A stretch of DNA of 63,420 bases, counting the filler, from Octopus bimaculoides (taxonomy: Eukaryota), in the NCBI RefSeq assembly GCF_001194135.2. It is 7 parts of 6 records of this genome, joined end to end, with 100 filler letters (N's around TTAATTAATTAA, not from the genome) between each part and the next. Parts side by side here need not be neighbours in the genome. Positions count along the whole stretch, not along the records: positions 1 to 12,657 come from NW_026363081.1; 6 more parts are not named here. One strand, written 5' to 3'. The notes beneath the pieces were generated by a model. The model ran no database searches, was not told where the DNA came from, and saw only the letters and a list, made by a program, of their open reading frames with translations. Made by a program: the position numbers and the translations under genes. Within the stretch, counting starts at the first letter, position 1. The number at the start of each line of letters is the position of its first letter. Positions 1 to 63,420 of this stretch are shown here, in pieces.

Positions 1-376
1 TTTCATCTGCCGTTACGTTCTGAGTTCAAATTACACCAAGGTCGACTTTACCTTTCATCCATTGGGGGTCGATAAATTAAGTACCAGTTACGCACTGGGG
101 TCGATGTAATCGACTTAATACCTTTGTCTGTCCTTGTTTGTCCCCTCTATGTTTAGCCCCTTGTGGGCAATAAAGAAATAAGAAACATTAGCATGCTGGG
201 CGAAATGTTTACTGGTATTTCGTCTGTGTTTATGTTCTGAGTTCAATTTCGCCGAGGCTGACTTTGCCTTTCATCCTTTTGGGGTCAATAAATTAAGTAC
301 CAGTTGTGTACTGGGGTCAATCTAATCAACCGCCCCCCCCCTCCCCCAAAATTTCAGGCCTAGAGTAGAAAAGAAT
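1..376 (+). mobile_element. Two tandem family A SINEs with different 3' tails
   Basis: 1-184 ends ...gcaataaagaaataagaaa; 185-376 ends ...aatttcaggcctagagtagaaaagaat. Confidence 0.88.
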
Positions 377-595
377 ATCGGCCTGGGCCGATTTTGCCAA
401 ATCACTGATTTGGCTCCGAAATACATTCAAGGATGGGCTAATTAATTTCTGATTAAACATGTATTCTGGTTTGACATCAGCCACACTTTATGTTCTCCAT
501 AGCATTACACCTGATCCCTGGCATGAATTGCTCTGATTCCAGGCTCACCCACCCAGCGTTTGAAAATAAAAATGTAATATTCTTTCAATTTACAG

Positions 596-650
596 CCAAT
601 GAGGACCACCCACTGCTGAACAGAAACAATATTAAATTTGTTTTGAAGAT
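596..650 (+). CDS. Candidate 55-nt internal exon of a different, plus-strand gene: (x)NEDHPLLNRNNIKFVLK
   Basis: Strong acceptor ttctttcaatttacag| and donor |GTAAGT; one of three frames is open. Product not recognised. Confidence 0.35.
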
Positions 651-1660
651 GTAAGTGTATGAGCATCAGTTTACATGGCACGTGTATGGGAATATCTGAA
701 AAAAATCATGTAGAAACCACTAGAAAAAAATTAAAAAACGAACAACTCAGTTTTCTTTGCAAACTTCATTTATTTTATAAACCATAACTTTGTAAAATGG
801 CTATTTACAACACAGCGAAATCAAATCACAACATATAAAAGTTAACAAAAATGAAGACAAAATATACTGGTCAATATACGCTGTAGAACTAAGAAATTTA
901 TTTAATTGGTGTTAAGGTCACTTATACAGCTTTGGCTAATTGTGACAAAGTTTAACAATCATTCATATCTGCACATAAAGACCAGTAAATAAGGAGTAAC
1001 AGTATTCATTTTAAGGTTTGATTTTATGACTTGAAATTTGGGAGATTTGCAGAAATAGGAAAAATACATTAAATGCAAGAGATACATCNNNNNNNNNNNN
1101 NNNNNNNNNNNNNNNNNNNNNNNNNNNNNNNNNNNNNNNNNNNNNNNNNNNNNNNNNNNNNNNNNNNNNNNNNNNNNNNNNNNNNNNNNNNNNNNNNNNN
1201 NNNNNNNNNNNNNNNNNNNNNNNNNNNNNNNNNNNNNNNNNNNNNNNNNNNNNNNNNNNNNNNNNNNNNNNNNNNNNNNNNNNNNNNNNNNNNNNNNNNN
1301 NNNNNNNNNNNNNNNNNNNNNNNNNNNNNNNNNNNNNNNNNNNNNNNNNNNNNNNNNNNNNNNNNNNNNNNNNNNNNNNNNNNNNNNNNNNNNNNNNNNN
1401 NNNNNNNNNNNNNNNNNNNNNNNNNNNNNNNNNNNNNNNNNNNNNNNNNNNNNNNNNNNNNNNNNNNNNNNNNNNNNNNNNNNNNNNNNNNNNNNNNNNN
1501 NNNNNNNNNNNNNNNNNNNNNNNNNNNNNNNNNNNNNNNNNNNNNNNNNNNNNNNNNNNNNNNNNNNNNNNNNNNNNNNNNNNNNNNNNNNNNNNNNNNN
1601 NNNNNNNNNNNNNNNNNNNNNNNNNNNNNNNNNNNAATGTTTACTACTGTTTTATAACAG

Positions 1661-1710
1661 AACCTACCAAAGCTAGTACAACCATTGCCCCCACCCCACA
1701 GTCTGGCTAA
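1661..1710 (+). CDS. Candidate terminal exon (x)PTKASTTIAPTPQSG-stop
   Basis: Acceptor tactgttttataacag| just after the gap, and a short open frame to TAA. Its phase does not join 596-650 directly, so an exon inside gap 1089-1635 would be needed. Confidence 0.2.
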
Positions 1711-1901
1711 AACAGTACTCAAAGTGAATATTAATATCATCATGTGCCCAGCCCAGGGCCATTTTCAGTCCAATGACTGCAAATCAGAATTTTAAAATGC
1801 AGTCATTTTCAATAGACTATAAGCAAAGGATAAGATATATGCTGAAATGTAAAGCAAAATGTAGAATAATAGCCCTTTTGTCAAATATCAAAAACAATTA
1901 A

Positions 1902-2386
1902 CGGGGTTCCTGCAGGTTTTTAAAAAGAAAATTCAAGGATTTTCAAGGATATTTTCACGCTAGATTCAAGGACTATCACAACCACTCCACAAAAAGTGTC
2001 TTCGAGTGTTTCCAAGGACATCCTTCTGATAAAACAAAACTACTTACACTACTTAAATTCTCAAATCATATTGCTTAAATATCGTCCAATCATTTTCCTC
2101 CAGCTGTTGACGAATGTGTAGCAATGTTTCGCTGCCAGTGTTGGCTGCCTATACAAGCAGCCAACACTGGAAACGTGGAGACATTGTAAATAGGAATTGA
2201 GGTTTAAGTAGAACATTTTTCTTCTGTAGTACGGGAAGTGGACTGAATATAAATCTTTTAAATAAAAATCCAAGGTTTTCAAGGATTTGTGTGTGTCTGG
2301 ATAATTTTCAAGGATTTTCCAGGTCTGGAATTTTACTTTTCAAATTCAAGGGTATTTAAAGAATTCAAGGGCCTGTGGGAACCCTG
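1902..2386. mobile_element. Non-autonomous TIR element with TTCAAGGA subterminal repeats
   Basis: C(G/A)GGGTTCC termini, about eight same-orientation TTCAAGG-like motifs and a central 14-bp palindrome; TSD unclear. Confidence 0.65.
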
Positions 2387-2859
2387 ATTAGGAATTTGAT
2401 AGGGCCTGCAGCACGATTTTCATTTTTAGGGTTATATGTGGACACAGGCCTACCCGCATGAAGATCTGCCAGTAATTATCCTCACATTTGATGTCTCAAC
2501 ATAATGGTTAATCACAACAATCTGAAAGCGAAACTAGCATATGTCCATTTTGCAATGATAATTCTTACATTTTTTTCAACAAAACCATACAGTTATGGAT
2601 ATTGTAAGAAGTGGCTAGATGAGCCAGTTCTAAAAATGTCCATATCTGCATGGTTTTACTGAGAGTCCCAAGAAATTTCAAGCTGTGGTAGTCTTGATGA
2701 TTTGGGTAAATTGTTAACATAGATCTGAGCTCTTTCAAAAAGATTTAATAGAAAAATTGCGTGTTACATCTACAGAATGCATAAACCCCATAACATTAAG
2801 GTCAATATAACTGCTTTGTTAACTGGTTGAGTGCTGGAAGCAACTGTCGTGGTTTTGAA

Positions 2860-3345
2860 GAAAAGTGGATTATCGGTATGGTATCGGCATCGGCAAAAGT
2901 TTACAATTCTTCTGGCATTAACAGCTGATATATGATTGGCTGTCAGCTGCACAACATATGTAATGGTGATAGCTCATCTTGAAAAATGTTCAGAAACAGA
3001 AAGAGATATGCCCCAAATACAGATCCACCAGGGATGATTCGTTGAATCACGCTGACTGTTGGACAACCTCACCTCTCGTCTGTGATGTCTAATAGTTCAG
3101 CTTAGAAAATGCAGAGCTCCTGATGACTACGTTCACAGCACTTCATCCAGTAAGATGAACTTCCTTAACTAAGTGGCATTACCACACCTGTGCAATCAGA
3201 GCACAGATATCGATTTTGATATTGGTACTGGTTGATATCGAATTGAGTTATCAGATATTGGCAAATACCAATAATACTCATATCAGCTCGTCCTTAGGCT
3301 ATTCAAATTTAGGAATTGGCTATACAAAGACCGATATCTTCGATA
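2860..3345. mobile_element. Possible old hAT-type relic
   Basis: Scattered atcggtat/ccgatatc motifs typical of hAT subtermini; no TIR or TSD resolved. Confidence 0.25.
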
Positions 3346-4107
3346 TTTACTGTGAATCACTGATGAAAGTTTCAACTGGCCAAATGAAAGTTTGCCTTTT
3401 TTGCCATACCAGTTATATAGCTTGCCTAATTTGCTGTTCAGGACATGGTGTGGTATCCTTCACACTGTGTCACTAGTATTTTTACCCAAGCACAGCAAGG
3501 CAATTAACACGAAAATGGATGCGATTTAAAAGTTCTTATCTATACGAGGTGTATCAAAACTCTCCCAACCACTGGCCAGAAAGGTCCACTACTCTACGAC
3601 TGCTCCCAGCACAAGACTTGTTCTCACCGTATGACGTCATTTCCTTCCCCTTTTTGTCTCTTCCTAACGTCACTCCCTCTCCCCTTGTCACTCATCTTTC
3701 CTCCACACATGAACAAGGAAATAGAACTGAAAACAAGTGTGTATATTAATTTATTTTTATTTAATCACTAGAAGTTACAACGTGACTCAAGTGAAGAGAG
3801 TTTCGTGCACTGTCACTTATCTGACCAAACACGTTTCAAATTGTGTGGGTGAGTGGGGTGTTTATATTCACATAGATACCGATTGAAATGATTAATATAA
3901 TTATCACTGGATTGTTCTAGACGAAATTAGAAACAAAAAACGTACAGGATCACGTCGATTATGAATATTGATTGTTTTCAAATTGTTTGCCTGTTGAGCA
4001 GTTCAATAAATGAATAAATAAAAAATACAGTAAAATGAATTATGTAAAGAAAAAGGTTAAAGAATATATGAATATATAAACATACATATAAGCAGGAGTA
4101 CCACAAA

Positions 4108-4642
4108 CAGGGTGTCCCAGAGTTAACTTTCTAGTTCATTGAAATCGAATAAATTATTTTAAATAAAGCTGAAAAATTTTTTATGAGTATTAGTTAATTA
4201 TGATACGAAATCAAACAGAATTTATAAACCTTACGTCAAAACTATATTGCAAAATTTACAACATGTGCTCCGTCTGAATCCTTCTAAGTTTCAAATCTGT
4301 CCTTAGCATTACGAAACACAAATTGAAGCATTTTAAGAAATACCTCCTGCACTGCTAACTGAATGCCTTCTTTAAGTCTAACCAAACTATTGCTCCATTC
4401 TGGGGGTGGAGCTATAGAAAATGATTTGAACAAAATTGAAAACAATGCTGTCGTGGCCAGATAAGCGGGATCCAACAGGAATGTAAAAGTTATTTTAAAA
4501 AATGAGAAAAATTATGAAATTATAGACAAAATTAAAAATTTATACGTTTTTGACAGATATTAAACAGGATAAACGTAAGTAAAAATAAGTTTCCTAAAGA
4601 ATTTTCCGATTTCACTGAAATACTTAATTCTTGGACACCCTG
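4108..4642 (-). mobile_element. Internally deleted Tc1/mariner element with TIRs
   Basis: TIRs CAGGGTGTCC(C/A)AGA at both ends, TA at 4643-44; residual transposase tail LVRLKEGIQLAVQEVFLKMLQFVFRNAKDRF...DGAHV. Confidence 0.75.
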
Positions 4643-4655
4643 TATGAGTGCACAT

Positions 4656-4704
<49 letters not shown>

Positions 4705-4941
4705 ATAAGCATGCATACATATGCACATACACACACGCATAGTTACATGCGTGGTTGTGCAGTTACAAAGCAAGCTTCGGAACTATGTGCTTTCGGGTTT
4801 AATCCTACTGTGTAGCAACTTAGACAAGTATCTTCTACTTATAATCCCGGGTTTTACTATACAACTAATTATTTGTGAGTGAATTTGGTTGATAGAAGCC
4901 GTGTGGTCATGTTGTATAAAACAGATCTTTTGATTGGTTAG

Positions 4942-4991
4942 TTACTCTTCCAAGCGGATGAAGATGGCCATGGAATCAGCTTTTTCAAAAT
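4942..4991 (-). CDS. Probable last coding exon: (N)FEKADSMAIFIRLEE-stop
   Basis: Acceptor ttttattattttccag| at 4992-4993; phase 1 matches the previous exon (A+AT = Asn); TAA at 4944-4942. AD-x-MAIFI is the expected end of this domain. A weak alternative donor (GA|GTAACT) overlaps the stop. Confidence 0.85.
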
Positions 4992-5149
4992 CTGGAAAAT
5001 AATAAAAGTAACAACAAAATTAACAGCAAAATCAACAATATGAATATTGTTTCTCTTCACGGGGTTCTGAGTTCAAAATATCGCAGAGACCGATGGAAAC
5101 GACAAATCTCCTCCCGACGAAACTGCTGGCCTTCTGTCAAAATCTGAAA

Positions 5150-5300
5150 TCAATATTTCCTTTCATTATTGATGACATAATCCCATCTATTTGGCAAATA
5201 ATTGATCCTTGGGACGTAAAATTCTTCAGCTTTCGAAGCAAAGAAACATTTAATATCATTTGTGACCTCATCACAATTGACAAAATCTTACATGGATCCT
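5150..5300 (-). mobile_element. Mariner transposase C-terminal relic
   Basis: Minus frame reads DFVNCDEVTNDIKCFFASKAEEFYVPRINYLPNRWDYVINNERKY, the typical mariner C-terminus. Confidence 0.7.
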
Positions 5301-5549
5301 TAGGGGTGAAATAGTCCCCAGTTAAGAACCACTCGACTAATATATCCATACTTAAATCCATAGTCTTATGCTTGTACAAGAGAGTGCTGCTGCTACTACT
5401 ACTACTACTACTACCTGAATATTTGAATAAGATGCCTTTATTTCTAAAACTTAGATTCTGCCAGCTCGCCAACTTTTAATAATGATGGTAGTAAATCTAG
5501 TGGTTTTAAAGATAAGTTAATATATAATTCCTTTAATATTAATCTGATC

Positions 5550-6228
5550 AGAATCCTGCCATGATCTTTGCCTTCAGTTCATCTTTGGTATTACAAGAAA
5601 CTTTGTTTGTCTCTCGCTCAACTGCGTCTCACACATAATTATCAAGGGGATTGCAATCTGGGGAGATAGGTAGCCAGATGTTAGGGGTGATGTGGTCGCA
5701 GAAATTGTCCGACGGCCATGACTGGGTTCCCCTGCTTGTGAGTCATGGTGCAGAGTCCTGTTGCCAGACATGGAATCTTCCAGCAGCCACCCTCTTTACC
5801 CAGGGCATCACTACCTCCTCCAGGCACTTGATGTAGGCCACCGTGTTGAGTCTGAAGCCGTGTGGGAAGATGAATAGGGGCATTACGTCGCCGTCACTAG
5901 TGAGCACTCCAAACATGATGGTGACTGGATGTTGGCTGAATGTTTGAGTTTTAGCACTCTCGGTACATGTTTTGGGGACACTGCAAGCCAACGGTTGTTC
6001 TGTGTGTTCACTACCTGTTCGTATTCGAGCTTCCGGCGCGAATGCCAAGCAATACATCATGTCGTTTCCAAATTTCTGGCAGAGTCAATTGCGTCATGGT
6101 GCTGTTTTTGTCACAGATGGTGCCCACTGATCCTACTATACTGTGTAGTCGACAAAACCAAAAACATCCAACGCGCATGCGCGAAATTGAAAAATATAGA
6201 ATGGCAACAATTTACCCATCGCAACCTG
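5550..6228 (-). mobile_element. Internally deleted maT (DD37D) Tc1/mariner relic
   Basis: Translates to NTQNNRWL...FGVLTSDGDVMPLFIFPHG...WQQDSAP...SPDCNPLD, with stops and frameshifts; one ITR ends near 6228. Confidence 0.88.
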
Positions 6229-6427
6229 TCTTTATGCCATTGTTTGGTTCCCTAACACTGCTTCATTATCGTTCTTTCCCTATAACTTAGTGGTGCTCTA
6301 GCATGGCCGCAATCAAATGACTAAAGTAAAAGCTAAAAGATGTCTACACTTCATTTCAATCAGTTTGGTCCTATGTTTGTCAGCTGTCTTATTTTTACGT
6401 GTATTTATTTTTTTCTCTTCTTATATA

Positions 6428-6632
6428 CCAGGGTGTGCTGAAAAGTTCCTGGCTTTGAGAAAAAGAAAATAAAGGAAGATTAGTTAAACATGATTTTATT
6501 CAGCATATTTCCCTCTCAAATTTACAAAATTACTACAGTAGTTGTTCAGTTTCTTTTAAGAACTCAGAAATTTGTGTCTCCAGCCAGGCTTTTCGCGATA
6601 CACTTAAAGCCAGGAGCTTTTCAGCAACCTCG
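6428..6632. mobile_element. Mariner-type MITE (about 205 bp)
   Basis: TIR core GCTGAAAAG(T/C)TCCTGGCTTT at both ends; TA on the left. Confidence 0.75.
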
Positions 6633-6852
6633 CGAACTAAATTTCCCCACACCTACACGTGTGTAATATTATATCACACGATGATGCTCTTCGTTAAGTA
6701 CTGTGAGACCTACGCTTCGCTGAGAAGGCATAACACCGAAACATGACCTGCGTTGTTTCTCGTGTTCGCCACGCAGTTATAATTAAACTTATAGTACTTA
6801 TAGTACATTAACCTAGCAGAGAGACAATTAAAGCAGATGACGAAATACTTAC

Positions 6853-7013
6853 TGTTATTCCATCTAATTCTCGAATTGTCACCTGAGTAAATTATGACAG
6901 GAAGAGGAATACGTTTCTCAAATTCACAGTGAGCAATTTCCAAAACATAGAGCCAACCTTTGTCTGCTTCACAACCATTATGCAAAGACGATATATAGAA
7001 ATTACGTCTTTGA
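6853..7013 (-). CDS. Internal coding exon (161 nt, phase 2 to 1): (H)QRRNFYISSLHNGCEADKGWLYVLEIAHCEFEKRIPLPVIIYSGDNSRIRWNN(N)
   Basis: Acceptor tttttctcctttttag| at 7014-7015 and donor |GTAAGT at 6852-6847. CA+T completes a His codon across the junction. R-x-F-x-I...GC-x2-D-x-GW...C-x-FE...IIYS continues the same domain. Lies inside track ORF 6710..7033. Confidence 0.9.
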
Positions 7014-7287
7014 CTAAAAAAGGAGAAAAACAAAATAAAGTTTCTTTGTAGTTATTGTTTTGCTGTTATTGCCGTTATCAGATCTTGTAATTTAGAAGCT
7101 TGCCTCGAATCTACATAATTTATGAAGCAAACTGGTTTCCAGGTTTGAACTGACACCGCTCATTGATACACTGGACAAGTAGTGTCCACTACTTTACAGT
7201 TCACGAAATCTTTGTGAGTGAAAGTTGCTTAGAAGTAATCTGTGTGTAGGACCATATTAAGAAGGACGGTCCTTATACGTGTGTAGT

Positions 7288-7668
7288 CTTTTCCCTCTTT
7301 GGCACTCCGTCGCTTACGACGTCGAGGGTTCCAGTTGAACCGATCCACGGAACAGCCTGCTCGTGAAATTAACGTGCAAGTGGCTGAGCACTCCACAGAC
7401 ACGTGTACCCTTAACGTAGTTCTCGGGGATATTCAGCGTGACACAGTGTGACAGGGCTGACCCTTTGAATTACAGGCACAACAGAAAGAGTGAGAGAAAG
7501 TTGTGGTGAAAGAGTACAGCAGGGTTCGCCACTATCCCCTGCCGGAGCCTCGTGGAGCTTGGGGTGTTTTCGCTCAATAAACACTCACAACACCCGGTCT
7601 GGGAATCGAAACCGCAATCCTATGACCGCGAGTCCGCTGCCCTAACCACTGGGCCATTGCGCCTCCAC
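7288..7668 (-). mobile_element. Full-length tRNA(Arg)-like SINE (family C) with 11-bp TSD
   Basis: TSD acgtgtgtagt at 7277-7287 and 7669-7679; head tggcccagtggttagggcagcggac...ggtttcgattccc. Confidence 0.92.
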
Positions 7669-8118
7669 ACGTGTGTAGTAGCCATTATTTATTAGCCAGT
7701 TTAACACAACAGCCTCACCTTTCGGCGAGGGGAGTTTAATAGAGACAATTCTTTTGCAAATATTTGGGCCAGTTTTTTTTTTTTTGCTTGGGAATAACTT
7801 CATCCCTTCCTCCTACCTAGCATTCGTAAAGGGCCAGAACAAAATTAAATGTCTTGTCCTTGCTCATCTGACTAAGGAATATTTCAAAGTGGTTATTCTT
7901 AGTCAAGAATGATCAATGGTCAAATGTATTTCAATTATTACTGTCCCCTCTTCGGATTACATTTCCAATATATACTACATTTAATCTTTAGACGGTAGGG
8001 TCTGATTTTAGCGATATTTATTGACAGTTATTTCTAGCAGGTGAAACTAGTTTATAGACAGAGGTTACTAACCACTTTTATAATTCCAGATCCACAAAGA
8101 ATTACCCCAAATGTCCCT

Positions 8119-8338
8119 TATTTCTTTATTGCCCACAAGGGGCTAAACATAGAGGGGACAAACAAAGGGATTAAGTCGATTACATCGACACCACTGCGTA
8201 ACTGGTACTTTATTTATCGACACGGAGAGGATGAAAGGCAAAGTCGACCTCGGCGGAATTTGAACTCAGAACGTTGCAGCAGACGAAATACCGACAAGCA
8301 TTTCGCCCGGCGCGCTAACGTTTCTGCCAGCTCGCAGC
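8119..8338 (-). mobile_element. Full-length tRNA-headed SINE (family A) with 17-bp TSD
   Basis: TSD ttaccccaaatgtccct at 8102-8118 and 8339-8355; A-box (tggcagaaacgttag) and B-box (gagttcaaattcc). Confidence 0.92.
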
Positions 8339-8727
8339 TTACCCCAAATGTCCCTATGTACTAATCAGGTGACTCAAATCCGCCACCGTCACGAGTCAAT
8401 ATAAGTATGCATATGTCATTCTATGTTATTAACTTATTTCGTTTAATTACTGTACAGATAAGCAAAAAACAGAAGAGGAAAGAAAATTATACAAATTTTG
8501 TTATATTTATTCGTAAGTGAATGGATCTCGGTCTGTTTCGAGGATGACTATCAGTATTCTGTTGTTCGGTCAAGTGAAATTCCTGTTCAACGAATTAGTA
8601 GCATGTGAAACTGGTTGAGCAATTGAAACCACGAACTCACAATCACATGTTGAACATCTTGACTACCAAGCCAAATGCCTTCCTTGATACACACATGTAT
8701 GTATATAAGTAAATTCCTGCGTGTGTG

Positions 8728-8760
<33 letters not shown>

Positions 8761-9067
8761 TTAGTTGTTGGCAACACAATTCTATGAAATCGATGAAATA
8801 CTATAAAAGAATGCAACGAAGTTAATTCTCAATCTTTGCAGGTAAACATTAATCAATAACATTAATCCCACGATTAAACTAATATTTACTGCAACGATCG
8901 AAATGCACGGGAAGTGTATATAGTTGATTATATAGACAATGTACTTCGCTGGTAGTTTATTCATAAACGCCAGTGGGATAAAAGTATGTGTTAATCCCAA
9001 AAGGTTTTGAACACGGAATATAATTACAAATAACTTTTTAGTTATTATACAGATAAAAATTACTTAC

Positions 9068-9231
9068 TGAAATCTATTCATTGCGAAGAGATTGACACCA
9101 GCTGCAGGTAGGTCGGACCAAGGAGAGCTTTTCAGCTTTTCACGCGAGAACCAGTTTCGAAGGTTTGTATTTCGTCCATTGAACACCATATTGACCACAG
9201 CTGTTTTGTTTTTGTAAATCACTAGTTTCAC
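9068..9231 (-). CDS. Internal coding exon (164 nt, phase 0 to 2) of an uncharacterised gene: VKLVIYKNKTAVVNMVFNGRNTNLRNWFSREKLKSSPWSDLPAAGVNLFAMNRF(H)
   Basis: Acceptor ttgtttttag| at 9232-9233 and donor |GTAAGT at 9067-9062; open frame. The F-x-G...WFS...SPW-x-DL pattern matches, from memory, an unnamed domain common in mollusc and other invertebrate proteins. Splices in frame to the next exon. Confidence 0.88.
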
Positions 9232-9258
9232 CTAAAAACAAATCGCCAATTATTATTA

Positions 9259-10558
9259 TTGGGTTGGTGCATAATTATTGCGACTTTTTTTTTCAACACA
9301 TTTTATTCAACAAAAACAATAACAACATGTCACAAAAACATCTTTAAATGATTATTCCGAAGCATATTCACAATCTACTTCAATTACTGCTTCCCATTTG
9401 CTTGGCAGATGGTCGATTCCACAGGCGAAGTTACTGCTCTTAGAGGCAATCCACTCTTTGACGGCAGTCACCAAGCCATCCAAATCGTCAGAAACTTTGT
9501 TCGCGAGCCAATGTTTCAGCGATCGATTGACGTGATAGTCCGTAGGCGCTTCTGAAGGACAATACGGCGGATGAAGATGCAGTTCCTAGCCCTCATTGGC
9601 GATAGATTCGACGACACGACCATCAACATGTGGACGTGCATTACCGTAGTGGAAGACGATATGGTTCATTTTGCGCGCTCTTTTCCTCTCGATTGCAGCG
9701 TGAATATGGTCAAGTTGAGCGAGAGAAATGTCGCTGTTGATATTTAATTGCCGCTTGCCGTTTCTGTCCGGAATCCGCCACTGTTGACGCCCATCGTCGT
9801 CATTCCACCGATAACAAATTCTGTTTGAGATGATTTCCCAGTGAATGATACCGCTCCTGTCCCACCAAACACACCACATTTCCTTCTTACAGTGGACGTC
9901 TTTCGGTATTCCTTTAGGTGAAACACCTGGCGAAACGCAAGCCTTCTTTCTTTTGACGTTTTTAAAGAGAAGCCATGATTCATCCCCAGTGACGGGATTC
10001 TTCAGGAACAGAGTTTGCTCATTTCGCTGCAGAAAATCTGTAAAAATTCGGACACGTTCGGCTTTGTTGTTATCGGGGAGTTCGTGGTGGACCCACACAG
10101 CTAGTTTCCCTACTTTGCCGAGCTTTTTTAGACGACGAACGATGGTCGAATGGTCCACATTGAAGCCCTCGGCCAACATTCTCGTTGTCAAGCTTTTGTC
10201 CTCTTCCACGGCTGCCAAAAGTGCCTCGTCGTTGAAATTTGACGATCGGCCTCTTCTTTTTTCATCTGCGAGGTTTCTTGAACTTCCTGAACCATCTTTC
10301 AACTTGGCTTTTGATGATTGTTCCTTCACCAAAATGTTCATTGAGATCGCGAAATGACTGTGCTGCATTCCAACCTTTCTCGAAGTGGTAGAGCATAATA
10401 TGACGAATGTGGATATGATTTTCGATACGCATTTTTATAAAAAAATTTTTAAAAGCCGACCGTTATTTAAAGACGTTTTTCTTAAATATTGTTATTGTTT
10501 TTGTTTAATAAAATTTGTTGAAAGAAACAAAAGCCGCAATAATTATGCACCAACCCAA
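9259..10558 (-). mobile_element. Full-length (1300 bp) mariner DNA transposon with Hsmar1/cecropia-like ITRs
   Basis: ITRs TTGGGTTGGTGCATAATTATTGCG(A/G)CT extend imperfectly to about 75 bp; TA at 9257-58 and 10559-60; inserted in a (TAT)n tract. Confidence 0.95.
9352..10432 (-). pseudogene. Inactivated mariner (DD34D) transposase
   Basis: Starts MRIENHIHIRHIMLYHFEKGWNAAQSFRDL, with a frameshift after WFRKFK. Then WVHHEL, TGDESW, HYGNARPH (second catalytic D changed to G), a premature TAG at 9588-9586, HPPYCPSEAPTDY and TAA at 9354-9352. Confidence 0.95.
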
Positions 10559-10572
10559 TATTATTATTATTA

Positions 10573-10630
<58 letters not shown>
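10559..10630. repeat. (ATT)n microsatellite (others at 11630-11698, 29436-29635, 54800-54976)
   Basis: Read directly. Confidence 0.98.
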
Positions 10631-10631
10631 T

Positions 10632-10800
10632 TCCGCCTTAGTGAAGGCGAAGGTATTGTTTTTCAGTGGTGTTTGTCTGTTTGCTTGTCCGTGGACAAGA
10701 CATTTCAAGAAGCGATGGATGGATCCTGATGAAACTTTCAGGGTTGTTTGGCCTCGTGACTGATTAGGTTTTGGGATCGATCCGGTACCGGACAAGGATT
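10632..10800 (+). mobile_element. Possible Helentron/DINE-1-like non-autonomous element
   Basis: Starts after a TTA tract with hairpin cgcctt-agtg-aaggcg, then a GTCTGT-like tract and atcctgatgaaacttt. Family assignment is from memory. Confidence 0.4.
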
Positions 10801-11194
10801 TTGTATCTTTCGTTATATTTACTTTACATGAAGCATTACGATCTTACTTCGACTTCAAAGTCTTTCTTTGATTATCTCCCTTCAAAGCACGCTCATGGTC
10901 TCCACGTTAAGTCATGACGTTGCTGTTTCCAACGTTCTATTTTCGTTTCTCAGTTATTAATTTTACGCACGTCTCTATCTTAGTAGAAACTGATGGATTA
11001 AGAAATCAAACTACATAAACAAACGGCAGCAAAACCGTTCAGAAATTAAATAACACTAACATATTCAGTAACAATAATAAATTTAATTTAACCTCGACAA
11101 TTTTTAGTTGTACCGATTTTGTATATATCACTCCTGCTTAAAACCTCTTACCTACTTCACAATTGCATTTCTAGCTCTGCTTTGAATGAAGCTT

Positions 11195-11350
11195 TACGAT
11201 TTTGTGCGCAACGATGTTGTTAAACCTCCGTTACTAGCACCATATGCGGGTCCTTTCCGTTATCTTTCACGCACGGATAAATGTTTCACTAAAAGCTTTA
11301 ATGGTCGTAAAGACTCTGAATCAGTGGATATGCTAAAAAAGGGCCTTCAT
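11195..11350 (+). mobile_element. Ty3/Gypsy integrase C-terminal relic
   Basis: FVRNDVVKPPLLAPYAGPFRYLSRTDKCFTKSFNGRKDSESVDMLK matches the GPY/F module of Gypsy pol. Confidence 0.75.
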
Positions 11351-11627
11351 AGCGAAAACTGTCCCTGTTTCCACTGCAGACAACACACACACAGCATTAG
11401 AAACTCGGACCGCACACCCACCTTCACATTCCACAACTATTTTTCCGGTTTTCTTTTAGTTAACTTTTGAGAGCGGTCAGGTTCATTTTTAGTATTCTCG
11501 TTTGTGAGAACCGTCGAGTTTATTTCAGATATTCATATTTTTAAAAAAATCATCTCCAGCTAATCGTTGTGATGACGTTGGTGTTGCTTTGGCAGGAGTG
11601 TGGGGGGGGGGCGCACTCTGAGTGCTC

Positions 11628-11698
<71 letters not shown>

Positions 11699-12235
11699 GA
11701 GTGAGAGAGCAGTGCATGCCATCAAAATGACACTGGGGTACAAATATATGAAGCCCATTATACCCATCATGACTACCCGTCTGATAAGCGCAAACCAGGC
11801 ATATGTATCGCAGCCATATTTGCGCGACATGGTGAATTCATATAGAGATAAACAGCGCATGACCTTGCAGGTAGGGGCCCAGTTAGAATTTCTTTCAGGC
11901 TGAGTAGCCCATCCCACTTACAAAGTCCCTGAATTAGAGTTAAGGATGTTGAACGAAATACCCATGTTTCCAGCGGTGAATTATTCAAACTCCAAAGAAT
12001 TCCTCTCAACACATGGCTATGATGCACCCCACTACTTCTACTCGTGATCAGTGATGCACATATCGCAGCCACCAAGGGACACGCTCAACTGATTAAGGTG
12101 AAACAACTGACAAGCAAATCTGTGGAATTGAGCAGAATATTTCCTGTGGCCCAGACAAAACAATGTACATGATAACACTTCCAATCAGTTAAGATCAAAA
12201 GCCATGAAAACCACTACCAGTTAATGCATCAGGAC
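11699..12235 (-). mobile_element. About 537-bp interspersed repeat inserted in a (TAA)n microsatellite (possibly Dong/R4-related)
   Basis: Sharp boundaries with (TTA)n on both sides; recognised from memory as an abundant octopus repeat. The clade assignment is inference from the target site. Confidence 0.55.
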
Positions 12236-12657
12236 ATTTATTATTATTATTATTATTGTTGTTGTTGTTGTTGTGCTAGCCGTATACCCGTATGCTAGCC
12301 AAATTTCATCTGTACCGATAAAAAAAAAAAAAACATCAGTGACTGATGAGTGTTTGGTGCCGTGAGTAGCTGGATGACTGGGGGGAAATTAGGCATTAGT
12401 GGCAGAAGAAGTATTAGTCCTGAATTGACATCGTTATATCATAGTTAACGTGATTATAGTTTAAGAACGGAATAATAAACCTGCAGTCTTCGTTCTGAGA
12501 AAGTATCTCGTATAGACATATAGTGATAAAAAGCTCAGAATACTACTATGGGTGTATGCTAATGAGGCGCAAACACAATGAAGCCACCTAATCTAACAGG
12601 TCCACTGCCGGTGATGGACATTTTTGTCGGCTGCTGATATTTCGTGCTTTTTAGCAT

Positions 12658-12757
12658 NNNNNNNNNNNNNNNNNNNNNNNNNNNNNNNNNNNNNNNNNNN
12701 NTTAATTAATTAANNNNNNNNNNNNNNNNNNNNNNNNNNNNNNNNNNNNNNNNNNNN
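12658..12757. other. Assembly spacer N44-TTAATTAATTAA-N44 (linker also at 22427, 28868, 44142, 56288, 62140)
   Basis: 100-bp gaps with a 12-mer that has a stop codon in all six frames; not genomic sequence. Confidence 0.93.
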
Positions 12758-13149
12758 ATATATATATATATATATATGCCTCTGTGTGTGTGTATGTGTG
12801 TGTATGCGCACGCACGTAATTGTGCGTTGCTTTCTCACACACACTCACACGCACACACACATATATCAAATATTACATTATTGCACATTTTATGTATGAA
12901 TCATTGCATATCATCAAGTTATGTACTTTCACATACACACGAACGCATATACCCCCATACATACATACATACACACACATACATACATGCACCAATGCAT
13001 GCATACACACTCAACTCACGCGCATTCTCATATATTAATTTCGTTGCTTCTGACTACATTTGTGAATATGTATGGAATGCATATTTTCATGTACCCGTAT
13101 GGGAGTGAATACGGGTGTGTGGGTGTTTGAGTTTGTGTGTGAGTGTGTA

Positions 13150-13202
<53 letters not shown>

Positions 13203-13315
13203 AAGAGACAGAGAGAGACAGAGAGAGACAGAGAGAGACAGAGAAAGAAAGAGAGCGAGGGGGTTGTATGTTTGTGTGTGTGTGAAAGAGATGAGATAAA
13301 CAGCATTTTGTACGT

Positions 13316-13794
13316 ATTTACGTTCTAGGTTCAAATTCTGCCGAGGTGGACTTTGCCTTTCGGAGGTATTTCATCGTAGATGTGTACGGTACTCGAAGAG
13401 CTGCTGCGGAAGGGGTCACCTTTCCGATTACGATTCCAAAAGGACTTACGTCAGATGCGCTCAAAATCATGATTTGAAATAAGTCCGATTTGAGCACTGG
13501 GCTCAACGTGATCAACGATCGCCCGGCCACAAAATTTCAAACCTTGTTCCTATAGATGAAGGGTTAATCATTATTATCGAACAAGATCAAGACGGTGAGC
13601 TGACAAAATCGGTAGCACCTCGGATACAAAGCATAGCGGCGTTTCGCCCGTCTTTACGTTTTAAGTTCAACTTTTGACTTTCGTCCTTTCGGACTTCATA
13701 TAATATGTACCAGTTGGGCTCTGGAGTCGATCTAGACTCTTACCCCAAGACTCCTGCCCCAAATCTTCAGATCTTGTGCCTCTAATAGAAAGGA
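13316..13794 (+). mobile_element. Two family A SINEs; the first carries an internal foreign segment
   Basis: Family A motifs at 13316-13562 and 13590-13794. Confidence 0.75.
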
Positions 13795-14404
13795 TCTGTC
13801 AGTATCTTTCTCATTATCGTTTATTTGTTTCAGTCATTAGACTGCGGCCGTGCTGGAGCATCGCCTTGAAGATATTCAGTCGAACGAATCGACCCTAATT
13901 CTTATTTATTTTTTACACCTTTTACATATTCTCTCGGTCTGTTTTACCGAACCACTAGCTTACGGGGATGTGAACAAACCAACACCAGTTGTCAAGAGGT
14001 GATGGGGACAAACATAGACACACACACACACACACACATACACGCGCGACAGGCTTCGTTCAGTTTCCATCTACCATATCAACTCACAAGGCTTTTGGTC
14101 GGCCCGAGGCTATAGTAGAAGACACTTGCCCAAGGTGCCATGCAGTGGGACTGAACCCAGGATCCACGCGACTGGAAAGAAAACTTCTTTTTTTACACGT
14201 GGAACAAGAATGTTTAACAGCATTTCTTCCGGCTCTTAACGTTCTGAGTTCAAATGCCGCCGAGGTCAACTTTACCGTTTATCCTTCCAATATTCGATAA
14301 AATAGGTACCAGACGAGCGCTTAGACCGGATACAGTCAACCGGCCCCTTCCCACACAAAATCTCCGGCCCTAGGCTGAAATTTTAATTCTATTATCATGG
14401 AAGA

Positions 14405-14467
14405 TGACTATGATGATGATGATGATGATGATGATGATGGTGGTGGTGATGGTGGTGTTTAGTAATT

Positions 14468-14507
<40 letters not shown>

Positions 14508-14700
14508 CGATGATGATGATGATGACGGAGATGACGACCACGAAGCTAATGATTGCTGATGGTGGTGTTACCGGCCTATTGCTTCTAATAGTGCTGCTGA
14601 CGGTTACGGTTGTTGCTGCCAATTCCTGCTGCAGCCAGTTGCTGCTGTTGTATTTCATTGCTGCCGTTGTTGTTGTTGTTGTTGTTGTTGTCGTTGTCAC
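14405..14700. repeat. (GAT)/(GGT)/(GTT) trinucleotide low-complexity tract (similar at 17890-18210 and 30438-30850)
   Basis: Read directly. Confidence 0.95.
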
Positions 14701-14822
14701 AGTTTCCAGTCTGGCGATGATTCAGCATATTCCGAAAAATGTGCGGAATTCAATTAACTTTTTTGTCCTCGCTGTTGCTGTTGTATGTGCAGACGTATGC
14801 ATGGATATACATACATACAAAC

Positions 14823-14873
<51 letters not shown>

Positions 14874-16283
14874 CATATATATATATATATATATATANNN
14901 NNNNNNNNNNNNNNNNNNNNNNNNNNNNNNNNNNNNNNNNNNNNNNNNNNNNNNNNNNNNNNNNNNNNNNNNNNNNNNNNNNNNNNNNNNNNNNNNNNNN
15001 NNNNNNNNNNNNNNNNNNNNNNNNNNNNNNNNNNNNNNNNNNNNNNNNNNNNNNNNNNNNNNNNNNNNNNNNNNNNNNNNNNNNNNNNNNNNNNNNNNNN
15101 NNNNNNNNNNNNNNNNNNNNNNNNNNNNNNNNNNNNNNNNNNNNNNNNNNNNNNNNNNNNNNNNNNNNNNNNNNNNNNNNNNNNNNNNNNNNNNNNNNNN
15201 NNNNNNNNNNNNNNNNNNNNNNNNNNNNNNNNNNNNNNNNNNNNNNNNNNNNNNNNNNNNNNNNNNNNNNNNNNNNNNNNNNNNNNNNNNNNNNNNNNNN
15301 NNNNNNNNNNNNNNNNNNNNNNNNNNNNNNNNNNNNNNNNNNNNNNNNNNNNNNNNNNNNNNNNNNNNNNNNNNNNNNNNNNNNNNNNNNNNNNNNNNNN
15401 NNNNNNNNNNNNNNNNNNNNNNNNNNNNNNNNNNNNNNNNNNNNNNNNNNNNNNNNNNNNNNNNNNNNNNNNNNNNNNNNNNNNNNNNNNNNNNNNNNNN
15501 NNNNNNNNNNNNNNNNNNNNNNNNNNNNNNNNNNNNNNNNNNNNNNNNNNNNNNNNNNNNNNNNNNNNNNNNNNNNNNNNNNNNNNNNNNNNNNNNNNNN
15601 NNNNNNNNNNNNNNNNNNNNNNNNNNNNNNNNNNNNNNNNNNNNNNNNNNNNNNNNNNNNNNNNNNNNNNNTTTTTTTTTTTTTTTTCAGCTTTATATTA
15701 CATTAATCTTATATATATACATATAAATATATATATGTATCTAGGTGCATATATGTATGCATGTTTGTATACGTGTGTGTGTGCATCTGCACGCGTGTGC
15801 ACTGACGCGAGTGTGCACGTGTGTACGAATACTACTTTCTGACCGTCCCTTCTTCCCAATATGTCGGTATGCGTTGATTGTGCTGGCTGCGGGCACCAAG
15901 AATAACACAGGCACCGGGCGAGGAAACGGTCAAATGTTGTTCTTTGTCTCCTCCCAGATCATATTTCCACCACACCCTCCAACCCCTTCCCCGCTGTGCC
16001 CTTCCATTCGCCAGCTCACCACAACCACTCCGGCTGCTGGTGTGACGCGGGGGCGGGGTAGCTGCTGCTACTACTACTACTGCTGCCGCTACTATTACTA
16101 CTACTACTACTACTACTACTACAAATACACGTGAATACACAACCACAATGCATATGTATGCTGTTAATACGCATACATATATACACATATACGCGTATGT
16201 ATACACACATAATTATACATACATACACACACTTGTGTATATATATGTGTGTGTGTGCGTTTGTGTGTGTATATTCATTTATT

Positions 16284-16630
16284 CTTTTACTTGTGTCAGT
16301 CATTTGACTGCGGCCATGCTGGAGCGCCTTTAGTCGAGCAAATCGACCCCCGGACTTATTCTTTGTAAAGCCTAGTACTTATTCTATCGTACCATTTTGC
16401 CGAACAGCTAAGTTACGGGGAGGTAAACACACTAACATCGGCTGTCAAGCGATGGTGGAGGTGACAAACATAGGGGCTTCTTTCAGTTTCCGTCTACTAT
16501 ATCCACTCACAAGTCTTTGGTCAGCTCGAGGCTATAGTAGAAGACACCTCCGGAAGGTGCCACGCAGTGGGACTGAACCCGGGACCATGTGGTTGGGTAG
16601 CCAACTTCTTACCACACAGACACTCCTGCC
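16284..16630 (-). mobile_element. Family B SINE (other copies near 13822-14200, 18225-18370, 18500-18650, 26535-26690, 35395-35560, 44513-44720, 45470-45725, 51035-51150, 58930-59030)
   Basis: Same head and tail motifs as 57162-57694. Confidence 0.85.
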
Positions 16631-16665
16631 CCTATATGTATAAATATATATAAACATACACATAT

Positions 16666-16698
<33 letters not shown>

Positions 16699-16949
16699 TA
16701 TATATACATACCCACATATATGAATGCATTTACACTGACACAGACATGCACATACATATTTATATACACACACAGATATGTATGTATGCATGTATGTATG
16801 TATGAGTGAATGAATGAATGTATATACCCATATCCACACACAATCGCTATATACATGTCATGCATTCTAAATCTCTTCCAATTCATCCAAATCTTACTCT
16901 CCGCTTTCATTCTCTTCCTCTCTCTGTCCTCTCTCTATCTCTCTCTCTA

Positions 16950-16980
<31 letters not shown>

Positions 16981-19101
16981 CTCAAACACACACATACCCT
17001 TGTATACACCCACACATACATAGAGAGACCGTCATAATTCCGCATAAATATGAACGCATGCGACTCATCCTTTGCGCCCCTCCCCCCCCCCNNNNNNNNN
17101 NNNNNNNNNNNNNNNNNNNNNNNNNNNNNNNNNNNNNNNNNNNNNNNNNNNNNNNNNNNNNNNNNNNNNNNNNNNNNNNNNNNNNNNNNNNNNNNNNNNN
17201 NNNNNNNNNNNNNNNNNNNNNNNNNNNNNNNNNNNNNNNNNNNNNNNNNNNNNNNNNNNNNNNNNNNNNNNNNNNNNNNNNNNNNNNNNNNNNNNNNNNN
17301 NNNNNNNNNNNNNNNNNNNNNNNNNNNNNNNNNNNNNNNNNNNNNNNNNNNNNNNNNNNNNNNNNNNNNNNNNNNNNNNNNNNNNNNNNNNNNNNNNNNN
17401 NNNNNNNNNNNNNNNNNNNNNNNNNNNNNNNNNNNNNNNNNNNNNNNNNNNNNNNNNNNNNNNNNNNNNNNNNNNNNNNNNNNNNNNNNNNNNNNNNNNN
17501 NNNNNNNNNNNNNNNNNNNNNNNNNNNNNNNNNNNNNNNNNNNNNNNNNNNNNNNNNNNNNNNNNNNNNNNNNNNNNNNNNNNNNNNNNNNNNNNNNNNN
17601 NNNNNNNNNNNNNNNNNNNNNNNNNNNNNNNNNNNNNNNNNNNNNNNNNNNNNNNNNNNNNNNNNNNNNNNNNNNNNNNNNNNNNNNNNNNNNNNNNNNN
17701 NNNNNNNNNNNNNNNNNNNNNNNNNNNNNNNNNNNNNNNNNNNNNNNNNNNNNNNNNNNNNNNNNNNNNNNNNNNNNNNNNNNNNNNNNNNNNNNNNNNN
17801 NNNNNNNNNNNNNNNNNNNNNNNNNNNNNNNNNNNNNNNNNNNNNNNNNNNNNNNNNNNNNNNNNNNNNNNNNNNNNNNNNNNNNNNNNNNACAATAGTA
17901 GCGGCAGAGTTTGTTATTGCTGTTGCTGCTACTGCAGTTGTTGTTGTGGTGGTGGTGGTGGTGACGGTAGTGGTGGTGGTGGTCGTACGAGGTAATGGTT
18001 AAGTGAATGCGTTTTGCAATGGTATGTGAAATGAAGCGTGGCATCCTCCGATGGCGGTTTTCAATGCAACCTATCGGCCCTTTGCTGCGGTTGATGGCGC
18101 ACATGTCTGTGTGTCCAAGCATACAATGTTGATGTAGTGTTTCACTGGTTGCTGCTGCTGCTGCTGCTACTGCTCTTACTACTACTGTTGTTGTTCTTGT
18201 GGTGGTAGTAGGGTTTAGTCTACTTGTTTCAGTCATTGGACTGTGGCCATGTTGGGGAACCGCCTCGAAGGGACTCCGTCGAACAAATCGACCGTGGGAC
18301 TTATTCATTAGTTTTGAAGTCTGGTACTCACTCTGTCGGTATCTTTTGCCAAGCTACTAGTTTCTGTTGTACCTGTATTTCAAAGACCCAGCCTTGTCAC
18401 ACTCTGTGTCACACTGAATCTCCCCGAGAACTACGTTAAGGGTACACGGGTTTGACTCCTACCCCCATCCCGTTTTGGTGTTGGTGTTTTTTTTTTGTTA
18501 CACCCTGTAACTAGCGGTTCGGCAAAAAAGACCGATAGAATAAGTGCCAGGCTTTAAATTAAATTACTGTGTTCGATTGGTACGACAAAATTTCATCAAG
18601 GCGGTGCCCCAGCATGGCCGCAGTGTGATGATTGAAATAGGTAAAATATGAAAGATAAAGCCTACAACGTTGCTAGGCATGTTACTGCGCTTTTCGTCCG
18701 AGATAGAATCTCCCATGCACGCGCTGAGTTTGAAAAATATAGTAAATATCAGTGAGTCGAAAAGACCTACCAGCAGCGAAACTTTTTTTTTCTCACGAGA
18801 GTTCCGGACCCCAGCACCGTTATGGCATCATTCATTGGTGAGCAGTTCTCCTTTCACTTTATACACTAAATTTCACATTTGTCACCCCTATTAGAATAGT
18901 TAGATTTTGCTGTAACGCACATTTTCCACTGAACTCAACCAGAGTATTTTCGTATCTAGGTGGACACTAGTTTGATAGTTGAGCTCTGATTGGCTGTATG
19001 CAAATAAGTTCATAACTGGAGTCCGGAACACCCGTGGGAAAAAATTTCGCGTCCTGGCAGCGGCTAATATGAGCCAACGACGTTCCAACCACGGCTGCCT
19101 G

Positions 19102-19275
<174 letters not shown>

Positions 19276-21085
19276 TCACTCACTCTCTTTGTAAAACATG
19301 GATTACACTATTCAATATGCCCTATATTTTAAGAGGATTAAGCTCCTTCCTATATAGACAAATAGGAGCGATTTCTGGACTGGACGCTGGGTCATCGCAG
19401 GATTACTTATGTTTGCCAGCTGAGGGGACTAGGGCAACGCGAAATGAAGTGTTTCGCTCAAAACCACAATACATCTGTGGGTCCAGGAATCGAAACCACA
19501 ATCTTTCGATCATGAGTCTAACCCCTGAGCCAAGCGCTTCAACTGTTTAAGCCCTTAAAATGTGTAATTCGAGGTAAATTCGGCCGCTATTTTTAGCGAT
19601 GGCTTCACTTGATGTTGTTGTTTACGATCATGAGTCCACCACCTGAGACACGCGCCTTCACCGACCTATACTTTAAGCTTGTGAAAAGTGTAATTTGATG
19701 TAGATTTGGTAGTTATTTTTAGCTGGTCTAGTGATCACAAAGACATGCCCTCGTTGCTGTCCTGCTCAGTAGTCGCATGGAAGCTTTGTCCATTATTCGC
19801 AACGTCACCAGTGCCCTTTCAGCCTCGCGGCCCCACGCACCGCACTGGCTAAAGGAGGATGGTGAGTGAAATAAAGGACATGGCAGATGAGTGATAATTG
19901 GAAGGGGACATTGGCTGAAGAACGCTGCTGATTCTAAGAAGACTGTGACAGCTGGAAGGTATTGGCTTGAGAAGTGTATACGGTAGCGGTAACAGAATAT
20001 GATGGCTGTTGGAATGCGGTAGTTGTAGGATAACGATGGCTGTAGGCAGGCGTTGGCTGAAGAAATGGTAGTGACTGAAAGGAGAAGGGTGAGGTGGCTG
20101 ACTGTAAGAGTATTAGGTTAAAAGATGGCCGACGTTGGAACGAAAGCTTTGCAAGTAAAAGAAGAAGAAGAAGAAGAGGAAAAGAGAAGGAAAAGGAGTG
20201 TTGACTGATGGATTAGCCATGTTGGGTGATAGCGGCGGNNNNNNNNNNNNNNNNNNNNNNNNNNNNNNNNNNNNNNNNNNNNNNNNNNNNNNNNNNNNNN
20301 NNNNNNNNNNNNNNNNNNNNNNNNNNNNNNNNNNNNNNNNNNNNNNNNNNNNNNNNNNNNNNNNNNNNNNNNNNNNNNNNNNNNNNNNNNNNNNNNNNNN
20401 NNNNNNNNNNNNNNNNNNNNNNNNNNNNNNNNNNNNNNNNNNNNNNNNNNNNNNNNNNNNNNNNNNNNNNNNNNNNNNNNNNNNNNNNNNNNNNNNNNNN
20501 NNNNNNNNNNNNNNNNNNNNNNNNNNNNNNNNNNNNNNNNNNNNNNNNNNNNNNNNNNNNNNNNNNNNNNNNNNNNNNNNNNNNNNNNNNNNNNNNNNNN
20601 NNNNNNNNNNNNNNNNNNNNNNNNNNNNNNNNNNNNNNNNNNNNNNNNNNNNNNNNNNNNNNNNNNNNNNNNNNNNNNNNNNNNNNNNNNNNNNNNNNNN
20701 NNNNNNNNNNNNNNNNNNNNNNNNNNNNNNNNNNNNNNNNNNNNNNNNNNNNNNNNNNNNNNNNNNNNNNNNNNNNNNNNNNNNNNNNNNNNNNNNNNNN
20801 NNNNNNNNNNNNNNNNNNNNNNNNNNNNNNNNNNNNNNNNNNNNNNNNNNNNNNNNNNNNNNNNNNNNNNNNNNNNNNNNNNNNNNNNNNNNNNNNNNNN
20901 NNNNNNNNNNNNNNNNNNNNNNNNNNNNNNNNNNNNNNNNNNNNNNNNNNNNNNNNNNNNNNNNNNNNNNNNNNNNNNNNNNNNNNNNNNNNNNNNNNNN
21001 NNNNNNNNNNNNNNNNNNNNNNNNNNNNNNNNNNNNNNNNNNNNNNNNNNNNNNNNNNNNNNNNNNNNNNNNNNNNNNNNNNNNN

Positions 21086-21134
<49 letters not shown>

Positions 21135-21909
21135 TGACTGGCAGTAACCCAGCATGTCCACAGCTTTCGATCTCAAACGTATAAAAGAATATATATATAT
21201 TCCTTAGTGCTTGTGTATATATATTAGTGTATATATATATATGTATATATATTTAGTGTATATATATATATATATTAGTGTATGTGTATATGTATTGCCT
21301 TATTTGTATATGTGCGCGAATCGCTTGTGACGCAGGGTGCGGCTGGACATGGTGGAATCGGTTTCGGGTGACGATGTCGTGGGGTGTGGGATATCTACAG
21401 CTATGAATGGGAGTGTATGTGCAAACATCTGTGTGTGTGTGTGTGTGTGTGTGTTTATATCCGTGTGGGTATGTATGTATATGGATGAGACAGAGAGAGA
21501 GACAGCGAAAGAGAGAATAAGACATCTTAGTATAGTAAATATGTTAGGAATCGATAAGGTATTTATTCAAAAAGAGGGATAGTCGGTAGGTAGGTAGGTA
21601 GGTAGGTAGGTAGGTAGTGGATAGTAAACTATGGAAGAACGGAGTAGGTTTATATGATACGGTGGGATGCAGTGCAGTCTGGTGCTACTTACGTGCTGCC
21701 GTAACTATGGCAATGCTGGCGTTTCCCCTGAAAGAGGCGTGTGACAAGGTGTTGTGGGATGTTGTCTGTTGCTGTAAATGGTGGGGGATTTGGTGCTTCG
21801 AGGCTTGTTATGACATGTCATGAATGCTTGGCACGTCGGTCTTCCGGTAGCGGAGGGGATTGGGGTGTGTTTCTCGTGGTTGCTCAACCTGTTAGAAATA
21901 GCAGCCTAA

Positions 21910-22057
21910 GGCGGCGAGCTGGCAGAAACGTTAGCACGCCAGGCGAAATACTTAGCAGTATTATTAAGTACCAGTTATGCACTGGGGTCGATGTAATCGA
22001 CTTAATCCTTTTGCTTGTCTCCTCTATGTTTAGCCCCCTTGGGGCAATAAAGAAATA
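21910..22057 (+). mobile_element. Family A SINE, internally deleted, with 16-bp TSD
   Basis: agaaatagca(g/a)cctaa at 21894-21909 and 22058-22073; the B-box region is missing. Confidence 0.88.
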
Positions 22058-22323
22058 AGAAATAGCAACCTAATCCCTCCTTCGAATCACAGCTTGCTTA
22101 CTGCCTTTCACCGAAAGGCATCGAATAATTTGGAATAATTTGGGTTCCATTATGTGTGTGTGTGTGTGTATGTGTGTGTATCATATATGTGTATGTACGC
22201 GCGTATATGCATGCATACACACACACATGTGTATATGTATGTTTGTAAATATGTATGTGTGTATCTATAGACAAATAGACAGACAATAATTTGACAATGG
22301 ATTCCCTGTACATAGGAACATAC

Positions 22324-22382
<59 letters not shown>

Positions 22383-22529
22383 NNNNNNNNNNNNNNNNNN
22401 NNNNNNNNNNNNNNNNNNNNNNNNNNTTAATTAATTAANNNNNNNNNNNNNNNNNNNNNNNNNNNNNNNNNNNNNNNNNNNNTATATATATATATATATT
22501 TTTTACAGACAAGAAAGTAAATTTTGAAC

Positions 22530-22851
22530 GTAGTATAGCCAGCTTAGTGGTTAGGATACTTGGCTCACGATCATAGGATCATGAGTTCGATTCCTGGTGG
22601 CAGTTTGTGTCCATGAGCAAGACACTTTACTTCACATTGCTCCAGTCCACTCAGCTGGCAAATATGAGTTGTAACTGTAATCCGAAGGGCCAGCCTTGTC
22701 ACATTCTATGTCATACGGAATCTCCCTGAGAACTACCTTAAGGGTATGTGTGTCTGAGGTGTGCTCAGCCACTTGCATTTTAATTTCATGAGCAGGCAGT
22801 TCCATTGATCAGATCAACTGAAACCTCATCATCATAACTGATGGAGTGTCC
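22530..22851 (+). mobile_element. SINE with alternative head H2 and the family C tail
   Basis: gagcaagacactttacttcacattgctccagtccactcagctg followed by cagccttgtcac...gagaactac...gatggagtgtcc. Confidence 0.8.
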
Positions 22852-23659
22852 ATTATGGCTGTGAAAACAGCAGGAAAATTGGGTATTTTGCCATTATTAG
22901 ACAGAAAAAAGTTGCTAGTCGGCAGATACAGGAGTCAAGCACATACTCTTAATTACCAACTAAGTACTCAACCGTTAAGGTAAACAGCCCAAGGATTCCA
23001 CTTACAAAGCTTTCACCAGCCTGGGGTTCTAGTAGAGGACACTTGCTCAAAGAACTGTGCAATGGAACTGAACCCAGAGCAATGTAATTAGGAAGCATAA
23101 TTTTAACCACACAGTTATGCTACATGTATACCATTAACATTATTTAATTAGATTTTCTGTGATTCAGCTTTCTTTTTTTTTTTTTTTCATAATGTCAGGA
23201 GTTCCTCTGGTAAATATCATGGTTGATACCCTCTCTATCTCTACTCACATGAGACTCCAAATGACCTCTATTGCAAAATTTAATCTTTCCACAAAGCTAA
23301 CATTAATCTAGACAGAATTTTTGTATTACTGAGCATTAGATCAGTAATTTCTTGTCTTTGGTATTCGTTAATCAAAACATGAGAAATCTCTTTCAAGAAG
23401 CAGGTCACATGAGGCATGACACATCAACAGGTGGGCTGCATTTCTAAAGAAATTCCAAGTCATTAAAAAAATTTTTTTTTGTTAAACATGCCATTGAGAA
23501 AGTCCTGCAGGCTACATGTGGCCTGTGGACCACATGTGGCCTATGGGTCACAGGTTCTCAATAACAGCTTTAGTCTATTATCAGGAACCAAAAATACAAT
23601 ATTCTTTGCCCTGGATTTTGAAGTTAAATTATTTCAGACATCTTTCTAAACCTCTAATC

Positions 23660-24077
23660 CAGTGATTCTCAATCATTTTTTTTACCTATTGTCCCCTCTG
23701 ATTCCTATTTTATTTGAATGAACTTCAGTTCTATATGTAAGAGATGAGGAATCGTGTACATTATTTACATTTGATAGATATTTGTCCTCATCTCGTTTGG
23801 TGTTAACACAGCAAACAAGATGAGGATAAATATTCGTAAAATGTAAATAAGGTAAAAGAAATTCGTAAATAATTGAATGAACTTTCCTAACCATTTGATA
23901 TTTAAAAAATCCTATTATATTTTTATAATTAAATATTATTAGGAATTGTATAACACAAAATTGTTAAAATACTTTGTGTATTATAGACATTTAAGCAATT
24001 TATTGCACAAATTTTAACAATGAAATTGTATATGGACCCCCACAAGGGCTATATAGATTCCCCATTAAGAACCATTG
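23660..24077. mobile_element. hAT (Charlie-like) MITE
   Basis: TIRs CAGTGATTCTCAA and TTAAGAACCATTG; 8-bp flanks ctctaatc / cactaata match at 6 of 8. Confidence 0.65.
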
Positions 24078-24563
24078 CACTAATACAAGTTCTTCAACCC
24101 TTTGTAGTTTCGAACTTCCTTTCACTAAATGGTGTTTTAGAAATATCTGCTTCTCATGTTTAGACAAAACAAACAAAAGAAAACCCATAGAAAATTACTG
24201 TAATCCAACAGAAGCTAATTTTGTACAATTTATCCATATTTTCTTATAGTTTTTCCATTCAATACATCTTCTAACTTTTACTTTGCCTAGATATTTGCCT
24301 CTTTGGTTAATTTTTTTGCAATGGAAATTATGAAAGAAAGCAAATATTTATACACTGAAATTATACTGGGCTTTGGTGTATCATCAGTCATGCTCTTTTC
24401 TCACTGATTACACTATGTTCAGTTCACATTTTAATCCCAACAGTTTTATTTATTTATTTATAAAAAAATGTATATAAAATTTCAGAATCCATCAATCCAT
24501 TTTCTATGCTTGCAGTCCTGAGAGGATCATGAAGCTAAAGTTTTCAGTCACATTCTCCATAGA

Positions 24564-24747
24564 GACTATTTATTCTTTGGTGACCAACTGACCAAATGAC
24601 AAAAAGCAGATTTCTGCCTCCCAGAGGTGAAGAGTTGCATTGTCTTTGGCTTAAGAGTCTGATGAGACATTCACGAGGCCAAAGCCTTTATGGACACGAA
24701 ACCACAGGTCACTCTATGACTGGACATTAACTTTATTACTTTAATAT
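24564..24747 (+). mobile_element. Solo pseudo-LTR fragment of the same Penelope-like family
   Basis: Co-linear with 28603-28785 over about 184 bp; both end at ttaatat followed by TG/TA repeats. Confidence 0.85.
24654..24715 (+). ncRNA. Type I hammerhead ribozyme motif (intact core)
   Basis: Stem I agagt/actct; CUGAUGA 24659-65; extended stem II capped by aggc-caaa-gcct; GAAA 24698-701; stem III ACC-aca-GGU; GUC cleavage triplet ending at 24710. Confidence 0.8.
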
Positions 24748-24779
24748 GTGTGTGTGTATATCAGCTATTCTGATTATAT

Positions 24780-25030
24780 GTCTGTGCACACGTTTGAATG
24801 TGGTGTGTGCCAGAGGGTTTGCAAATCCAATGGGGGTCTTAAAAGACATGTTAGGATCCACAATGAGCAGAACTTACTTGCAGGTATTGGTAGTACAAAT
24901 CAGAGGTGCAATCTGTGTGGGTGTTTTTTCAGAACATTGTCTGGTTTAAAAAGCCACATCAGACGCTATGAACGGGCTAAGGTGTAGGTGCAGGAGGTGG
25001 TCAAACTCTGTGTAAGGAGTAGACAACCAC
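24780..25030 (+). mobile_element. 3' end of a LINE ORF with two C2H2-like zinc fingers
   Basis: FECGVCQRVCKSNGGLKRHVRIH...CNLCGCFFRTLSGLKSHIRRY; the C-x2-C...GL-x2-H pattern is typical of RTE/BovB-type C-termini; short 3' UTR runs into (CAT)n. Confidence 0.65.
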
Positions 25031-25883
25031 CATCATCATCATCATCATCATCGTTTNNNNNNNNNNNNNNNNNNNNNNNNNNNNNNNNNNNNNNNNNNNN
25101 NNNNNNNNNNNNNNNNNNNNNNNNNNNNNNNNNNNNNNNNNNNNNNNNNNNNNNNNNNNNNNNNNNNNNNNNNNNNNNNNNNNNNNNNNNNNNNNNNNNN
25201 NNNNNNNNNNNNNNNNNNNNNNNNNNNNNNNNNNNNNNNNNNNNNNNNNNNNNNNNNNNNNNNNNNNNNNNNNNNNNNNNNNNNNNNNNNNNNNNNNNNN
25301 NNNNNNNNNNNNNNNNNNNNNNNNNNNNNNNNNNNNNNNNNNNNNNNNNNNNNNNNNNNNNNNNNNNNNNNNNNNNNNNNNNNNNNNNNNNNNNNNNNNN
25401 NNNNNNNNNNNNNNNNNNNNNNNNNNNNNNNNNNNNNNNNNNNNNNNNNNNNNNNNNNNNNNNNNNNNNNNNNNNNNNNNNNNNNNNNNNNNNNNNNNNN
25501 NNNNNNNNNNNNNNNNNNNNNNNNNNNNNNNNNNNNNNNNNNNNNNNNNNNNNNNNNNNNNNNNNNNNNNNNNNNNNNTTTTTCACGCAGCTATCCTCCT
25601 CCATTCTCACCACATGTCCATACCAGCGCAATCGTCTCTCTTGCACGCCACAACTGATGCCTCTAATGTTCAGCTTTTCTCTCAAGATACTTACACTCTG
25701 ACGGGTATTCACATTGACATTACACATCCAACGGAGCATACTGGCTTCATTCCTTGCGAGCTTACGTATGTCCTCAGCAGTTACAGCCCATGTTTCACTG
25801 CCATGTAGCATGGTTGTTCGTACGCATGCGTCATACAGTCTGCCTTTTACTCTGAGTGAGAGTCCCTTTGTCGCCAGCAGGGG
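25031..25883 (-). mobile_element. 5'-truncated RTE-clade LINE with (GAT)n tail; middle lies in a gap
   Basis: 25883-25579 encodes LSLRVKGRLYDACVRTTMLHGSETWA...QERRLRWYGHVVRM; after the 522-N gap comes aaacgatgatgat..., the same tail as the RTE 3' repeats at 57.1 and 62.0 kb. Confidence 0.9.
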
Positions 25884-25989
25884 TATATATATATATATAT
25901 ATATAAATGTATGTACATGTGTGTATATATATATTAGAAGCAACTATCATAACACTTCCTGGCTATTTTTCCAAGTATGATCAACTGAG

Positions 25990-26115
25990 CACTTTGGATA
26001 TTATCCAACCATTTCGTATTTGGTCTACCCTTAGGTCTCCAGCTAGTTTGTTTGGCTTGAAGAATCCTTCTTGTAATTCTTTTGAGCAACATTCTAATCA
26101 CATGTTTGAACATGG
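25990..26115 (-). mobile_element. Old RTE LINE C-terminal relic
   Basis: FKHVIRMLLKRITRRILQAKQTSWRPKGRPNTKWLDNI. Confidence 0.7.
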
Positions 26116-27502
26116 TTTAAATATTTTATTTCAAAGAAAAAAAACATCATAACCATCCCCACCTCCATAAACACCCATTGTCCCTATCCTCTGATGCCAT
26201 TCCCTTGAAATTTGCTGCCTTCACAGGAGCTCACAATACCCCCAAAACAAAGGTTTACTGTCCCAGTTAGAGCTACTATTCAAAAGTGTCTCTTATTAAC
26301 ATTATGGAGTAACATTTGCTACTTTTGGAGTGAAATACGATAATGAAATGCATGGCCCTCAATTGGCAACCACTCCATTAATTAGCAATTCCCTACTGGT
26401 TTTGGGGAACATCATTAGAATCAAGTGATATGAATTATTTATTGCTCAGAGAAACACAGAGAATAATGGAATTTAATGAAATAGTGCAGAGAGCTTCTTA
26501 CAACACGAAGAGAGAATTAACGATTTATTAAAGGTATAGCTACATGGTTAAGAAAGTCACTTTTCGTAACCATGTGGTTTCAGGTTCAGTCCCACTGCAC
26601 AACACTATGGGCAAATGTCTTCTATTTTAATGCTAGGCCAACCAATTGCCTTTATGTGAATTTTGTAGACAGAAACTGCGGAAGTTCATCATACATGTAT
26701 GTATATGTATCTGTCTGTCTATACATACATATATATATATATATATATANNNNNNNNNNNNNNNNNNNNNNNNNNNNNNNNNNNNNNNNNNNNNNNNNNN
26801 NNNNNNNNNNNNNNNNNNNNNNNNNNNNNNNNNNNNNNNNNNNNNNNNNNNNNNNNNNNNNNNNNNNNNNNNNNNNNNNNNNNNNNNNNNNNNNNNNNNN
26901 NNNNNNNNNNNNNNNNNNNNNNNNNNNNNNNNNNNNNNNNNNNNNNNNNNNNNNNNNNNNNNNNNNNNNNNNNNNNNNNNNNNNNNNNNNNNNNNNNNNN
27001 NNNNNNNNNNNNNNNNNNNNNNNNNNNNNNNNNNNNNNNNNNNNNNNNNNNNNNNNNNNNNNNNNNNNNNNNNNNNNNNNNNNNNNNNNNNNNNNNNNNN
27101 NNNNNNNNNNNNNNNNNNNNNNNNNNNNNNNNNNNNNNNNNNNNNNNNNNNNNNNNNNNNNNNNNNNNNNNNNNNNNNNNNNNNNNNNNNNNNNNNNNNN
27201 NNNNNNNNNNNNNNNNNNNNNNNNNNNNNNNNNNNNNNNNNNNNNNNNNNNNNNNNNNNNNNNNNNNNNNNNNNNNNNNNNNNNNNNNNNNNNNNNNNNN
27301 NNNNNNNNNNNNNNNNNNNNNNNNNNNNNNNNNNNNNNNNNNNNNNNNNNNNNNNNNNNNNNNNNNNNNNNNNNNNNNNNNNNNNNNNNNNNNNNNNNNN
27401 NNNNNNNNNNNNNNNNNNNNNNNNNNNNNNNNNNNNNNNNNNNNNNNNNNNNNNNNNNNNNNNNNNNNNNNNNNNNNATATATATATATATATATACATA
27501 TA

Positions 27503-27678
27503 CACAAGCTGTGATGAGTAAGTTATCACCATTTTATATTTTTAATTTCACGCATGCACATTATTTTTGATTTTATCGACTACACAGTATAGTAGGGTCA
27601 GTTGGGCACTGTCTGTGAGAGAAACAGCACCACGACGCAATTCACTCTGCCAGAAATTTGGAAACGACATGCTTTGCT
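27503..27678 (+). mobile_element. 5' end fragment of the same maT family
   Basis: ITR-like start, then gactacacagtatagtagggtcag...ctctgccagaaatttggaaacgacatg, shared with the two copies above. Confidence 0.8.
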
Positions 27679-27918
27679 AACATCTCACGAGACAAAAGCC
27701 AAAGACAATGTAACTTTTCACCTCTTGGAGGCAGAAATCTGTTACAGTCATTTAATCAGTTGATCATCAAAGATTAAATAGTCTGGTGTCAGTGAGGATG
27801 GGTTATCTCCCTAAGACCAGTTACTTGTGGGCTGGGTGAGGGGGAACAAGGGATTTATTCTTTGGGCTGCTTTTGGATCATAAGGACCCTTCTGGGCTTA
27901 ATCAGAGAACGAAGAATC

Positions 27919-28245
27919 TCATGCTTGCAACAGATAGTGCTTGAAATGGATGCAGGGGCTGAAAATTTCTTGATGAGTATACATACAGTGACCCAGGTTT
28001 CAGGGAGTCTTTGAGTATCTTTGCTCACTCATCTATGCAAAGCTTGCAGTGTATGCTCCTGCAGATGTAGGGTCCTAGCTGCTCTAAGATCTTCCACTTA
28101 TTAATCATATGGGGGTCCCTTCAACTTTGAGGTGCCACACATGACTGGCCAGAGATATGAGAAATCATCTTACCGGAACCTTGAAGGAGGACTTGTGGTT
28201 GTACAGGTGTCACTTGAAGGTCATCCTGGCTGACTCAATATATTT
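27919..28245 (-). pseudogene. Penelope-type GIY-YIG endonuclease relic
   Basis: KYIESARMTFK*HLYNHKSSFK...LASHVWHLK...KWKILEQLGPYICRSIHCKLCIDE*...QEIFSPCIHFKHYLLQA*, with stops and frameshifts; matches the PLE endonuclease pattern. Confidence 0.88.
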
Positions 28246-28690
28246 TCATTCTTGGGTGTTGGTTGTACTCACATTACTCATTCATCTTCAGTTGGCTCCA
28301 GGCCTGGGGATGTTGTTGTTGCCACTGGTGTTGTTGGGAATGCTATCAATGCTGTTATCATTATGATGCATGGGTCTGGTGATACTGCTGTGGCTGCTGT
28401 CAGTGTAGTTGTTGTCATTGTAGTGGTCATCCCTGGCCATGGTGTTGGTGCTATTGTCGCCGATGGTGATGTGGGTACTGTCAGTGGTAATGCTGGGTGT
28501 GAAGTAATGCTGTGTGCATTGGTAATGCTGTGGTGGTAATGCTAGATGTGCTAGCCCACAAATAACTGGTCTAAGGAAGATCATCTGTCCTCACTGACAC
28601 CGGACTATTCATTCTTTGATGACCAACTGACCAAATGACTATAGCAGATTTCTGCCTCCCAGAGGTGAAGAGTTACACTGTCTTTGGGTT

Positions 28691-28754
28691 TAAAGTCTGA
28701 TGAGATGTTCACGAGGCCAAAGCCTTTATGGATGCGAAACTATTAATCACTTTA
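28691..28754 (+). ncRNA. Type I hammerhead ribozyme motif (paralogue)
   Basis: Stem I taaagt/acttta; CUGAUGA 28697-703; GAAA 28736-39; AUC at 28746-48; stem III weaker than in the 24.7-kb copy. Confidence 0.7.
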
Positions 28755-28786
28755 TGACTGGATGTTAAATTTATTACTTTAATATA

Positions 28787-28823
<37 letters not shown>

Positions 28824-29446
28824 NNNNNNNNNNNNNNNNNNNNNNNNNNNNNNNNNNNNNNNNNNNNTTAATTAATTAANNNNNNNNNNNNNNNNNNNNN
28901 NNNNNNNNNNNNNNNNNNNNNNNATATATGTATAAATATATATATATATATTCACTCGTATACATCCATACTCAGAAATGTTTGCGTCCGACAATATATG
29001 TGTGTGTGTGTGCGTATGAAGCTCTGCGCCTGCGTTTGCGTCTATATCCAACATGGTGTATCTGGAAATCTAACACTAAATAGGTCTTACAATTGTTCCT
29101 TTTTGATAACCAGAAAAATTGTTGTGTTTAGATTACAGGCGTCTTTTCTTTTCATATTTATATTTGGTTAAATTCAATTATTTCTCTTTGTTGTTTTCTT
29201 TTCGTTTCGCTTTATTTTATTTAATTTTTTTTTTTCATTTTTTTTTCATCTCGTTATTTGAATGTTTATATCTTCAAAATAGTTTGTTGCATCATCAAAT
29301 CTGAGCTACTTCATCAATTCATTGCTCTAGCCGCCAATCACAAACCGTTATTTTCCAGTCGCAGCCATTATCAACGTCATTATCAAACGGTTCCACAAAT
29401 ATCAAAGACAATGTCTTCAACATTTCGAAGCATTGATAATAATAAC

Positions 29447-29520
<74 letters not shown>

Positions 29521-29524
29521 CAAC

Positions 29525-29571
<47 letters not shown>

Positions 29572-31349
29572 TAATAATAATAATGATAATAATAATAATG
29601 ATGATGATGATGATAATGATGATGATGGTGATGATAGTAAACAGCAAAAAAATAAATAGAACAAGTAATAATAACAACAGGAGTAATAATTGTTGAAGAA
29701 CAAAAAGAAGAAACAATTATGCTGAATGAAAGTGAATAAAAAAAAAAAAATACTAACAAACATATAAATAAATAATGCAATCTCATCATCACCACCACCN
29801 NNNNNNNNNNNNNNNNNNNNNNNNNNNNNNNNNNNNNNNNNNNNNNNNNNNNNNNNNNNNNNNNNNNNNNNNNNNNNNNNNNNNNNNNNNNNNNNNNNNN
29901 NNNNNNNNNNNNNNNNNNNNNNNNNNNNNNNNNNNNNNNNNNNNNNNNNNNNNNNNNNNNNNNNNNNNNNNNNNNNNNNNNNNNNNNNNNNNNNNNNNNN
30001 NNNNNNNNNNNNNNNNNNNNNNNNNNNNNNNNNNNNNNNNNNNNNNNNNNNNNNNNNNNNNNNNNNNNNNNNNNNNNNNNNNNNNNNNNNNNNNNNNNNN
30101 NNNNNNNNNNNNNNNNNNNNNNNNNNNNNNNNNNNNNNNNNNNNNNNNNNNNNNNNNNNNNNNNNNNNNNNNNNNNNNNNNNNNNNNNNNNNNNNNNNNN
30201 NNNNNNNNNNNNNNNNNNNNNNNNNNNNNNNNNNNNNNNNNNNNNNNNNNNNNNNNNNNNNNNNNNNNNNNNNNNNNNNNNNNNNNNNNNNNNNNNNNNN
30301 NNNNNNNNNNNNNNNNNNNNNNNNNNNNNNNNNNNNNNNNNNNNNNNNNNNNNNNNNNNNNNNNNNNNNNNNNNNNNNNNNNNNNNNNNNNNNNNNNNNN
30401 NNNNNNNNNNNNNNNNNNNNNNNNNNNNNNNNNNNNACCAGCACCAGCACCACCACCACCTCTACTATTAACGTATTTACCACCACGAACGCCGTCGCCG
30501 CCTCCACGAAAGGCACCTTGTCCATCACTATCATCCCCGTGTCACCCCCCCCCTCCATTATACAAGTCACTCCATCAGTTCCCCTATCTTCAACGTCGTC
30601 ACAATTATCGCCATACCAATACATCACCACATATACCATCATTATCCATCACTGCAATAACCACTTCCATCGGCATTACTACCACCACCACTGACACTGC
30701 CAACACCACTGACACTGCCAACACCACTGCCACCACCACAACAAGAACAACAACAGCAAACACCAACATCACCATCGTCTGAATCCATACCACCACCACC
30801 ACCACCACCATTAACTCCAACACCACAACCACGAACACCAACACCATGGGGTCGATAAATTAAGTACCAGTTACACACTGGGTCGATATAATCGACTTAA
30901 TCCCTTTGTNNNNNNNNNNNNNNNNNNNNNNNNNNNNNNNNNNNNNNNNNNNNNNNNNNNNNNNNNNNNNNNNNNNNNNNNNNNNNNNNNNNNNNNNNNN
31001 NNNNNNNNNTATATATATATGCACGCATATATGTATATGAGGTTAGATCGAAAAATAGATGGAGAGCTAACTGGTTAGATAGACGAGTTGGTAGATAAAT
31101 AGACAGGCATTTGCAAGCATATACCAGATTTATACTACATATAACATATGTCTTGCATTTATTTTATATAAATGTGAATGGATGTCAACTTGTTACAAAC
31201 TGACGCGTATATACGTGGTTGTGCGAGTGTGCATCCATACGCGCTTCGGTGAATGAGCTTAATTGCGTGCACTTAGTTTGAACAAACTTCTTCTATTTAT
31301 CAGTGCAGTAATAAGAATGTATATGAGTGCTTATATGTATGTATTGAAG

Positions 31350-31383
<34 letters not shown>

Positions 31384-31719
31384 ATCGCGTGCGCATGCAG
31401 AAAGACAGGCAAGCAGACAGACAGACACACACAGCACACATACACACACACACANNNNNNNNNNNNNNNNNNNNNNNNNNNNNNNNNNNNNNNNNNNNNN
31501 NNNNNNNNNNNNNNNNNNNNNNNNNNNNNNNNNNNNNNNNNNNNNNNNNNNNNNNNNNNNNNNNNNNNNNNNNNNNNNNNNNNNNNNNNNNNNNNNNNNN
31601 NNNNNNNNNNNNNNNNNNNNNNNNNNNNNNNNNNNNNNNNNNNNNNNNNNNNNNNNNNNNNNNNNNNNNNNNNNNNNNNNNNNNNNNNNNNNNNNNNNNN
31701 NNNNNNNNNNNNNNNNNNN

Positions 31720-31773
<54 letters not shown>

Positions 31774-33506
31774 GAGAGAGTAGTATGCGGGAAGTATGGG
31801 TATCATCTCTCAACGATATTTAGTGACGAGCTAACGGGTGAGTTTTTAAGTGGTCCTTTGACCACCTGAAGATGACAGCTAAACATCTCTCACTTCTTTA
31901 AACAAAGAAGGTCAAAGGAAGTAAAGCAGCCTGGTATATACCTAACATGACAGGAAGAATGTATTTCATCATAGAAATTTCTCTTCAGGTGGTGGAATGG
32001 TAGAGGCGTTAGAGCTTTGCACGTATTCAGTTACGGATTTTTAACTTTCTGATTTCAAAATCCCGTTGGGGACAACTTTTCCCTTTATTCTTCCGAGCTC
32101 GATAAAAATGAAATGCCAATCGACTATTGATTTCATTTTATATTCCTATAATGCATCCCAGATGTGAATAGAATTACAACAGAAGAGGCCAAGACCTGGA
32201 AGAAACAAACGCCAACAACAACTACATCAACAACAATAGGATGATCAGCAAACACGTAACATTTTAGTGAAGCATAAATATCACAGCTTACCATATCCGT
32301 TTCCATATCAATGAAAGGCCTACAATCTATGTCAGAACACGTAATTTTTTTTCTTCTTATATTCCATTTCTTCGGTACATTTAACGATGGTGTTAGCTAG
32401 TCCATTTTACAGCTTTAAATTCAATGTTTTATATTTCTGAATATAAATATGAAACCAAAATTTAGCTATGAAATATCCTCCCGCCGGGGGTTTCATAAAA
32501 TAGTACACTAGTGATCGATTGAGGTAGATTCCGTCCCTTATATTTCTCTGTTACAAAACAATGCACCTGTCTTTAAGCATGAAATCGTTTGTTCCAAACC
32601 ATTATCTATAGTTTAAAAAATTTCCTTTTTATTATTATACTATATCTACCGTAAATATTGTTAATAGTTCTGTTGTTGATATTTATGATCATGTGGATGA
32701 TTATGATATTCGTTTAGTATGTCTAGTCATAAGTAATGCTTTTACTGCTGTTATAAGATCAAAATATTCAGGCATTATTAATATTTTGCGATTTAGGGCT
32801 ACGAACTGGCAGAACCATTGGAGCGTCGAAAAAATGCCTTTGCTACATTTCTTCTGGCTCCGAGTTCCAATCTCGCCCAAATCAGTCTTGCTTTTCATCC
32901 TTTCGCAGTCGATAAAATAGGTACTTCACAAGTACAGGGAAATATCCTTCCGCATGAAATTGACCAATCCCCTGCTTTCAAAATTGCATGTCTTGTGCCT
33001 AATTAAAAAATGATAATTAATATTTTGTGCCCAGCAAGAAATTGTATAGTGTCCCAAGCCAACCAGAGCACATCGTTCAACCTGCTAATACAAGCAGCAG
33101 AATGTTCTTTCAAATGACACCATTTCGCTTAAAATAAGGAATGGGTCCATTATATGATGCAGTCTAACACATTTTCAATTTTCAAATAATACGAAATTTG
33201 ACACGCTTCGAATATTATTGGATGCTCTTTTTAGTAGATTGAATGACCACCTAATGTCTCTCTTCTTTTGATCTGGGGTAAAAAAAAAAAAGAACGTACC
33301 AGCCATGACACTGAATTAACTACTATGACATGATATAATATGCAGTTTCTCGTTTTAATAATGGCAGAATGAGATTTAGGGGAGATTTAGTAAAGAGATT
33401 TGGTTGTATTTTCCAGTAAGTTTTGAGACTGTTTTGGCTAGCAACAGCTGAGCCATCCATCAAGGGCGAGGTAATTTGACACAACATGATTTTTGAGAAT
33501 ACACAA

Positions 33507-33567
<61 letters not shown>

Positions 33568-34617
33568 AACAATACCAAAAGTGTTTTAAAATAGAGACTA
33601 GTGCAGGTATTGCAATTTACCGGAAGGGAACATGCAAGAATTGGTGCTATGTATTGGAAATACTGACGTTTTCGAATATATCTTGGTATCGTCCGAGTAG
33701 CCTCATAAATTCCAGACACTAGTGGGAAACGTACTGAAAGCAGCGGTTGAACTTTTGTAGACTTAGAGACTGTATATTAATGTCGGGGATAGAGATATTT
33801 TGAAGCCAGAATACGAAAACCAATTGGGGAACAATAACGGATATCAGTCCGAGAGAAAATTATTAAAGAATTCAATATATTTACTTTTAAAATGCATGAA
33901 AGAATCTAACGTTTCGGATATTTTCCTATTCCATAGCTTGCAAACAAAATACTGTCAAAATTATCGGAATATGGCGCGGATGGGTTGGGCGAATAAGTTG
34001 ATTGAACATTTGTCCAATCTCTCCTTTAACTTAGAGATATGTTATTGTTATTGTTATTGTCTATCTTTGAGACTATGTCAACCGGGATTTATCTCGGCAA
34101 TTCTTCAATATTCAGACATATTGAATACAGGACTAAATTACGCACTGCGCCCACCATACTCTTTCACTTCTTTAAATATAGTTCTATTGATGCATAGAAC
34201 ATATATACCAGAACATATATTTATGCATATACATATAATACATTCTTCCTCTATCTCTCCGTCGATATGTATATATATATATATATATATATATNNNNNN
34301 NNNNNNNNNNNNNNNNNNNNNNNNNNNNNNNNNNNNNNNNNNNNNNNNNNNNNNNNNNNNNNNNNNNNNNNNNNNNNNNNNNNNNNNNNNNNNNNNNNNN
34401 NNNNNNNNNNNNNNNNNNNNNNNNNNNNNNNNNNNNNNNNNNNNNNNNNNNNNNNNNNNNNNNNNNNNNNNNNNNNNNNNNNNNNNNNNNNNNNNNNNNN
34501 NNNNNNNNNNNNNNNNNNNNNNNNNNNNNNNNNNNNNNNNNNNNNNNNNNNNNNNNNNNNNNNNNNNNNNNNNNNNNNNNNNNNNNNNNNNNNNNNNNNN
34601 NNNNNNNNNNNNNNNNN

Positions 34618-34666
<49 letters not shown>

Positions 34667-34843
34667 ACATATATGTGTGTGTGTTTCTACATATATTTAT
34701 GTGTGCATGTGTAAATATCATATAAACACATTCGCGCACAACACACATACAGTCTAGCACATATATACGCTCTCTCTCACCCGCATACAAATCTGTTTGT
34801 TTATGCTTATGTACACACAATGTTACATCTATTCGAATCCATA

Positions 34844-34907
<64 letters not shown>

Positions 34908-35654
34908 TTTATGTATGTATATGTATATGTACTGTGTCTGCTTTCATTGTTTTTATCGCTGTCTTAAAGCAAAGATCGGCTAGAATTTACCACTGCTGAA
35001 CTTAATTAAGTGGACGCGCTATTTCTGGTGAGTGACGACCAGACGTTAAGAGAATCTGTTTACTTGATAAGAGGACACGTTAATCTGCCGTGCGAAGGTG
35101 GCGAATGTAATTGACTACACTGAACTTAGAACAGAGAAAACGACAGCTATACTACACTTCTTACTGCTTATTAAGTTACGCTGAAACATTCGTTTATTAA
35201 GATGGATAGAGAAACAAAGCCATTGACCAGAAAGAGAAAAATGGTAAAAGTTTCATTTCAAGAGAAGTGGAGTCAGTGATAGGTTTAACTAATGTCAGAC
35301 ACAGATGAACAGTGTTTCTACAGGAGGATGTTAAAATACAATTGACTTTGTTTGAAATGGTAATTTATTTCTTAGCTTTTATCTTTTACTTCTTTCTGTC
35401 ATTGGGTAACGGCCAGGCTGGAGCACCGCCTTGACGGGTTTTTGGAGAACAAATGGACCACAGTACCGACGTTTTTGTTTTTCTAGAATGTTTCGTATAT
35501 GATCTGTCGGTCTATTACGCCAAACTGCTAATTTATGGCAACGCAAACAAACCAGTACCGGTTGTCAGGTAGGCTCTGGCGAAAAACACAACTATCTATC
35601 TATCTATTGATCGATCGGTCCGTCCGTCCGTCCGTCCGTCCGTCCGCCTGTCCG

Positions 35655-35712
<58 letters not shown>

Positions 35713-35789
35713 GCTTAATGTACACAGTGTATAATTTCATTAAACGATATTTATCTTTCACTAGATTAATTCTTGTCGATCTTAAACTC

Positions 35790-36150
35790 GTGTACGTCGG
35801 TCACAACCGACCATGGGTGCACCAGAGAGGTTCCCCTCCAGGTTACAAGTCTGGGCGGAAAGTCGCCTCACCGTCGAACGCACAACATAGAGTTGTTTTT
35901 ATGGAAGACCAGCAGTCGCCCATGCATACCGGCTTCTCTTCTCCACGCCACCGATGTTACCCAAAATAAGGCCGAGAGCGATACAGCTTGGCACCAGTGA
36001 CGTCACAACTCATTTCTACAGCTGAGTGTACTGGAGCAACATGAAATAAAGTGTCTTGCTCAAAAGCACAACATACAAGGTCCGGGAATCGAACTCACTA
36101 CCTCACGATCGTAAGCTCGACGCTCTAGCTACTTAGCCATGCGCTTTCAC
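35790..36150 (-). mobile_element. SINE with head H2 and a different tail
   Basis: H2 head, then ggtgccaagctgtatcg...gcatgggcgactgctggtcttccata instead of the family C tail. Confidence 0.75.
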
Positions 36151-36406
36151 TTTGTTGATCTTACCTTAACGCACACACACATATGTACATACATACATAT
36201 ATANNNNNNNNNNNNNNNNNNNNNNNNNNNNNNNNNNNNNNNNNNNNNNNNNNNNNNNNNNNNNNNNNNNNNNNNNNNNNNNNNNNNNNNNNNNNNNNNA
36301 TATATATATATATATATATATACATATGTGTGTATGAGTGTCTGTATGTGAGTGTTTATGTGTGTTTATGTGTGTGTATATGTATGTATGTATTTAGAAA
36401 TAATGC

Positions 36407-36612
36407 ATTTCTAAATCTCTCAGAGAGATTTATGCAGTAGTGATACGATGAAGTAGTTGTATGCTGTCAATCTAATGTGACAGTCCCCTGAAGGGAATAA
36501 TACTACTGTTGGTTAGACCTAAGAAGTTGCACCGCTTCCTGTCGGCCTTGACACATTTCCTGTGTCCTTATGTACATAAGCGGTGCAGCTTCCTAGGTCT
36601 AACCAACTGTAT
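36407..36612 (-). mobile_element. Partial copy of the 49-kb family with a local inverted duplication
   Basis: Shares gcttcctgtcggccttgacacatttcctgtgtccttat and its flanks; 30-bp inverted arms at 36508-36537 and 36578-36607. Confidence 0.7.
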
Positions 36613-36746
36613 GTATGCATGTTTTGTATTAATCCAGTAAACATCTAAATAAGACAACGTCTGTTTAATACCGGACTGCATAAAACGATGCTATAGATAC
36701 ACGATATTAGTGCGACTCACTGGGGAAGATGACGTTTTGCACACAT

Positions 36747-36796
<50 letters not shown>

Positions 36797-37119
36797 ACGC
36801 ACACAATCACATGTATATATATATATGTTGTATATATGTATATATGTGTTATATANNNNNNNNNNNNNNNNNNNNNNNNNNNNNNNNNNNNNNNNNNNNN
36901 NNNNNNNNNNNNNNNNNNNNNNNNNNNNNNNNNNNNNNNNNNNNNNNNNNNNNNNNNNNNNNNNNNNNNNNNNNNNNNNNNNNNNNNNNNNNNNNNNNNN
37001 NNNNNNNNNNNNNNNNNNNNNNNNNNNNNNNNNNNNNNNNNNNNNNNNNNNNNNNNNNNNNNNNNNNNNNNNNNNNNNNNNNNNNNNNNNNNNNNNNNNN
37101 NNNNNNNNNNNNNNNNNNN

Positions 37120-37168
<49 letters not shown>

Positions 37169-38201
37169 AACACACATACACACATATACTCACACAAGCA
37201 CAAACGCTTACAGACATACAACACGCTTCTGCACATATTCCGTTTACCAAATTGTACTTACAACGCGTGGTATGTATGTAATTTCTCTTCTTAATTGGAA
37301 TTTCAGAATATATTTTTCATGATCACCTGCTTGAGGCTCAGTGGCAAAGCAAAGACGTTTAACAATTAAAAATTGACTTTTTCTTTTCGGTATTCTTTGT
37401 GCAATTAATCACCGTTTAAAAATTTTCCGAATGTCAATGTGTCCATTCGTATAGTATCAATTATGGAGCTATGTCGTGTCCCTAAATCTCCAACTTTTGT
37501 CATATTTTGATCCAGTGAGGTTGTTACTTACCCTGTCGCTCCGTGAATAATGGTTAAAATGTTTCGTGTGTGTTTTGCATACTGTATCAACGGACATATC
37601 AGTAGAGGAAAAATATTTCCTTCTCAGTTTTTTTTTTATCTGACTACTGTGACGTAAAGTAGGAAATTTTCGCCAACGGATTATACAGTTAATATACGAG
37701 TTAATTTGTTCCCGAAGACCGCTCGTAAAACAGAACAACAATTTCCCATAGTAGCAATGTTATAAATTGTAATTCGTTTTCTTTCATTGTTTCGCTAGTA
37801 TTCTTCGGATTCATGCATTTCCTCGTGTTTACCTTTAGTCTTTTATGTTTTTTGTTTCTCATTCGCTTCCTGATTGTTCTGGGCATAAAAAACATAGGTT
37901 ATGAAAGTTAATATCTTAAAAACATGCTGTCATCGTTGGAAATGATGCATCTAAATAGTCTCTATGTAAAAAAAAAAAGAGAAAGTAAATAGTTTCTGAC
38001 AAAGAAGCAGGTCTAATAAAACCTTTATATTTCGGGCTCAAAGTCCCATCTTCAGGAGAAAAGAACAGACTAAGGAAAGACCAGTTATGTAAGCTCCTGC
38101 TGATTACATTCTTCGATATTACAATGCTTCAAGCGCACACAGACAATATCATACATACATACATACATACATACATATACACACATATCGATATATATAT
38201 A

Positions 38202-51033: not shown

Positions 51034-53521
51034 TACGACCTGCCTTTTTCAGTTGCCCTCTACCAAGTCCACTCACAAGATATTTGGTTGCCACAAAACT
51101 ATAGTAGAAGACACTCCTCGAAGGTGCCACGCAATAGGACTGAACCAGGAACCTGTAAATATTTGCATTATAATCTTATATGTTTGATGTGTTTGTATAT
51201 ATATTTACACGCATGCATGACTAAACATATGTATATACTTAGATATATTATCATCTCAATGTTATGGAATGTTCCTTCCACTTCGTATCTACAGCTTCAT
51301 ATTTCACTTCTAAAAATTCATCCATTTCTATTCCAGACAATATGTATGTAAAACTGTAGTAGTTCTTGACATTAACGTGGCTACCGCAAATTATTATCCA
51401 ACAGAATCCACTGGAAGTAAGTGGAAATGAGAATGGCTATATTGACATTTTCTCCAACTTTCTGCGTACTCTTCTGTATGAAGAAAAGCCAAATTTACCT
51501 TTATATTTTTCATTCTTTATATTTGTAGTTTGCATGTATGATTTCTGACAATCGCTTATTGTATTTTAATTGTGTGTGTATATTTAGATTAAATGAAATT
51601 ATTGTATAGTGTAGGATGTATAGTAGATGTGTTAAAATGTTAGATTTCCTGGTATAATTCATGGCCTTTTATTCTTCCAGAAGAAAAACACAAAAATATC
51701 ATTTCATTCTAGTACTAAGTCTGAGTAAAGCGACTGCATTTCTTACCAAAAGTATCTGCTATAGCGACATTGGAAAAGAACAAAAAAATAAAGAGAAAGA
51801 CATTTTTATGTTATTTTACAACTAAGAGAGAAGGCAGTGTCCATGAACTGTTGAAGAACTCCTCGGGTCAGTGGGAGGAAGGGAAGAATATATTCTAAAA
51901 TCAGAGACATAATCTATGTGTGTTCAATAGTGTATATACCGCTAAGTCTAACCAATGTACTAGGTGGTACTGATGAAAAACAAGGGGTGTGTTTAATCTA
52001 CCAAATAATATGGCTTTAAAATTTTGGTACATTGCAAGCAATTTCGTGGAGAGCATATGTCGATTCAATCAACTCCCGTGTTCAGCTTGTATTTATTTTA
52101 TCGAGATCGAAACGTTGAAAGGCAAATTCGACCCCTACCACATTTGAAATCAGAAACTAAAGACAGACGAAATGCTGCTGAGCATTTCGTTCGGGGTGCT
52201 TAACGATTATGCCGGCTCACCGCTTTTATTGTGCAAAAAATATTGACCATATGTTCATGAAGTCTACTTGTGAATGTAAACTAACTCACCGATAATACAG
52301 AAGTGACATATCAGAGCTTCGTTACAAACACTCTTGTGTATACTTAATAAGTAGAACACTATAGAAAAGAGAGTAACGAAAAGAAGCGACACAAGCAGAA
52401 GAGTGAAATAAAAAATAAAAGGAAGATACGTGGTGTCCCTCGAAGAAGTTTGTTTCTCTAAGAAAGTACGTAGTTCAGGGAGTTGGGCATTCCAATTCGC
52501 TAGTAGATACTTGTTTGTATAAGGACACATTGTAAAAAGTTCAGTTTTAGAGTCCATAATGCGTACAAGGCTTTTGAATTCCAGGAAATGTTATATGTCA
52601 GCGCTCTCCGATGACTATATCGCGACACCAAATAGTTTATCAGGTTCAGCCTTTGTTGGTTTACAAGAAACAGCCGCTACTTAAAAGCAGAGTATTGCAT
52701 ATCTGCATATCGACATATCAATAGCGGTGAAGTTGCGTACCTAATCAATGAACTTGATATCGAATTTAGAAATATACAGTATTGATTTACATGAACTTAG
52801 AATTGAATTAATGTCAAATATTTCTCAGCTAGAATATTACTGAGAGGCAGTTGTTCCATTTGTCGTAAGTCGGTATTGTTCTTGATTATAATATTGGTTT
52901 CAAACGTTCAACACGAGGACAACAACTGCCGGGGTGTGAGTAAGTCGATTCTATCGACCTCAGTACCTGATCGGGTACTTCGGAGTTGATTAAATGATCA
53001 ACTCCGAAACGATAAATTTCAATGTCGACCTCGGCGGAATCTGTGATTAGACTGTCTTGATTTTAGAATTAATATCCCTAAATATTGAGTGCTGTCTTGC
53101 CCTGTTATGCTTCTAGGCGAATTTTTAAACTTGTATCTGACCTATTTATGTAGTCTGCCTTATGACCATTAAATTCAACGAACACTTTTGCATTTACCAT
53201 GTTACTAAATTTTCAGTCCCTCATATTCGCGTGCGCGCACACGCACACAAGTTTTGCTTGAGTCGTTTGAACGTAAGTGTCTCAAGAGCATAGAATTCCG
53301 TGTCGCCGTTTCCGTAGTACTGTCGCATGAATCTCTAGAGACTTATGCCATTTCTATAGCTTCACAGTTAATAAATAAAAACTTATAACATCATATATAC
53401 GTGTTGGATTATTTCCTCCTCATTTCTGTCGCCGAACATACACGCACACGCACGCACTCTCAGTCTCTCTCTAATTCTCTCTCTCACATACACATACATA
53501 TATACATATTCACACACATGC

Positions 53522-53561
<40 letters not shown>

Positions 53562-54057
53562 GCTTACTTCGTCGCAAACGATTGCACATTATAAATCATT
53601 ATATTGGGGAACAGCTCAATGCTTTCCTGTCTTACGTGAGACTGATTGTAGGAATATTTCATGTGTCTGTGTGTTACCGTTTGCTTGCGTGTCTTCCGAT
53701 TTGGATCGAAGTTTTACAAGTGTGCGATGTCTACTTGTGATATAATTTTATACACATCAGCACGAAAGCTGAAATAATTTCTCATCATTTCTTCCCCACC
53801 GCTTTCCGAATAATGTCTTCATACAAATTATGGTGAGAACGCACGAAGACAATACAAGGAGTTCGAACTATCAAGAGGACTCATCTATGCTCAGCGACAA
53901 AATTGTATATAAAAACATCTAGCAACAGCCTTCTTCATAGAATTACACATACGCAAATTCATGCACAGTTCACATACACATTGATATTAATACACACACT
54001 CACAGACACACACAGACGTGCACATATAGGCAAACACAAACGCACAGTTGCACACAC

Positions 54058-54112
<55 letters not shown>

Positions 54113-54800
54113 GATATATATANNNNNNNNNNNNNNNNNNNNNNNNNNNNNNNNNNNNNNNNNNNNNNNNNNNNNNNNNNNNNNNNNNNNNNNNNNNNNN
54201 NNNNNNNNNNNNNNNNNNNNNNNNNNNNNNNNNNNNNNNNNNNNNNNNNNNNNNNNNNNNNNNNNNNNNNNNNNNNNNNNNNNNNNNNNNNNNNNNNNNN
54301 NNNNNNNNNNNNNNNNNNNNNNNNNNNNNNNNNNNNNNNNNNNNNNNNNNNNNNNNNNNNNNNNNNNNNNNNNNNNNNNNNNNNNNNNNNNNNNNNNNNN
54401 NNNNNNNNNNNNNNNNNNNNNNNNNNNNNNNNNNNNNNNNNNNNNNNNNNNNNNNNNNNNNNNNNNNNNNNNNNNNNNNNNNNNNNNNNNNNNNNNNNNN
54501 NNNNNNNNNNNNNNNNNNNNNNNNNNNNNNNNNNNNNNNNNNNNNNNNNNNNNNNNNNNNNNNNNNNNNNNNNNNNNNNNNNNNNNNNNNNNNNNNNNNN
54601 NNNNNNNNNNNNNNNNNNNNNNNNNNNNNNNNNNNNNNNNNNNNNNNNNNNNNNNNNNNNNNNNNNNNNATGTTTTGAGCTTACACACCTCAACAGAAAG
54701 GAATAAGAGGGGGAAAATGGATAGAGAATGAAAAACTGTGAGTTCAACGGACCAACGTGACGAGACGAGTAGAAAAAATAGGCTCGATGAAAGGGAAATG

Positions 54801-54977
<177 letters not shown>

Positions 54978-55124
54978 GTAACGGTAACACCCAACGAATT
55001 AAAGTGCGCAAGCATGCGTTTGTATGTGGGGAATGGCGGCGAATGACGCACGAGTGATAGCACCATTTGAAATTGAGAAGACAAAACACTGAAGACGAGT
55101 AGAAAACTGGTTCATCGTTGTCTA

Positions 55125-55168
55125 TAATAAACTGATGACGAAAACATGTCGGAAATTCGTCTAGTTAT
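55125..55168 (+). ncRNA. Degenerate minimal hammerhead-like motif
   Basis: CUGAUGA 55132-38, cga/ucg stem II, GAAA 55152-55, GUC 55159-61; stem I is poorly paired. Confidence 0.45.
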
Positions 55169-56210
55169 CCGCAAAAATTGTGCGTAGATTTTCCGATTCC
55201 GGTAGATTTTAATATTCGTGTCTCAGGATTTTAAAAGTGAAAATGACTAAATAAGAACAGGATATGAAAAAGTCTCAGTATGAATGCTCATGAAATCTGT
55301 CTGAAAAAAATGTTCTCACGATTGGTCGAAGTACTCAGATGTGACGATAGGTGGGGGTCAAAATCGTTATGTTTACAACACGGGATGCTGAGGATGGCTA
55401 TTCTTTATTTGAAAGGTGTCGTTTTTATACTGAGTTGGTTCAACCTAATCGGTCATAAATGTTATTTACTGGGTTTCACGAGGATTTTGTTATATGCAAA
55501 TTAAAGGAAGAGTTTTGAAATATGGACAGACTTCGATAACGTGATTGGACGACAATGCATCCCATCAGGCATTACAGGTCCTGATACATATCAGTATTTA
55601 AATTGGTCGTATTTAGACAAAGAAAAACTACATCTAATTTCGGGACAAGAACAACAGACAGCATCACCGAACGAATTACAGACGCATTTTGCAATGAGAA
55701 TTATTGGAAGTATTGCATCTACAGGGAGGGAAACTGTTTTAAAGGAGAAAGAGTCTACAACTAAATCAATAAATTTGCTTTTTTAAAAAAATCGTTCTTA
55801 TTAGAATAAAAACTAAATTTGTTGTGTTTTTGTATGTGTGTATACGTGCATATATACATATAATCATAAGTGCATACACACAATCACATATATATACACA
55901 CAGGTATTTCTTTTTTTACACACACACACACACATACACGCACACACATACACACACACACACATACATATATATCAGCATATAGATGCGTACATACATG
56001 AATACATAAATACACACACTGGCATATATGTCTATGTGTGTGTATATATATATATACATAATTGTATATATGTGTATACACATATACATGTACTCACACA
56101 CACACACATATATAAGCATATAGATGCATACATACATAAATGCACACGCTCGGATATATATGTATATGTCTGTCTATATGTGTGTAAATATATATATATA
56201 TATATATATG

Positions 56211-56243
<33 letters not shown>

Positions 56244-56852
56244 NNNNNNNNNNNNNNNNNNNNNNNNNNNNNNNNNNNNNNNNNNNNTTAATTAATTAAN
56301 NNNNNNNNNNNNNNNNNNNNNNNNNNNNNNNNNNNNNNNNNNNTATATAGGCAGTTCTCCAGCATGGCCACAGTCAAATGACTGAAACAAGTAAAAGAAT
56401 ATATTTATAAGTATATATATATATATATATATATATACACGCTATCTCCCTCTCACTAGCTCTAATTCTATTCTCTTACAACATCATTCTATCTCTCTCT
56501 GTAATTACTACTAAACAATGACAAGAACACAAACACGAACTATGCAAGGAAAATCTACATCTATCTTTACTACGCATTCTTTATGATTTTCCTCACCTGC
56601 CCATTGAGGCAAGGTATTTTATAATGTAACAGTAAAATAAATATTTCCTTAAAACTTCATGCATTGTTCATCTTTCACATCTTACAACATGCCGTCACAA
56701 TTAAATTTTACATATACATATACATTTGCATGCTTCCTATAGCAGTAAGAGTATTTAACTCTTATTTCTAGCAATGCAGATGTCTTGGCACCCTTAGTCA
56801 CATTTAATGATGGTTAAATTTTTCCTTTATGGTATCACATTGTGCTCTATAT

Positions 56853-57140
56853 AAAAAGCACCATCCAAACATGGTCGATGCCAGTGTCCCCTCACTGGTT
56901 CTCATGCTGGTGGCACGTAAAAGATCCTTTTGAACATGGTTGATGCCAGTACTGGGTCCCATGTCGGTGGCACATAAAAAGCATCCCCTGCACTGTTGGA
57001 GTGGTTGGCGTTAGGAAGGGCATCGAGCTGTAGAAACCTTGCCAGATGAGATAGGAGCTTGGTGCAACCTCCTGGCTTGCCAGTCCTCAGTTGAACTGAC
57101 CAACCCATGGAAAACAGACGTTAAACGACGATGATGATGA
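56853..57140 (+). mobile_element. RTE-type 3' end repeat with (GAT)n tail (also 58773-58922 and 61833-62064)
   Basis: gttaggaagggcatc..gctgtagaaac...ccaacccat...gacgttaaacgacgatgatgat. Confidence 0.8.
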
Positions 57141-57161
57141 TATATGTATGTATATATATAT

Positions 57162-57694
57162 CGGAGTGGCTGTGTGATAAGTAGCTTGCTTACCAACCAC
57201 ATGGTTCTGGGTTCAGTCCCACTGTGTGGCAACTTGGGCAAGTGTCTTCTATTATAGCTTCAGGTTGACCAAAGCCTTGTGAGTGGATTTGGTAGATGGA
57301 AACTGGAAGAAGCCCATCGTATATATGTATATATATATCGGAGTGGCTGTGTGNNNNNNNNNNNNNNNNNNNNNNNNNNNNNNNNNNNNNNNNNNNNNNN
57401 NNNNNNNNNNNNNNNNNNNNNNNNNNNNNNNNNNNNNNNNNNNNNNNNNNNNNNNNNNNNNNNNNNNNNNNNNNNTATGTATGTGTGTGTATATGTTTGT
57501 GTGTCTGTTTGTCCCTCCAACTTCGCTTGACAACCGATGCTGGTGTGTTTATGTCCCCGTAAGCTAGCGGTTCGGCAAAAGAGACCGATAGAATAAGTAC
57601 TAGGCTTACAAAGAATAAGTCCTGGGGTTGATTTGCTCAACTAAAGGCAGTGCTCCAGCATGGCTGCAGTCAAATGACTGAAACAAGTAAAGGA
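57162..57694 (+). mobile_element. Family B SINE (CORE-like, possibly octopus OR2), gap inside
   Basis: tRNA-like head ggctgtgtg...gggttcagtccc, then cttgggcaagtgtcttct, a TG spacer and tail ...gcagtcaaatgactgaaacaagtaaa. The family name is from memory. Confidence 0.8.
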
Positions 57695-57695
57695 G

Positions 57696-57726
<31 letters not shown>

Positions 57727-58227
57727 TGTTTGTATGTATGTAATGTTTGTATGTATATAGATGTCTGTGCCTGCTGTCTTTTTATTTTATTTGTCTCAAG
57801 AGTAAGTGTATTTAGTGCTACATTACAGAGAGATGGTTTAGATGGTCTTGAGAGATATTTGGCAGTTGTTATTTATAGCAGGCTCTTCAATGCCATGTAG
57901 TATCTTTCATTGCTTTAGTTGTTCTGGTTACGATTGTTTAAATCCAAGTCAACCCTGATTAAGCAAACCTAATCTTTTTTCCTTCAAGAAAAGCATACAC
58001 AGGGATTATATGACCGTAATGTCTTTTCCTTTCTATTTTTTGTTTTTGTTTTTTGTTTAATTGGTGCAGTATGCTTTGAGTGAGATTTAGCTGCTATTAC
58101 TTGCAGATAAAGGTATTGTGAGTAACACTGTACAGAATGCTGTCTGGAAAGCTACTACTGACGTTTTATGGGAATATATTTTGTGCACAGGTGGTGTTGT
58201 TCACTTGATCAGTTATTTATTGTGTCC

Positions 58228-58260
<33 letters not shown>

Positions 58261-58676
58261 TGTGCTTATAGATCCAGTGTCAGCCTGGTACATTCTAAAC
58301 TTCCTGTTTGACACCCATAGCATGGGCTTGCCCTTGTGTCTCTATATTTTCAATGACAGAGTGTGGAAGTCACTGCCCAAGTGTTCATGTTATCAAAGCA
58401 ATCTTTATCAGAAGTATCCTACAAATTGTACTGAAGCTGTTTTCAAGCTTTGTGTCTTATCTTTTAGTCGTGACAGTCTTTGGGTTACGACCATGCTGGG
58501 GGGTACCATCTTGAAACAAATTGGCTCCTGTACTTATTTTAAAAATAAAACCTGGTATTTATTCTATCCTTCTTCCCCACCTCTCTCTTGCCAAACTGCT
58601 AAGTTACAAGGACACAAACATACCAGACCTGGTTTGCAAGCTGTGGGGGACAAACACAAGCATAATGATGTACAAA

Positions 58677-58743
<67 letters not shown>

Positions 58744-59256
58744 ACTGGCTTTTAGTTTCCATCTATCAAATCCACTGCACTGTTGGAGTGGTTGGCATTA
58801 GGAAGGGCATCCAGCAGTAGAAACCTTGCCAGATCAGATAGGAGCTTGGTGCAGCCTCTAGGCTTGCCAATCCTCAGTCAAACTAACCAACCCATGCCAG
58901 CAAGGAAAGCAGACATTAAATGTTAACCTGATGCTATAGTAGAAAACACTTGTCCAAGGTGCCATGCTGTGGAACTGAATCTGGAACCATGTGGTTGGGA
59001 TGCAAGCATCTTACCACACAGCCAGACCTGTGCCTGCTGGTTATGAAGTTTGCTTCAAAATCACAAGGACCCCGAGATTGATCTTACCCTGTGGCATCTT
59101 GGGAAATGTGTCCTTTCTTTTTCTGTTATTACTAATCAACACAAGCCATGTGAGTAAAATTGGGCTGATGGAAAATGTGAGGAAGCCTCCTGGAAAAATT
59201 GTGCCTTTATGACAAAGCTAAATCCATTAACTTACTTTACTGTCTGTCTCTCATTA

Positions 59257-59578
59257 GCACTGTTGGTTACAACGACGTGGGTTCCAGTTGATTTGATCAA
59301 TGGAACAGCCTGCTCATGAAATTAACATGCAAATGGATGAGTACTCCACAGATACATGTACTTGTAATATAGTTCTCAGGGAGATTCAGCAAGACACAGA
59401 ATATGACAAGGCCAGCCCTTTGAATTACAGGTATAACTCATTTTTGTTAGCTGAGTGGAGACTGAAGCAATGTGAAATTAAGTGTCTTGCTCAAGGATAT
59501 AACGTGCTGCCAAGAACTGAAATCATAACTTTGCAATTGTCAGCTGAATACCCAAACCACTGAGCCATGTACCTCCAC
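59257..59578 (-). mobile_element. SINE of the same structure as 22530-22851
   Basis: Same H2 head and family C tail, more diverged. Confidence 0.75.
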
Positions 59579-59952
59579 ACTAAGTCATATAATTGTTGAG
59601 TAAAGAAGTAGTCAATTTAATTGTATCTATCTTAAATTATGATGGAATTTACTCCACTCGTCTTGTTCGGAGAGAGAGATAGAAAATAAGAAAGAAGTAG
59701 AGAGCAAGAGCAAAAGAAAGAGAGGAAACAGACACAGACATAGGCACATGAACACAAGCAGAGGCGTTAAGGTTGACTCTTGAGAGATTTGAACCTCTGA
59801 ATGCAAAAGGATAAAGATAGATTGTAGATGTCAACTGTTTGATGTATCCATCTACATGCCTGGAGGGTCATTGCCTCTGATCGGGTGCTCTGCAAGTCTT
59901 GATACTTATTTTTACCAGATGTGTTGGGTAGAGCAGCATGGAGTAGACTAAA

Positions 59953-60167
59953 GGCAGTGAGCTGTCAGAAACTTTAGCATGCCGGCCAAAATGCTTAGTG
60001 GTATTTCGTCTGTCTTTACATCCTGGGTTCAAATTCCACCGAGGTCAACTTTGCCTGTCATCCTTTCGGGGTTGATAAAATAAGTACCAGTTGCGTACTG
60101 GGTTGATCTAATCGACTGGTCCCCACTCCCTAAAAATTTCAGGCCTTGTACCTAGAGTAGAAAAGAA
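59953..60167 (+). mobile_element. Family A SINE (further decayed copies near 14225-14375, 30847-30910, 32870-33010, 42940-43087, 52010-52226, 52900-53040, 62470-62675)
   Basis: Shared ttcaaattcc...gaggtcaactttgcc...gataaaataagtaccag core. Confidence 0.85.
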
Positions 60168-60561
60168 CATGGAGTAAACTAGCTTCTAAAGCCATGAATT
60201 GATCCCTTGAGCTCGTGATCAGGAATCCAGTTGACTAAACACTAAGCCATAAGCCTTCTCTAAACTCTGAATTTAGAATTGAATATATATAACTTAGCAG
60301 GATGGACCCCTTTACTCCTAATTATGTCAGAGAAAAAGAAAGCATGCAAGACATTAATTGAGATTCAACGATACTGCAAAAAGAAATATGAAGTGGAAAG
60401 CTATTGATCACAATGAATGGCAAACTTGAACAGTAAACTGACCAGTATGGAGAAAGCTTATCAAGACATGCCAAAGCCATGAGCAATCATAGCTGTGATG
60501 ACTGACTGCAAAAAAGAAAAAAATGTGTGTGTGTGTGTGTGTATCTAGTTTATATAATATT

Positions 60562-61414
60562 CAGAGTGCGGTGGATAAACTGTTGTCTAATTTACGCAAA
60601 AATGAAAATAACACCGACATCTCATTTTTAACAAGTATACTTACCAAAATTACATAACAATGTTTTGAAATACTAAGAGTAAATTTATTCAATGAAATCA
60701 CTATTGGCTTCAATCACGGTCTCCAGACGACTTCAGAATCTCTTGCAACTCCTCTGGACGGACTTCTTATTTAGGTTGGTCAATGCTGCCATAATCCTTA
60801 ACTTCAATTTATCTTTGTTGTTACAAGGAGTTCTCTTGGTCTCTCGCTCAACTGTGCTCCACACAATAATCAAGAGGGTTGCAGTCTGGGAATTTAGTTG
60901 GCCAAATGTTAGGGGTGATGTGGTCACAGAAATTGTCTAACAGCCATGACTGGGTTCTCCTGTTTCTGTGGCATGGTGCAGAGTCCTGTTGCTAGACATA
61001 GGGTCTACCATCAGTCACCCTCTTGACCCAAGGCAGAACTACGTCGTCCAGGCACTTGATGTAGGCATCTATGTTGAGTCTGAAGCCATGTAGGAAGATG
61101 AATGGAGACATGATGTTGACTGGATGCTTGATTTTTATCATTCTCAGTACATGTCCTCAGATTGCACTCTCCTCAGATTGACGCTCAAACACCCTGAAAT
61201 GTTCGTACTGGAGCTTCCAGCATGAATGCCAAGCAGTACAGCATTTCCAAATTTCTAAATTTCTGGCAGAGTGAATTGTGTCATGGTGCTATTTTTCTCA
61301 CAGATGGTGCCTGACTGACCCTACTATATTGTGTAGTCAACAAAATCAAAAACAAACAATGGGCATGTATGAAATTAAAAGTATAAAATGGTGACAATTT
61401 ACCCATCACACCCA
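60562..61414 (-). mobile_element. Second maT (DD37D) relic, about 850 bp, both ITRs present
   Basis: QQDSAPCH...FPDCNPLDY gives exactly 37 residues between the 2nd and 3rd Asp; degenerate CAG(G/A)GTGCG...TAAA ITRs; same family as 5550-6228. Confidence 0.9.
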
Positions 61415-62924
61415 TACCACGTATATAAATATATGTATATTATATATGGCATATATAATATATATATATATATATATANNNNNNNNNNNNNNNNNNNNNN
61501 NNNNNNNNNNNNNNNNNNNNNNNNNNNNNNNNNNNNATATATATCATAAATATATACATATAAATATATGTATATATATGTATGTATATATATGTATACA
61601 TATCTATATCTATATGTATTTATCATTTGTAAAAGATATAAATCCAAAAGAAGAAGCACACTCTAAGATGTAGAGTAGTATGTATTAACAATATGGAAGG
61701 CTGGTTTATGGGATCCCTTTAGGTTTCCTGTAGCTTTATGGTGTATCGTTATATCCCCAAACCCTTTATGGGTGGAAAACCTAAGGTAATCTCATAAACC
61801 GGCCTTCCCCATCTATATCTCCATATATATAAAAAATGCACCATTCGAGCATGGCCAGTGCTAGTGCCACCTGCTGTGCTGGTGGCACGTAAAAAGTACC
61901 TGCCACACTCTTGGAGTAGTTGGTGTTAGGAAGGGCATCCAGCTGTAGAAACTCTGCCAGATCACTGGAGAAACCTCCTGGCTTGCCAGTACTCAGTTGA
62001 ACCGTCCAACCCATACCAGCATGGAAAACAGACATTAAATGACGACAACGATGATGATGATGATATATACATACATACATACATACATACATATANNNNN
62101 NNNNNNNNNNNNNNNNNNNNNNNNNNNNNNNNNNNNNNNTTAATTAATTAANNNNNNNNNNNNNNNNNNNNNNNNNNNNNNNNNNNNNNNNNNNNATATA
62201 TATTTATATATTTATTTATTGTGATACAGAATTGGAAAGGATATTCTTTTGATTTTCAGTGGAATTTGTTCCATCATTTTCCTTTTGTACTTGACTTATG
62301 AGAAACAAATCACATATGGACTCAATAATCTGCATGATAATTCGTCTCAGTCATGGCGAAACTTTCAGAATAATTCAACGAAGGTTAACAGTGGTTTAGA
62401 TGCTACTACAGATGTTTCTAGGAAAGGGAAAACGTGGGACGAAAAGCGAAGACTAAAATATTTTAGCTTCCAATTTTGACACAAGGAGAACAGTTTCGTG
62501 AAGTGCTTAGTTAATTTATCGACGCAGTGCTCAACTAGTACTCACTTTTATCGACTATGAATTAATGAAAGGCAAAGTCGACCTCGGTGGAATTTGAACT
62601 TAGAACATAAAGACGGACGACATACAGCAAAACATTTTGCCTGGAGTTCTACCGATTCTGCCATCTCACGGCGTTAGTGAAGAGTAAAATACATTAATAG
62701 CTCACAGCGTTACGGATTTTCCCAAATTCTTTCCTTCTGTGTTAATCTTCTCATTAAGTTGGTCATATATCCCTCGGGATATCCCACTCGATCCAAAGTC
62801 AACCGTCACTAGAATCAAATATTTAAAAATGATGTCTTTAAATATGTCAACCGAGTTTGTAAATTACTTTATCAGGCAATCAACTTAATTAAAAGAAAAC
62901 TCACAAAGCACATCNNNNNNNNNN

Positions 62925-62966
<42 letters not shown>

Positions 62967-63420
62967 CAGGCGTACACATGTGGTAAGTCTTGTAAGTGTA
63001 ATATAAGATTTAATAACAGCGAGTAAGTGGCTGTTTTAGAAGTATTTGCTTATCCTTAGCCGTGTTTTCCTTCCGAATCCAAATAAGAACATACCATTAG
63101 ACTACTTTATTGCTTCTATTTCTCTATCACGAAATGATTAATTCGATATTTAAATTCTAGGTCATATATCTCTTGATAGTTAAATGATATCATTTTCGAA
63201 ATTCTTAAACCAGTTATTATTTTGTGGAATTTATTTAAAGGATATGATTTCGTTGTGATTCTCAATCTGCACACAAATAAGCCATCAAAATTTAAATTTT
63301 TCCCTCAATAAGTGAAAGTTATGTCGATACCAACTTGTCCAAATCATCAAAGCTGCCATAGGGCTTAATCCGATTTTTTATGCAATTTCTAAAAAAACTT
63401 TTTTCTAATCTTTACTTATT

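What the first reader, a model, noticed from the sequence alone, without database searches (positions are those of the whole stretch)
4942..9231. Hidden three-exon gene segment encoding an unnamed invertebrate domain
Seen: three minus-strand exons with canonical GT-AG sites and matching phases (0-2, 2-1, 1-stop) join into 124 stop-free codons with conserved-looking W, C and G residues; the ORF track shows only the middle exon. From memory, the signature (VFNG..T...WFS...SPW.DL...R.F.I....GC..D.GW...C..E...IYS...AD.MAIFI) belongs to a poorly characterised domain that is expanded in octopus, where it is often followed by small Cys-rich VWC/pacifastin-like repeats. Here it ends at a stop, suggesting a stand-alone version. 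Function unknown.
Basis: partly seen in the sequence, partly recalled or inferred. Interest (0 to 1): 0.7.

Follow-up and report, generated by a model that had tools for sequence, protein, structure and literature searches.

The report
Octopus secreted-protein gene, last three exons
The three exons are real, but they are the tail of an already annotated, uncharacterised Octopus bimaculoides gene from a large tandemly duplicated family of secreted proteins, whose unnamed C-terminal domain is widespread in marine invertebrates and is evolving unusually fast here.

Summary
Observation confirmed. Minus-strand exons 9231-9068, 7013-6853 and 4991-4942 have GTAAGT donors and polypyrimidine-AG acceptors. 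They join into 124 codons plus TAA.

The peptide is residues 50-173 of RefSeq "uncharacterized protein LOC106880085" (100% identity), so the gene is not hidden. It is also not stand-alone. A further 179-nt exon lies upstream on the same 16-kb contig, and conservation continues past its annotated Met. Full-length paralogues add a 331-nt first exon (hydrophobic N-terminus plus PAN/Apple) that falls off this contig.

A paralogue has exons of 331/179/164/161/53 nt; the collinear O. vulgaris locus has 179/164/161/50.

The roughly 175-aa domain has no Pfam family, yet 903 cluster representatives match it, from octopus, bivalves, coral, echinoderms, hemichordate, amphioxus and Myxococcota. It usually ends the protein. 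Partner domains found were EGF, Sushi, C-type lectin, TSP1, VWD/TIL and ZP; no VWC or pacifastin family was reported.

In coral and bacterial members it directly follows a fibrinogen-type A subdomain. Homology to the rest of the fibrinogen domain is not significant.

Exon D is 73% identical between species, against 85-88% for its flanking introns (dN/dS about 2.5), while family-conserved residues are kept. Likely role, inferred only: a secreted recognition protein under diversifying selection.

The parts
9068..9231 (-). It encodes residues 50-104 of LOC106880085 (VKLVIYKNKTAVVNMVFNGRNTNLRNWFSREKLKSSPWSDLPAAGVNLFAMNRF).
   Evidence: sequence and splice sites. (100% identity to the RefSeq protein). 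(the same 164-nt exon in a paralogue and in the O. vulgaris counterpart).
6853..7013 (-). Coding exon D, 161 nt, phase 2 in and 1 out. It encodes the conserved R-x-F, C..D.GW and second Cys core (residues about 105-158). This is the fastest-evolving exon.
   Evidence: (same 161-nt exon); dN/dS 2.5, 73% nucleotide identity against 85-88% in the flanking introns, and 11/12 conserved versus 16/42 other residues identical.
4942..4991 (-). Last coding exon E, 50 nt including the TAA stop (4944-4942). It encodes NFEKADSMAIFIRLEE, the final strand of the domain. The 3' UTR continues towards lower coordinates.
   Evidence: 50 nt in O. vulgaris, 53 nt in the paralogue.
7014..9067 (-). Intron C-D (2054 nt, GTAAGT...TTTTTTAG). 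It contains SINE-like repeats and a (CA)n microsatellite.
4992..6852 (-). Intron D-E (1861 nt, GTAAGT...TTTTCCAG). It contains open reading frames at 5574-6060 that look, from memory only, like a transposase remnant.
   Evidence: Pfam found nothing for these ORFs.
9232..12657 (-). The 3' part of the 6580-nt intron B-C. Exon B (179 nt) and the rest of this intron lie beyond the window on the same contig (L001 47-225).
9287..10527 (-). Degenerate mariner-like transposon inside intron B-C, about 55 nt upstream of the exon C acceptor. It has 63-nt terminal inverted repeats and a broken transposase.
   Evidence: I4: arms 9287-9349 and 10465-10527, 87% complementary. (HTH_48 at 1.4e-18, Transposase_1 at 5e-9). 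(12 stop codons in the translation).
4798..4803 (-). ATTAAA, a possible polyadenylation signal 141 nt after the stop. Pattern match only.

Best explanation
Shown: window 4942-9231 (minus strand) holds the last three coding exons of O. bimaculoides gene LOC106880085. The gene has at least four exons on this contig. By comparison with full-length paralogues it has five (331/179/164/161/50-53 nt). The first exon, which encodes a hydrophobic N-terminus and a PAN/Apple module, lies beyond the end of the 16-kb contig. RefSeq's 173-aa protein is therefore N-terminally truncated.

The exons in the window encode about two thirds of a roughly 175-aa C-terminal domain. Its signature is HYRs..D.W...VKl.LY...V..lvFdG.GS...WFS..RL..SPW.DL...NyFSI.G...RrFfIn..YgGC..D.GWLvV....C.WE....P.IlYS.....W....AD..AIfi. 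It has one nearly invariant Cys pair and no Pfam family.

The domain is an old extracellular module. It occurs in cephalopods, bivalves, a coral, echinoderms, a hemichordate, amphioxus and some Myxococcota. It usually sits at the C-terminus, and often shares a protein with lectin or adhesion modules. In coral and bacterial members it follows a fibrinogen-type A subdomain (C..CDM..GGGWT) and occupies the place of the B/P lobes.

The octopus PAN-plus-domain subfamily is tandemly expanded.

Inferred: the product is a secreted, lectin-like recognition or binding protein. The PAN module and the C-terminal domain would each bind extracellular ligands such as glycans or proteins, plausibly on microbes. 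The variable surface encoded by exon D would be the ligand-contacting part and is under diversifying selection, while the hydrophobic and disulfide core is conserved.
For: Gene identity and structure:
- The joined peptide is 100% identical to LOC106880085.
- Exon B has an acceptor AG, and its frame is open and conserved upstream of the annotated Met.
- Paralogue LOC106872447 has exons 331/179/164/161/53 nt with phases 1/0/2/1.
- The O. vulgaris counterpart has exons 179/164/161/50. Exons and introns are collinear between the two loci.

Family:
- 903 cluster representatives match at E<=1e-3 and 511 at <=1e-10.
- The usual form is about 290 aa with the domain ending the protein.
- All nearly invariant residues are present in this gene.
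- No Pfam family covers the domain.

Fold:
- An AlphaFold2 model of a 60%-identical full-length paralogue has mean pLDDT 86, and about 95 in the domain.
- Its N-terminal part matches HGF and plasminogen PAN domains with Foldseek probability about 1.

Fibrinogen link:
- Pfam Fibrinogen_C positions 4-54 and COLFI match immediately upstream of the domain in coral and bacterial members.

Selection:
- dN/dS is 1.2 overall, 0.7-0.8 in exons B and C, and 2.5 in exon D.
- Exon D is 73% identical between species, against 85-88% for its flanking introns.
- The chance that the reading frame stays open after 104 random substitutions is 0.008.
- Family-conserved positions are 23/26 identical, against 90/147 for the others. 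Within exon D the figures are 11/12 against 16/42, Fisher p=0.002.
Against: - I had no expression or protein data, so the splice junctions rest on the RefSeq model and on comparative conservation.
- Exon A of this particular gene was not seen.
- No ligand, binding site or catalytic motif is known for any family member. The function is inferred from partner domains, secretion, expansion and evolutionary rate.
- dN/dS near or above 1 also fits relaxed constraint.
- The O. bimaculoides copy has lineage-specific changes at two family-conserved positions (S99A, G102R) where O. vulgaris keeps the consensus. A third departure from the consensus (W135F) is shared with O. vulgaris.
- The link to fibrinogen-related lectins rests only on adjacency in some members and on weak Foldseek hits (E 0.03-0.3, probability 0.2-0.47).
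- Profile-profile scores against the fibrinogen B/P region are no better than shuffled controls.
- dN/dS comes from one species pair, using the simple Nei-Gojobori method.
Confidence: 0.6

Rival explanations
1. A decaying duplicate. The locus would be a truncated or non-functional copy of the family that drifts neutrally, and the intact reading frame would be a leftover.
For: Overall dN/dS is 1.2. The gene sits on a short unplaced 16-kb contig without its first exon. It has derived substitutions at family-conserved positions (S99A, G102R) and transposons in its introns.
Against: The reading frame is intact in both species with identical exon lengths and no indels. The chance of no stop codon after the observed 104 substitutions is 0.008. 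All splice sites are strong. Family-conserved residues are preferentially kept: 23/26 against 90/147, and 11/12 against 16/42 within exon D, p=0.002. Exon D diverges faster than the neighbouring introns, which neutral drift does not produce.
Confidence: 0.12
2. A structural extracellular component, for example of mucus, egg coat, cuticle or sucker lining. The domain would mediate self-assembly or matrix cross-linking rather than recognition of foreign or variable ligands.
For: The domain occurs in ZP, VWD/TIL, EGF, TSP1 and D8C (uromodulin-like) mosaic proteins, which are typically polymer- or matrix-forming. PAN/Apple modules also occur in matrix and adhesion proteins.
Against: Matrix components are usually conserved. 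Here exon D evolves faster than its introns, and the family is tandemly expanded with 50-60% identity between paralogues. The domain also sits next to C-type lectin, SUEL and discoidin modules and after the fibrinogen A subdomain, which are lectin contexts.
Confidence: 0.2
3. One reading: a previously unannotated, stand-alone version of a domain that is normally followed by VWC/pacifastin-like Cys-rich repeats.
For: The domain does end at a stop codon. Only the middle exon exceeds 60 aa in a plain ORF list.
Against: RefSeq annotates the gene. There are upstream exons, and paralogues have an N-terminal PAN module. A C-terminal position is the family norm. No VWC or pacifastin family was reported in the members scanned.
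Confidence: 0.03

Closest known systems
Fibrinogen-related domain proteins (Pfam PF00147: ficolins, angiopoietins, tenascins, mollusc FREPs)
   Same: Both are secreted extracellular proteins. In coral (P0150) and Myxococcota (P0036, P0039, P0090) members, the domain directly follows a genuine fibrinogen A subdomain with the C..CDM..GGGWT motif, and the whole unit is about 220 aa, the size of a fibrinogen-related domain. The octopus strand QWIKAYALSMG lines up with GGGWTLVFKAVSG. Corals also have PAN plus canonical fibrinogen-domain proteins. After the PAN hits, most of the listed Foldseek matches are fibrinogen-type domains. Lineage-specific expansion and fast evolution recall snail FREPs (from my own knowledge).
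   Different: Octopus members have PAN/Apple instead of the A subdomain. Pfam Fibrinogen_C stops matching at profile position about 54 of 221. Profile-profile comparison with 117 real fibrinogen-related domains is not significant, and no better than shuffled or reversed controls once the A subdomain is removed. Foldseek E-values are 0.03-0.3 with TM-scores about 0.3. The calcium and acetyl-group binding motifs of the P subdomain are not recognisable.
Intelectins / X-type lectins
   Same: This is an analogy in architecture. Intelectins keep a short fibrinogen-like N-terminal segment, followed by a remainder that diverged beyond sequence recognition. Intelectin-1 and XEEL hit the same roughly 50-residue segment of the coral member.
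   Different: There is no similarity to intelectin beyond that segment, and no intelectin hit for the octopus protein or for the domain profile.
PAN/Apple domain proteins (HGF N domain, plasminogen, apicomplexan MIC4)
   Same: Full-length octopus and bivalve family members start with a PAN/Apple module. Pfam PAN_1/3/4 match 17, 4 and 6 of 96 members. Foldseek matches HGF and plasminogen PAN domains with probability about 1. The family profile also touches MIC4 apple domains, though not significantly (E 0.38).
   Different: The PAN module is not encoded in the window or on this contig. It is not the domain the finding is about.
Pfam DUF7922 (PF25538)
   Same: This is the only Pfam entry that touches the domain itself. 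An amphioxus protein with four copies reaches a summed 32 bits at the F-x-G...WFS..RL.SSPW motif.
   Different: No single copy passes on its own. None of 96 members match at E<=0.05, and the window protein does not match at E<=10. The relationship is unresolved, and no paper mentions this DUF.

Membership tests
Unnamed 'PAN/Apple + C-terminal ~175-aa domain' family (RefSeq 'uncharacterized protein' / UniRef 'Apple domain-containing protein') | Full-length profile similarity of the C-terminal domain | tested here: met
   (P0001 at 2.1e-102; 903 representatives at E<=1e-3). (4.8e-58 against a 64-sequence profile).
Unnamed 'PAN/Apple + C-terminal ~175-aa domain' family (RefSeq 'uncharacterized protein' / UniRef 'Apple domain-containing protein') | Nearly invariant core residues: W42, F66, W76, F98, R107, F109, C118, G123, W124, C133, Y146, A162 (LOC106880085 numbering) | tested here: met
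   All are present. The gene departs from the consensus only at less strict positions (S99A, G102R, W135F).
Unnamed 'PAN/Apple + C-terminal ~175-aa domain' family (RefSeq 'uncharacterized protein' / UniRef 'Apple domain-containing protein') | Shared exon structure (179/164/161/50-53 nt; phases 1, 0, 2, 1) | tested here: met
Unnamed 'PAN/Apple + C-terminal ~175-aa domain' family (RefSeq 'uncharacterized protein' / UniRef 'Apple domain-containing protein') | N-terminal signal peptide plus PAN/Apple module (exon A) | not testable with these tools
   The contig ends 46 nt upstream of exon B. Exon A is seen only in paralogues and in the O. vulgaris counterpart.
Fibrinogen-related domain (Pfam PF00147) | A subdomain with a disulfide and the CDM..GGGWT motif | tested here: not met
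   It is absent from the window gene and from the octopus paralogues, which have PAN instead. It is present in coral and bacterial members of the same domain family.
Fibrinogen-related domain (Pfam PF00147) | Sequence-profile similarity to the B and P subdomains | tested here: not met
   (probability 0.2). (probability 0.13). (real score 11.9, against 12.5 +/- 2.0 for shuffled and 19.9 for reversed). The long alignment is carried by the A subdomain.
Fibrinogen-related domain (Pfam PF00147) | Fold similarity to solved fibrinogen-type domains | tested here: inconclusive
   fibrinogen, ficolin and angiopoietin chains make up most of the non-PAN hits listed, but at E 0.03-0.3, probability 0.2-0.47 and TM-score about 0.3. 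The domain could not be searched on its own.
Fibrinogen-related domain (Pfam PF00147) | Calcium and acetyl-group (ligand) binding residues of the P subdomain | not testable with these tools
   There is no reliable alignment to the P subdomain.
Pfam DUF7922 (PF25538) | Match above the Pfam gathering score | tested here: not met
   (no hit). Only a summed sub-threshold hit on amphioxus P0004.
   (the domain ends the protein in most representatives). (no VWC or pacifastin family reported; TIL in one VWD/ZP protein).

The most novel reading that the evidence does not exclude
The domain would be an undescribed, ancient extracellular recognition module, present in Metazoa and in some Myxococcota, that can replace the B/P lobes of the fibrinogen-related domain behind the same A subdomain. 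The octopus PAN-fused subfamily would be a tandemly expanded, positively selected repertoire of soluble pattern-recognition proteins. That would make it a cephalopod counterpart of snail FREPs, with exon D encoding the hypervariable ligand-binding surface.
Probability: 0.25. Interest if true: 0.6.

Novelty: new variant of a known kind. Interest (0 to 1): 0.35.

Why it matters
The gene itself is already in RefSeq, so finding it adds nothing. The useful part is the context.

A domain with about 900 cluster representatives across marine invertebrates has no Pfam entry, and I found no paper on it. In some lineages it sits where the ligand-binding lobes of fibrinogen-type lectins sit. In octopus it forms a tandem family in which at least this member has an exon diverging faster than its introns while the core residues are kept.

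If the family proves to be a recognition repertoire, it would add a candidate class of innate-immune or other extracellular receptors in cephalopods. It would also give the domain a name and a testable function.

There are two practical corrections to annotation. The O. bimaculoides model is N-terminally truncated by the contig end, and the O. vulgaris model skips an intact exon.

Tried and rejected
- Pfam on the joined peptide, the full RefSeq protein and 96 family members: nothing covers the domain.
- PDB sequence searches with the peptide and with a 64-sequence profile: only chance-level or PAN-module hits (AcrF1 at E 0.4; MIC4 apple domain at E 0.38).
- AlphaFold2 on the truncated protein with three sequences: unusable, pLDDT 37.
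- Foldseek against BFVD: PAN hits only.
- Test of the 'divergent fibrinogen-related domain' idea. Those 117 came from a search using a consensus bait that I wrote from memory. Neither comparison was significant.
- Including the A subdomain gives probability 98% and a Cys-to-Cys extended alignment. Shuffled and reversed controls show that the part beyond the A subdomain carries no signal, so I do not count it as evidence.
- Literature searches for DUF7922, for six LOC/XP identifiers, for 'octopus + apple domain' and for 'fibrinogen-related + PAN domain + mollusc': no papers.
- tRNA and Rfam scans of the window: nothing.
- Pseudogene reading: considered and judged unlikely.
- Gene conversion as the cause of exon D divergence: judged unlikely by eye. 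The two orthologous exon D peptides share distinctive residues (SSLHN, C-x-FE, P-x-PVI-x-YS) that paralogue P0157 lacks. I did not test this formally.


Full report

Yes. On the minus strand, 9231-9068 (164 nt), 7013-6853 (161 nt) and 4991-4942 (50 nt) are bounded by polypyrimidine-AG acceptors and GTAAGTA donors. They join into 375 nt, which is 124 codons plus TAA.

The joined peptide is 100% identical, over its full length, to residues 50-173 of NCBI 'uncharacterized protein LOC106880085 [Octopus bimaculoides]' (E 5.5e-79). The public annotation therefore already uses exactly these junctions. Chance is excluded, but the gene is not 'hidden'.

**2. What is the whole gene?**

The window is the reverse complement of positions 3380-16036 of a 16,036-bp unplaced contig, LGKD02068210.1.

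- The RefSeq coding sequence starts at contig position 79, in an exon that is not in the window (no tblastn hit).
- That exon (contig 47-225, 179 nt) begins at an acceptor (tttcag|AT AGT CAA TGG).
- Its frame is open and conserved before the annotated Met. It reads DSQWIKAYALS-MGAGSKVY here, YRQWIKTYALT-MRAGSKVY in O. sinensis and SSEWIKAYALSMGANSLIY in an O. bimaculoides paralogue.
- Only 46 nt of ATT repeat lie upstream before the contig ends.

The full-length paralogue LOC106872447 (295 aa, 60% identical) has five coding exons of 331/179/164/161/53 nt with phases 1, 0, 2, 1. This gene has 179/164/161/50 nt with the same phases. The 173-aa RefSeq protein is therefore truncated at the N-terminus by the contig end. 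Exon A is missing. In paralogues exon A encodes a hydrophobic N-terminus that looks like a signal peptide (by inspection; no signal-peptide predictor was run), followed by a PAN/Apple module.

**3. Orthologue**

In O. vulgaris (OX597841.1, locus L003) a gene with exons of 179/164/161/50 nt is collinear with this contig through exons and introns (blastn blocks at 79-89% identity; exon coordinates).

- Its annotation (P0008) skips the intact exon B and uses a 42-nt substitute.
- Intron B-C is about 1.1 kb there and 6.6 kb here. Most of the extra sequence has no collinear match in the O. vulgaris intron and includes a mariner-like element.
- The same 29-kb stretch holds three family members.

**4. 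The domain family**

Pfam has no model for it. An exhaustive profile search found 903 cluster representatives at E<=1e-3 and 511 at E<=1e-10.

The commonest form among the best 152 is a protein of about 290 aa, with the domain starting near residue 120 and ending within a few residues of the C-terminus.

The nearly invariant residues are W42, F66, W76, F98, R107, F109, C118, G123, W124, C133, Y146 and A162, and all are present in this gene.

Named members come from:
- Octopus bimaculoides, O. sinensis, O. vulgaris and Argonauta;
- bivalves (Crassostrea, Potamilus, Sinanodonta, Dreissena, Argopecten);
- the coral Oculina;
- the sea star Acanthaster and the crinoid Anneissia;
- the hemichordate Saccoglossus;
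- amphioxus, with many members;
- Myxococcota bacteria.

No vertebrate appeared among the members I looked up.

Partner domains are PAN/Apple, EGF, Sushi, C-type lectin, SUEL lectin, discoidin, TSP1, VWD/TIL, D8C, fn3, ZP and GPS-7TM. No VWC or pacifastin family was reported. The expansion in octopus is real.

**5. Fold and relationship to known families**

With 96 sequences, AlphaFold2 gave a confident model of the full-length paralogue: mean pLDDT 86, and about 95 across the C-terminal domain. The domain is a mixed alpha/beta structure.

Foldseek against the PDB found no hit at E<=1e-3.
- The N-terminal module matches HGF and plasminogen PAN domains (probability about 1).
- Most of the remaining listed hits are fibrinogen-type domains (fibrinogen fragment D, ficolins, angiopoietin-2, ANGPTL3), but weakly: E 0.03-0.3, probability 0.2-0.47, TM-score about 0.3.
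- BFVD gave only PAN hits.

Independently, in the coral protein P0150 and in bacterial or unnamed multi-domain proteins (P0036, P0039, P0054, P0090), the domain is directly preceded by a genuine fibrinogen A subdomain ('SCKDLL..G....GVY.I......F.VYCDM..GGGWTLVFK'). Pfam Fibrinogen_C positions 4-54 of 221 match there, as does COLFI, and PDB chains of angiopoietin, ficolin, tenascin, FIBCD1 and intelectin hit the same 50 residues. The GGGWTLVFK strand is the first strand of our domain, QWIKAYALS in octopus. The A subdomain plus our domain comes to about 220 aa, the size of a fibrinogen-related domain.

I tested whether the rest is a diverged fibrinogen B/P region. The domain profile compared with 117 real fibrinogen-related domains gives probability 0.13. 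With the A subdomain included, hhalign reports probability 98% and an extended alignment that pairs the two Cys residues with the fibrinogen P-subdomain Cys pair. With the A subdomain removed, the score (11.9) is no better than block-shuffled controls (12.5 +/- 2.0) or a reversed control (19.9).

Membership in the fibrinogen-related family is therefore not shown. What is shown is that the domain can occupy the same position behind the same A subdomain. The fold relationship remains open.

Pfam DUF7922 gives only a summed sub-threshold hit on one amphioxus protein with four copies.

**6. Evolutionary rate**

Comparing this gene with its O. vulgaris counterpart gives 184 aligned codons with no indels.

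| Region | dN/dS | Nucleotide identity |
|---|---|---|
| All four exons | 1.20 (dS 0.19) | 81% |
| Exon B | 0.78 | 84% |
| Exon C | 0.70 | 85% |
| Exon D | 2.5 | 73% |
| Exon E (15 codons) | 3.7 | 86% |

The dN/dS values are, the overall nucleotide identity, and the per-exon identities. The introns flanking exon D are 85-88% identical, so exon D diverges faster than the non-coding DNA around it.

- The reading frame would survive 104 random substitutions with probability 0.008.
- Family-conserved positions are 23/26 identical, against 90/147 for the rest.
- Within exon D the figures are 11/12 against 16/42 (Fisher p=0.002).

This is the pattern of a conserved scaffold with a diversifying surface. 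It is not the pattern of a pseudogene.

Two caveats apply. This is one species pair analysed with a simple method. The O. bimaculoides copy also carries derived S99A and G102R changes.

**7. Most likely function (inferred)**

The evidence is indirect: a hydrophobic N-terminus and a PAN module in paralogues, a Cys-stabilised C-terminal domain that keeps company with lectin and adhesion modules and with the fibrinogen A subdomain, tandem expansion, and an exon under apparent positive selection.

Together these point to a secreted recognition or binding protein, lectin-like and plausibly immune-related, with the exon D surface contacting the ligand. I rate the complete statement (gene structure, family membership and this function) at 0.6.

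**8. Verdict**

It is partly wrong: the gene is not hidden, it is not stand-alone, and no VWC or pacifastin partner was found among the relatives scanned.

The gene is already annotated. The domain family is undescribed but looks like an ordinary extracellular module, so interest is moderate to low. It is raised somewhat by the fibrinogen-A-subdomain connection and by the fast-evolving exon.

Noticed in passing
window 9287-10527: A degenerate mariner-like (Mos1-type) transposon with 63-nt terminal inverted repeats (87% complementary) and a broken transposase (HTH_48, Transposase_1, 12 stop codons). It sits in the intron only about 55 nt upstream of the exon C acceptor. The O. vulgaris intron is 1.1 kb against 6.6 kb here, and most of the extra sequence has no collinear match there.
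   Followed up: partly
window 1-330 and 8156-8325: SINE-like repeat copies. There are two tandem copies at 29-114 and 245-330, and an inverted copy in intron C-D (133 nt, 86% complementary). Their translations give similar spurious ORFs (115-246 and 8041-8364).
   Followed up: no
window about 7229-7690: A repeat that looks, by eye only, like a tRNA-derived SINE with its head near 7600-7680; ARAGORN and Rfam found nothing. Its translation (…VTLCHAE…, …CTLISRAGCSVDRFNWNPRRRKRRSA…) reappears as the N-terminus of another family member's gene model (P0007). That suggests the model has a repeat-derived or misannotated first exon.
   Followed up: partly
L003 13647-13825 (O. vulgaris OX597841.1): The O. 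vulgaris counterpart's annotated protein (P0008, 238 aa) skips an intact, conserved 179-nt exon B and uses a 42-nt exon (L003 10453-10494) instead. This looks like an annotation error. Three family members lie within this 29-kb locus in mixed orientation.
   Followed up: partly
P0036, P0039, P0090 (Myxococcota and unnamed metagenome contigs): Large bacterial-type surface proteins (TIG, FG-GAP, MopE and CarboxypepD_reg domains) end in two or three tandem units of fibrinogen A subdomain plus this domain. Either the module is very old or it moved between animals and bacteria.
   Followed up: partly
P0243, P0259, P0284, P0296 (Oculina patagonica): Coral proteins combine PAN_1 with a canonical Fibrinogen_C domain. 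This is the same two-module plan as the octopus PAN plus unnamed-domain proteins.
   Followed up: no
window 5574-6060 (minus strand): Open reading frames in intron D-E (…FIFPHGFRLNTVAYIKCLEEVVMPWVKRV…WQQDSAP…) resemble, from memory, the DDE region of a Tc1/mariner-type transposase. Pfam gave no hit.
   Followed up: partly
window 1089-1635; 10561-10640; 11628-11700; about 4650-4720; about 8740-8770: An assembly gap (a run of N), long (ATT)n microsatellites and (CA)n tracts. These produce several of the long spurious ORFs in the ORF list.
   Followed up: no
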